A DNA stretch of 64,000 bases from Marsupella aquatica (GCA_973895155.1 OZ316898.1:11865187-11929186), one strand, 5' to 3'; shown: positions 1-64,000, counted from the stretch's first letter. Notes: generated from the letters alone by a model not told the origin. Program-made: numbers and translations.

Positions 1-1690
1 GGTTGTCACCCAAGAGTATCCTCTACTTCCTTCACCAAGGGCTTCAGGACCGCCACTTCCTATCACAACAAGACAAGTGTCTGGTTCTTCCCTCATCCAC
101 AAGCTTCAAGCTTCACCCCTTTGGTGTTGAGTCACACCTAAGTCTGCATACATGCTCATTGGTTTCACATTTTCACTAGATAGTTGCTTCAGGACTAAGG
201 CTTATGCATGAGCCTTTACTACATGGAATATACAAGTTCTGATCACAACACCTCCCGACCCTCTCCTTGTTGCCTACCTAGTGGACTAGTTCTCTATCTA
301 CCCTCTTAGTGCCTTAAGCCAATGTTGCTGCCCTCCAAGTGAAAGCCCCAACCCCCAAGCTCTCAACCTACAAGAGAGTGTATAAGAGGAGGTAGCCCCC
401 GCTACTCCCCTTTATTCACCACCCCAGGGCTCCAAACCAAACCAAACCAAGCCTAGAATGCTAACTCGGGTTAGTGGTCACATGGAACTTAATCCAAGTG
501 TAACTACCTTCCCACTAAACCTTAACCCGGGTTATATTTCTACTTTTACCGCAGGTCAACTTAACTAATACCAACACTCTAGTTTCACACAGAACACAAA
601 TAGCGGCAACCTCTCGATGACACGAGTAACCAGGGTATCCCATTGGTAACACTTGCAACCACCTTAGTTACAAACTATCCATAAAACAACATTTCTCATG
701 GAAAACACTCTAAGTTTGGCCTACAACTAAGTGTCGGTATGCCGCTGTTTGCGGGTTACCGCTCAGTCTCGGGTTTTGTCATTGAAACTTGGGTTACCAC
801 AGAAGTACAGGTCATTCTTCCCTCAGTTGCAGACTTACCCAAAGAATGCTCCCGCTTGAGTTTGTTCCTGGTAGATTGTGTTGAGTATTGCTCTTAGTCT
901 TGTGACTCTAGAGCTAACCACAGTTAGGCTTACTCTGGTTAGAACTTAGCTGAGGTTAGCAGTGATGCATGTTGTATATAACCAGGGTTGATGCTAGCCC
1001 CTGTTGGAGTCAAGAGAGAAGTAAAGGTCTCTTGCTTTCCCGTGGACGTAGCCTCAGTCATGAGGTGAACCACATACTTGCTGTGTCGACTACTTTGTAT
1101 GGTGTTCACATGTGCATGGTGTCTCGGGATAGGGATTATCCCCAACAGATTGTTGGCATTAGCATTTAGTCTACAACTGCTTGTAAGTGAATCGCTTATC
1201 TACCTAACAATAGCACTATCACCTACTAGCATCCACCAAGTGGCAAGCTTCATAAATAGCCAGGCATTTTATTTCCAAGACCACTTTTAAGGCCTACACA
1301 AAAACTCCTTAACACATTCCATTTGAATTAAAAATTGGTCTCCCATGCTTTCATGAAGTTAGGCACCCTTGTTGGGTCCTCCCTTACTCGCCCTGGCCCC
1401 TCACCCATCCTCAAACTGGCCTCATAAATCAGCAAAGTAGGCCATTTGTTGTCTTCTCTATTGTAAGTGTTTAGATTAGTCAACTTAACCTACTTCTCCT
1501 TAACCTAACCAAGGTCTATCTAACCTCTTTTAGCACTCACTATTCAGTTGTTTTGACCTTCTACTTTCTACTATGCATCATTCATCACTCTATACCTACT
1601 TTTACTCCTAATTGTGGTTACTTCTAACTATGGTTACTCTATTTTTCTCTAGTTCCTATTTATCACCTAAATCGGCATCTGACACCAACC
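1..1690 (+). mobile_element. Large LTR (truncated by window start), same family as the LTR at 43912-46876 in inverted orientation
   Basis: Colinear reverse-complement similarity to 43900-46430, e.g. 62-80 atcacaacaagacaagtgt vs 46358-46376, 276-300 cctacctagtggactagt vs 46145-46162, and 1280-1345 vs 45320-45385. A degenerate PBS-like ggcatctgacac at ~1674-1685 matches tggcacccgacac of the other copy. Confidence 0.75.
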
Positions 1691-1727
1691 ATTGGGAATA
1701 GTCCAATCTTGAATCTCCTAATTGTTT

Positions 1728-2790
1728 TTATTGGCCTAACTCAATTGCAATCTTGAGAGACAAAGTTGGGACCTCAAAACCCAGGCCTACGCTGCAATGA
1801 CTCCCCAATTTAAGCTCCCATGAGAATTGAACATGGATTGGCTGTTGTTTCAAGAGGTTTGGCAAGTGAGTGAGATAGCTTGGACAACAAATCATGAAGA
1901 CCAAAGTCATCTCAAAGACCTAGATGATATCATGAGGACGTAATTTTCCTTGAGAGCTTTCTAGCGCACCCAAGAAGTCCCCCAACAGACTTCGTGTTGC
2001 GGAGCTCAATCATCATTTCCGTTTGATATCTCCTCTTTGAAGCACGATCGCTTCGCTTCTCACCTTGGACTCATCCCTGCCCCACTGAGAGACACCACTC
2101 CTCTCATATGTACTTCTGGTCACTTGCCACCCCCAGGCAACTTTGGTCCCCTATTTTTGCGTCCCCTCCAAGAGTCCAACGAAGTTGACTGGGCAGGCAA
2201 CAAACTTGCTTTACTCATAACTTCCTTGTTAGGCATTTGTAGAAAAAGTGTCATAGCCCATTGTGACTTGGCCTATGACAAGCTTGACATGCTTGGACCC
2301 TTAGGACTTATGTTCTGTCAGGTGTCTTGGGTTGCCCTGCCGATAGCTCATGCAATTAGCGCCCATTTTGCAAGACCCAAACTTATTGCACTTAGGCCCA
2401 AGAGGAGCTTTCACTTGAGCTCTCAGAACTCAGAGTTTGGGGTCTGGAGCAGTCTGCCTTGAGTCCAACCCTTCTCATGGCCCAGACAACTCTGGTTGAG
2501 TTTGAGTCCCTTGTGCACTTACTATCCTAGCTCAGCGCATTGCTTGGCTTTAACTAGTGTAACTCTCCCTTTCTCTCAAGTCTCCCCATACTTAGTCCTT
2601 TTTGGATAACCATCCCAGCACCTAGACCATAAATGAGCTTGGAACCGAAGTTATCAGCCCGGGGATAAGTGTTAGAGTAGTTGGGTCCCCATCAAGCATA
2701 TACGTCAAATCAAAATAGGTATTAAAGTTGAACAATTGTTGCAGTGGACCATAGGTATGCGCTTCACACCTACATTTGCACTCTTCCTCA
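1728..2790 (-). mobile_element. Degenerate Ty3/Gypsy integrase-like remnants
   Basis: Minus-strand peptides GLGFEVPTLSLKIAIELG (1728-1910 ORF) and ~2650-2770 (GP...FN.NTY...LDGT) resemble C-terminal integrase motifs. They are heavily interrupted, so the call rests on resemblance only. Confidence 0.35.
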
Positions 2791-3774
2791 CTTTTGAGTA
2801 TTTTTATTCATCATCCTTACAAATTGGAACTGATTGGAAGCCCGATTGGAAGTAGTTTGCTTGGCAACCGTGTGTAGCATGGGATTTTCATATTGCCCAA
2901 GGTTTTAATGTTGCATGAAGAAACCACAATCATGTGTGCAGAACCAGACTCATACTAACATTGATTGCTGTTGCTAGGCATGGATACGAAGCCCAAATTT
3001 CATGAGAAAGTGATGGTTCTCAGTGTTTTGGTTGGCTATCTGATAAAAAAATTACATATCAGAGTGATCCATGCTCAAAATCTAAAATCTGAGAGAAAGC
3101 CACTAATCCTAGTGCACTTGCTTGGTTGTTGGAGTGGAAACTTGCACTCTTTCCTTTGTGTACAGTATAGTTGACCCGTCATAGAGCAAAAATCATTTTT
3201 TTGGCCTGTAGCATAATAAAAGAATATCCATTATATCTCAATGAAATGAAATGAATTAAAAGTGACGATAGAACTCTGAAATAGATTGAATGTGGAAAAG
3301 TACGTGACAAAGTCTATTTATTAGATGACAATACAAGTCCTTGGGAATTAATCCATGGACCGCCATGTTATTTAGAGAGAGTATAAATCTAGAAACTGAA
3401 GCCTAGATGGACCTCCAAATCTAAAGAAAAATGTCCAAACATGGACAAGTCAATGTTTGACACTTGAAACATTTGCCAAGCTTACCAAGGCAACCATAAT
3501 TAACATCAATCGCAAAACCAGTTGCAATGTGAACTAATGTTTAATGCACGTGGGTAGTTTAATTGCCCACTTCAGCAAAACAGTGCTCGACGGTTTCCTC
3601 CACGGTACCAAAGGGATGTCGGATGCACTCAAGTTACATCGGAAGTAATCACTTTCAATTCCTACACACAGATAGATGAAGAGAGAGAAGTCATTAGTGT
3701 CATCCAATCATTAACTTTGCATAATCATTTAAGACAAAAAGTTTCATGGAAACAAATCTCCAATTGTGGAATTT

Positions 3775-4000
3775 GGAATCGATTGCAAGCTAGAGAAATT
3801 TAGAAACTCATGACCACTTTAGTACTTGATAAAATCTCCCAATGTTACACTCATTGGAAAGCTAAAGAACATTGGAAACTTATAATCTCCTCAAAACTCA
3901 ACTCAATCTATCAATGTTAAGTTCATTAAAAGCTAAAGAATTCTAAAATTCATAATCGCCTTAGTACTCGATAAAATCTGTCAATTTTAGGTTCATTCTC
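3775..4000. repeat. Degenerate ~74-bp tandem repeat (about 3 units), inverse of the array at 5225-5710
   Basis: Recurrent tagtacttgataaaatct...cattggaaagcta..gaaatt...aaact.at. Confidence 0.6.
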
Positions 4001-4344
4001 ATGGAAGGGGTCAACATTTCAGGGGTTGTACAACAAAGATTTCTATTCATGTTAGAGATTATGAAATCACCGGTAAAATCTAATTTTCAAATTATTTACT
4101 CAATTTTTACCCAATGATGACAATGCTAAGCTCATTAGGACCTTCTCTGCAAGATCTTTCTAACGCCATATTATACATGAATTTTCATTATGATTTGACT
4201 CAGCATGTCAAATCAAAAATTGCTACTGGGAAAATTTTACATTTTGAATAAAATCAAAATGTAACTAAAAAAATTATTGGGAGCAGTTTTACCTCAATCT
4301 TTTTGTCTTTTGATTTGCATGTCAGTTTTTTTTACATTCTTTTT

Positions 4345-6613
4345 TACGGCATGGCGTCCCAATTTTTACAACAAACTTCCCACAAACACGAATGTAGAAG
4401 TGAATTTTATCCAAAAACAAGTCTCTTCCTGTTTGTAGCATGCCATGATGATGTGGCGCGCTGTGGAGCCAGGAATTTTGCAAAGGACCCCTAATGGGGG
4501 TCCGTAATGAAAGTAACTTACTATTGCTATGATGCATATATACATGTTCTTTTCAAAAGGTACAAGGTAAATTAATCCGTGGACCCCCATGTTCATCCAA
4601 GGAATGTGTGTGATGAAGTGAAATCAATTTTCAGCAAGATAATAGACGATGGTTTTGAGTCTCCCGGTGTCAATCTTGTGTGAGCTTGTACAAAAGAGAA
4701 CGCTTGAAAGATAGAGGAGATCAATCTGGTGAGATGATCTCTCTGGTTTGTCAAACGGAAGGTTGAATGTGGAGGAATTGAGTTTTTTGACGGTTTCTGT
4801 TTACACACTGGAGAAATCGTGTTTCTACCATTCTTGATTGATCATTTGTGAATTACATTGAGCATTACCACCACAAGACAGACTGGAGGACAACACCCAG
4901 TTGATGGCAAAAGGGCGCTTGTCGTTTTGGTGGGAAGAACGCACAAAATAGACGAGCCATCACTTCACATGAAGGTTTTATAGATTTTTCATTTAAAAAA
5001 ACTATGGTGTGAGGGGGAGACTAGAGATTGTTTCTTCGACATAGAGGCTACATTTAGCGTCAGCTTGTGTTCAGAGTGAGCTTTAGTTGAAGCATGAAGG
5101 GACGCGGACAATTCAAGTCGGGAAGCAAGCGTTGTGGACAAGCGATGACAACTTAATTAATCAAAGAAATAAATTTGCAATGACTAAGTTTGTGACGGTG
5201 GCGGGATTGTGACATCTTTTAATCAATACAGGGTTTCCAATGAGCCTCAGATTGACAAATTTTGTCAAGTTCCAAATGAGTTTTTGAATTTCTCAACCTT
5301 TGTAATGAGTGTGACAATAAGAAATTTTGATCACGAGTTCATAAATTTTTTAGCTTTCCAACACTGAGTCCGACATTGACAAATTGCATATCAGATTTTG
5401 TCACGGTACTAAAGAGATCATGAGGTTTTCAATCTCTCTAGCTTTCTACGTGTGACATTGGGAGTATTCGTCAAGAATTAGAGACATCATGAGTATCCAA
5501 ATTTCTCTTGCTTTCCAATAAACCTAACATTGATAGATTTTGTCAAGTACTAAGGAGACGACAAGTTTCTAATTTTGCCCTAACTTTCCAATGAGTGTGA
5601 CACTGAGAGATTTATCAAGACACTATTAAAAGAGGTCATGAGTTTCTAAATCTTGATCTTGAGCTTTCCAATGAATCATGACAGATTTCATCAAGTACTA
5701 AGGAGATTGATTATTTAGTTTTACAATGTGGAGCCATTTGAGGGGTTCTAACTATGTACATTTCTATCGATTTGTTTTTTCAAACTTGCAAACAATTAAA
5801 AAATACAAGCATTTTGATGTAAAACACTGATATATCATTGACAAATATCAGAATGGTAACTTTATTTTACTAAATGACATCTCTTCCTTTGTATTGTGGT
5901 ATTCTTTTGTGCTTAATACTTATGACATGGCGCCCCAAACTTTATGTTGTTTTTGCCACAAACATGAATGTGCATTTTTGTTACCGTAAAAAATATGATC
6001 TTTTTTCTATTTGTGACTGGTTGTGCTGATGTGGCAAAACCTCATGGTAGGGAATTTGCGAGGGACCTCTCATGGGGGTACGTAAACATCAAATCAATTG
6101 GAAGAAAGTTACAAGGTAAGAAGCTATGGTTATAAGAATTTATTTGTAACTTATAGACTTGCATTCTAGTTGGATGGTTAGGACATTGGTATGGGAAAGG
6201 GAGGTGCCCAGTTTAAGCCTTGCTATGGCTTGAAGCTTTAAGAAAAATATATAACATTCCTATATACTCCCCAACTAATGTTTTGGCTTGATTTTGACAT
6301 ATAAAAAGATTATAGAACACCAAAAATAATTATAATTATTGTATGGTTTAAACTCAATTTCTTGACACTCAGGAAAGGGTCCCCATGCGCAAATGGCTCA
6401 CTCAAGTTGGTCGTTGCAATGTTCTCTTGGACTTTTAGCAAGGAAATATTTACGGACCCCACTAGAGGTCCCTTCCAAAATTTGAGACTCCACAGCGCGC
6501 CACATCATCAAGATGCGCTGCAAACAGGTACGGATTGGTTTACAAAATAAAATTGCTTCAACATTTGTGTATGTGGCATGATTTTGGTAAAATTGAGGAC
6601 GCCATGCCGTAAA
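4345..6613. mobile_element. Three copies of a ~165-bp DNA-transposon-like terminal unit: 4345-4507 (+), 5921-6085 (+), 6449-6613 (-)
   Basis: Shared tacggcatggcgtcc...gatgtggcgcgctgtggag...ggacc.ct..tgggggtccgtaa; the third copy is the reverse complement. Confidence 0.6.
5225..5710. repeat. Degenerate ~74-bp tandem repeat (about 6 units)
   Basis: Recurrent ctttccaatgagtgtgacattga.agattt..tcaagtactaagg. Confidence 0.65.
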
Positions 6614-7002
6614 CCTTGATATAAAAATGTTTGAAGAATAACCATTTTATTTACCCTAGGTAAGAGACTATTCAATTAGTAGGAGGCCCACCTTCCATTT
6701 TTTACCCTGAGTAACTACTGCCCACCCACATTCTGAATAGTGTTTCAATTGAATAATAACTAAATCTCTCTTGGCAAGTTGATCTGATGACAAAGTAATC
6801 GTGACAATTTTCTCGACCTTCTGCTGCCACGAAGGAAGAAGTGGACATGATTCTATGTTGGATCACTCAACACTCCTTTCTATGGCGTCATCATCATAGT
6901 TCCTAACTCGGTGATCTACTGTTAGATTGTCCAACGCATGAGGCACAAGCAAACGAAAGATAAGCAAGCTTAGTAGGGTTCAGTAAGGGCCTCGTCTACG
7001 TG

Positions 7003-7149
7003 CAGATGGTGTTGAAGAGCCTGGGCATGAAAGAAGGACATAGTTATAAGAAGTGTCAGCAGATGATCAAGGGAGTCGATGCGGGCGGTACTGGGACGGT
7101 GGATTTTCAGGAGTTCAAGGAGTTGATGTCGTCTGATGCTTTCCATTAA
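7003..7149 (+). pseudogene. Calmodulin-like (CML) C-terminal EF-hand gene fragment
   Basis: Translates as QMVLKSLGMKEGHSYKKCQQMIKGVDAGGTGTVDFQEFKELMSSDAFH*, matching the plant CML C-terminus (VL.SLG.K.G....C..MI..VD..G.G.V.F.EFK.MM). An in-frame stop lies at 6961 and no N-terminal EF-hands are present. Confidence 0.75.
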
Positions 7150-7825
7150 TAGGGGGCTGCAAAATTTCAGGAGTAGTGGGATTGTTGTACATTTACTCCT
7201 CTCTGCACGGGCTAGGATAACTTCACAGAACAAAAGCTGGAGGAATTTGGTCAGCCAATTGTCCTTGTTCTACTTACCTATGACATAGGTGCGACATCCA
7301 CACATCTATACAATGTCACGAAGACCATCGACAATCGAGGACTCTACCTCAAGCTCGTCAAACAGAATTTTGCAGAGATGCGCATTGCAGCGAACTTCCA
7401 TTTTTTCAAATGCTTTAGTGACTGCCATCCCGCAACCGAAAAGTCATAATAAAAATTGAAAATCTCATCCTGACCTATTTGCTATACCTCAACTTTTTCT
7501 ACTTTATAAAGGCCGCGGCTCTATGGTCTTCGTGTAGATGTATGCCCCAGATGGGGTACACTAACTAATTTCATTTGACTTTTCAGGCCTGTGTAAATAG
7601 TTTCGCACAATAAATAAATCATTATTAAAACTATGGTCTGTGCTTAAAAACCAGAATGGGTAAGTTTTATCATGCAGTTTTGGAGAATCTTCTGAGCACT
7701 TTTGTTTAAATCAGTGTCTTCTTAAATTTAATATAATAAAAAGGGGAGGGGAAATAATATTTTTGCATTGTGCTATTTACTGAATGGAAAAAGTAATTAA
7801 TGTTTCCGGCAAGTCGTGCTTGAAC

Positions 7826-8311
7826 CGGTACGACGCCACCGTACGTCCGCCGTCAGTAAGGCATTCACTGCAAGATAAAAAAATAATAGCTTCGATTAGC
7901 CGATTAGGGCTGTTCACTACTCCGGGTACTACGGTATCACAGTCTCTAGGCCACAGTGTACAGTGTACAGTGTACAGTAGACTACAGTACCAAGTTGGCC
8001 CAACCCCCAACCATGCAATTGAACCAAACGAGACAAACCAAAACGTATACTGTACTGTACAGTACTGTGATGTAATGTAAACGATTCCGTATGTCTGAGA
8101 TGTACTCTGCCTGAGGTACAGCTGCTGCTGCTGCGGATCCGTGTTTCGACGAGGCTGTACCTGCTGTAGGTACCGCACCCAGGGTACAGCACCAAGTGGC
8201 CCGCCGGCCGCCGCCCCAACCAGGAAAGGAGGCGGACCCAAGTACCCTCACCATATACGGGACGGGACTTGAACGGTAATCATGATGGCGCTCTTTTTCG
8301 ACCTCCCGTAC
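7826..8311. promoter_or_regulatory. GTAC-rich cluster (candidate SBP/SPL-binding, CuRE-like)
   Basis: 17 GTAC tetramers counted in ~485 bp. Confidence 0.3.
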
Positions 8312-9879
8312 GCGAAAGAGTTCGTATCAGAGGAGTTCTTAATAAGGCTGTTTCTTTTTCGTCAGTGAGTTGCGAATGTCACCCTGCGTGAGACGACGGT
8401 AAGACTATTAAGTATCCAATTTTATTAGATTAATTTCTGACCGTCAAATATTCTCAGAAAAAATGGTGGCAGTTAGATTCGGGCTAATGGCTTATGCGGC
8501 CAGGTGGGAAACTTGTTAATGCAATGCAGAAATGGTCATTTTGACTAAAAGTTACGTAGAGTCACCTTGTGTGAGTGCAGATGCTAAGAATATTCAGCAA
8601 CTACAATAGTTTTCAAATCGTCAGATGTCCATAGACTTCCCTCGTTGTTAGATTATTCCCAAGAGGGACGAAGGTTTATTATTAAAATAACTGTGTTTGT
8701 GTAAAACCATGGCAGCTATTCAATTGAACGCAATAAAGAAGTATCCATCAATTATCCAATTAATCAGTCACTTCTTACGTACTTCAAGTGACTCTTCTAA
8801 CAAAAGTTGTGTAAAGGACTCCAACCTTATGTGCATTTTCATGAATTTATATGAGGCTTGGGTCTATGTACAGATTTTATGCTACATTGGTGCCCTGCAG
8901 TTGTATGAAGCAGAAAACTAGAATTTCTCGTTGGGATGGATGTATTATCAAATCAATCAATTAAAATAATCAAATGGAGAATGCACGAACAGAGATTGTT
9001 GTCCTTGGGGTAGTATGTAATGCCCTAGAATTGCAAGTGTGACCATGCTCTGAATTTCTCTAATTATGTGCATGCCCAAAGCACAGGGTTAACTACCCCA
9101 TAAGGTACATCACTTGAGTGTATCTCATAAATCATTAGAATGTGCACATGGCACAAAAATTGGGAAGACAACATTGATTCTATGTTACACTAAGGCATAA
9201 TATCAGTATGCAATGTCAACTCGCGTATATATATTCATCAATATGTTATCCTGAGTGAATGTGAAAATAGTTAAAACTATATAAATATGAGAAACATTAA
9301 GGTGCATCACACAATTATTCAACTTTAGGGTTCTTCAAAGCAAAACTTCTCGTCTATACTTCACACCAATTACTTTAGACAATCAACCAAATTCTTTTAT
9401 GTGCCAAATATAACTATAAATAACATTTCTACAAGTCCATTTTCAGTTACTTCTTTCTTGCCCCAGATCTACAAATTATTTATATACCACAAAAATAGTA
9501 CACATTGAGGGCTTTTTCTTCGTAGGCACTACTAGAATAAGTATTGAGGACCTTTTTTGCCATTTGCACTGTCACCTTGTGTGAAGATCCTACATTAATT
9601 TCTGACCGTCAGATTTATCTAGATTTAAGGTTGACCATTCGATTATGGGTGGTGGGGCCTGTGACTAGTTAAAAACTGAACACAGAAAACCAAGCAGATT
9701 TTAATTTTTTTTCTAAAGGGAAAACCTCATAGAAAGAGAAGAGTTAGCCACAATAATTGAACCCAAGATTTATCAATCTCTACTCAAGTGAACTACCACA
9801 AAATTATGCCTCTCTGGGCAAAACCTAGCAAATTTAAACCAAAAGTTAGCAAATTTGAACCAAAAGTTTGACGAAGACA

Positions 9880-10930
9880 ATTTTCAAAATATAGCAAGTT
9901 TTTGCAAATAGAGTGGTTGGATAAAGACCATTAGAATAAAGGCTGACCATTAGATAAAAGCTTATGGTATCATGAGGAGCGAGAAACTGGTTAATGGAAC
10001 ATAGAAAACCTACTGTAACAAAGTTGAGCCAAAAGTGACCAACACTTCTAGAATATAGCGAGTTTTTGCAATGCTGGTTTGCGGTAATTAGATCTCCCTA
10101 TATCAAATTAAGGCTGATCATAGATCTCCCTATATCAAATAAGGCTGATCATTACATTACAGGTTATGGGATCATGACGAGCGAGAAACTAGTTAATGGA
10201 ACATAGAAAACCCCACTGTAGCAGATTTGACCCAAAAGTGATCAACACTTCTAGAATATATACAGGTTATAGGATCATGATGAGCGAGAAACTAGTTAAT
10301 GGAACATGATAGAAAACCCTACTGTAGCAGATTTGAGCCAAAAGAACCCAAAGTGCCAAGACTTCTAGAATATAGCGAGTTTTCGCAATGCTGGTTTGCG
10401 ATAATTAGATAGATCAAAAGCTGACAATTAGATTACAGCTTATGGGATCGTAACGAGCGAGAAACTGGTTAATGGAACATAGAAAAACCTACTGTAGCAG
10501 ATTTGAGCCAAAAGAGCCAAAAGTGACCAAGACTTCTAGAATATAGCGAGTTTTCGCAATGCTGGTTTGCGATAATTAGATCCCCCTAGATCAAAGGCTG
10601 ACCAATGGATTACAGCATATGGGATGGAGACGAGCGAGAAACTGGTTAACGGAACATAGAAAAACCTACTGTAGCAGATTTGAGCCAAAAGAACCAAAAT
10701 TGCCAAGACTTCTGCGAGTTTTTGCAATGCTGGTTTGCGATAATTAGATCTCCCTAGATCAAAGGCTGACCATTAGATTACAGCTTATGGGATGGTGACG
10801 AGCGAGAAACTGGTTAATGGAACATAGAAAAACCTACTGTAGCAGATTTGAGCCAAAGGAGCCAAAAGAGCCAAAAGTGACGAAGACTCCTAGAATATAG
10901 CGAATTTTGGCAACTCTCGTTCGCGATAAT
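9880..10930. repeat. Tandem array of a ~165-175-bp unit (about 6 copies), with more degenerate relatives at ~8430-8640 and ~9570-9880
   Basis: Repeating ctagaatatagcgagttttcgcaatgctggtttgcgataattagat...gagcgagaaactggttaatggaacatagaaaaacctactgtagcagatttgagccaaaag. Confidence 0.9.
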
Positions 10931-11687
10931 CGTCGTAGGCTGGGCTCAGACTCTCAGAGGTGCTGCTGCAGAAGGGAGCCCCTGTGCGAATTGTTAATTG
11001 GAAGAGAGAATGGCGATGGGCCTACGAAGGAACCGAGCATCGAGGCGTCGAGCTGTGCGAGATTGCGAGGGAGGACGGGCGCAATTGATTATTGTTGTTG
11101 TTGTGATGAGGGCGCGGGCACCAAAGTCCACGCCTGAAGAGTGTGTGTGTCGTGTCATGTCGATGTCCTTCGCTCACTGACATTGTAGGGAATTTGGGGA
11201 AATGAACACTGGCTAGAAACCATGACAGGAGTGGTACTGATCACGGGCTACCAGCCTCTGGTGTAGATCTGCTGTAGACTATTCATCTTATAATCAATGT
11301 TGCGAAGTTGGATTTTCAAGGCGAGGCGAAAAGTACTGCGTATCAGAAGGTTTGAGGGGAGAGCAGCGCACACAGGAAGCACAGAATGATTCCGTGAATG
11401 GCACCAACCAACCAGCGATTCAGCCAGCCAGCCAGCGGGACAGCGGCCGAGCGGGACAGCAGCCAGCCATACACACACGCAGAAAGAGAGACTCTGTTGG
11501 TTTCTGTAGCTATTCCGTTGCATACACAGTGCTGCTACCGGGAATAGCGCGCCTTACGTACGCAGAGAAGTGGATGGATCTCAGACGTTGGTGCAGTAAT
11601 AAACGTCAGAGCTCCCACAGATTGCAAGGACCTTTTTAATAAAAACCGGCCGGCATTGGAACTCGGAAGCTCCTGGCCTCCTGCTGC

Positions 11688-11752
11688 TGTGCCTGCCTGC
11701 CTGCCTGCCTGCCTGCCTCCTCTCCTCCTGTCTGCTTTCCTCCTGCCTGCCT
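11688..11752. repeat. (GCCT)n microsatellite in a GC-rich island
   Basis: gcctgcctgcctgcctgcctgcctgcc. Confidence 0.8.
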
Positions 11753-13636
11753 GACATAGTAACTACTAACGGACCCACTTGGTCTGGTCTGGGTTGTGCG
11801 GGGAGTACTGTAGGATTCATTCAGGATTCATTCAGCCCTGTGATATGACGAGAATCTCCCGATGATTTTGGTTCCAATTTAGTAGGTGTTGTCGGACTTT
11901 TGATTACATGACTGTACAGTACTCGTATCTTTTGGAAAAGGTCTTCTTAAAGATGGAAAGTTTTGTTTAATCTCGAACAGTTCTTCGTTCTCAAAAGCTT
12001 TGCATCGCTGCAGCTCTGCTCACATCTTTCAGAAAAGCCCTTCGAAGCTTTTAAAACTCGAACAGTTCTTCAAAAGTTTTCATCATTGCAGCTCTCACGC
12101 AGGGCTTGCAGCCTCCCGTAAAGTTTTCGGGTGACTTCTTGAATAATAATTTGTGTGGTAGTGAATTGTTTTGTTACCAAGTCTTTGCAGGACAACTAAC
12201 TCCACTACCAGTAGCCACGGATCACTCTAAAATGCTTGAGATGCCTGCTCCTCAAAGGGCTGCGTTCTTCCCTTTTCCTACTGATCCCGAGATCTTGCCC
12301 CAAGTACAGCGAGGACAACACGTTGTGGCCCCAATATGCTCCTTCGTATGGGGTCGTGTAACATAATTATGGTCTGAGCAAGTCAGCGGTCGGAAAACTT
12401 CCCACAACCGGCCACTTGGTGGTTTCTCAAACTGATCGAGCGGCCCAAGGAATTGCGGGCCTCAACCAATGAAATCTACAGTGGCAGTCTTGCCTGCAAC
12501 AACCTTGTGAAAAGAATCAAATTTCCAGTAGACGTTTCTATTGTTCGTTGAACTGAATGGTTAGATTTCAATTCACCTCGTCGAACGCGGTTTTCTGAAA
12601 AAATGATTCAACAGTTGCACTATAATAATCTTGGGATGCTGTCTTCAGGGTAGACTTAGGATTTTCTGGTCGTGTTGTCACACGTGATGGGGCTCGTCTG
12701 CCGTTGAGGCATTTCTTCATCAATAAAATCCCCGCATCTCAGACGTGAAGGGCTCCTTTTCTTGCAATACAACTACCATAGCTACACGTTGAAACAACAT
12801 TCATAATGGGAACAGTGATATCGCACTGGAATTCCTGTGCGCCATTCGCCAAGACTGTAAACTCCCGTTAAACTGCGCGACACCCCAACAGCAATCACCA
12901 CCCGTCCCTCTCCTTGCACATATACCCCTTTTCGATTTCACCACCTACTGCTAGTTTACTGCCCACCACCAGGTCTAGAGTGTCCCCCTTCCAACCACAA
13001 AATTTATAGCCCGATTGATCCTACTGTTAGCCTTAAGATTTTCAAAGTTCGTGTTTAAGAATAAGAGTAAGACGAGAATTAAAAAACGAACACGTATCCT
13101 GCAGCGTTTCGTGGCTCTTTCAGCGCAGTGTGTGATCCACATCCGTAAAGATCCCACAGATAATCAAATGGATCCAATGGACGTCTGTGAAGGTTACAGC
13201 GCTTGGTGAACCTTGAAGTCGCAGAGTGGTTCATTCAGATTACGAAATGACGATAGCAGGCTTGTTTTACACTTCTTAGGCCAATTTAAAAAATCCGGCA
13301 ATCCAGGTAATAATCAGATTCAAATCATGTAGAGAACGCGCCAAATACCTTTGCGTTTCCAATTCTTGACACTCTAATTCCAAGAGACTCTCTGAGCACC
13401 AATATGGCTCAAATTCGTCATCTCTTCTCCTGGGAATAGAATACTTAGATGTAAAATCTCATAGTCTGTGCAACATTCACGTACATGTGCAAAATATTTG
13501 CTCCTTACTATAACCTCCACAGGACTGGAAATTGAATGATGTACTGGATTACTAGTAGACGGCTTTATTTGGCTTTTCTGTAACGGCAGATTAACATTTG
13601 AAGAGCCATAACTCAAAGCAATATTATCTGTGCAAT

Positions 13637-16600
13637 TCATCTTGCCCCAGCTAAGGATGCCCTTGCTTCTTTCACAGCCGTCACTCTCCTTCGCTTCAGC
13701 TGTCAGAACGCAATCAGTCAAATACAAAAACGCATGTAAATTCTAAAAGCTACGCGTCAGGTGTTATAATCGATTAATTTTTCTTCAACAAGCAAAAGTG
13801 TAAGCCTCAAAAGACCAAGCTCTAGCAACAAATTCAACAACAGCATGCATTCGGGGCAACCTAAGCGCCATAGGTAACCACAGACCTTTTCAGCATCGAA
13901 AAGATCTTCAGCCACCTTTTCAGCTTCCTTGCGTTTTTCCTCCCGCGTTACATAGTCTCCCATTTCTTGCCTATAAGAAGACTCCCTGCGCGTTCAGGCT
14001 CACCAAATTTCAAGAGACAACGAAAGAAGCTTCGACAAAAATCTACCATTTGGGTGATCATGTGGCACGCGGTCTACATCCTTATATGTTCCCTAGTGCA
14101 GAAGTTGCAAAAAGGGGGGAAAAAAGAAAACTACTTTCACTGCCTTGGTTTGACAGTCCAACTTGAGATCTACTCAAGCATAGACTACGAGCTATTTCTA
14201 TCTAGAAAGTTTCCACAAATTAGAGAATGCGCGAAGTAAAACTGCTGGATCACAATATGCTGCAAACCTGTAAGGTTCTTTCGCAAATGGCACCAAAGCG
14301 CTGAAGCTGTTCCCAGATGTGGTATGCGCCTGTCAAAGAGGTACTGGTTACTGCATGGACCACACATGAGACAAATCCAAGAGTAGCGATGGCTAAAGGA
14401 CAGCCATTTTCAATAATGACACCATAATTCAGGCCGTAGATTTAGTCTCTTATAGCTCTTCTCTGTCACCAATTCCTTATCACAGAGCCCACTTAGCATC
14501 TACGTCTGCCTAGACACCATGAAGAACTACAAAATCCGGAACTGGTCCATACTCCCCTACATTGACGTGCCATGGGAAAACTAACTCAAGAATTGCATAG
14601 AAGATCAATAAATGATTCAACAGTTTTTACAATCCCAGAAAATCCTCTGTTAGTATTATCACATGAAACCTTTTTGAATCGCTTGAAGTTTGGAACTGCT
14701 TCATTCCAAGCTGCTGCCGTTGATCCATTCCGATCCCTCCGGACTATCAATCCACTGCTGAAGATGATCTCCGCCCTAACTTCATCGCTAATTCCTGAAG
14801 GTACTTCAGTTTTTGGAAGTGCCATTGGCGGACGTTCAACACCTGCAACCTTGACTGGCTCCTTGCTTGAGGTCTCAACAGCTGCTCCTGACCTCAAAAG
14901 GTCCCTATTGGACGGATCCACCAGGGCTGCATTTCTAATGATCGTTTTCTCAGTATCTTTGCTGTTTAATCGTGGTGATTGCCACACAGATGAGGTTTTC
15001 AAAACTGCATTAAGTTGGTCTAAAGTTGCAGGCTCCTTCATCTTATCCACAAATGTCCGAGGAGGCAGCACTGATTTTAATTCCGTAGCCTGAAAATTGG
15101 AACACACATCTCATATTTCATTGTAGTAATTGTCCAGATATAAAACTAAAAAATAGCTCAAAAGGGTTCATACCAGCAGCAGCTCTTGCAATCCTCCATT
15201 GAAAAGCTGTAGCGTTCATGATGGTCTAGGATAGTTACACTGGTAATAGGTACAGACTGTAGCGGGGACTATTTCCAAGCCTCTAGCCAGGAGTGCATAA
15301 TATTTTCACATACTTTCAAACTCAATACTTCCAAAACAAGCTACCAAAGTCTTCCTTGCATGTTATTTGACCTGATTTCTTGCTTGAGGAAGTGAGGAGG
15401 CAGAGTCGTCCTCATTGTCCAGACCCTCCTCATCTACAGTCTCATCAGTGTCTGCACTTGCAGCTGCCACAAAGCCAATCATTATTAGAAATGCCAATGA
15501 ACTCAAATCCAAAGAGAAGTTACAATACCTGATCATTCCATCACCTAAACTGTTTAAACCAGTACGACGATCGACCCAGATCATGGCACCTTTGGATGTC
15601 ATACCTGGGGCGAGACTAACCAAAGACAGCTCCAATTTTGCACTTAATATGCTTTTCAGTAGATAGTCCTCGCTTGTCGGATTCAAATGCTTAACCGCAG
15701 TCAACACCTTTCTTCCGAACCATTGTTTGGAGGCTTGCTCTGCTGAAAAAACCAGCACGGCATTCTGTTGCACCGAACCTGCAATATCCTGAGGAAGAAA
15801 AATCTCTTGCAGATATCACAGTGCAAAATAGACATTATCTCCGGCATACAAAGCTGAGCCCAGTGTTATACATTATTGAAGGAGGGACCTGCCTTAAGAT
15901 TATCTTGCGTGAAGAACTTTACCACTCCTCCGGCAACATTTACAAGAGATGGAAGATCGCGATTGCAATACTGCATCCAATGCCAGAAGTGACATGAGTT
16001 CGAGATACCCATCATGATAATTATGATACTGTAAGGCAACTGTTGTCCACGTCTAATATTCAGGATTCAAATTGTTGAGGAATGACAGCTTCAACACACT
16101 TTGATGGACACTTGATAGTATTTGACAAGGTTTCGGATCAAGAATTTTGCATTCAGTGCACAAACGCACAAAATAATTCACCAGGTCAGTAAAATTTCCT
16201 CCATACTCACAAGATATTCTTTTTGCAAGAAGACTGTAAAACCTGCCAAGGTCTCTTTCCGTGCAAGTGGCTCAGCAATTGGGGTGAGCAAACCAAGCCC
16301 CCCACTATCCATTTTCAGCGTTGGGATGTATCTGCAAGTAAGAAAGATCTTTCGGTTGTTATTAGCGGGGAAATTAAGTAAACGATAATCTCGAAAGTGT
16401 GTAGTCCCACACGTACAGTATCGTGCTGACGACATGACGATGTAAATCACCTGTCTGTCGGCACCCTACTATAATAATAATAAGTTGGTTTGATCGCATG
16501 TTCGGAAAGGTCTAAATAGACATGCATAACCACTTATTATACATATAACAGTGAATATTTCTAGAGCGTCAAAATAAAAACAACGCAGAGTATAACCCCT

Positions 16601-18867
16601 AATTTCCAGCCAAAATTCACACAATTCCCAGATTTGCGCCTTCTAAATTATTTGACGAGTTCAAATGACAAAAAAAAACAAGAACTGCTGTGTTACACTG
16701 CATATAACCAAAGAGGTTATAATTTTCTGGATTCACAACAAACTACCCCGCTACATCTGTGATCCGTTGAAGCATCTCAACTTCCCTCGTTACACTATAA
16801 TTGCTCAGAAGAGTACTAGCATTCTATGTAGATGCCACAGTACACATCCATCACCTAGACAAACTTGGTAGCTGATCTCTCGGGGACGTTTGTGACATCA
16901 AATCCTGGTCAAGGCAAGAATCGGGTTAGGAGAGAAAAACGAACAACACCTCTAGCAGTCAAGGTTTCAAATGCATGCATCCACAACGTATAAATTACAG
17001 TCTAATCGCTCTACTTTGCACATTTTCATTGCTTTTAAGATTGTTCTCTGCTGAGCACAGTGCAAACAAAATGCGTGAAAGACTTGTGGAATCAGACACT
17101 GCGTACCATATCCACTTGAGGGCCATTTGATTTCAAATTCCACTAATAGAGTCTTCAATAGCTGATCCCAATGTACCTTCAGGTTTAAGGTGGGAGAACA
17201 CAGACAACGAGACTGACCTGAAGCCATTCCAGAAGTAGCACAGGCTTTCTGCTGAGTACAGCAGCTGTGACAAGGTCTGTGACTGATGAAGCTTCCTCCA
17301 GAAGAAGATGCGTACAATGACTGTTCCATTTCTCAAACACATAACTACCTGTACCGCCAAAGACATCAGTTATGAGTAGGCTGCACAAAACCAACTTTGA
17401 CTAGCCTTGTGCCACTGCACGCGATAATAACAAAGAGCATCCAAGACTGGCTCCAGTGATCACATGATTACTACATATGATGTACAAGACCTAGCAACAA
17501 ACTTTTAAACTAGTTTTCCAGACGTCTTGATGGTTCGCTCTTCATATAGAACAGTCACGCAGGGGAGAACAGTTCACGGGAACACTCTATATTTCTTGTC
17601 GATGCCACAGACGTAAACGCTAATAGTTCTTAATTCATAGCAGAAACTCACCTACAGCTTCGGCTTTCAATCTAAGTTCGGTGGTCCTTGAGAAGGTTGA
17701 AGGAGGCATACAAAGTACGATTGGAGCGTACTGCAGTCTGCAATTTTCCAATGACGTATATTTACGCGTACAAATAAAATGAACAGTCACATGGGAATCT
17801 AGACAACTTCACGCTTGAGGGCTCAACAATTGCCATACGGAATTCAGACAAAATATACGAAACGAGATTGACACACTTGTGAGAACTTGATGCGATCCAC
17901 TTGAAATTCAATCAGAAATGTGTTGCATATTTTGAAGATTTTGACTTAGGAGAAGACTTTTGACAGGCAGGATGGTTCAGTGACCTGAAAACTCCTTGAT
18001 TGGTTCCAAACGTGATGACATCTCCTTCTTTCAAGATAGCTTCCTTATCTGGGAACGTATTTAGGGGCCTTGAGTCGGTGTCCTTGTTCACAAAGGTGCC
18101 AAACTTTGAAAGGTCCTTCAGGACAATTGAACATCTGGGTAAAGTTTTATGGTCCTTCTCGGCAGGCGGAAGCGGAGGAGCAGCCTCCACAGAAATCTCT
18201 GCATGAAGCCTTGAGATTGATTTGTCTGTTTGGATCGTTATCGTACAGTCTGTCACATTCACAACAGCACAAACATCAACGATTTTCTGACAATTGTAAC
18301 CCACTCAACTTATCAAATTATTGGTAACTAAAAACCTGAGGAAACCTATTCAAATTCGCTGGGTATGAGTCTGTGATCACGGAAAACCACGCTTAGGTCT
18401 CCGTCACTGTACTGCAAGCAGAGGATTGATCATCCTAAGACGGTACTTCTAATTCACGTGAACACGTTCAGGGATTCGTTGTGTGAGATCTAGAAAGGGC
18501 ATTTCTTACTTTGAGTAAATCTGCGTACCTTTTCGACCCACAGAAGATGTACCCGGTGCCGTGAAGTAGAAAGGACCTGCCAAAATCCCCAAATCCGGCG
18601 AGCAAAATGAGACCCTGAAGAATAGCTTAAGTTTTCAATGCTACGAGTTTCGAAGCCCATTTATCAAGAATTGACGATTACATTGTAATGCTATGGAAAT
18701 CTAATGTAAAGGGTCGAGCTGAAGGGGACCAGAGCTCGCGAAACCATGCTTAGCCACTAGAACTCTCGAAGCAAAACAGCAAAGGGGCACTTCTACAGCA
18801 ATCCAAAGTGACGGTACTGTACGATACCAGGACCAGACGAATCTGCAGCTTCCAGCAACCACACCAT
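13637..18867 (-). CDS. NBS1: Nibrin / Nijmegen breakage syndrome 1 protein (MRN complex), multi-exon
   Basis: Spliced N-terminus MVWLLEAADSSGPGPFYFTAPGTSSVGRKDCTITIQTDKSISRLHAEI...DLSKFGTFVN is an FHA domain (exons 18828-18867, 18529-18576, 17985-18249). BRCT-like exons follow (CTHLL), then the Mre11-binding motif VPNFKRFKK, SGNSFSALVPFAKEPY, and the C-terminal AEDLFDAEK. The last exon 13637-13699 reads LKRRRVTAVKEARASLAGAR*. GT-AG junctions are in phase where checked. Confidence 0.95.
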
Positions 18868-21562
18868 TGCTACACGCTGATCGTATGCTGCATCAATAAA
18901 CCTCGATGGTGGCCGAGCATTCCTTCCCAGCTCATGCAACACTCCAGATTCCAAAGACTACCTGTCACACATAATGTTCTGTGAACAGCCAGTCCACAAG
19001 TGATGAATTCAGTCCACAAGTGATGAATTCAAATTTTCTCCGCTAAATTCATATGCAAAATAGAGAGAACCTGTATGACTGTCTATTCGCCAGCTTCAAA
19101 TTGAGCTCCCTATGAGCCGAGGAGAATTTTCAATTCGACAAGGCACGATTGGGTTTATTGCCTTTGTGGTACCTTTTCAGTGTTGGCGTACCATCTCATG
19201 TTGGCCGATGTGGAGAGAATAAACAGCTTGTTTCTCACCCCTTGGAACCAGAATTTAAGTCCTTAAATCAAATCCAAGGGGATGACACCTCAAATACTTG
19301 AAGTGACGACGTTGCAAAAAGAGTTTTGACATTATTGGGCAAGAGCAAAGAGGAGCTCTCTAAAGAACAAAACTGTGAATGCAGAGTCTCTAAAGGTGTT
19401 TCTAATATGCAATTACAACAAGAACACAAAAATGTAAACCAGGGCTCCCTACCTGCAGGCTACAGTTTGCCATAATTAGTGTTACTCAGTAATAGCGTGA
19501 ATAACCACAGTAACTAAGCTTAATTGTAATGGTTTAGTTAAGCTCTCTTGATACAATGTACTCTTTGATTTAATCTCATTGTCCAGGAATCAAGTTTTCC
19601 ATAACATTTTCAAGTCACATATGCCACACTTAATTAGTGTGATACAACTGACAATAACATTCGTGGTTTCATACACCTTTTTTTATATCATCTGACCCAA
19701 CACAAATTATGTGATCCAATTCAGCAGTTAGTGTTACCAACAACACCAATTGAATCACTTGTAATGACTGTTGATACAGATTAGTCTTAGTAAGACTCTT
19801 TCTTGTGGAATTCAAATTTCTGTGAGCTACAGAATTAGTGTTACCTGCACTAACTACAGTAAACAGTGGAGTTGCTCAGCTTGCTGAAAAAGTTGGCAAC
19901 AAGAGAACTTGCTTTACACCACACACTAATGCAAGCGTCATTTGGTTTGAGTAAAAATTGCACTCAGAGATGAATGGAAGGAAAGGAATTTTGAACTACT
20001 TAATTTGTTAGGTCAAGCCCTCTTGCAAGGTTATTGTTCAAGATATAGTCACTTGCTTGCCCTCCATACTCTATTTTTGCCCTGTACATGAGACCATCTC
20101 CAACTATAATAAGGGATCCCACATTTTTTTGTCCTTCGTCCCAATATAAAAAAGTTCCTGGGCGGGAAAGATTTACAACCATTGGATTCGATTAGCTGTT
20201 TTCCCTGATCATTGATGGTGAAGAAATGTGCACCCCTGACACATATGTGTTTCATAAATGCCCTGACCGGACTCTCTATGCGCCGGCCCTCCTTGCACAG
20301 TGCAACACACTGGCATAGGGCTGGTTCTTTCATAACATTTATACATTACTGTGAGTATTCATTGATTTTAGTGTTACATTTCATAATTGGTGTTATTTAG
20401 CTCCAAAACTTCTTCTCTACTCACATAACATTGTTATTCACATTATTTACCCAGTATCACTAATTATGGCAAACGGTGTAGCCTGCAGGTAGGGGAGTCC
20501 TGGTTTACATTTTTGTGTTCTTGTTGTAATTGCATAGAAACACCTTTAGAGACTGCATTCACATTTTTTTCACATTTTTGTTCTTTAGAGAGCTCTCTTT
20601 GCTCTTGCACGATAACATCAAAACTCTTTTTGCAACGTCGTCACTTCAGGTATTTGAAGTGTCATCCCCTTGGATTTGATATGAGGACGTCATCCCCTTG
20701 GCTATGATTTAAGGACTTCAATTCTGGTTCGAAGTGCGACACAAGCTGCATATTCTCTCCACATTGGCAAACAGAGGAAGGGACACCAACAGTGAAAGAG
20801 GTACCACCTCAGTAAACCCATTCGTGCCTTGTCGAATTGAAAATTCTCCTCGGCTCATAGGTAGCTCACTTTGAAGCTGGCGAAGAGACAGTCATACAGG
20901 TTCTCTCTATTTTGCATATGAATTTAGCGGAGAAAGTTTGAATTCATCACTTGTGGACTGGCTGTCAACAGAACATTATGTGTGACAGGTAGTCTTTGGA
21001 ATCTGGAGTGTTGCATGAGCTGGCGAGGAATGCTCGGCCACCATCGAGGTTTATTGATGCAGCATACGATCAGCGTGTAGCAATGGTGTGGTTGCTGGAA
21101 GCTGCAGATTCGTCTGGTCCTGGTATCGTACAGTACCGTCACTTTGGATTGCTGTAGAAGTCCCCCTTTGCTGTTTTGCTTCGAGAGATCCAGTGGCCAA
21201 GTATGGTTTCGCGAGCTCCGCTCCCGTTCTACTCGACATTTCACATGGGATTTCCATAACATTGCAGTGTAATTGTCAATTCTTGATAAATGGGCTTCGA
21301 AACTCGTGGATTGAAAACTTAAGCTGTTCTTCGGGTTCTCATTATATTGCTCGCCGGATTTGGGGATTTTGGCAGGTCCTTCTACTTCACGGCACCGGGT
21401 ACATATTCTGTGGGTCGAAAAGGTAAAGCAGATTTACTCAAAGTAACAAATGCCCTTTCTAGATCTCACACAACGAATTCTTGAAATTGTTTACGTCGAT
21501 TAGAATTGCCGTCTTCCGGATGATCAATCCAGTGTTTTGCAGTACAGTGATGGAGACCTAAG
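18392..21562. repeat. Long inverted duplication: arms ~18392-19505 and ~20433-21562, spacer ~930 bp
   Basis: Continuous reverse-complement similarity, e.g. 18841-18920 vs 21030-21110, with arm-specific small tandem duplications at 18991-19030 and 20661-20716. Confidence 0.95.
21083..21422 (+). pseudogene. NBS1: Partial NBS1 duplicate (exons 1-2 only, 1-bp deletion in exon 2)
   Basis: ATG at 21083, exon 1 21083-21122 identical in coding sense, exon 2 21376-21422 is 47 nt vs 48 nt (gtccttctac vs gtcctttctac). Splice sites are retained and homology ends at 21562 within intron 2. Confidence 0.85.
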
Positions 21563-21654
21563 AAGACCCAGCGAAGTGCTTTCGCCATTGGTGTCTACAC
21601 TCTCTGAAGGCAAACTGGTGTCCGAGTCGGGTAGAAGAAAAGGGGAGATGCCCC

Positions 21655-24600
21655 ATGGCGACTACTACTCTGGGCTCTGCACCGGACCCAGTGGCTGTAT
21701 TACGTGCCCACCGCTCTGCCGTTACTGCTATTTCCTTTCACCCAGCTAGTGGCTGTCTGCTTTCAGGGTTGGTGGAACTCTCTGTTCGGTCTTGTTCGTT
21801 TTGGTTGATTTAGTCAGTCTATTACCAAACTGTTGACTATGGGCAAATAAAAATATATACTGACTGTGGAATTTACTCTATGTCTTGCTGAATCTCTCAG
21901 AAACCTTGCACTCGATATTCAGTAGAGATTTTCAGTCAAGGGTGAAAATGGAATCAAATAGGTTTGGAAGGATGGCTTGCGTCCGCTCTTGCATCCAGGA
22001 CATACCTCACCTAGCTTGGAAATGCTGGCTGTTGTGGAAAAAGAGCTTTTTCATCTGCCCGGCTCTCATCGCAGAAATTGGTGGTGTTGTGTTGCATAGG
22101 GATTCTGATGGTGAATTGAAAATCTGGGATGTGGTCCGCCGTAGGCCGCATTCCTCAGCCAGGTAAAGAAACAGATTATGCATGTCACTTTGTGATCTGA
22201 GGCGTTTGTACCGAACGACTTTAGATACATTCTCAACAAAGACTGTTGATCTGCAGAGTTCATCCTCCATCTTCCGGAGTAATCGGTATTGGCACCAGCA
22301 GTTATTTGGGAAGCAAGATCTTAAGGTAATCAGACTTGATGAGCCATTTCACCCTCGTGAATACCTACTTTTAAAAAGAGCTGTGTGCCAGCATAAGGTG
22401 ACATCTGGAGGTTTTATGGAATTCATGTGATGACGGCATGAATTTGACTCTTTGCTGAAATTTGCATCTCCAGTGAATCACTGATGAAGGGTCTGACGTA
22501 TTGTGTCATGTGTGTCTAGAGTCTGGACTAATCCCAATGTAGTCTAGAGGGCCAACGTAAAGAAGGCCTGGGTGTATTTCACTTCTGAATCGGAGCTTCA
22601 TTGAATGTACATATTTCAGCCAAGGTCGCGATGGGACAGTGAAGTGTTGGCAGCTTACGGATGGAGGCCTATCAAGGTGCCGTATACGTCCATATTATAG
22701 ATAAGAAATGTTGTTGTTGTGACGGTGATAGCCGAGGTTGTTCGGTGGCAATTGATGAGCTCTTGAATTGGTATTTTTTCAAACATGCCCTGGAGAACCG
22801 CAGTACAACCTAGCTTTTTGATAAATTGTGCTTCCTGGATATGTCTTTCACACTGATTTTGGTATTTTATTCTGAGAGCACTGGATTCTTGACAGACAGC
22901 CATTGCTCTCTATTAAAACGGAGTCCTACCACTTTTGCAAGTTGTCTGTACCAAAGATCAGACAAGAAAATACATCTCTCGACGCAGGTAGGCATGTGTC
23001 TCACTTGTATTACTGGTCTCTTGTCTATTTCTGATTCAATTGAGAATATCCGCCTTGACTGAAGAAACAGGCATGGTACCAATCTCTTGCATTTGTCCTG
23101 GTGTTAAAGGTTGGGCGTCTAACTCCCTTAACTCCAATTCATTTTGGAACGAATCGCAGGCAATGAGGCACCGGTTGGCTGTGGCGGGGGAAAAGGAGCT
23201 CTTATAGTGGTTGCGGGAGAGGACCCATCCATGGTATCTAATTTACCATACTCAAAGATGTGGTCATGCTTGTAGCTGACATGGGAATTTGCTGTTGACA
23301 AAGGGATTGAATTTAGGTCGGTCCATTTGATGCAAAGACTTCTTTTCAGTTTCGGGAGAAGGAATTGCAGATGAACTACTTCAAAAGCTGCTACTGTTCT
23401 TGACGTGAGCCAACTTGACCTATGCCGCAAAATGCTTGGATCAGGTTGATGTTTGGGATATGGATGCTGGTAAGAGAGTGCAGCAGCTCCAGCAACTCAG
23501 AAGTGAAGATAACCATAACTGGAACCAATCCGAATCAGCTGCTAAGAGTGCAGGTTCTATCTTATCCTTGTGCTACTGTCATGTTGTCCGTGCTTTTTAA
23601 TGGGCTGCTTTGACATTATTTCATGTTGACGACTGCAGGCATGTGTATGACAATACAAGCTTTCCAGGCTGAAGTTGGCAGCTCCCTGACCGTTTTTTCT
23701 GGGTATGTTTAAAGCATTTCGTCTTGTCTTTGGAAGGGACGCCCCCTTCCCCCCCTCCTGTTTCATGATCAATGTACGTCTATGACCCTACTTGCGATGC
23801 TATATGGGTAGTTTGGAGAGCCCCTAAATTTTCCCCTGGATTTTGACGGTGAAAGGAATTGTTTGGATTTGGGCTGGTTTGCATTGGAAAATATAACCCA
23901 CATGTTCGTCTTCTCAAGAAGGATTCTTAAGAACGTTTCAGCGATATTCTTGCAATGGAAGCGAAGAAATACTGCTGTGTGGGTGTGTCCTTCATGTGAT
24001 TGACGTATTGGTTGGATACTGTGTCAATGCTACAGAGATTCGCTGATATTCAAGTTAGTTACATCCATGTCTTCATGTGGTCAACAGGTATGAAGATGGA
24101 AGTATGGCTGTCTGGGACCTCCGCAATCCAAAAGTGCCTCAAATTAGGAGCAAATTTCATTCTGAGCCAGGTTTGACAATTCGCCGATGCATTCTTCGTT
24201 CAATATTTTTCAGTTACTGCTACTTGTTCCAAACAGATTGGAATCAAAATTCGATCTTGAGGGTCAGAAACCCGATTTCCTTTCCTGGACAATTTTCATG
24301 ATAGGTTTCTGTCCTCACTCTACTGGCAATGTAGCTCGTGCATGTTGGGCAGTTCAACTTTAAGGATGCAATGTTCTTTATCCCCCACCCAGCTTGTTTA
24401 CTAAGGGCAAGACTGTTTAAAGTAAGCTTCAGCCACACTAGACTAACAGAAAGCAATGTTATTTGTGCACTTGAGATCTTAAGAAGACGAGAACATCAAG
24501 TTTTGGACTAATCTTTACTGACTATCTCCTTGTCTCTGTAGTTCTTAGCATTGGTATGGCTTCTTCGCTCAAAGGTGGAGTCTCTGGGGCAGCTGACGAT

Positions 24601-25965
24601 AAACTGCTATTCTTCTCTGTAAATTACGATGAGGTAAAGACATGAACAGAGCTGTGAAATTTTCTGGGTTTTGCTAAGTACATCCTCGTAGGTGTTAACA
24701 CAAAATGGTGACAACTCGAAGCCATCTAATGTGAACAATGTTTAATATTTTTGAATCTTCTGATTGCTTCTCATACAGAGCACACAATATGTGCGAAAGG
24801 AAATAGTGCTGCCGAAAGCCGGTATTGCAGACATTGCTGTACGAGCGGATGACAAGATCTGTGCAACTGCTGGTTGGGATAATAGGTTTGTGATGTGATT
24901 TGATTTTCTTGATCGAAATCTATGTTTGTGGAGACCATCAATTTGAGGTTACTAGAATATGTCTTCAAAATATCCCTTTGCAGGTCCCTCTGCTTTTCAA
25001 ATCCACTGTAGCAATTATATCAATATCCACTAGCTTCCAATAAGGTGCACCAGTGCCTACTAGGAGGGATCTTTGATGGATGGCTCGAGCTTGGGCTTGC
25101 TGGAATGACACTGAGATCCGTTGACAGTAGGTCATTGAAATGGATAATGGTGCTCCTGATGAACCAACCCGGGCATGACTGTACCAAGCTACTCGCCAAA
25201 CTAGCTTATCTTACTGATGGTAAAGCTTCCCAAAAGTCTGGATATTTGGGAGGCTTCACCATTAGTTTGATGAGCTATTTCATCAGATAAAGGGCAGCAG
25301 CTACATATGCCAGCTTAAAGTCGAGTGAAAAGTCCAACCCGCGAACAACTCCCTTGCTCCTTTACCATTTCGAGTTAACTTTCTTTCTAGTTGTGTGATT
25401 GCAACTGATGCAGACCTGAATCCTGGATATATTCTTTTTATTACATTTGATTCAGCAGTATCCGATATTATCGCTGTTAAATTAATTGTGGCAGTCATGG
25501 CAACCCCTTGCCCTACATTGTTCTATTGCCTCAAGTTTGCATTTGTAGGACTGGCAGACGGCTGTCATTCAACTCTGGACTTGTGGGCGTGTGAAGGGTT
25601 CGAATCTATGACTATAATCGGAAGCGGCCACTTGCCATACTGAAGTACCACGCGGCTGGGGTATGATCCCTGTTCAAGCAGCAATTGCAAATAGAGGACT
25701 TCTCGTGAAATGTTTTATTTTGATTTCGATTGGAAGGGAATAGGCCTGTGTGATGCGGTGCTTTGCAACATTGGGATCTTTGATGCTGCTGAAGCGATTG
25801 AACTCCTTTCAGTACTTTCTTGTTGCCATGCTCGTTTTCTCAATGAAGATTGTTTGACTGGAACAGGTGACAGGTGTGGTATTTTCAGAAGACCAAAAAC
25901 TACTTGCGTCCTCATCCAATGATGCAACGGTTGCTTTATGGTCACTCTATCCTCCAACAACTTAG
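21655..25965 (+). CDS. DSE1: WD40 protein DECREASED SIZE EXCLUSION LIMIT 1 / TANMEI (GNB1L / yeast Asa1 orthologue), 13 exons
   Basis: Spliced peptide MATTTLGSAPDPVAVLRAHRSAVTAISFHP...DGELKIWD...SQGRDGTVKCW...ESYHFCKLS...GMCMTIQAF...GYEDGSMAVWDLRN...FHSEPVLS...ATAGWDNRVRIYDY...AILKYH...NDATVALWSLYPPTT*. Exons are approximately 21655-21767, 22100-22162, 22257-22325, 22620-22676, 22896-22987, 23160-23233, 23445-23552, 23639-23702, 24088-24170, 24542-24633, 24779-24885, 25597-25660, 25867-25965. Confidence 0.93.
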
Positions 25966-27817
25966 AATGAGCTAAAATTTGTCTCTGTAGAGAGCAGTCC
26001 CAGTGATTACCATACTGCGCGTATTAATTTATCACAATCAATCGTTACCCTCATTGTGATCAGTTCGAGGTGTCATACAAGCCTCACAACTCGAGTTTCA
26101 CTAAGGTCTATGCAGAGTCCTCTACTGCAGTTCACTTAGCTTCCAGTGTCACTCTCGAAAGTAAGGACCTTTGCTCGGATGCATCTGACACCAAAAGACA
26201 GCATCCTTGGTCATAGTTCGTCGAAAACCTTCGACAGCTCGATCACTGGTGATCAGTCTTTTCATGAGCTTTATGCATCCGATAAATGCCTCTCGAACAA
26301 GTGCAGTCTAGAGGAAAAAAATAACGGTTCTGAAATACAAGGATGTATAGTTCCTCATATTGCAGTTGCGAAGGGATTATAAATTGAGCTTGCCAAGGCT
26401 TTCCAATGGTTTTCTCTGTATTTGGCTTCGAGTACTGATAATCACCATTTATTGGAGGAAGTGCTGATATCCAATTCTCCATCAGTGAACGAGTATTTTT
26501 TAGTACTAACGGGGTCCATTATGCTCCTCTAGGTCACAAAGCTATTTTGTTGATGGTTTATTATTAGCCACTATTTGTCGGACAAGTGGTGCTTTCAATA
26601 GCTCTGTGAGCCAACCAGAAGCATTCTCTAACCAGTAACAGCCCCCACTTTGCTCCCGTGAGAGAAGGAACGCGCTCCGTCCGGTTGACTGGTTGAAGGG
26701 CAAACGATTTAAAGGGTTTACCTACAGTACTACTCTCGATTAAGACCACTTTCTGTGCATACAAGTACTTGTGCATCATAAATTTAGAGGAACGTTGAGC
26801 CATCAGACGCTTTTCGCACTAGTTTATCAATATCCTTTGGGACAAAGTGAAAAACAGTCTCTTTACATGTCTCTTCACTCTGTGGAATCTGGTTAGGGTT
26901 TTCTTGGGTGATGTGGAACCTCACGGGGACAATCATTTCGGATGACTAACACTCCTCCGCACGAGTTGTCCGACTCGAGCGAAGAAAACACACGGAAGCC
27001 GGTGGACGAAGGAACATAATCGGTTGAAGAGGCAGTGATGTTGATCACAGCTGCTCTAGAAGAAATCTCGTGTTCTGCCTACACAGCTGTAGCTTTTCGA
27101 AGTTCAAGAAAACCCTTTAGGATTGATCAGAACATATCAATTGTCTCGTTGTTTTGGTCTTTCCGATAGTTCCTGTCCCGATCAGCAACGCAAAATGTGA
27201 CGAAGGGACACATAAACGGAAACCTGCTCTAATTCCAATCACATCGTCTCGTCATTAACATGAGAACTGGAATAATGTGTCAACCGATCCTACTATGCGC
27301 ATCAAGATGCGGGTGACGAGACAATTGACTAATCATGAAGAACCAACCATGTCCAGGACAGCCCACGAAGGCCGGAGTAAGAGTCGAACCGTCAATGCAA
27401 AACAATTCTCGCCATAAACGAGCCTGATTCACATGCGTGTGATGGCCAATGAGGCCGAACTATTGCTCGTCATGCGATGATATTAATGATATATCTATAC
27501 AAAAGTAAACATATTCACAGATACAGACCATTTGCTACATATTCTACTGCTTTACGAAGAGAAAACTACTTAAAGAACATCGCCCACCGCGTCAAGTTGA
27601 CAAACTCGGTACTGGAAGTAAACGCCGTGTATCAATAGGCACCTAAAGACCAACTAAAACCTGTACACTATCTACTGCTCCATGGAGAGACAGAAACAGA
27701 AGAATAGATGAATAATTTACCGCGAACGCGCTCCTGAGACTCACAAGAGTGTTCACAATCTCGACAGTGAATTGAATCAACTCCGTTCAGGAGTCAAACT
27801 TTCCAAACTGGCTCCTA

Positions 27818-29074
27818 CTACCAATCCATTGTACGAACCTTTGGGAGTGTCCTCTCAACCTCCGGCTCCATTTCGGGTTCAGGCTCTGGAGGACGAAATT
27901 CAGGAGATTCTAGATCGGCCAAGTTCTTTAGATCCACCATGGAAAGGTTGTTAAGCCTCCTAACGACTAAATCCGCAGCCCCTAGCTCAAAGATGGGATG
28001 CTTCCCTGCAACGGCAACGCACTTCATGAAAGCGTCATGAGCGGCCTCCACACTGGTGTTGGAATTGCCAAACACAATACACCGCTCGGCTATGAAGTTG
28101 AGGCGCTCCGCAGCGTACATGAACATCTCGGGATCTGGTTTCCCCCTGTACACATCCTCTGAGGCAAGAATTAGGTTAAAGAACCCCTCCATGCCCACCG
28201 CTTCAATCGCCCTCTCAATATACTTTCTCGGTCTCGTAGACGCAATAGCGATCGGTACGTCGTACTTCTTAAGATTCTCGACGAACTCCCGTGATCCGGG
28301 CAACAATCTGTACATTCCACCCTGCATCTCTTCGTATAGTTCCTCTTTCCTCGCCGCCAAGCGCTTGACCTGTCTGACGTCTCGAGACCAGCAGAGAACC
28401 TCCATAATCGCTTGCTCATTCTTCATCCCCTCTGCCCGCTTAAGTATAAACGTCGGAGGTGGTCGTCTTCCCTCTTCCTCTGCCAGAGCTGTCCAACTGT
28501 TTCGCTCTAGCTCTGCATCGTCCTCTACGATGACTCCTTCCCACTCCAAAATCACCCCCAGCCACCCGCATCCCATGCGATGTTGACGAAGGAGAGGATT
28601 ATGCAACGAAATGTCGTCTGCCCTATTCTCCGGAGCTAGAGACTTAAGCTGTTTCGAGTTCGAGGCATGGTAAGAAGTCTCCAGCGACTTCATCGCCTCA
28701 TCATGGCGTGAATGTGATGTCTCCTCAGTGGCGTCCAAAGAGAACGCACGGACAGAACATTCTACCTTATATTCGTTGTTCTTGCTAAAACGGCCCAAGC
28801 GATCGTATACACCACCAACTCGACCTCGACCAGGCGATGATCCGAACTTGGATCCAAATTCACCGTTGAGCCAAGAGAGTGAGTTCTCCAAAATGACTGG
28901 TACAACGCGCTGGTGATTCGAGGAATATCTAACGCTATTCAACGGGCTAGGAGAGGCAGCAGAAACTTCTGAACTTCGAATACTCGCGGAACACGATTCC
29001 ACACCCAATGCTTTGCCTGAGGAGAGGTGAGCAATCACACCCGGCCCCAGAGCAACCAGCCGGACTGCAGCCAT
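27818..29074 (-). CDS. PYRP2: 5-amino-6-(5-phospho-D-ribitylamino)uracil phosphatase, chloroplastic (HAD family, riboflavin biosynthesis), single coding exon
   Basis: 418-aa ORF with a Ser-rich transit-peptide-like N-terminus, then LHNPLLRQHRMGCGWLGVILEWEGVIVED, EGMKNEQAIMEVLCWSRD, EDVYRGKPDPEMF and ERCIVFGNSN, as in the Arabidopsis PYRP2 family. Confidence 0.9.
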   Translation of the reverse strand: MAAVRLVALGPGVIAHLSSGKALGVESCSASIRSSEVSAASPSPLNSVRYSSNHQRVVPVILENSLSWLNGEFGSKFGSSPGRGRVGGVYDRLGRFSKNNEYKVECSVRAFSLDATEETSHSRHDEAMKSLETSYHASNSKQLKSLAPENRADDISLHNPLLRQHRMGCGWLGVILEWEGVIVEDDAELERNSWTALAEEEGRRPPPTFILKRAEGMKNEQAIMEVLCWSRDVRQVKRLAARKEELYEEMQGGMYRLLPGSREFVENLKKYDVPIAIASTRPRKYIERAIEAVGMEGFFNLILASEDVYRGKPDPEMFMYAAERLNFIAERCIVFGNSNTSVEAAHDAFMKCVAVAGKHPIFELGAADLVVRRLNNLSMVDLKNLADLESPEFRPPEPEPEMEPEVERTLPKVRTMDW

Positions 29075-30959
29075 GGTGCTGCTGTCAAACCGACCTCAAG
29101 ATCGACGTTCGCTCCGCTCGATACCCCACAACGATATTGAAGGGCTACACCTGGCGCGACAATATCGATTCTTCCTCGAAGAAATGACCAAAATTGATCG
29201 GATCAATTTCCCTAAACACCTCTTTACAACTCAAACTCTAACCCCTGTACAAAGAAGAACAATCCTGAAAGAGAACAGCGGACTCCCAGATTTGAAATAG
29301 CTCCAACAGCACCAACCCCCGCGCCAATTCCTAGCTTATAAAAGGCACAAAAGAGACCTTCAAGGAGCCAAAAGACGCCTTGCTGCTGCAGCACACTCCG
29401 TCCTCTACACGAGCTAATCGCAACCGACGAACGAATGAACGAAAGAAGCAGAGCAGGACACCACAGAGCAGAGAAAGCAGACCAGCCCTCAAGCGATGTC
29501 CAGGAAACGATGCCGTCCCACACAAGATAGGTAAGCGCGTCCTAGGCAACGATTCTTGCCGCTCGTCGACCTGGCTGCTTCCCGTCCTCCCTCACTTGCT
29601 CCTCTCGTTTCTGCCCTCCCTCTGCAACTTTGCAAGTGATGCAAGGCACCACACTCTACAGCAGTACCGAGACCACCAACACAGGACCGGAACCTTCCCC
29701 TACTCCAGCACAAAAAAGCGAATTGTGCGCTGGTGTGACGTGGGATCCAGGAAACACGCCGGGCCAGGATTTACAACACAACTCAAATCGAACTACGACC
29801 GTCGGCTGCGATTCTAACCAAATTACACCTCTCTGTCCCACCTCAGTACCTCACCATGAACTATTGACACCACAGGATCTACAGTTCGGCTCGAATCGAT
29901 TTCCGATTTTTTTTCACTGCGAATCAGTCCTCTCCGTCGCCCCTCAGCGTGAAGGATGGACAACAGAAAAAGGAAGGGAGAGGAAGCAGCTCGAGAGAGG
30001 ACCCGCACTCTGCAGCAATGAAGTCAACTTATTATTGCGGAAGTCTGAAGGAGCCCAACACAAGACCCAAGACCCACCAATGGCTGGATTACTATTGGAT
30101 TGAGTTGGTCAATCCGACTAACTGTAGGTCGTTTGTTTGTTCGAACTCGTGATTAGCGCAGACGCTTGGCATTTAATAGATTGGATCGGGAGGAGGCGAC
30201 ACGCCGGACTGTACGCCGGGATCGGTGTCTCTTCGTCGAGGACGCACGTCCGTCCGATCACTTCTTGTAATGTACACGTGCTACTTTCTTGTTCGCGAAT
30301 CTTTCGTCGGACATGACTGTGGTTTTCTGGCGGATCACATCTGACGGCTTGTTTTCTCACCACGTAGTCTGCCGGGGCCGGCACGCCATCAGTAAGTTGC
30401 TGACTCCCGTTCCGATGTTCGCTGTGTGGTGTGAATCTGGTCGCTGGCTGGTTTTATGTACAGCAGGTGTCCCCATGGAACCTGGACCTCCTGCCCCAAC
30501 GCTCCGCCCTCCCCCCCCCCCACCTTCCCCCTTTGCCTTCGTTTCTCTTCCCCTTCATTGGGACTTTTGCCTGTGGGACCATGTCTCCCGTTTGGGAGTC
30601 TCTTGTTTTTTGGCTGAGTGATATATATTACTCAAGGCTTCCTACAGCATCTTTCATCTGATATACACCTGGGAAATTGTTACTCACTTTTGGCAAGAAT
30701 TGGCCAGGTTTTTCTGTTTCTCACAACCAAGACCCTTTACCTTTCAGTAACCTTTTCGAGCACACAATAAATAATTAAATGTTGCCATGGACATCCAAGA
30801 AAAATTATGCTCTTAATTGGATTGAGCCAGCTCTAAAGCAAGCTTAGTAAAAAACATTCTGATGGAAGATTGCAAAACCAGGTTACTATTAGTAGTCAGA
30901 AGAATATGATGGTTATCCCTTAAATTTAGGGAGATTTACTCGTTATCGATTAGACAAGG

Positions 30960-33900
30960 AACATTCTCAATGTCTGCCTAGTTAGTTTTAGTCTCTCTCT
31001 CTTTCTTGGTTTTTAGGGGTTCCCTATTGTTCATTTCTTACTTTTAGTTCCTCTTTCTTGGTGTTTAGTGGTTCCCTTTTGTTCACTTCTTTTTCGATTG
31101 GTTTTGTCCACTTGGGCCCTCTTTTGTTTGTTCATTTGTACTCTGTTTGGTCCCTTTGTATATAAAAAGTGTGTATATTTGCTTTAAAATAACAAACCCC
31201 CCAAAAAAACCAAAAAAGTCACCCTTGTCCTGGACCCCCTCAGTCCCAACCCGCCTCCAATTCAACATCTTTGTTGGCTACTGCGTAGCACAGCGAACCT
31301 TTGGGTCACTGGCCTTATCCAGCGCAGTACAATTTGGTGGGCACCATTATGGTTTGCCAGCACCTCGGGCTTGCAAAGTGGCAGTCAAACAAAAATATCT
31401 GGGCCAAGTTTTCCCAGTCCACAACACTCCACGAGGTGTCATTGTTCAATCTTCAAGGCATGTGATACAAGAAGAGCACCCTCGGATTACCATAGGCCAG
31501 AACAGAATGATGTGGCAAAGGCTGTGACAAGAGACAACCAGATTTCTGTACACAGAATTTGTTATTTTATTATTGTTTTTGAAAGAAAGAAGGAACCCCG
31601 AACCCAAGCCCTAGTGACAAGGTTGCCCAGCTTGACTGTGACTTGCGAGAGGGAAAACCATGAAAATCTATGTGACACTGGTGTGACTATACTCTTCAGG
31701 ACTCACAATCTAGAGTGAAACATTTAGACCATGATTCAGGGGCGTAACTCAAGTTGCGGATTGGGGCAGAAGTTAGTCTCTGAAAATGGCAGAGTGGGTG
31801 AGTCCAATTGGATACAACTTGGTGAACAGGCAATTGGCTTGAATGTCCTCACATCTGTTTCTGCTCAAAGAATTTGCAGTCAGGCAATATTACTAACCAC
31901 AACCCTTGGGCCAAATAAATTACAAAATGGTCGTGGACCAGACAAGCAAAGGGGCATGCTTCAAAACCAGGGGATAACATCCACTAATCACCAAACCTAA
32001 GCCTCAGGCAACCAATCAACTGGCCTAACGAGGCAGAAACAGCAAGGAACAATGTCGAATGTACACAAAGGTCCTGGAAAGGAAAAACACCAAGGGAACC
32101 AAATATGGCAACACCCAACCCGGCCCCATGTGTAAAGGGAGAGACCCTGACTAAGCTGCCACAACACTGCTGTATCCCCTGATAGCACTCAGCTGACACT
32201 TGAGACAAAATAGAAGACCCCTATTGCTCTCGATCCAGAAATTGAGTAAAACTAAGAGAGTCAAACAACAAGCATTGCAAGATGGACTCTAAGCAGCCAC
32301 GGGATAGACTGTAAGCCGGGGCACACAAGAACTTCCATTGTTGTGGTAGGTGCTCTGGCCAACTGCAACAGCACCGTGGGGCAATGAGAATAGAGTTTTT
32401 AGAAAAGGTTGTTTTGCCGCATCCTCAGACCACGCTTCAGGAGACAACAGAAGTTGATGTTCATACACAATAGATTCGTAGTCTTCCCAAGAGGAGTTGA
32501 ATTTCATGGGATTCCTCAAACTGATTGAAATTGGGTGTACTCAAGGGTTAACTTGGTGTATTTCTTTGCATACCAGTGCAATCCTACCTAATTGAAATAC
32601 CTTTATTCTTTGTTCTAGTAATATTTGCATGAGTTTGCTCATGTCCACACAGATTGAAATCGCCTCCAAATAAGTCTCAATCATCCCCAAGCCATGTTTG
32701 CCTGTTGGGATGCCTTTCCTTTTCCAAGAATATGTTAGTGAACGTTGCATTAAAGACTACCAACAGTACACTCATTATAAGAACATTAGCTCAATACTCA
32801 TGCATTGCATAAAAGATGTCCTGTGCAAAAAAGATGTTATGTAGAAGAGATGTTGTGGAGCAAGCCCAGGAGCAAGAGACTACATTGGGCAAAAGATACA
32901 GTCGTGTAAAAAATGAAGTTGTGTAAAGGATATCATTTGTAGAAAAGATATTCTTGTGCAAAAGATATCTCTGTGTAGATGACGTTTGTGGAGAAAATGT
33001 ATTGTTTGAAGATGACATTTTGTAAAAGATGTCATCCGTGTCCCAATCCATATGCAGGAGTCATTAATAGAAATTGATTCTATGTTTTATTTATTTCCTT
33101 GCATAGTTTTCTATTGGTAACTTAGATTTTATTATACTCACACCTTATAAAAAGTCGCCCCTCTCTTTCCCAACAGAGAGAAAAAGCCACACCACACAAC
33201 ATTCAAAAATGGAAAAAAAAAACCTACTTAGTTGGTCATGTTATACCCTAACTAGACTCCATGGTTACCTTAACCATAGTTACCGTATAGGATAACTCGG
33301 ACGGAGACTATATAAAGAGATGCACCCATTCATTCTATAGAGAGGAATCTCATTATCATTTCCCGCATCATTCCTCAACACGTTATCAGCACTACTCTAG
33401 ACCAGCTGAGCTTGATCATGAATTTTTTTTAGGAATTTCTCTATGGCTATGATGAATGAATGTTCTCTTAAGGATTTCCAAGTTATGGAGGAGAATTGAA
33501 TTGGGAGTGAGAAGGCTAGTAGTTTGAACCACCAAGAGAACATGAGTCACGTTGAAGCAACGACAGGATGTAGCATTGTGGTCGCGCCGAGAGCAAGCTT
33601 ATGAAGGCTGTGATATGATCAAAAGAAATTTTGTTTTGAAAGGTGATTCTGAAGATCGTGTGGGAAAGCAGTATTCAAGGCAATGATTTGAGTCAAATGG
33701 AAAGCTATGGCTGAGGCAAGAGAGATCGAGTTCAGCCGCACTGCTTCACCTGATTGAGCATTGGGCTTCACCTGATCAAGAGACTACATTGGGCTTCACC
33801 TGATCAACCTAAATCGCAATCAAAAGAATGAGCCAAAGCGACAAGTGAGATTTCAAGAGACACACATGAGTGACTTAAACATGCAACATTGATCTCAAAA

Positions 33901-36900
33901 TCCTCGAGAAAAACTCGAACACCAGATAAGTGCAACCCTCATTAAATGCACACTATAGTAAAGAGTTTCTGAAATACAAATGCTTGGGGTGCACTTATCC
34001 AAAGACAAGAGAATCCCATGTGCTTCAGTGCAAAATCTTCATTTTTGAAAAACTATCCATATATGCACATATTAACAAAGAAAATCTTGTTGACAACGGA
34101 TGTTTTGCACTTATGGATAAACAAATGAAATGGAAAATGATAAGTGCACATTGCAAATTTATACAGCAATTTACACAGTTTACACATGTAAACACATCAA
34201 CTGGTTTAGGGAAATTACATGTCACTTGTTGAATTTGCATACATTAACATGCCTTACATGTGCAACACATGCTTTACATGCATTTGACATATTTACATGT
34301 CATACCACCCTTACTTGACTTTGCACATTGGAAATAATGGTTTTATACCAAATACCTCTACTTTCCATTTACAAAGTGGTTATTACACCCATTTCAATCA
34401 CAAAATGGTTTTTACACCATTTTACAAAAACCATTTTACACCCCTAGTTTACACCTAATGATACCATCCTAGATTATACCTCATGACACCGGCCAGTTTA
34501 CACTGGTGTATGTCTTACCATTTTATAATCCCATGCTTTACATTGGGTTTATACTTGTTTACACTGGTTACACCAGATTACACTTGCTTATAGCATTTAC
34601 ACTGGTTTACACCAATTTACACCATCAGGGGGAGTAAACTTTGGTCCATACACTTTTTGTGTGTAAATTGACCATTTACAACTTTTACACCAATTGACAT
34701 GGGTTTACACCCATTTACACCCTACATTAGGGCAATATCTTACCTGAGGGTCTTATCCTCATGGCCTTTACACCATAAACAACTCAAACGAGAGTGTCAT
34801 TGTTCGGTGGGATGATAGTTTTTAAGTATGGAACTAATACCATACCTTTAACCATGCTCTATGACCTAGTTTTTGAGGTATTTTGGTAAGGTATAGATTT
34901 TCTGAGATCCAGTGATCGATGGCAGATATGTTTCTCACGAAAGATCCAGAATAATCTAAGGTACAGTACTTCAGGTTAGTTCCATGACCTTAGTTTCCGG
35001 CCATATCCAAAAGCGGATAATCAATAACCCTTTAGGGGTTTGACTGTGAATATTTAGATAGCGAATCACTTTGAGCTAGCATTTTTCTGTGCTATGACAC
35101 ACATGGACGTTCGACTGAATGTTCGGATTCCATAGGGTTATTTGTGAAGTTATATTGACTTGACACTTTTTGTCAAAATTTGAGAAATGCAGACGTGCAG
35201 GTCAAACATGCCATATTATACACACACCCGCTGGTGTTGTGAATGCACACCCTTTGGTGCTGCAGATTATTTTTCACATAAAAACTATTTGATACTACAT
35301 GTTTTTGAAATCTAAGATTGAGAGATTTCTTTGTGTGTCGACTACACACGCTTGCGAATTGTGCATTTTGCACAAGAACCCTCTATTTAAGAATCTAATT
35401 AGGAGTCCTTGAACTCTAAGGGAGAGTTTCGATATTTGAGTTTTACGAGAATAATATATTCCTCGAAACCTTGTTTAGAAGGGGAGATCATATTTTTCGG
35501 ACTTTTTACATCCCATACTTTACGCACTCAGTTGCACGAGATGACATTATTTATTATTATACTTTACACTTTGCGCAGATGAGCCACGGACAAGTGATTT
35601 TATGATAATAACTTAATTACTAATCATTTTTTCATATATGTTTTAATTTGTATTCGATGCGAGGATGTATGTGCGGATGTATGCGCGATGGTGAGCGATT
35701 TGGAGACATGTCGCGTTGTTGTTGAGTCGTTGAGCATACGACAACTTGTTCATTTTGACGGAGTGGAGTTGTTGCTGTTAACTCCACATACCACCGGATT
35801 CACTTGAGGACCGACAGGGCTGTACTCTTTTTCCTTTAGAGCTGAGATATTATTTTTTCTCTGTTACCCTGATAGAGTTTTTTAGAGCTGTTAAAGGTTT
35901 TAACGAGGCAGTACCTTCCTCATTTGTACTCAAATCATGTCATGTCATGTTTATAAGCATGATAATCTAGTTAGAAGACTTTTTGTCTACATAGTTATCA
36001 CTATATAGCCAAGGGGGAGTGTTATACCCTAACTAGACTCCATGGTTACCTTAACCATAGTTACCGTATAGGATAACTCGGACGGAGACTATATAAAGAG
36101 ATGCACCCATTCATTCTATAGAGAGGAATCTCATTATCATTTCCCGCATCATTCCTCAACAGGTCAACCTTTTTCCAATAGCCCAATCATGGGTTCAGTT
36201 GAATCTGGAGTTCAATTTGACCCATATGTCCTAGCAAAAAAACCAAGCTCCAAACAACAATCAGCGCAAACTCAATGTCCACTACAGGACAACCAGATTT
36301 ACCTTTGATTTCCCAGGAATCTAGAAGACTCACAACTTACAGATGATTTTTTCCCTTGAAAACTTACAGATGATTTTTTAAGAAGAAGACATCAAATTGA
36401 AGAGACTTATGCTATCCAAACATTAAGTACCGACTGTGCAAATCGTCTGAATAGTTTTCAAACTCTATTAGGAGAGTGCTTCAGGATTACATACCCTGCA
36501 TAATCTACTCTCCTCCAGCAAATTAAGCCTTCTCAGTTCATCAAGACCAAAACGCAAGATCAGTCACAGCTATGCCACACTATGAGACAAGTTCTGGCAT
36601 CACATTGTATGTGACCAGACAGGTCAGGTCAAATTATGTTACAATCAAGTGCATTATTTTGTGTGAAACAAGATTACATGTACCCTGCATAATCTACTCT
36701 CCTCCAGCAAATTAAGCCTTCTCTCAACTGTTCATGATCAACATACAAAATGCAAAAAGGTAGGATCAATGTCTCTTCGGGGTAGGATTAGCCTGAAAAG
36801 AGGGTTCACACTCCTGTAAACCCTGCCACTGTTTTTCTTGTTAATTCCTGGGCAGATCCCTACCTTGCCAGCCTGGCTAGAGGGTTGCTAGTCTCATAGT

Positions 36901-37515
36901 CCCCAGCCAGCCTCACTAAATGTCAAAAAACTTAAAGTTTATGTGGAAAAGAGTGTTGGAGGTTACATATGCTTACCCATGGCCTGTTGGGGGGACATGA
37001 TAACCCTATGCCCAATCCCAGAAAAATTGAGGTCTGCCAATGCTCCCTACTCTGACTCGCAATCGCCCCTCACCCTATGTCACCCACCCACTCGCTGGCC
37101 CATCCATTCATGATCATCCAGGAGTTAGGGGACTGAAATAGGATAAGGCTGAAGGTGTAAGGGGCAAGAGGGGCCTTGGGGAGAGGAAACGTAGGAGGGG
37201 GCCAGGAGGGGTTCACAGAATGGGCAAAGAGGGGCTTGGAAAAGTAGAAGAAAGTACAAACTTTTGATATTTAGATGATGTTTGTGAGATATACTCGCAT
37301 GGGGAGTCTGGTTGGTAAAGGGAGCCTTCTTATCTATACTCACTTGTGTTCTGTCTAATTCTTATTCTTATATGTCAAGTCTAGAATAGTAAGTGAGTCT
37401 AGAATAGTAAGGGGCAGGGTATGAGGAGATTTTGATATTTATTGGTGTGAGTAGGGACTATGGGTGGTGCGGGGAGCCCTTCCCCTGCCTACTTCCTTGT
37501 ATCACAAAAAAATAA
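30960..37515 (+). mobile_element. Degenerate repeat tract, possibly non-LTR (LINE-like) remnants, interrupted by the LTR element
   Basis: No intact ORFs; A-rich tail-like ends at ~31200-31218 and ~37505-37515. Family assignment is only an impression. Confidence 0.25.
33239..36161 (+). mobile_element. Non-autonomous Ty1/copia (Bianca-like) LTR retroelement, recent insertion
   Basis: Two 142-bp LTRs with TG...CA ends (33239-33380 and 36020-36161), identical by eye. 5-bp TSD GGTCA on both sides (33234-33238, 36162-36166), PBS cgttatcagcac at 33381, PPT aagggggag at 36011-36019, and no long internal ORF. Confidence 0.93.
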
Positions 37516-37546
37516 ATTGTAAAAACCAAGGAGCCCTTCTTACAAT

Positions 37547-37839
37547 TGTAAGAAACCGACAACTCCCAACTAGACAGCAATGTGGAACATGAAAGCACTC
37601 AATCTCACACTACACCAACAAGACGCCACGATGGAGAAACTCCTGTAAAATCCATAGCTCATGAAAAAGTACATGTGAAAAATGAGAGAGACAATGCTCT
37701 TCCTCCAACCTATACCCCCTAGGGGGGCAAGATGTGTGGGCCTAATCTAAGCGGACCTTGTCCTAATCTAATCCAAGGTTAACTAACCCTAGAAAGGCCA
37801 AACTAACTAAAATCCGGGAACTCGAGTCAATTCCTAACA
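37547..37839 (-). mobile_element. Solo LTR (~293 bp)
   Basis: Termini tgtaagaaa...ttcctaaca form an imperfect inverted repeat; flanks acaat/acact are a 5-bp TSD with one mismatch. Confidence 0.6.
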
Positions 37840-38555
37840 ACACTCACTTGGGCTAGTTTTATATTATAACTCCACTAAGCTCCATTGAGTAATTAATTTA
37901 AGCCAAAAATTGGCCACAATGCACAATTGTGACACACTAAAAATTAGTAGGCAAGATTACGCCGACAATTTAGGGAAAAGGGGGAAGAATTAAATTTAAG
38001 ACAAGACAGCCTGAGAAACTTCATGTGAAGCAAAATGCCCCGCGTGTTATCTTTTGAAATTGGTTGTGTGAAAACATATTTTGGCTAGATACAGGCAAAA
38101 TACAGTAAAAAATAGACTTGTAAAGGTTTCAAGCTGACAACAATTTTAACTGTCATCTGGTAAAGTATGAAAATGATGCTCCCATGGCCCACAATGTTGG
38201 TCTTTTAAAACCCCCATGGACCCCCATGGACCACACATCCCAACATTTGAGTTTAAGTGTAATAACTTGATGTTAATAAATTCAAATATTTTTTAGTTTT
38301 GAGTATGTGCTAAAGGAGTTAGTAGGTAGCCTTACACTTCCATCAAAGTGAGAGTGAATTTTTGGCCATTTGGGAAGAGTTATTCATCATGGAACGCGGA
38401 GAAGTAAATTCTATTAGATGAATTTTCATTGTGTTAATATGAAATATTAGGGGGGGTACTGTTTTTTATGTCTACTCCTTCTCTAGTTGTAGTACAAACA
38501 AAAAATTATTTCAAGACTCCTCATCATCAAGTCATAAGCACAAACCTCCCATAAA

Positions 38556-38931
38556 CCACCAAAATGTGGTACACTGGAGCACCGTGTCCAATATGGAGGT
38601 CCATCCCGGCTTCACTTTTGGTAAGTATGGATATAGCATCTTCAAAATAGAAACAGTATGGAAAAGCAAGATAAAATGATGCTAGAGTACCCACCAAAAT
38701 GTGGTACACGGGAGCACCGTGTCCACCATGGAGGTCCATCCCTGCTTCACTTTTGGTAAAGTATGGATATAGCATCTTCAAAATAGAAACAGTATGGAAA
38801 AGCAAGATAAAATGATGCTAGAGGACCCACCAAAATGTGGTACACGGGAGCACCGTGTCCACCATGGAGGTCCATCCCGGCTTCACTTTTGGTAAAGTAT
38901 GGATATAGTATCTTCAAAATAGAAACAGTAC
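38556..38931. repeat. Tandem repeat, ~135-bp unit x ~2.8, upstream of EF-Tu
   Basis: ccaccaaaatgtggtacac.ggagcaccgtgtcca..atggaggtccatccc... starts at 38556, 38691 and 38827. Confidence 0.92.
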
Positions 38932-39297
38932 TCTAGCATAGCAAGGGCGTGCCCACGTTGACCTCGTAAATGAATGAGGTTTGGAAGAAAGCTCGTCGTC
39001 AGGATCCAATCCACCCATATCGTAGTCTCTGAAAAACTTGGGGGCACTTGGGTTGCGGTGGCCAACCCAATCTGTGGCTGGCATCACTCTATCTATTCTG
39101 CAATCATTATGTCATCCGATCTCACTTTGCACACGTATTCCATCACTGTAGATTGTGTTTTCTTTCGATTGCCCATTCAATCCATTTCCTCTGTGAGCTG
39201 GTGTCGTTCCTGACTCTCTGCCATTCTTACGAGTGAGGAAGCGACATTTCTGATTTGCTGAAAGTGGCGTGGTGATTTGGTGTGCCTGGCTTTCGAT

Positions 39298-41507
39298 ATG
39301 GCGAGCTGCACAGCAACATCGACGCTGGGGAGAATGTGTGCATCGACGCCGAGGAATGCGGCGCCGTGCACCAAGGTGTCTGCTGATGGATGCGCTCTGC
39401 AGGCAAAGAAGACTGGGGCGCAGAGACTGAGCTCGGGATTCTCGTTCTCGCAAGTCAGTTTCACCGATGCGGCACGAGCTGTTGCGTGGAAAGAAAGGTT
39501 AGTTTGCCGTTTACTGTGTAATGTCTTGTAGATGCCTCGATGTTGTTTCCTGAGTAGCAGTGCTAGCAGTGCTCTTGAATGGGTTGCCGCATTGTGTGCC
39601 CTTCGGTGTAGCAATTGCCCCAAGTCTGCCCCTCAATCAGCTCGAACAGTGGGTTGTATCGGACTATGGTCATCTCCTGTTTCGATGATACCCACGCACT
39701 TCATTACTGGCGATTGAATTCAGTTTGTTCAGAAGAGTAGCGTCTTCTCCTGTTTTAATGATATTCTTGCTCTTCATCATTGGCGATTATACTCAGAATG
39801 CTGTGTTGGGTAGCGAAGCTGACCTCTCGGGAACGTTGATGTCCTAAGTTGGTCTCAGTCGTAAGAACTCTCTACCTTAGTGCTTTAGTGGTTCAATGAC
39901 CTCTGATGCCATTCGTCATTTCGGTCCTGCATATTGTGCAGATCCCGAAATTGAGTGTCTCGGAGTTCCTGGTTTTGAGTGAAGGATGTCAAACTTGTTC
40001 CATCTTTTGAGATTGTTGGAAACCGTCCTACCGCGGAGCTATGTTTTGTCTATATCTTAGTTTTGGTTAAACCTTTGTTAAACCTTAAGTCTAGTTTCGG
40101 GAAAGTTCTCCTTTGTTGTTTCGAAAGTAGCATGGAAAGCTGAATGTGCTGAAAAGCTGCTGGTTAGTTTAGTTGATGCCAATATTTCGATATAGATTGA
40201 CGAGCGTTCGCGCTTTGTTTTCTTTGGTGTTCAGCTCCTCGGCGAGGAGAAAGAGGTGTGATGTGCTCGTGGTGCGAGCGGCTCGAGGGAAATTCGAGAG
40301 GAATAAGCCCCATGTCAACATTGGCACGATTGGGCACGTTGATCATGGCAAAACAACTCTCACTGCTGTCCTTACCATGGCACTTGCCTCGATTGGAGGA
40401 CGTGCAGGGAAGAAGTACGATGAAATTGATGCTGCACCTGAGGAGAAGGCGAGAGGAATCACCATCAATACCGCCACAGTTGAGTACGAGACGGTCAAAC
40501 GCCATTATGCCCATGTCGATTGCCCTGGACACGCAGATTATGTCAAGAACATGATTACAGGGGCTGCCCAAATGGATGGTGCTATCCTCGTGGTTTCTGG
40601 TGCTGATGGTCCCATGCCTCAGACTAAGGAGCATATTCTCCTGGCCAAGCAAGTGGGTGTCCCCAATATGGTTGTGTTCCTAAACAAGCAGGACCAGGTC
40701 GACGATGACGAACTCTTGGAGCTTGTCGACCTCGAAGTCCGGGATCTCCTCACATCTTATGAATTTCCTGGTGATGATGTCCCTATCATCTCAGGATCTG
40801 CTCTTCTCGCCCTTGAAGCCCTTATAGAGAACCCGAAACTTGCCCGAGGTGAGAACAAATGGGTCGACAAGATTTTCGACCTGATGGACAAAGTTGATAA
40901 TTACATTCCTGTACCAACAAGGCAGACTGAGTTGCCATTCTTGATGGCTGTGGAGGATGTGTTCTCAATAACTGGACGAGGAACTGTGGCCACCGGTCGT
41001 GTGGAGCGTGGCACCGTTAGAGTAGGTGAAACCGTGGAGATTGTGGGATTGAGAGAAACAAGGGGAACCACGGTGACGGGGCTCGAGATGTTCCAAAAGT
41101 TGTTGGACGAGGCTCTTGCAGGAGACAACGTAGGAATCCTTCTGAGAGGTATCACGAAAGCCGATATCCAGAGGGGGATGGTACTCTCCAAGCCTGGCAG
41201 CATCACTCCCCACAGCAAGTTTGAGGCTTCCGTTTATATTCTGAAGAAGGAGGAGGGAGGGAGACATTCTCCCTTCTTTGCTGGTTACAGACCACAATTT
41301 TACATGAGGACCACAGACGTGACTGGAGCTGTCACCTCTGTCGAGAATGACAAGGGGGAGCTGACGAAAATGGTCATGCCTGGTGACCGCGTCAAAATGA
41401 CCGTGCAGCTCATTAACGCTATTGCCTGTGAACAGAAGATGAGGTTCGCCATTCGAGAGGGAGGAAAGACTGTCGGTGCCGGTGTTATATCCAAGGTTCT
41501 TGATTGA
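39298..41507 (+). CDS. TUFA: Elongation factor Tu, chloroplastic (nuclear-encoded), 2 exons: 39298-39497 and 40235-41507
   Basis: Exon 1 encodes a Ser/Thr/Ala-rich transit peptide [12 protein letters not shown]... ending AG|gttagt. The acceptor ttcag|C restores the frame (phase 2). The mature part has [46 protein letters not shown] and [15 protein letters not shown], i.e. the plastid/cyanobacterial type. Confidence 0.96.
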
Positions 41508-42694
41508 ATATACTTCCCGTCCATTATGTCCATTGTGCAGATAGTGTGGGCAATCCTCATTCAATCCTATAAGATAAGTTTGGATCTGAATGGTGGTTTG
41601 TAAAGTTCCCCTAAAAATTACTCGTCACAGTTGGACACATCGGTATTGTAGTTTAGGGCAGGATATGTCTGATAGTTGTAGGTGAATGCTTCTTTTCGCC
41701 CGGAAGTGATGAGTAAGGGTACTGAGTTTTTAGCGAACAGATAATTCAATTCTTTACTGGGTTGGTACTACATTTCATTTCAGCGCTTGTTTCCATACCA
41801 ACATCCACGCGCAAACCTGTTATCACTGATCGGGTGCTTTAATTCTTATGTCGACTTCCACCTGTTGCTCTGCATCTGGACAGCGGTGGGCTTCGTCATT
41901 CTAAAGTTTTGACAGAATACTCAAAGCCACGAATCCAGTTTGTGTCCTAATCAAGTCTGGGAGTGGTTTTCTACAGCTACCACTGCCTCCAACTGACGCA
42001 TGGAATGAGGTGATGGAGTGAGTGTTCTGAAAGTTATCTTGATTAACTGTGACATACGCTTCGACAAGTGTTCTGACCTGTCCCAATTTTAATGGATAGA
42101 ACTCTGAAGTGAGGGTTAAGACCACTGACGGTGAATAGAAAACTAGTCCAGAAGCAGAGAAAACCGTTCTTCTACCTCCAAAATCCATCAATATCGGAGC
42201 ATTTGAAGAATTTCCCTTTGTTTGCCTGAATACCCTTGAGAAACTTTTGTTGGATTTCCCAAGGACACTGAAGAGAAATCTGATCACCTGAATAGAAAGA
42301 TCAATTGGTTTGCGATTTCCCAGTGCAGAGATTTTGTAGTTTTGCAATGTTTACGCAGAAAAGTGCAATTTATCGTTTTCGAAAATGAAGAGGACACTAA
42401 TGGCGAGCATGCCCCATGTCACTTCAAATGGGAGGTGGAGGTTCGTGAATTCACATTGCAAAAGATTGGTCATTTCAATGGGAGGTGGAGGTTCGTAAGT
42501 TCACAATGCAAAAGATTGGACAGCAGGAGTATGGCTATGAAAATAGAGGTCTTGCGTATTTGCAAGCACTCCAAGTTTGAACATTAATGGGGCTCCCATC
42601 AGTCTCGCAGCATTTATCCCTTTTCCTCCCTTATAAGTAGCTACCCAAATGCAATAGCCATTGTCATGTCAGGCCTGACTACCATGTCCCCTCA

Positions 42695-43200
42695 ATCACT
42701 CTGGCTTACTAGATTTCTGGATTTGTGCCTACAAATAACGGAATGGGCATGTGGTTTAGATTATTGGCTATTGGGTGCCTGGGAATCATGTGGTTTAGAT
42801 TATTGGCTATTGGGTGCCTGGGAATCATGTGGTTTAGATTATTGGCTAATGGGTGCCTTCCGTCACTCTGGCTTACCAGATTTCTGGATTTGTGCGTACA
42901 AATAATGGAATGGGAATGCGGTGGAGGTTAATGGCTAAGTACTGAGCTTGCAACTTCGACCACATGCATTTAGTCACTCTGGCTTACCAGGTTTCTGGGT
43001 TTGCGCCTAAAATAACGGAATGTGGTTGAGGTTAATGGCTAGCGCCTAAAAATAGCGGAATGCGGTTGAGGTTAATGGCTAGCTAGTACTGAGCCCGCAG
43101 ACTCAAAAGCACGTGCCTTCAATCACTCTGGCTTACCAGAATTCTGGATTTGCGCCTAAAAATAACAGAATGTGGTTAAGGTTGATGGCTAAGCATTGAG
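42695..43200. repeat. Degenerate tandem repeats (about 4 units of 110-165 bp with a nested 39-bp triplication)
   Basis: cactctggcttaccagatttctggatttg at ~42698, 42864, 42976 and 43124; catgtggtttagattattggcta occurs three times at 42748-42848. Confidence 0.8.
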
Positions 43201-43439
43201 CCCGGAAACTTTCCTTGCAGCAGCTGAAGCTTTAATTTATGGGAGTACCCAAAAGTCTTGAGTTATGGGAGCCATTGCACTGGTATTGCAGAATTCTGAA
43301 ACTACTATTAAGGCTATTTGCTAAGTGCTAATCCTGCAGGCTTTCCTCATGGGAGCCAAACCTTTTATGGGAGTTCACACAAGATTTGAGTTATAGGAAG
43401 CCATTATCCTGCTATTTCCGAGTTCTGAGACACCCTGAT

Positions 43440-46400
43440 TATCCCATCCTTGGTACTATAGTTAGAAACCTACCAATTATACCACCCTTTAGGCCAGGTC
43501 CTACACTCACAAACCTGGTGGATAAAGGTTTCAGAGATGGACTGTGGTAAACCATGTAAAATATTGATCTTCTTTCCGGGTGGGGAGGGGGGAGCCCAAA
43601 AGAGCCCAAAAGAATGACCCAGGTTTTGGAGATGAACAATGGCAGTGTAATTAAGTAAGAGTTTGAAGAATAACTTCCGCTTCTTCCTTTCTTTGCCTAA
43701 CCCATGGTGAATGACCGGAGCCCCCAACAAACAAATTCAAAGGAGAAAACCCTCCAAGTGGACTATGATGTATGATAAATGGGCGGAGGAAAATGCCAGA
43801 CTAAGAAGAAAGAAACTAGTTTCAAAGAAATAAAGCGGGGATCACCAGGAAAGTTCTCCTCGTGAGGAGGGAGCAGGTTAAACAACAAGTTACCCAGTGT
43901 CGGGTGCCAAAGTTAGTAGTAGTTGTCAACTAGAGTTAAAAAGTGCATAACTATAGTTAGAAATAACCACGGTTAACGGCAAAGTAGGGTTAGAAGAAAA
44001 AGTAATGCATTGTAGGTAATAAAAGGATGAGACAACTAGGAGATGACTAGGTTAGGTAGGCCTTGGTTAGGTTAACGAGAAGTGGGTTAAGTCGAGTCAC
44101 TTAAATACTTATAACGTAGGAGATAACAAATAGCCCACTCCGCTAATTTATGAAAAGTCACAAGGTAGAATTAGGTCCTGAAATTCAAACATAGATAGTA
44201 TTAGGTCTAGGTAACGCACTGGCAAAATGTCAGCCCAAACGAAGGTCCCAGTAATGAGTAAGAAAATAGGAGAAATAAGGGCTTGTGATAGTAACTCAAG
44301 AAAGGCATGACAAAGTGTGTTATAGGAGTTAGTGAATAAGGCCGGGTGTCATGACTTGAGCCCTTCTCATAAGGACAAGATACAAGGAAAAAATATTGAA
44401 GAAGTAACAAACTCTTCCATATTAAGGACAATTCCCGTTGACTCATGGAAACCGGGGAGATCACATGGAGCAGCTGGATTGAGGGTAGGGAGAGATAAGG
44501 AAGATTTGGAAGGATGTCGGGAGGATTTGGTGTTGTGTTGCTGCCTCAATGCTGGCGTTGCTGCTACCATTCAATTGTTGGGTGCTACAACTTTCATTCA
44601 ATCTGAGCTGCTACCTCAATTGCTAGTGCTGCTGCTTCTATTGAAACTGCTCAATGTTGTTGCGCTACTGTGAGAGCTAGATACGGCTGAGAGAGCCCAT
44701 TATTGATAGAGTTTGCTGCTAAATGGAGAGCTCATGCTGCTTGCTGTGCTACTTCTATGCTACGCTGTCAGGGAGGAAATAGGTGTTGCTGAAGCATTGA
44801 ATTGCTATGCAATGGAGGCTATGGAGATTGAGCTCTGATGCTGGAGAGTTATGTTGAAGGAGCGCTACTAAATAGAACAGGTTATGTGCAGCTGCTGATC
44901 CAAATTATGTGTTGTTGCACGAAGCTAGGTTATGTGCTGCTGCTGATCGTTGCTGAGGAGTAGTATGTTGGCGTTGCTGTACTACTGTGGCTATTGGCTA
45001 TCAATGTTGATTTGATCAGAGCTGCTTGGAGCTGCTGAGCTTTGCAACTTAAATTGAATAAGAGCTATGGCTGTTGAAAGGCGCTGCTGAGCTTTGCAAA
45101 GAGAGAAAAAATAAATCAGTGGGGAGTACTACCGCCGCTTTGCACTGCGCCTCACTGTCGTTGCCTCGCGCGCGCTGCGCCTTGCCTAAGTGTTGCAAAA
45201 TGCTGTCGCAACATCCTGCCAGACTTGTTTGGAGAACTTTGAGGTCGGTTTGAAACCAAGTGAGGGACCAGGGAGAGTAGGGGAGGACCCAGCAAGGGTG
45301 CCTCAACTTTATAGAGGCCCGGGAGACCGTTTTTAATTCAAGTGGGATGTGTTAAGGAGTTTTCTTGTAGGCCTTAAAAGTGGCCTTTGTAATAAGATGT
45401 GGGGCTATTATGAAGCCCGACACTTGGTGGACACGGTTGGGGGATGAGAGTTATAGTTCAAGTATTGCTGGTTAGCTGAGTGGGAAGTCATAAACTCTAG
45501 TTATAGCAATTATAAACTCAGTGGTGTCACCAGCGGTCTGTCAGGGTAAGTTCTAGCGGAAGTACTCTCCGGTTAAGTCTCAAACTATGGAAAGGATGAC
45601 CTGTCCTTCTGTGGTAACCCAAGACTCAATGGCAAAACCCGAGACTCAGCGGTAACCTGGGACTCAGTGTAGTACCGACTCTCAGTTAGAGGCCGAACTT
45701 GAAGTATTTTTTTCGTAAGAGATGCTGCTTATTGAATATTTGTAACCCGGTTTGTTGTAAGAGTTACCAAGGGAGTACCCTGGTTACTCGTGTTGTCGGG
45801 AGCTTGCTGCTGTCCGTGCCTTGTGTGAAAACCAGAGACCTGGTTGTAGTTAAGTTGACCTACGGTTAAAGTAGAAACTTAACCCGGATTAAGAATTAGT
45901 GGGAAAGTAGTTATGCCTGGGTTAAGTTCCAAGGTGACCACTAACCTGAGTTAGTACCCTAGGCATGGTTTGATTTGTCTTGGTTTGGTTTGGAGCCCTA
46001 GGGTGTTGAAATAAAGAGGAGAACCAGGGGGTGCCTCCTCACTTGTTCAGCTGTACACCTTCTTAGAGGCTAGGAGTTTGGGGGCTGGGCTCTTCCTTGG
46101 AGGGCAGTAGCATGAGCTTGAGGCACTAGGACGGGGAGACAGTGGACTAGTCCACTAGGTAGGCAACAAGGAGAGGGTCAAGGGAGGTGTTGTGATCTGA
46201 ACTTGTACTATTCCCTATAGTAAAGACTCATGTGTAAGCCTCAGTCTTGAAGCAGCTGTCTAGTGAGATGTCAATCCATTGAGCATGTATGTAGACTCAG
46301 GTGTGACCCAATACTAGAGAGGTGAAGCTTGAAGCTTGTGGATGAGAGCATGGTTGGCACTTGTCTTGTTGTGATAGAAAGTGGCAGTCATACAGTCCTT

Positions 46401-46876
46401 CATGAAGGAAGCAGGGGACTATCTTGTGTGACGGCTATATAAGGAGTCCGCGGGGACAGCTTGTGGGTGTGCACTTGCCGTGTTGAGATCGCGAGTGGGG
46501 TTGTGTGAGTGTTTTTTAGTGGGAAAGCAGGGGAGTGATAGCCACCCTTCAAGGTTATCTTTCCAGCGGTGGAAATAAAATTACCCAGTTGGTGTGTGAG
46601 TGAGAAAAGAGAGAGTTAAGGAGAAAGAGACCTCCTGTCCTGCTATTCGCCCATCCTAGGAACCCGGACAACGATAAGAAGGGGCATAAGTGGTGAAGTT
46701 AACTCTAGTGGAGAGTTAAGCCCCATTGCAAGGTGTTGACACCCAGCTTGGACATGGGAAGCAGAACGAGAACAAATTGAAGATAATCAAGAGGTGAGAG
46801 ATCCACCACAGAGAAACGAAGCCGATAGACGTGAAAAGAGGAATCTGAGAGTTACTTGGTTGCCATCCTTTTGTCA
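43440..46876 (-). mobile_element. Truncated Ty3/Gypsy-like element: ~3-kb LTR (about 43912-46876), PBS and degenerate internal remnant
   Basis: Minus-strand start TGACAAAAGG at 46876, PBS-like tggcacccgacactggg at 43909-43893, homology to 1-1690, and an internal remnant FIHQVCECRTW resembling the integrase zinc-finger region. Confidence 0.65.
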
Positions 46877-47806
46877 AAATATATACTATGTCACTCCTTT
46901 TAGTTCACCCAATATTTTGCCATATTTTTTAGCATAGTTAAGCAAACCAACTCTAGCTAACTCAAAATTGTGGCCGAATACAAATCGGATCATTGAAACT
47001 CATGTTAATCCTAACTTGCACGCCCTCTACCTCTTCCTCCGGGTCTTCCTCCAGCTTGGGGTGGGTCTCTTCTTGTCACAATATATTAAAGGTGGGATGA
47101 CAACATGAGTCTAACTTTAGATTGAGGGCAGTAGTAGGATGGACCTGGTTGTAGCAGCCTAGCTAGCTCAGAAGAGCTGCAAGATGACCATAATTGTTGA
47201 ATCACTCTAAGCCAGATTGCTTGGAAAAGATGACAATGTGATAGACCTATCTGTAAACTCATAACTTAGTCTGTACTGATGCTGAAAGATTGTTATACCG
47301 TTGATTTGGTTGCCAAAAAAGTTTCCATGCAAATCTTTCCTTTTGTGCTACTCATGTTGCATGAAGTCTTGTCAAGAAAGAGTCACCAGTGATGCCTGGT
47401 TAAGCAAGTTTACAAATAGGTTCAATTGTTATCCCAAATATGCATGAAAAGAGGCATCAAATCAAGCACAAGTATACGGATAGGTTTATTAGTTAAACTT
47501 AAAAGAGCACATTGTGGACAAATATGAAAATCATATTTCTGCTGAACATAATGTAACTGTGTAAAAGTGTCATAGACATATATTTTCCATTCCACAGGGA
47601 TACATGGTTCCCTAAAGATTTTTGCAAGTTTTGGCTCTGTATTTTTTAGAGCATTTACTTTCCATAGACACCTTGCTTTCCTGAAACAATACACACCTTT
47701 CTTTGAGGAGTGAGTTATACAATGATCCATATCTAGGCCTACAAAACTGAAAGTACAAAGGTTTAATAGTATAAAACAAAAGAAATCTTAGCATGGCCCA
47801 TAATCC

Positions 47807-48108
47807 GAGGTATTCTATAATGCGAGCAAACAGGAGTTTTGTTAGCGAGGGGAGTATTGTTAGCGAGACACTTGTGGTTTTAAATTTATTTTGCTTTTTG
47901 CTGCCTTTTCTATTTTTTGTGTGTGTTTTTATGACTCCAGATGGCTAGCGAGATCGCTAGCAAAAAGAGGAGTCCCCAAAATGGATGTTATCAAGCAGTT
48001 TACTGTTAGCGAGGCAATTGCATATAGAAAAATTAGGGGTCATGTGAGGAAACTTTTTGCTCATGCGAGGAAAATTCCTACTGTTTCCTCGCACGCTACA
48101 ATGACCCC
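47807..48108. mobile_element. MITE with imperfect TIRs and an 8-10 bp TSD (Mutator/hAT-like)
   Basis: Left end gaggtattctataatgcgagcaaacagg vs reverse complement of the right end ggggtcattgtagcgtgcgaggaaacagt. Direct repeat (cc)cataatcc at 47797-47806 and 48107-48116. Confidence 0.7.
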
Positions 48109-48539
48109 CATAATCCTGGCTTGTAAACTTCTTCTTCCTTCTTATCAGGTTAGTGTGTGATTTTTAATTTCTATGATTTATTTCTTTTTGTCCTTTCCAA
48201 AATTCACTCAAATTTTAATCTCCGTAACAGTCCTGGTTGTAGGCATTGTGGGCCATAATGTACCCTCAAACTAAACCCTCATTTTGGGGGCATTATATCC
48301 CACATTGCCCTCTCACCACAAAGTCACCCTTTTTGAATCTGGGTTCAACGTGGGGGGCGCTGTATGCCAATATAATTAACGTGACAGTTTGGCATGTAGC
48401 AAGCTCTCGCCTGTTTGGTTAGTGTATAAAAGTGTGCATCCCCTCCTCACCCTTGGATCATTTGCAATCAGGTGCTGTAAATAATTTCCAACTCCATGCA
48501 TAGATGCCTCGAAATGAAGTCACAGAATCTTTGGCCACC

Positions 48540-51089
48540 AATAAGGGACTTCCTTGGGGTTATCCATATCTGCCAAATTTCTGGAAGGAATGCTTGGCGG
48601 TCAGGAAAATCTGGAGTGACTTGGCAAGCTTTCAAGGCTTTCAATGAGATTCAGAAAAGAACAGCCTCAAAGAGTATCAGCTCAAGATTTCACAATTTCA
48701 GTGAGATTCAGACCAGGAGGGGCCTAGGAAAGTATCAGCTGAAGATTTAGGTCGCAGTCGTCTTCTCTTGAGACTTCAAGTTTACCATTGGACATTTGTG
48801 AGCGGGTTCTATCTAGTATCCTTATCTCTCACCTTTTCCTGTTGATTTTACTTTGACAAATTCCAGATCAGTGGGAAATGATCTTTGTGCAATGCCACAT
48901 TCTGTGTGTTTAGTTGATTGGTTGGTTGGTTGAATGATTTCACACCTTGAAGCAAAATGTGATGCTATTATTTTTCTGTGGTGGCCTGTTTACCATATTT
49001 GGCTCATTGTTGTGATCTGCAACCAGTCTGTCATAGCACTCCACTTGCTCACCAGGTCATAATCTTCTTAGTGGAAATGGCCTACGAAGTGCAAGAGTGT
49101 AAAGCACTTGAAATGTCTACAAGTGCCCTTTCACTGGTTTGAAATGTGCTTATCTAATAGTGCCAATTCAATAAGTGCACACAAGGCGCCCATACACAGT
49201 TCCATTGCGTAAAAAATGTCAGGTTTTTGCTGTGGAGTAGTGAGTATCTTGGCCAGTAGAGAGGGCTTTTGGTGTTATTTCAATTCTGGAGGATCGGACC
49301 TCTCCTATGTGTGGAATAATTTGTGTACGTGTGCAGTGGCAATACGATTCAAGCAAGCCTCTATTGGTGCTCGATGGTGGAGGATTTACAAAGTAACCTT
49401 TCTGTGTCTCCATAGGCAATGGAAAGTTGTGTTTTTTGGATCACTGGATAGAACGTGGGATTTTGTGTCAAAAATGTGTTGTTTGTGAGAAGTTGGGCAC
49501 ATTTGTGCACAAGTCCACCATGGTATAATTATTGTGATGCATTTACTCTTAGGTCTAGAGTTACAACTATTTTGTAGTTAGGGTTAACCTTAGTCACATA
49601 CTTGGTTAGGTTAGTCGTGCTGCACAATATTCCCAAACGGAGTTTGCTTGGATAGGAGGAACTCAAGCTCATTGTTACCAAGCCAGTTGAGAGATAAGAA
49701 GATCTTCTATTGTGGAGACTCGGTATGGCCGACGAGCCTAGAGTGCAATAAAAACTCTCATGTGTTCCCAATGACATATCCTCAACTAAGGTAACCACAT
49801 GTGGATGTTCACGGGCTTGCCATTGTGGATGTTGGCTTTGCTCAACAAATATTACCAAGGACATTGTCCTTGAGCAAACATTTTTCCATACCTGTGGGTT
49901 TCAATTTGAAAGGTTTAGCATCATGACAAAATGAGCCCTCCTATCTCATTTTTGAAGCTACTATATGGTGAATCCAACTTTCACATTTTGTCTTATTCAG
50001 ATTTTGTGTCAAGTATTTTGATTTTAATGTGCCTTAAGAAAGTGAATCATTTGTATTAATTTGATTTTGAATTAACTTTTGTACCCCTTTTAATTTTAGT
50101 GAACTTATAGTATTTTGAAAGTATTTGGCTCCCCTCTTAAATGTTTAATCTTTCATTCACTCCTTAGTGAATTCTCTTTTCTCTAATGAAAGTGAGATAA
50201 ATGAGTTTGAACAATGTGCACATCTAGTGTACTAAGTTCCTGTAGTGATCTCTTTTACAAAATTTATGGTTTTAAGTGAGTTGGCTGTCATTACTTAGAA
50301 GGAAGTGAAAATCTGTACTGTATGTGCACAACTCTTTAGTAACTTTGTACTTTCTTGGTCATAATATGTTTTTTTTTGCATGTGTATTTATGGTTTTGTG
50401 TGTTATAGCACTCACTCTTAATTAAGAGATATTAATTTCTTCGCATATACTTTATATGTACCTAGTTACCTACTTCTTTTATCATAAAATTATATCACTA
50501 CAAGACAAAAGAAGACATGTTCCAAGATGAACATGCTATATCTCAGTTGTGGTTTGCATAGAATTCAAATTCACTTCCTAGCTTTGAGATGTAGCTTGAG
50601 AGGGTGTCTCTGGGCACTATATCCCCCATTGCATGAATATTGTCCTTTCTGAGGTCCTTCTCGATCCAATCATCATTTGACAATAATTTCTTTCAATTAG
50701 GGAAGTTGTTTTTGGGTTGTTGTCCATGTCAGAAATAAGACTACAGCTAAAAAATGTCTTCCCCTCCATTTTTTCCTCATTTTGTGTTGCCATACTACTG
50801 ATCAGTAGTACGAGTATCAGGATTCCGCATCCAACACAAGAAGTGCTACGACAGTGCAAGGAGAGGGATGTTTCCGTCAGTAAACCTTTTTACTATTTGG
50901 CCCAAACCCAAAGGGACTGTTGCCTTCAATCAGATCTCAGGGAACTGGGCAAAAGCAGGCGGGGGCAGTTTACATTAAGTCTGGCCATATATCAGGAATA
51001 TTTTAGATAAGAGATATTGGTTGTCAAAGATTCTTGACATTTATAAAGGTTAAAGGTCGCATTCCCATCTTTTCACTACAATTTGGAAG
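48540..51089 (+). repeat. Diverged direct duplicate of the HMA 5' non-coding region (57560-59280), interrupted by two insertions
   Basis: Colinear matches, e.g. 49240-49275 gtgagtatcttggccagtagagagggcttttgg vs 58371-58400, and 50814-50840 gtatcaggattccgcatccaacacaag vs 59014-59040. Confidence 0.88.
49530..49847. mobile_element. Solo-LTR-like insertion (~320 bp) inside the duplicate
   Basis: Absent from the 58660 source position; ends in caaca and starts t(a)ttg/tg, with an approximate 5-bp TSD (attat/aatat). Confidence 0.5.
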
Positions 51090-52067
51090 CCTCTGTAAGG
51101 CCTGACTTCAATTCCATGAATTGTGACCAGGCGACTGAATTGCAGCTTTCTGTTATGATTTTTAAAATGAAACCTGAATATTTGTGCCTGCTACACAATA
51201 GAATCCACCAAGGTAGCGGGATAGACTGGGGCTGAGGGGAGCTTCAATTATCCTATTCAGAAGGCCTGCAAAATGACCATTGTGAGATCATTATAAGCTT
51301 ACCGAATTAGTTTGCCTAGCCCATGGTGGAAAAAGATCGCACAATACTCATTAATCTGAAAAGAGTGGCAGAGTTTGTTTTTCATTAAAAAAAGTGCAAC
51401 CCACTACAGTAAAACTCAGAAAGAAACATCAGGTGTCATATTACAGCAAAACTACCAGGTAATTGTGCACAAGTGTCATGGGAGTGAATTATACAAGTCG
51501 CTGCAATGTCAAAAAAATTGAAAATCATTAGACAGGTATTTGGGATCATAGTGGCTAGTTTGGTCAAATAGTATCAGTGAAATCGCCTCCTTTTCTTCTA
51601 TATACTTGCGATTGTAGACAATCTTGCCATCTCTATTTTCTTGCAATGGTTTCCTTTCCAATTTCAGTCTTTTAATCTTGTAATGAAGTGAAGAATATCA
51701 CAAAATTCACTGCACACCTAATAATGGCATATATCTTGCAATGAGTGGTAAGAAATTGAGGGGGGGGGAGGCATCCCACAAATTCCAATTTCTGAGCTTC
51801 CATATTCTTTCAGAATTACTTTCATTAGAATTTGTGCCGTACACGCCATTGTATATACAGGCTGTCTTAGGGTACAGTACTAAATGTTAGAGCAAGCCTT
51901 CAGGACAATATGTGTGGCCAGATTTCAACCCAAGATGGAAATTTAGTACAGTAGCTTCATTTGACTCTTCTGGGCTGAGAATTGAAGCTATGTAATAGAT
52001 TTTAGTACCTAATATAAGTCCACATAACTCAATATAGAATTTTGGATCACAGTATTGTATGACACCT

Positions 52068-52170
52068 TCTCTACTTAATAGGGATAGATAAAGTTTTCTT
52101 TAACTCAAAGGTAAAAACTCTCTACTTAATAGGGATAGATGAAGTTTTCTTTAACTCAAAGGTAAAAACT
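52068..52170. repeat. 51-bp tandem duplication
   Basis: tctctacttaatagggatagat.aagttttctttaactcaaaggtaaaaac occurs twice. Confidence 0.85.
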
Positions 52171-55100
52171 ACCTTCCACAGTATTGGTTTGAGCTACATT
52201 CCTTGATGTGGGCCCATACATCACAAATCTCCAGCATTTCTATCATGACCAGCATTGTGAACTCTTTTTGAGCAATCATTACTATGCCCAGTAGGATGGT
52301 GTGTTGTTAGTCTAGCTTATTAGAATGAGATTGTACAAAACTCTGGGAAGGGTTGCAGCGGGCAGCTCACAAAGCATTGGAACAAGATTTAGGGTTCTTG
52401 TAGCCAGACCAAGATTGTAGCAAAGCAGCAATCCGCCAATGGAGCTAACCACTGTTTGGATTGCACAGGTTGATGCCTGTGTGTAGGCAGAATGTGCATT
52501 TCAATTTAGACATTCTGATATTGCTATTGAGCTTACTGGAAGTTACAAGTTAGCCCGGATGCATGCCACTGTTCAAAAGCTGTCATCAAAATCAAGTCAA
52601 AACGTGGGACAGGAAGCATCGGTTCAGGTTGATTAGAACAACCATGCCAGGAGTTGCATTTGACTCGTTGGAACTGTCACCTTCTCCCAAAGGATCCTGC
52701 GATGGAAGTCCTACTCAAATTGCGGTATGGCCCTGGAAATTTTTAAACATTCTCCTGAAGCTTTGCATTACAAAATACTAAAAGTGGTATACTGTCTTTA
52801 GTTTTTAACAACGAACCCAACTTTTATTAGCTCAGCCATAGAAATTGTGGACAAGCAAAAGGAGAGTGGTTCACTTTCTTTTCCTTTAGAAAGTTAAGTT
52901 TCCATGCAAGGTTGTTTTGATCGAATTGCCTACAAAGCATCTTCTTCCTTCTTCCCTCAAGACGAGCTCTGTCTTTGATCTGTTGGGCTGGCTAATTTGA
53001 GAATGATGCAGGTCAGGATATCCTGAAATATCCTGAAATAGTTATCAACTGAAATTGATCTATCTATCCATCTAATTTTTTGTGCCAAAGTACATGTAGT
53101 CAATGAACCATCATGAAGTACAATCTGAGTGATCTGGCTTAAGATTAAGATTAGATCTGAATGACTGAAATGCTGAAGTATGACAAGCCCTAATTTTCCA
53201 TACTCATTAAGACACAATGAATGATTCGTGTGTCATGGAAAATGTAAAAGGAAGATTGCCAGATGCGGCATTGAATTGTTTTTGATTGATATGTTTTTAG
53301 GTCAGACTATCATGACAATATAAAAATCTCTATAGTGAAAATGAGCATAGGACCAGGTTTTCCCATTTAACCTAAACGAAGCAATGATAGAATAATCAAA
53401 TATTTGTGGGTGGTGTCATTAGTCAAATAACTTCCTTTCAATAGTTTGTGTTAAGAGAATTGTCATCTTTGAGGCCATGATATTATAGTAATTTCCATTC
53501 CTCCATCTCAGTACCAACTCCTCAATATTTACGGAAGCCAAATGAATATGTTCTGAAGATCAATTCCATTATCTGTGACAGTTCTAATGGATGATTTCCC
53601 CTCATTGAATTGTTTGAGGGTTGATCTGCTGAATGCCTGAGAAAAGGCTTGGCCAGTTGAAAATGTCTAAGTTTTCTGCAGGATGGTAAACTTTTAAAAG
53701 GGAATTGAAGGTCTTCTCCTCTATGGTCAAAGTTCTTATATTCTTTGGAGGTCACATCCAATCAATGTAATTCATCCTTAACAAGATTCCTAAAGGATAG
53801 TTTTAGTTGTCACATGTGTTGTCTTTGAAAGCATGCACTTTCTTTTCATCACCCTTTCCATTATATTGCAATTTCTTAAAGGTAAAACTTCTCATCTCTG
53901 TGAGCTAAAGCTGTAAAGTAGCTGAGAGTCTGAAGTGCCTTGAAAAGTCCTAATCATGCTATCCTTTTGTATGGCCATATTTCTTTTAGGGCATGGAAAT
54001 CACAGACTTTATTGAATGATACCTCACAACAGCAAGAAGCAATAAGACTTATCTCATGAAAAAACATCTGACTGTTGTAAGACCCAGTACAGTTGTCCCT
54101 TGTTGGCTATATGATAGCCACCCAGATAGTTTGTTGATGTCTCTAGCAGGTTCTCCAACGTAAATGGAAAAGCACTAATGAAAATTATGAAGCTGATATG
54201 ATGATGAATACACCTTTCAAATTTTGTCTTATTACATTTGTATTAAATGAATTACATATCACTACAAGACAAAAAAAGGGCATGTTCTAGGATGAGCATG
54301 TTCCAGGATGAACATGCTATATGACAGATTGAGCTATGCTACAGATTCTCAGAATTCTTATGAATATCCATAAAATCTCAAAACATGTTTTTTGGGTCTT
54401 GTTTTGTCTGCTGGGCTATGTTTGCAGATTCATTGCTCTTCATTAGTCTTATTTTTCTCCCCTTGCTAAGCATGTGCTGTGTGTCTTTCAGAAGTGATTT
54501 TCATCCAACTCCACTCCACTTCACTTCACTTCACTTCATAGCTATTGTCCACTTAACATCATAGCAATTTTACGTGTAGTTGTTTATGTCTAGGTGACAG
54601 CTGATTTTTGGGGTCAATCTGCATAAGTTTATCATCTAGCTCCATTTTTTCATTCATAAATAGTTTGGGAATTTGTTTATGCCTAGGAATCTTTCTCCAA
54701 TGTACAGAAATGCCCGGCACCCCTCCCCCTAATGCTTTAGTAATACACAAGCTGTACTGATACACAAGTTAGACAAATTAACAACACAGCAGCAAGCACA
54801 GTAGTTTATTTGTGTCAGTGGATACCCTAAAGGCTGGTCACACAGACACTTTTTTTTTCTTTCTCTTCAGTATAATTATAATTTGCCAGCTTTTATATTA
54901 TAATACATTGTGACACAATCTTACAACAGTGTGTTGTATCCAAATAGACAACATAGCCTTTGCAAAATAAACATTTGCAATCTTGTTGGGCAGCTCATTC
55001 AAAGGCTGTTTCCCCTTCCTATATCAACTAGAAAATAGAGAAAGGTGGGGTTTAAGGTGTCAACCAGTCCTAACACCCTAAACCCTAAACTACTCAATAT

Positions 55101-56909
55101 GAATTAAAAAATCTCCTTATGTTTGTCTTCTGGAAAATCATGAATATCCTAGCACAGGTAGGGTATTGAATACACCTAGAACCTTCTCTGTCCTCACCCT
55201 AGTTTCACGCTGTTCATGGGATCATCAGGAAAAAATGGTTCCACTTAAGAACAATGTTTTCTTGGGAAGTATCGGCAAAATATCTTAATAATTGACACAC
55301 AATATCTAGGCCCAATATCTGTTTGGTGAGTATACAAATTTTCATGGTGTAAAGTATTAAGTGTGCCTTTGTACTCTATTATTTACTTGACTACTCCTCT
55401 TTCTAATCTGTTCTGCGTGAAACTTTGTCCACTTTTGTCTTTTTGCTTTTCCATATGCCTTTTTAAACCCGTGATGTGTGCCTGATACTCTACTCATACA
55501 TTGAAGCTCAGGTTGGCGATGATGTGGAGACTTTGTTATCTATTTGAATGGTCAAAATTTGATGAGCCTGGATACTATTAGTGTAGTTTTTGGAAGGTGG
55601 CTTTGGTGAAGGTGGGTACCAATGCCAAGGTATCATTGTTCTCATACTGTTAGGGTTGCTTTGCAAGAGGTCTCTGCCCATTGTTTCCCTCCGAGATTAA
55701 ATCTGGAATGTAATCAATGAAAACAGCTGCAGTCGGCTTTACAAAAACCAGGGGCCCATTCAGGTATAGTGTCTACCAATCCCACATGCAAGGAGTGTGG
55801 GCAAGGAAATGCTGATGAGTAATACTTCTTTTGTCTAGAATTTTAGACCGCCTCTAGAGATGCTTCAAACATTTCCAAATTTTGGCTCCTCATTGAAGGG
55901 ATTTGCATTAGTGAATTTGACTTGAAAGACTTTTGGTCTGAAGTCTATCTATAGAAAAAGAGTGGCCCTCCAGTTTGCTATGCTGGAAATAGTTATGACT
56001 TATGAAGACACCCTTAAAATTCTACACTCCCCCCCTGAAAACAAAACCTGGTGAATCCAGGGCATCATTATAAACTAATAATGTGTTAACAAAATAAAAA
56101 GTGGACAGAGAGTGACTGTTTTGTACTCCCTTAGCTTAGTGGACAGGGGCTATTTAAATTCAAATGGAAGGTTTAGTTAGAAGGTCCTCTTAGCCCCTCA
56201 TAAAGAGTGTCTCATCTCACTCCCCAAGCTTCAAATGGAAGATTTAGTAGGTGGCTCCTCTGCGCCTCTCACAAACAGTCTCTCACCTCACTCCCCAAGT
56301 AAATGGAAGGTTTAGAGCCAACTTGCACTTGGGCACCCTTTGTTTTCCAACCCTCAACTTAATGGATGACATTCAAACATTGACAGAGGAATTCATGCCA
56401 AAGAGAGAACCAAGGGCAAGGGCCATCAACTTTCCCACCCTTGAGGTACCCTACTTTGACATGACAGTAAAACAAAAATCACCTTTGGAAGGTCTTGTGA
56501 AAAAGCTAGACATTGTGGACAAGCGAGATCTTCTGTCACTTCAGAGAGTGCTAAGGGCCCATTATTTGAGGACTGCACACATGCAAGTTAGCTCTTAGTT
56601 ATGCAAGATAGATCTTACTGTAGTTAGGTGGCTCCTGTGAGCCTCTCACAAAGTTCTCTCACCTCACTCCCCAAGCTTGTAGGATGGGTTGGGTGAGACG
56701 TTTGGCTGGGTGCTCCTCAGACAAAGACTTCGATTATTGTCACATGTAGTGGTTTGGAGTACCGGTGTTGTACAGTACAGCCCAACTCTGATTCAAGTGT
56801 GGTAGTTGGCTTTGGTTTGCTCTTGTCACTGTTTGAGTGTTTGGGTTTGGTTGGATTGGAAAGATGATGATGATTATTCCCGCCTGCCCTTCAGAGGTTG
56901 TTGGACAGA

Positions 56910-57125
56910 CGCAGAATTGAAATGCCGTTGTTTCCCACTTTTCGTGGGGTTGGATCAGAGGACGGCAGTGGAGTTCGTTGGGCCCAGATGAAGAGAGAGA
57001 ATTGAAATGTGGGAAACTCTGTTGTTTCCCACTTTCCATGGGTTGGCTCCGAGGAGTTCGTTGCCCCAGAAGAAGAGAGTAAATTTGAAGTGAGAGATTT
57101 CTGTCGTTTCCCACTTTTTGATGTC
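56910..57125. repeat. Three ~90-bp degenerate repeats with a tttcccact motif, upstream of HMA
   Basis: gaattgaaatg...tgtttcccactt...gggttgg...ggagttcgttg..ccaga.gaagagag is repeated. Confidence 0.7.
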
Positions 57126-59542
57126 GAGTTGTTGATTATTGTGTTCTGGAACAGCGCCTCGGTGATTCTGTTCTTTAAACTGTGCGGGATTGAAAGCAGA
57201 GTTGTGAGCTGGTCCATGGGGTTGGTGATAAGTTCCCACTTTGCACCGAACTGTACAATTAGTACTCGATTGAAAGAAGAGTAAGGTACACTAAGGTTGC
57301 TGTCTCCAGGCCTGGGCGGTTGGTGCTTCCCACGAATCCCACCTAGCATTCGTTTTGACCACTTGAAAGGAGAGTTGCCTTGCCGTGTGGGACTGGGTTG
57401 GCCGTGCAGTGCAGTGGAAGGGAAAGTAGTCACAGAATCTCCGGCTGCTAATCGTGGTTTTTCTTGGGCTCAAGAATTTGGAAAAAAATCTCATGGCAGT
57501 TGTGAGATTCGATGGGAAGCAGCTAGAGCAGTAGTTTGGTTTTCAAAAAGATCCAATTGACTGCAGGATTCTCCAGCTCTGCCAAATTGCTCAAAGGAAT
57601 ACTTGACGGTCGGAGAAATCTCTGGCTAATTGGAAAGATTTCAATGAGATTCAGAACAGGAGGGGCTTTGAGAAGTACCTGCTCAAGATTTCACCTCTTT
57701 GTGCGGTTGGTCGGGTTGTGAACGCCCTTTCTAGATGACGATCTCGGTGGCAGTCCCTCCAGAGAAGATGGAAGATCATAGATATGGCCTTCCGTCATCC
57801 TGCATCGTTTCTCTTCAGGTTTCTTCCACTTTTTGGCCCCTTAGTATCTGCAGCCAAATTAGGCAACACCTTCCTTCGGTATTTTATCGCTTATCTTTAG
57901 GTCACGGTCGTCTTCTGTCGAGATTTCAGGTTTGCCACGGGAAATTTGTCTAGTAACCTTATCCCTCACCTTTCCTTTTGCGTTCACTTCGGCGATTTCC
58001 AGATCACTGGGAAAGGATGTTCGTGCTACGTTGCTTTTTTCTGTGTTTTCTGTGATTGAATGATTTCACTCCCTGAAGGAAAAGTGATGGTATTATTTTG
58101 CCGTGGTGGCATATTTACCATGTTTGGCTTGTTGTTGTGATCTGCGTCAAGTCTGTCTCGGTACTCCACTTATTCACCAGGTCACATGATCTTCACGTTG
58201 GAAATGCCTACGAATTTCCAGAGAGTGTAAAGCACCGGAAATGTCTACCATTTGTCTGGTTCGGAATCTTTTTGTTGTTATTAGTAGCGGCAATTCAGTG
58301 AGTGCCCATACAAAGATCCCGTTGCCTCTAAAAGTGTTGGGTTTTTCTCCGAAAGGTGAAATGTGTTAGTGAGTATCTTGGCCAGTAGAGGGAGCTTTTG
58401 GACTTATTTCAATTCTGGAAGGATCCGACCTCTGAGGTGGGTGGAGTAATGTGGGTTTGTGTGCAGCGGCGGCATGATTCCAGCAAGCATCTGTTGGTGC
58501 TCGAGGGTGGAGGATTTACGTACCTTTCGGTGCCTCCTTCTAAGTCCGCGGACGAGGGGACGCTGTGCTTTTTGGATCACCGGATGGAAACGTGGGATTC
58601 TGTGTCGGAAATGTGCTGCTTGCGAGAAGCTGGGCACGTTCATGCGCACGTCCACCGTGGCGATACTACCGAGGACATTCTCCTTGAGCAGGCAAATTTC
58701 CGCACCTTGTTGATCAGACTGAGCTTTAATTTGAAAGGTTTAACATTGCGATAAAATGTAAACTTCTGGCGTGATGCGGCTTGCATAGAAAATCTAATTC
58801 GCCTTCTTTGAGATGTAGTTCGTGTTGGGCAGGCTGTCTCCAGGCGCTGTATCCCATTTGCACAAATATCTTCCTTTCTCACGTCCTTTGCCAATCGACA
58901 TGTGACAATTCCTTTCGTTGTGGTCTCCAGAATCAAGGGTCTAGTTAAAAAATATCTTCCCCTTCCCTGTGTCGTCTTGGTATGTACTCCCATATTTCTG
59001 ATCTTAAATGTCAGTATCAGGATGCCGCATGCCACACAAGTAGTGCAATTACAGTGCAGGGAGAACCGATTTTCTCCTCTTAGTAAGCTTTTCTATTCTT
59101 TCTCAAAGAGACTTTGCATCCTCCACTCAGATCTCAGGGAAGCTGGGGGTAGCAAAGGGGGCAGATTACGTTCAGTCCATATTGGATATCTGAGATTTAA
59201 GATATCGATTGTCAAGGATTCTTGCCGTTTCTAGAGGTCAGAGGTTGCAGTGGCCATCTCTTTCACCACAATCTGGAAGGCTATTCCCCATCTTTGGGCC
59301 TTTCATCCTTCAAAAACTTAAAAACGAAAAAATTCTAAGAGCGTGACGGAAGCAGCTTATCCCACTGTATGTGCAAGGCCAGATTGGAGAAGGTAACCTG
59401 AGCACCTCGATAAGAACCTGTTTGTTCGCATTTTTTATATTAGGAGAACATCACAGGGGAGTTTTCTGTAAGCCGGTTGATCATGAGTCATTCATATCCG
59501 AAGGTAGCTTAACTTTTCCGCTCGTTGTCTGTTTTTCAGTGT

Positions 59543-62500
59543 ATGGAGGAAGCAGGCTGTACCCTGCCAATGCCCTGGGATATGGGAAGCATTCGGACTC
59601 CAATTTTTTGTGGCGATGAGCGTGATTCGGACCATGAACACCAGGAGGGTTGTGGCCACAACCGGATTGCACACGGCGATCACTTCGATTGGCTTATACC
59701 TCAGGACGATGGTTCCTACGTTTTGAAACATGCGCAGGCAACAGCTAATGGGGTTTCCCGATTCATTGAACATGGCCGGCTTGTGAAAGTCGGGGAATCC
59801 CTTGGCCAGCTGAAAAGGAGGCCAAAGCAGCTGGTTAATCTATTCTCTTACGAAAGTCCCAATAGAAAGGGATATGAAAGCCTTCCAACAGCAGAGGAGA
59901 TGCTCGACACTGAGATTGTGGCTTTTGTCAAGTCACCATCCAGTGGTTGTCTGGCATTATCGTCTCCCAAAGCAGCAGCAGTTGTCCAGGAGGATGTGAA
60001 ATTAACTGTACCGAGGGGTTTCAAAGGCCAGGGAATGGTAAAGACAACCTTTGATGTAATGGGTATCTGCTGCCCCTCTGAGGTACCCCTCGTCAAGAAA
60101 ATTTTAGCCCCTGTGCCAGGAGTTGAAGAAGTACTCGTGAATCCAACTTCTAAAACAGTCACAGTACTCCATGATCCTACCATTGTTGCAGATGTACAGC
60201 TCGGTAAGGTCTGACTTTAATTACATGACATACGATCAGGAGACTGACCAGCGGCTTTTTGTTTTGATTTTCAAATTTGTCTACCTGCTATGCTCTTGAA
60301 TCTACCGAAATAGCTGCTTACTGGTATGGCATGAAATGCACTGAAAGTTGGCGGCATTCTGTTGTCTCTCCATAGACACGGGGTCCAATGCTCCCTTTTC
60401 CTTTATTCTTTTGATCTCTAGACAAACAGTGGAAGTCACGTAAGACTAACAAATCTTGGTATGTGATAGACTTTAAACTTGAACTCAAAACAAAATGAGC
60501 AAAATCCATGCAGTAGGTAATTATCTTTTGCCTCAAGAAGTTTAAGCTAAGGCTCTCTTCATTTTTGTGATGGAATGCAGTGAAGCTTTTAAATGAAGCA
60601 AGACTGGATGCCAGCATACACCAACGTGGGAAGCGGAGAGTAGCTCACAAGTGGCCCAGCCCTTGGACTATAGGCTCAGGAGTGCTTTTGTTGATCGCAT
60701 TCCTACACTATGCTTGGTCTCCTCTGAAATGGGTTGCTCTGGGTTCCGTAGCTGTTGGTGTCCCTCCAATTCTTGTCCGCAGTTTGGTGGCTCTAAGGCG
60801 ATGTATTTTGGACATCAATGCACTAATGATCATAGCAGGTGAGGCAATTTCTTCAATCGAAGGTTTGCATTACGACTTGTCAGAGTAAAAGGCTGGTAAA
60901 ATTTCCCAAAAATTGTGTTGCTGGTAAAGTTTATAGCCATCCTTTCTCCAGAAGAAGCTTGGATTTGATTATTCTGTTATATGTCTTCAACTCACGGTTT
61001 ACTGTCAAATATGTATGCAGTGGGTGGTGCGATTGCCCTGGGGGACTATGTAGAAGCTGGCTCCATTTGCTTCTTATTCACTCTCGCAGATTGGTTAGAA
61101 TCAAGGTCCAGCGACAAGGCAAGTAATTAGCTGTCATGAAGTAGTACATTTAGGTCCCCAAATCTGCAATCGAGGACGAAAATTTACCTCAAGATGTATA
61201 TGCTTATAAGAGTTTTGCGTAAGTAGGAGCTAAGTCACATAGTACTGCGGCCTGCGATGATCGAAATGGTGTGCCTCAATCTGATCCTGTGTTTGAATTA
61301 TATTCTTGCAGGCTCGTGACGCAATTTCAAATGTTGCCGAACTTGCACCGCAGACTGCTGTCCTTATGGATGGTCAAAGAGTTAGTGTGGAGGATGTCAA
61401 AGTAGGAACCGTATTAGCTGTTAAGGCCGGAGAGCTTATTCCCATTGACGGAGAAGTTGTCTCAGGGAAGAGTTCCATAGACGAGAGCAATGTGACAGGT
61501 GAATCCAAGCCGGTCGAGAAGACGATGGGAGCTGTGGTGTGGGCTGGCACCATGAATCTCTCAGGTACAGTAGAGATCCAGAAATGCCTATCGCTAAATT
61601 GTCCGAAGGTAACATTCGAGTTCCTGGTCTTGTGCTGTGTTGGTCATAGGTTTTATCTTTCTCTGACGTCTGTGTAGTCCTGTAGGTTATATAAGTGTGA
61701 AGACCACCGCACTTGCGGAAGACTCGGCTGTTTCCAGAATGGTGCGGCTAGTTGAAGAAGCTCAGAATCAGCATTCCCGAACCGAGCAGTTGGTTGAAAA
61801 AGTTGCAAAATATTACACTCCACGTAAGCTTCATGACATCAATTCTCTCATTTGCTTGACATCATGTCGTCCAGTGTGATTTCTAGCAGACAATTATGGA
61901 GCAGTCCGAGCAGCTGCGTAAATTTTGATTTATTCAATTGGCATGCGTTACGTATCTATAGAGTCAAAGAATGTTATTATGTTTATGTAACCAGGCTATG
62001 GCTTGTTAATACTGTGTTTTTGCATTTGGTTTTGCAGTTGTTGTGCTCTCTGCACTACTCATAGCAGTTATCCCATTGGCAGTTGGGACTCATCATCATA
62101 GGCATTGGATTTACTTGGCTCTGGTCCTTCTTGTGGTAGCCTGTCCCTGTGCCTTGGTTATATCCACGCCTGTGACTACAACATGTGGAATTGCACAGGC
62201 TGCTCGATCAGGCCTACTCGTTAGGGGAGGCGGTCACTTAGAAGCCTTGGCAAGGGTGAAGGTGCTGGCAGTTGACAAGACCGGGACGTTGACTGAAGGC
62301 CACTTTCGTGTCTTAGACGTCCATCCTATTGACAGTGGGACAAGTGCCCAACAAATCTTATATTGGTAGGTGGTAGCCCGCGGAACTTCTGTGTTGCTTT
62401 ATACATGACTGTTGTTGAACTCGTCAAAACTGCCCCATTTATGTCCTGTGCAGTTTGGGGACGTACAGTTTTTAACTTCTATGTTTTCTCACCACATGTA

Positions 62501-64000
62501 TAACCCCTTGTTTCACGCGCTTGATCCTCTACTGAAGCTGTTCAGGATTGAAGATTTGGTGTCCCATGCATTACTGGTCTGAACTGAACTGTTTGTTTTG
62601 TTTCTAGGATTGCATGCGTGGAGAGCAAATCGAGCCATCCACTGGCACCAGCGCTGGTTGCATATGCACGACTGCAGGGAGTTGAACCAACTGGGGATAT
62701 TTCAGATTTTGAGATCCTTCCTGGATTGGGAGTATCCGCCGTAGTTGACGGCTGTAAAGTGCAGATAGGAAACGCCCGGCTAGCTGCTAATTTTGTTGGG
62801 TTCGAAGGTAAGCATCGGAATCTAAAAAATGGTTGTCTTTTCGTGTGAGCTGTTCTGGGTTATCCTGATTGTTTGTTCAGCACGGTGATGGTGTTGTGAG
62901 GCTCGATTAGCACATGCAGACTTACCGATGTTTCTGACATTCTAAAGTTTGACACGCAGGCTCCAACTCTGAAATTGTAAATACATGGAGTAGTCTGGGT
63001 GCTACCATTGGCTGGGTTGGGGTCAATGACCGATCTGTTGGGTTGTTTGGAGTTGCTGACTCTGTGCGGCCCGAGGCCATTGAAGCAGTAGCCAGCCTGA
63101 AGGTAGGATCTCGACCTCGATTTTGCACCCCAACAAACAGAGCTGGCATGAACGCAAGGGAGAAGTAGTCAGTCTGTTGTTCTCATGAAATGTTCGGTCT
63201 AGTGGTTGTCATTCAGTGACCTCCTTTCTGTATATTTCTCCTAATGTAAGTGGAGGTCCGGTGTATTGATCTGCTCACCGAGAGCTGTGACTGCTTTTCT
63301 GTATATTTCTCCTAATATAAGGGAAAGTCCGTGTGTACTGATCTGCTCACCAAGAGCTGACTTTTTGTTTGACTTACGCTAATACGTTTTGGACATTTGT
63401 CGACAGAAATTGGGCTTGCGAGTGGTCATGCTCACCGGTGACAGCGCTGCGGCTGCTTCTATTGTCCATACCCAGGTACTTCCGATAGTTCCTGCAGATG
63501 TTTGTGGTCTAGACAAGCCAAGGAAGCTTTGATGAGTGATTCCCCCTTTCAGGGATACTCTGAACGTCTATGTGACATCCAAGTCCTATTTCTTGTTGGT
63601 GTGTTCAGATTGGCGATATCGAGGTTCATTCTGAGCTCCTTCCTGAAGACAAGGTTAAACTAGTGAAGGAGTTGAAAGGAACTGGGGTCACTGCTATGGT
63701 GGGCGATGGTATAAATGACGCTCCAGCTTTGGCTCTGGCAAATATTGGAATTGCAATGGGTGTGGCAGGTTCTGCGGTTGCTATGGAAACCGCTGACGTT
63801 GCCCTCATGACAAATGATCTGCGGAAACTGGCAGTGGCCATCGAACTTGGACGGAGTGTCAGATGGAAGATCATTCAGAATGTCTCCCTGTCGTTCCTCA
63901 CAAAACTCGCCATCATCATTCTTGCAGCCGCAGGACACCCCTCCCTGTGGGCTGCTGTCCTTGCAGATGTCGGGACATGTTTGGTGGTGATCTTTAACAG
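59543..64000 (+). CDS. HMA: P1B-2 heavy-metal (Zn/Cd) transporting P-type ATPase, HMA2/3/4-like; runs off the window end
   Basis: [14 protein letters not shown] metal-binding domain, [42 protein letters not shown] and [12 protein letters not shown]. Exons are approximately 59543-60203, 60581-60838, 61021-61118, 61312-61564, 61686-61823, 62038-62365, 62608-62807, 62960-63101, 63407-63475, 63610-64000. An acceptor ttttcag just before the ATG suggests a 5'UTR intron. Confidence 0.95.

Follow-up and report, generated by a model that had tools for sequence, protein, structure and literature searches.

Inverted copies of the NBS1 5′ region upstream of a DSE1-like WD40 gene in the leafy liverwort Marsupella aquatica

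Which regulatory DNA serves a gene when the sequence directly upstream of it is an inverted copy of the 5′ end of its neighbour? This question is raised by a stretch of 64,000 nucleotides from the leafy liverwort Marsupella aquatica, referred to as a whole as the window, in which the 5′ region of the DNA-repair gene NBS1 is present in two inverted arms and the second arm is directed at a DSE1-like WD40 gene (Table 1). The first-pass annotation of the window had proposed that DSE1 captured the NBS1 promoter, the two genes being driven by twin divergent promoters.

The two arms and the genes on either side

The NBS1 gene was found to be intact. Residues 14–580 of the Calypogeia fissa NBS1 protein (P0001, 581 aa) were colinear and in order with the window in a tblastn search, the stop codon was confirmed, and the C-terminal FKxFxK (MRE11-binding) motif was found as PNFKRFKK in an ORF at 14586–15107. 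The FHA domain, which is N-terminal and follows right after the start codon, was recognized by Pfam on exon 3 (E=9e-11). Exons 1–3 joined gave the in-frame translation MVWLLEAADSSGPGPFYFTAPGTSSVGRKDCTITIQ..., which aligned with the N-terminus of C. fissa NBS1, and named NBS1/nibrin relatives were among the matches of a protein search with NBS1. Orthology of the left arm to C. fissa NBS1 began at 18943 and continued toward lower coordinates. By its sequence, the left copy is the functional start of NBS1.

Table 1. Features of the NBS1–DSE1 locus in window coordinates.
Feature	Position	Strand	Basis
NBS1 (nibrin), start to stop codon, intact	13637..18867	-	tblastn of C. fissa NBS1 and Pfam FHA
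NBS1 exon 3, FHA domain core	17985..18249	-	Pfam FHA; 84% identical to C. fissa NBS1
Left arm, functional NBS1 5′ region	18392..19505	-	Repeat finding and blastn
NBS1 exon 2, 48 nt, ..GPFYFTAPGTSSVGRK, intact	18529..18576	-	Same TCCTTTCTA reading in C. fissa
136-nt identical stretch, left arm (NBS1 leader, exon 1, start of intron 1)	18789..18924	-	Longest perfect run in arm alignment
NBS1 exon 1, 40 nt, MVWLLEAADSSGP + 1 nt, donor GTATCG	18828..18867	-	Matches N-terminus of P0001
Spacer	19506..20432	.	Unique, 927 bp
Right arm, inverted NBS1 5′-region copy directed at DSE1	20433..21562	+	Repeat finding and blastn
136-nt identical stretch, right-arm partner	21026..21161	+	Same perfect run
NBS1 exon 1 copy, identical to original	21083..21122	+	ATG in strong context (GCAatgG)
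NBS1 exon 2 copy, 47 nt, pseudo-exon	21376..21422	+	1-nt deletion, TCCTTTCTA to TCCTTCTA
Only native DSE1 upstream DNA left, probable 5′ leader	21594..21654	+	Conserved with both C. fissa homeologs
WD40 gene (DSE1-like), ~12 short exons	21655..25965	+	Exon peptides compared with C. fissa 365-aa WD40 gene

The exon peptides of the WD40 gene showed 82–97% amino acid identity to a C. fissa WD40 gene, and the gene as a whole showed ~72% nucleotide identity. The annotation gives this orthologue 365 aa and no families other than WD40; DSE1, GNB1L and ASA1 are small all-WD40 proteins of about 330–440 aa. Exon 1 in the window gave a weak WD40 match (E=1.7e-4, below the Pfam cut-off), and exon-wise PDB searches, with exons all ~50 aa or shorter, returned generic WD40 proteins only. 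We take the gene to be a putative DSE1 from its N-terminal PDPVAVLR.H motif.

The ~1.1-kb inverted arms of the first-pass annotation were recovered at the same coordinates to the base by both repeat finding and blastn, and no third copy of the arm sequence was detected by blastn elsewhere in the 64-kb window. A global alignment of the arms comprised 1165 columns with 1002 matches, 77 mismatches and 86 gap columns, corresponding to 92.9% identity over aligned bases and 86% with gaps counted. As had been described, each arm contains ~640 bp upstream of the NBS1 ATG together with exons 1 and 2, the exons being located inside both arms. The left arm consists of 638 bp of upstream sequence, the first two exons with intron 1 between them, and 137 nt of intron 2. 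The original NBS1 ATG (18867, minus strand) lies 638 bp and the copied one (21083, plus strand) 650 bp from the inner end of its arm, 2.2 kb apart from each other. The distance from the end of the right arm to the DSE1-like ATG (21655) is 93 bp, in agreement with the annotation; an extra 10-nt match (CCCAGCGAA) was found beyond a 24-nt indel at the outer end of the arm, and by sequence similarity the arm may reach ~21577, i.e., 78 bp before this ATG.

The spacer contains four copies of a 15-nt motif, CATAATTAGTGTTAC, and a short motif is repeated at the inner arm ends and within the spacer. Its ORFs showed no Pfam match and none was transposase-like; the spacer had no Rfam match and no counterpart in C. 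fissa.

In the right arm, the region 21007–21514 showed a 76–77% match to C. fissa NBS1, and the copied intron 1 has retained its splice signals. The 1-nt deletion in the copy of exon 2 shifts the frame, giving the translation ..GPSTSRHRVHILWVEK, and this arm carries a decaying pseudo-5′ end of NBS1. An in-frame NBS1::DSE1 fusion was rejected for each of the splicing routes considered. With the copied intron 1 spliced, the ORF from the ATG at 21083 stops at 21446, off the DSE1 frame; a good acceptor at 21542 leads into the frame of the 21537–21749 ORF, not that of DSE1; and an in-frame join needs an acceptor at 21561/21562, where no pyrimidine tract is present.

Comparison with relatives and divergence of the arms

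The closest genome found for comparison was that of C. fissa, in which two homeologous blocks (chr7 and chr3) correspond to the locus. The gene order HAD–DSE1–NBS1 was the same in the window and in both blocks, each of which contains HAD(+), DSE1(-), a 194-aa gene, an AP-sigma gene and NBS1(+), so with two genes between DSE1 and NBS1 and a distance between their ATGs of 9.2 kb on chr7 and ~19 kb on chr3. No inverted NBS1 copy was found in either block, and none of the C. fissa intergenic DNA was found anywhere in the window (both comparisons covered the chr3 intergenic region apart from 1,185 bp). Homology between the window and C. fissa breaks off at 18943 next to NBS1 and at 21594 next to DSE1. 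The 9–19 kb missing from the window may have been deleted in its own lineage or inserted in that of Calypogeia. NBS1 of the moss Ceratodon has an A_deamin gene, and not DSE1, as its divergent neighbour, and in the thalloid liverworts Marchantia paleacea and Riccia neither NBS1 nor DSE1 was found within 10 kb of HAD. Since the pair is 9–19 kb apart in C. fissa, NBS1 has another neighbour in Ceratodon and neither gene is beside HAD in Marchantia and Riccia, the NBS1–DSE1 pairing looks, from gene order, like lineage-specific synteny and not like a conserved regulatory unit.

The first-pass annotation had also claimed that the right arm leaves almost no room for a native DSE1 promoter, and had suggested synteny as a way to recognize a lost original promoter. 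The comparison strengthened this claim: relative to both C. fissa homeologs, only ~61 bp (perhaps 72 bp) of orthologous DNA is left upstream of the DSE1 ATG, the homology ending 20–30 bp from the end of the arm, while the ~1 kb upstream of DSE1 that the two C. fissa copies share is absent from the entire window. The retained segment starts with a pyrimidine-rich stretch and includes a conserved out-of-frame ATG at 21648. Beyond ~61 bp there is thus no recognizable native DSE1 upstream DNA, and the next 1.1 kb upstream is, by its similarity, NBS1-derived.

Outside an identical core the arms differ at ~10% of sites, and the window and C. fissa differ at ~27%; because of this difference in divergence, the copy would be younger than the split from C. 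fissa or would have been in concerted evolution since. The core, 136–220 bp around the NBS1 leader and exon 1, has been kept identical between the arms. Its 136-nt perfect part contains no arm–arm differences where 9.5 were expected (P ~8e-5), despite 22 fixed differences (16% divergence) from C. fissa, which points to a probable gene-conversion tract. Gene conversion appears to explain the identical core better than selection on a shared promoter, and selection on both copies also fits, as the core coincides with the part that would hold the start site and leader. A structured RNA in the core was rejected, the Rfam search of this segment being blank at E<=1.

Transcription of the DSE1-like gene

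The explanation favoured here, which we consider probable with some reserve, is an old, lineage-specific partial inverted duplication of the NBS1 5′ end that was joined upstream of the DSE1-like gene, with the start of DSE1 transcription likely near its own ATG. The duplicated piece would extend from the NBS1 upstream flank through the first two exons and intron 1 into intron 2, copied through a rearrangement of the fold-back or template-switch type, and the outer junction would lie ~80–93 bp upstream of the DSE1-like start codon. Since DSE1 is intact and conserved, it must presumably now be transcribed amid NBS1-derived sequence. Our guess is that transcription most likely starts near 21580–21600, close to the DSE1 ATG, using the retained conserved leader; the former NBS1 intron and exon DNA would form the surroundings of the DSE1 core promoter, and the copied NBS1 flank, 0.5–1.2 kb upstream, would be at most a distal regulatory region. 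A short native leader is preferred because a long leader would hold 8–11 upstream ATGs, while the segment 21594–21654 is conserved and has a pyrimidine-rich start. Judged from this layout, co-regulation of DSE1 with NBS1 is possible.

The promoter capture proposed in the first-pass annotation goes further: the copied NBS1 promoter itself would drive DSE1 from a start at ~21000–21030, with the pseudo-exons in the leader, and the twin promoters would co-regulate a PIKK recruiter and a PIKK assembly factor. This is considered unlikely, and we are equally doubtful that DSE1 lost its own promoter and now runs on an NBS1 copy kept identical by gene conversion and co-regulated with NBS1. Promoter capture is consistent with a right-arm copy that is directed at DSE1 with nothing else upstream of that gene, with the missing native upstream DNA, with the leader and exon-1 core being the same in both arms, with the intact splice signals of the copied intron 1 and with the documented functional link between the two proteins. 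The literature tie of NBS1 and DSE1/GNB1L/ASA1 to ATM/ATR holds, and this link is suggestive; the comparative data indicate that the gene neighbourhood would be an accident of synteny in this lineage.

However, if transcription began at the copied NBS1 start site, the leader would contain 11 upstream ATGs before and 8 after splicing of the copied intron, among them the strong-context NBS1 ATG, and no resulting frame joins DSE1 in frame. Besides, decay of the right copy is seen in the frameshift of its exon 2, and the identical core is diverged from C. fissa as in a conversion tract rather than as under deep constraint. A cis-motif scan of the arms detected no E2F, SOG1-type CTT-N7-AAG, TATA, telo box, site II or MSA motifs, and the lack of the first two in the arms argues against promoter capture. 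In the spacer, an E2F-type site was found at 20162 and a CTT-N7-AAG site at 19880, with ~0.2 of each expected by chance; these are no evidence, since such counts are at chance level. The distance between the genes in C. fissa and the other divergent neighbour of NBS1 in Ceratodon also speak against capture. Shared bidirectional promoters lie in one intergenic region, usually of <1 kb, and the 2,788 bp between the NBS1 and DSE1 ATGs in the window hold two inverted copies and a 927-bp spacer; conserved head-to-head pairing was found in none of C. fissa, Ceratodon, M. paleacea and Riccia. Among the Logan transcript contigs, NBS1 of Physcomitrium was present and none was found for the window species or C. 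fissa; the HAD protein encoded in the window had no match at 100% identity.

It is improbable, more so than promoter capture, that the inverted repeat is a source of hairpin RNA or siRNA against the NBS1 promoter and 5′ end, as a proto-small-RNA gene or a trigger of promoter methylation. The arms are inverted copies of one gene's own 5′ end with the capacity for a long hairpin, a putative transcript over the inner 1431 nt being predicted to fold as one long stem (-583 kcal/mol), and for plant MIRNA genes an origin by inverted duplication is an established model (PMC3237417, PMC1790633). However, a transcript spanning both arms is only hypothetical, strong silencing is unlikely since NBS1 and DSE1 are both intact and conserved, no Rfam match was found, and matured MIRNA precursors are all far shorter than the arms.

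Slightly less probable again is a functionless duplication, a neutral scar of rearrangement with DSE1 driven from the retained leader, the first exon or introns. The indels and the frameshift accumulating in the right copy, the about equal numbers of polarized substitutions on the two arms (19 and 26) and a motif content at chance level are in line with neutrality, but a complete promoter would hardly fit into ~61 bp of native upstream DNA and the new upstream DNA likely contributes.

An assembly artefact, or a fold-back or TIR transposon, is very improbable in spite of the palindromic layout and the short motif shared by inner arm ends and spacer: a fold-back read or assembly artefact gives near-identical arms, so that the 7% substitutions and 86 gap columns in arms separated by 927 bp of unique DNA largely refute it, and a transposon was rejected on the presence in the arms of host exons with orthologues in C. 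fissa NBS1, the lack of a clean flanking target-site duplication, the lack of another copy in the window and the lack of a transposase-like ORF.

Parallels and significance

Palindromes such as those on sex chromosomes are homogenized by arm-to-arm gene conversion. Like these, the locus has inverted arms around a unique spacer and a perfect tract over the functional part in otherwise diverged arms; unlike these, its arms are only 1.1 kb with 86–93% identity, and a working gene part is present in one arm only. Because overall arm identity is this low, conversion would be rare or local in this palindrome. Inverted duplications at rearrangement breakpoints are reportedly covered by a staggered-break model of Ranz and co-workers from 2007. 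As in replacement of a gene's 5′ end at a breakpoint, a partial 5′ copy of one gene lies just upstream of another and the ancestral upstream DNA is missing; in contrast, there is no chimeric coding sequence here, the DSE1 start codon and N-terminus are native, and promoter use is putative.

An inverted-duplication model for the birth of plant MIRNA and hairpin-RNA genes is said to go back to Allen and co-workers in 2004. The locus agrees with it in that a segment of a protein-coding gene was duplicated in inverted orientation beside itself, with long, imperfect arms capable of forming a hairpin, and differs in that promoter DNA is in the arms, intact genes flank them on both sides, and a second gene has the copy fused to its 5′ end. 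The model has been updated (PMC3237417; also PMC1790633, bioRxiv 10.1101/682591). Plant head-to-head gene pairs with a shared bidirectional promoter have likewise been described (PMC4222868, PMC11373494). The two divergent genes and the short intergenic distance (2.8 kb between ATGs) resemble such pairs, whereas the two inverted copies of one promoter region and the separation of 9–19 kb in the nearest relative do not.

The locus provides an example of probable local gene conversion acting on inverted repeats that are short and old, in a plant whose life cycle is haploid-dominant, and its structure is of the kind thought to give rise to hairpin small-RNA genes. If DSE1 runs on NBS1-derived regulatory DNA, the locus would be a clean natural case of promoter replacement by partial inverted duplication, in which an essential gene would have come through the loss of its native upstream DNA, with the donor promoter still 2 kb away for comparison.

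The NBS1 5′ end, its inverted copy and the adjoining WD40 gene

The window was identified as plant nuclear DNA, and NBS1 was found on its minus strand. Exon 3 showed 84% identity with the NBS1 protein (P0001, 581 aa) of the leafy liverwort Calypogeia fissa, a protein whose relatives include ones named NBS1/nibrin. The translation of exons 1–3 (MVWLLEAADSSGPGPFYFTAPGTSSVGRKDCTITIQ...) agreed with the C. fissa N-terminus, and the colinearity of P0001 with the window as far as the stop codon at 13637 indicates that NBS1 is intact.

Features of the window, with coordinates in nucleotides
Feature	Position	Strand	Remarks
NBS1 exon 3	17985-18249	-	FHA core, Pfam E=9e-11
NBS1 exon 2	18576-18529	-	canonical splice sites
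NBS1 exon 1	18867-18828	-	canonical splice sites
Left arm	18392-19505		
Right arm	20433-21562		
DSE1-like WD40 gene	21655-25965	+	starts MATTTLGSAPDPVAVLRAHRSAV...; ~12 short exons
HAD-family phosphatase gene	27821-29074	-	intron-less, single exon, 418 aa
EF-Tu ORF	40173-41507	+	single exon, 444 codons; organellar/bacterial type, short N-terminal extension

The arm coordinates and inverted orientation reported in the first-pass annotation were recovered exactly by a repeat finder and by blastn, with 927 bp between the arms and no third copy of the arm sequence in the 64-kb window (blastn). Aligned globally in NBS1-sense orientation, the arms had 1002 matching, 77 mismatched and 86 gapped columns (identity 92.9% over aligned bases, 86% with gaps counted), and either arm carried a small private tandem duplication (20 nt at 18990–19031; 28 nt at 20661–20720). 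The right arm extends to ~21577 if a 10-nt match beyond a 24-nt indel is counted. A fold-back read or assembly artefact was ruled out because the arms are so diverged and the spacer between them is unique. A transposon origin was likewise rejected, as the arms contain orthologous host exons and neither a target-site duplication, a transposase-like ORF nor a second copy was present in the window.

Exon mapping showed the left arm to run from 638 bp of upstream DNA through exons 1 and 2, with intron 1 between them, into intron 2 for 137 nt; the right arm contained the same NBS1 parts on the plus strand with the ATG at 21083, so that the annotated arm content (NBS1 upstream DNA plus exons 1–2) holds. 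The exon-1 copy did not differ from the original. In the exon-2 copy one T is missing (TCCTTTCTA to TCCTTCTA) and the frame is shifted as a result, and at this position C. fissa agreed with the left arm, which indicates that the right arm is a truncated pseudo-5′-end of NBS1. Three upstream ATGs in the conserved 76-nt NBS1 leader (within 18935–18870 and 21015–21080; ~9930–10000 in L001, the C. fissa NBS1-locus stretch) have kept their positions in C. fissa, and the peptides that these encode differed (21 codons in the window, ~10 in C. fissa).

Eight exon peptides of the DSE1-like WD40 gene (hereafter DSE1) were 82–97% identical to an annotated 365-aa all-WD40 C. fissa gene, compared to ~72% nucleotide identity over the whole gene, and on this basis the gene looks intact and constrained. 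Exon-by-exon PDB searches returned generic WD40 matches only, and the gene is a candidate DSE1/GNB1L/ASA1 orthologue. In published work, DSE1 has been described as the orthologue of human GNB1L and yeast ASA1, with a genetic link to ATR (PMC13544204), and ATM and ATR biogenesis has been reported to need GNB1L (bioRxiv 10.1101/2022.09.23.508845); the connection to ATM/ATR that the annotation took as established is thus backed by the literature. An out-of-frame ATG at 21648–21650, 7 nt before the DSE1 start codon, opens a 33-codon ORF overlapping this start; it is kept in both C. fissa homeologs and may represent a conserved overlapping upstream ORF. Elsewhere in the window, the EF-Tu ORF is probably a nuclear gene for plastid EF-Tu.

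Comparison with Calypogeia fissa and the absence of native DSE1 upstream DNA

The HAD phosphatase has chloroplastic 5-amino-6-(5-phospho-D-ribitylamino)uracil phosphatase among its named relatives. It had two C. fissa orthologues (88–89% identity; 59–61% for Sphagnum), and these identities put the window within or close to the Calypogeia lineage and outside the peat mosses. Via the loci of the two orthologues and the NBS1 locus, two homeologous C. fissa blocks were found that share the order and orientation of the window: HAD, DSE1 on the opposite strand, and NBS1 diverging from DSE1. The start codons of DSE1 and NBS1 are 9.2 kb (chr7) and ~19 kb (chr3) apart in C. fissa, where they are separated by a 194-aa gene and an AP-sigma gene without introns, and 2,788 bp apart in the window. 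No inverted NBS1 5′ copy was present in either block, the chr3 intergenic DNA having been covered for all but 1,185 bp.

The whole block from HAD to NBS1, including the 194-aa and AP-sigma genes, occurs twice in C. fissa (L002+L010 on chr3, L003+L009 on chr7) with 92–95% identity, in keeping with polyploidy or a segmental duplication of large size; the DSE1–NBS1 intergenic distance differs two-fold between the homeologs. The AP-sigma gene encodes a 147-aa clathrin-adaptor sigma subunit (L001 5931–6374; L009 10001–10444), is absent from the whole 64-kb window and may be a retrocopy or a mark of rearrangement. No DSE1 or NBS1 was found within 10 kb of HAD in Marchantia paleacea or Riccia sorocarpa, and the moss Ceratodon has an adenosine-deaminase gene as the divergent neighbour of NBS1. 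HAD–DSE1–NBS1 synteny was thus found in none of these three outgroups, and the intervening block could have been deleted in the window lineage or inserted in Calypogeia.

The alignment between the window and C. fissa covered exons and introns alike at 72–76% identity and then ended abruptly, at 18943 on the NBS1 side (76 bp upstream of the NBS1 ATG) and at 21594, perhaps 21583, on the DSE1 side (21594 being 61 bp upstream of the DSE1 ATG). Since the right arm ends at 21562 or ~21577, the NBS1-derived copy meets DSE1-orthologous sequence within ~6–30 bp. Upstream of DSE1, a stretch of ~1 kb is shared by the C. fissa homeologs (92% identity), and neither this nor other C. fissa intergenic sequence was found anywhere in the window. 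These results indicate that DSE1 in the window retains no upstream DNA recognisable as its own, apart from a short stretch that is probably its leader. The structural half of the annotation's argument, the lack of room for a native DSE1 promoter, is thereby strengthened, and the comparison supports and sharpens the proposal that an NBS1 5′ copy stands in place of the DSE1 upstream DNA.

Age of the arms, probable gene conversion and the spacer

With C. fissa as outgroup for the alignable part of the arms, the arms differed from each other at 9.7% of sites outside one core block, compared to 22.6% for both arms against C. fissa, which indicates that the duplication is younger than the split from the C. 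fissa lineage, or that the arms have undergone concerted evolution after it. Polarised changes were nearly equal per arm (19 versus 26). Arm divergence amounted to about one-third of between-species divergence and exceeded the ~5% between C. fissa homeologs; the inverted duplication is judged to be old.

A stretch of 136 nt reaching from the NBS1 leader through exon 1 into the beginning of intron 1 (18924–18789, corresponding to 21026–21161) showed no arm-to-arm difference, and ~220 nt showed only four. The same 136 nt had 22 fixed differences (16%) from C. fissa, which makes them just slightly better conserved between species than the sequence around them. The ratio found elsewhere predicts 9.5 arm-to-arm differences, against none observed (Poisson P ~8e-5; Fisher P=0.001). 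The simplest reading of these counts is a gene-conversion tract, which may have been kept since conversion importing mutations into the functional start of NBS1 would be disfavoured by selection. Selection may also have acted on the two copies as promoters, but it is not needed to explain the tract. The locus is a further example of known events: partial inverted duplication of a gene, replacement of a promoter region and, probably, conversion between arms.

The spacer matched no protein family and no RNA family. A 15-nt motif (CATAATTAGTGTTAC) occurs in four direct copies, the first at the inner left-arm end and the others across the spacer (19471–19485, 19629–19643, 19830–19844, 20382–20396), with a single inverted copy at the inner right-arm end (20454–20468); speculatively, it could have provided microhomology for a fold-back or template-switch event. 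Inverted duplication of a target sequence has been proposed as the precursor state of new plant small-RNA genes (PMC3237417, PMC1790633). If a spacer-crossing transcript is made, its inner 1431 nt would fold into a very long hairpin (predicted −583 kcal/mol), and the arms thus match such precursors in structure.

Transcription start of DSE1

A DSE1 leader starting from ~21007 would contain 11 upstream ATGs (eight with the copied intron 1 removed), among them the NBS1 ATG in strong context (GCAatgG), and none of their reading frames joins that of DSE1. The segment 21594–21654, in comparison, is conserved with both C. fissa copies, is pyrimidine-rich at its start and has the ATG at 21648 as its single upstream ATG. 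Indirectly, these features speak against the copied NBS1 start site being where productive DSE1 transcription mainly begins, and a start near the arm/DSE1 junction is favoured. The core promoter would then sit amid former NBS1 intron and exon DNA, with the copied NBS1 flank 0.5–1.2 kb upstream. Logan transcript contigs were found for Physcomitrium NBS1 and none for the window's species or C. fissa.

No canonical E2F, SOG1-type, TATA, telo-box, site-II or MSA motif was found in either arm. The sole canonical E2F site (TTTCCCGC, 20162–20169) and the sole CTT-N7-AAG (SOG1-type) motif (19880–19892) of the NBS1–DSE1 interval lie in the spacer, at chance frequency (~0.2 of each expected). The proposed coupling of two ATM/ATR-related genes by twin promoters is somewhat disfavoured. 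If DSE1 starts near the junction, it would still depend on NBS1-derived DNA, which would not in itself give it a promoter programme in common with NBS1.
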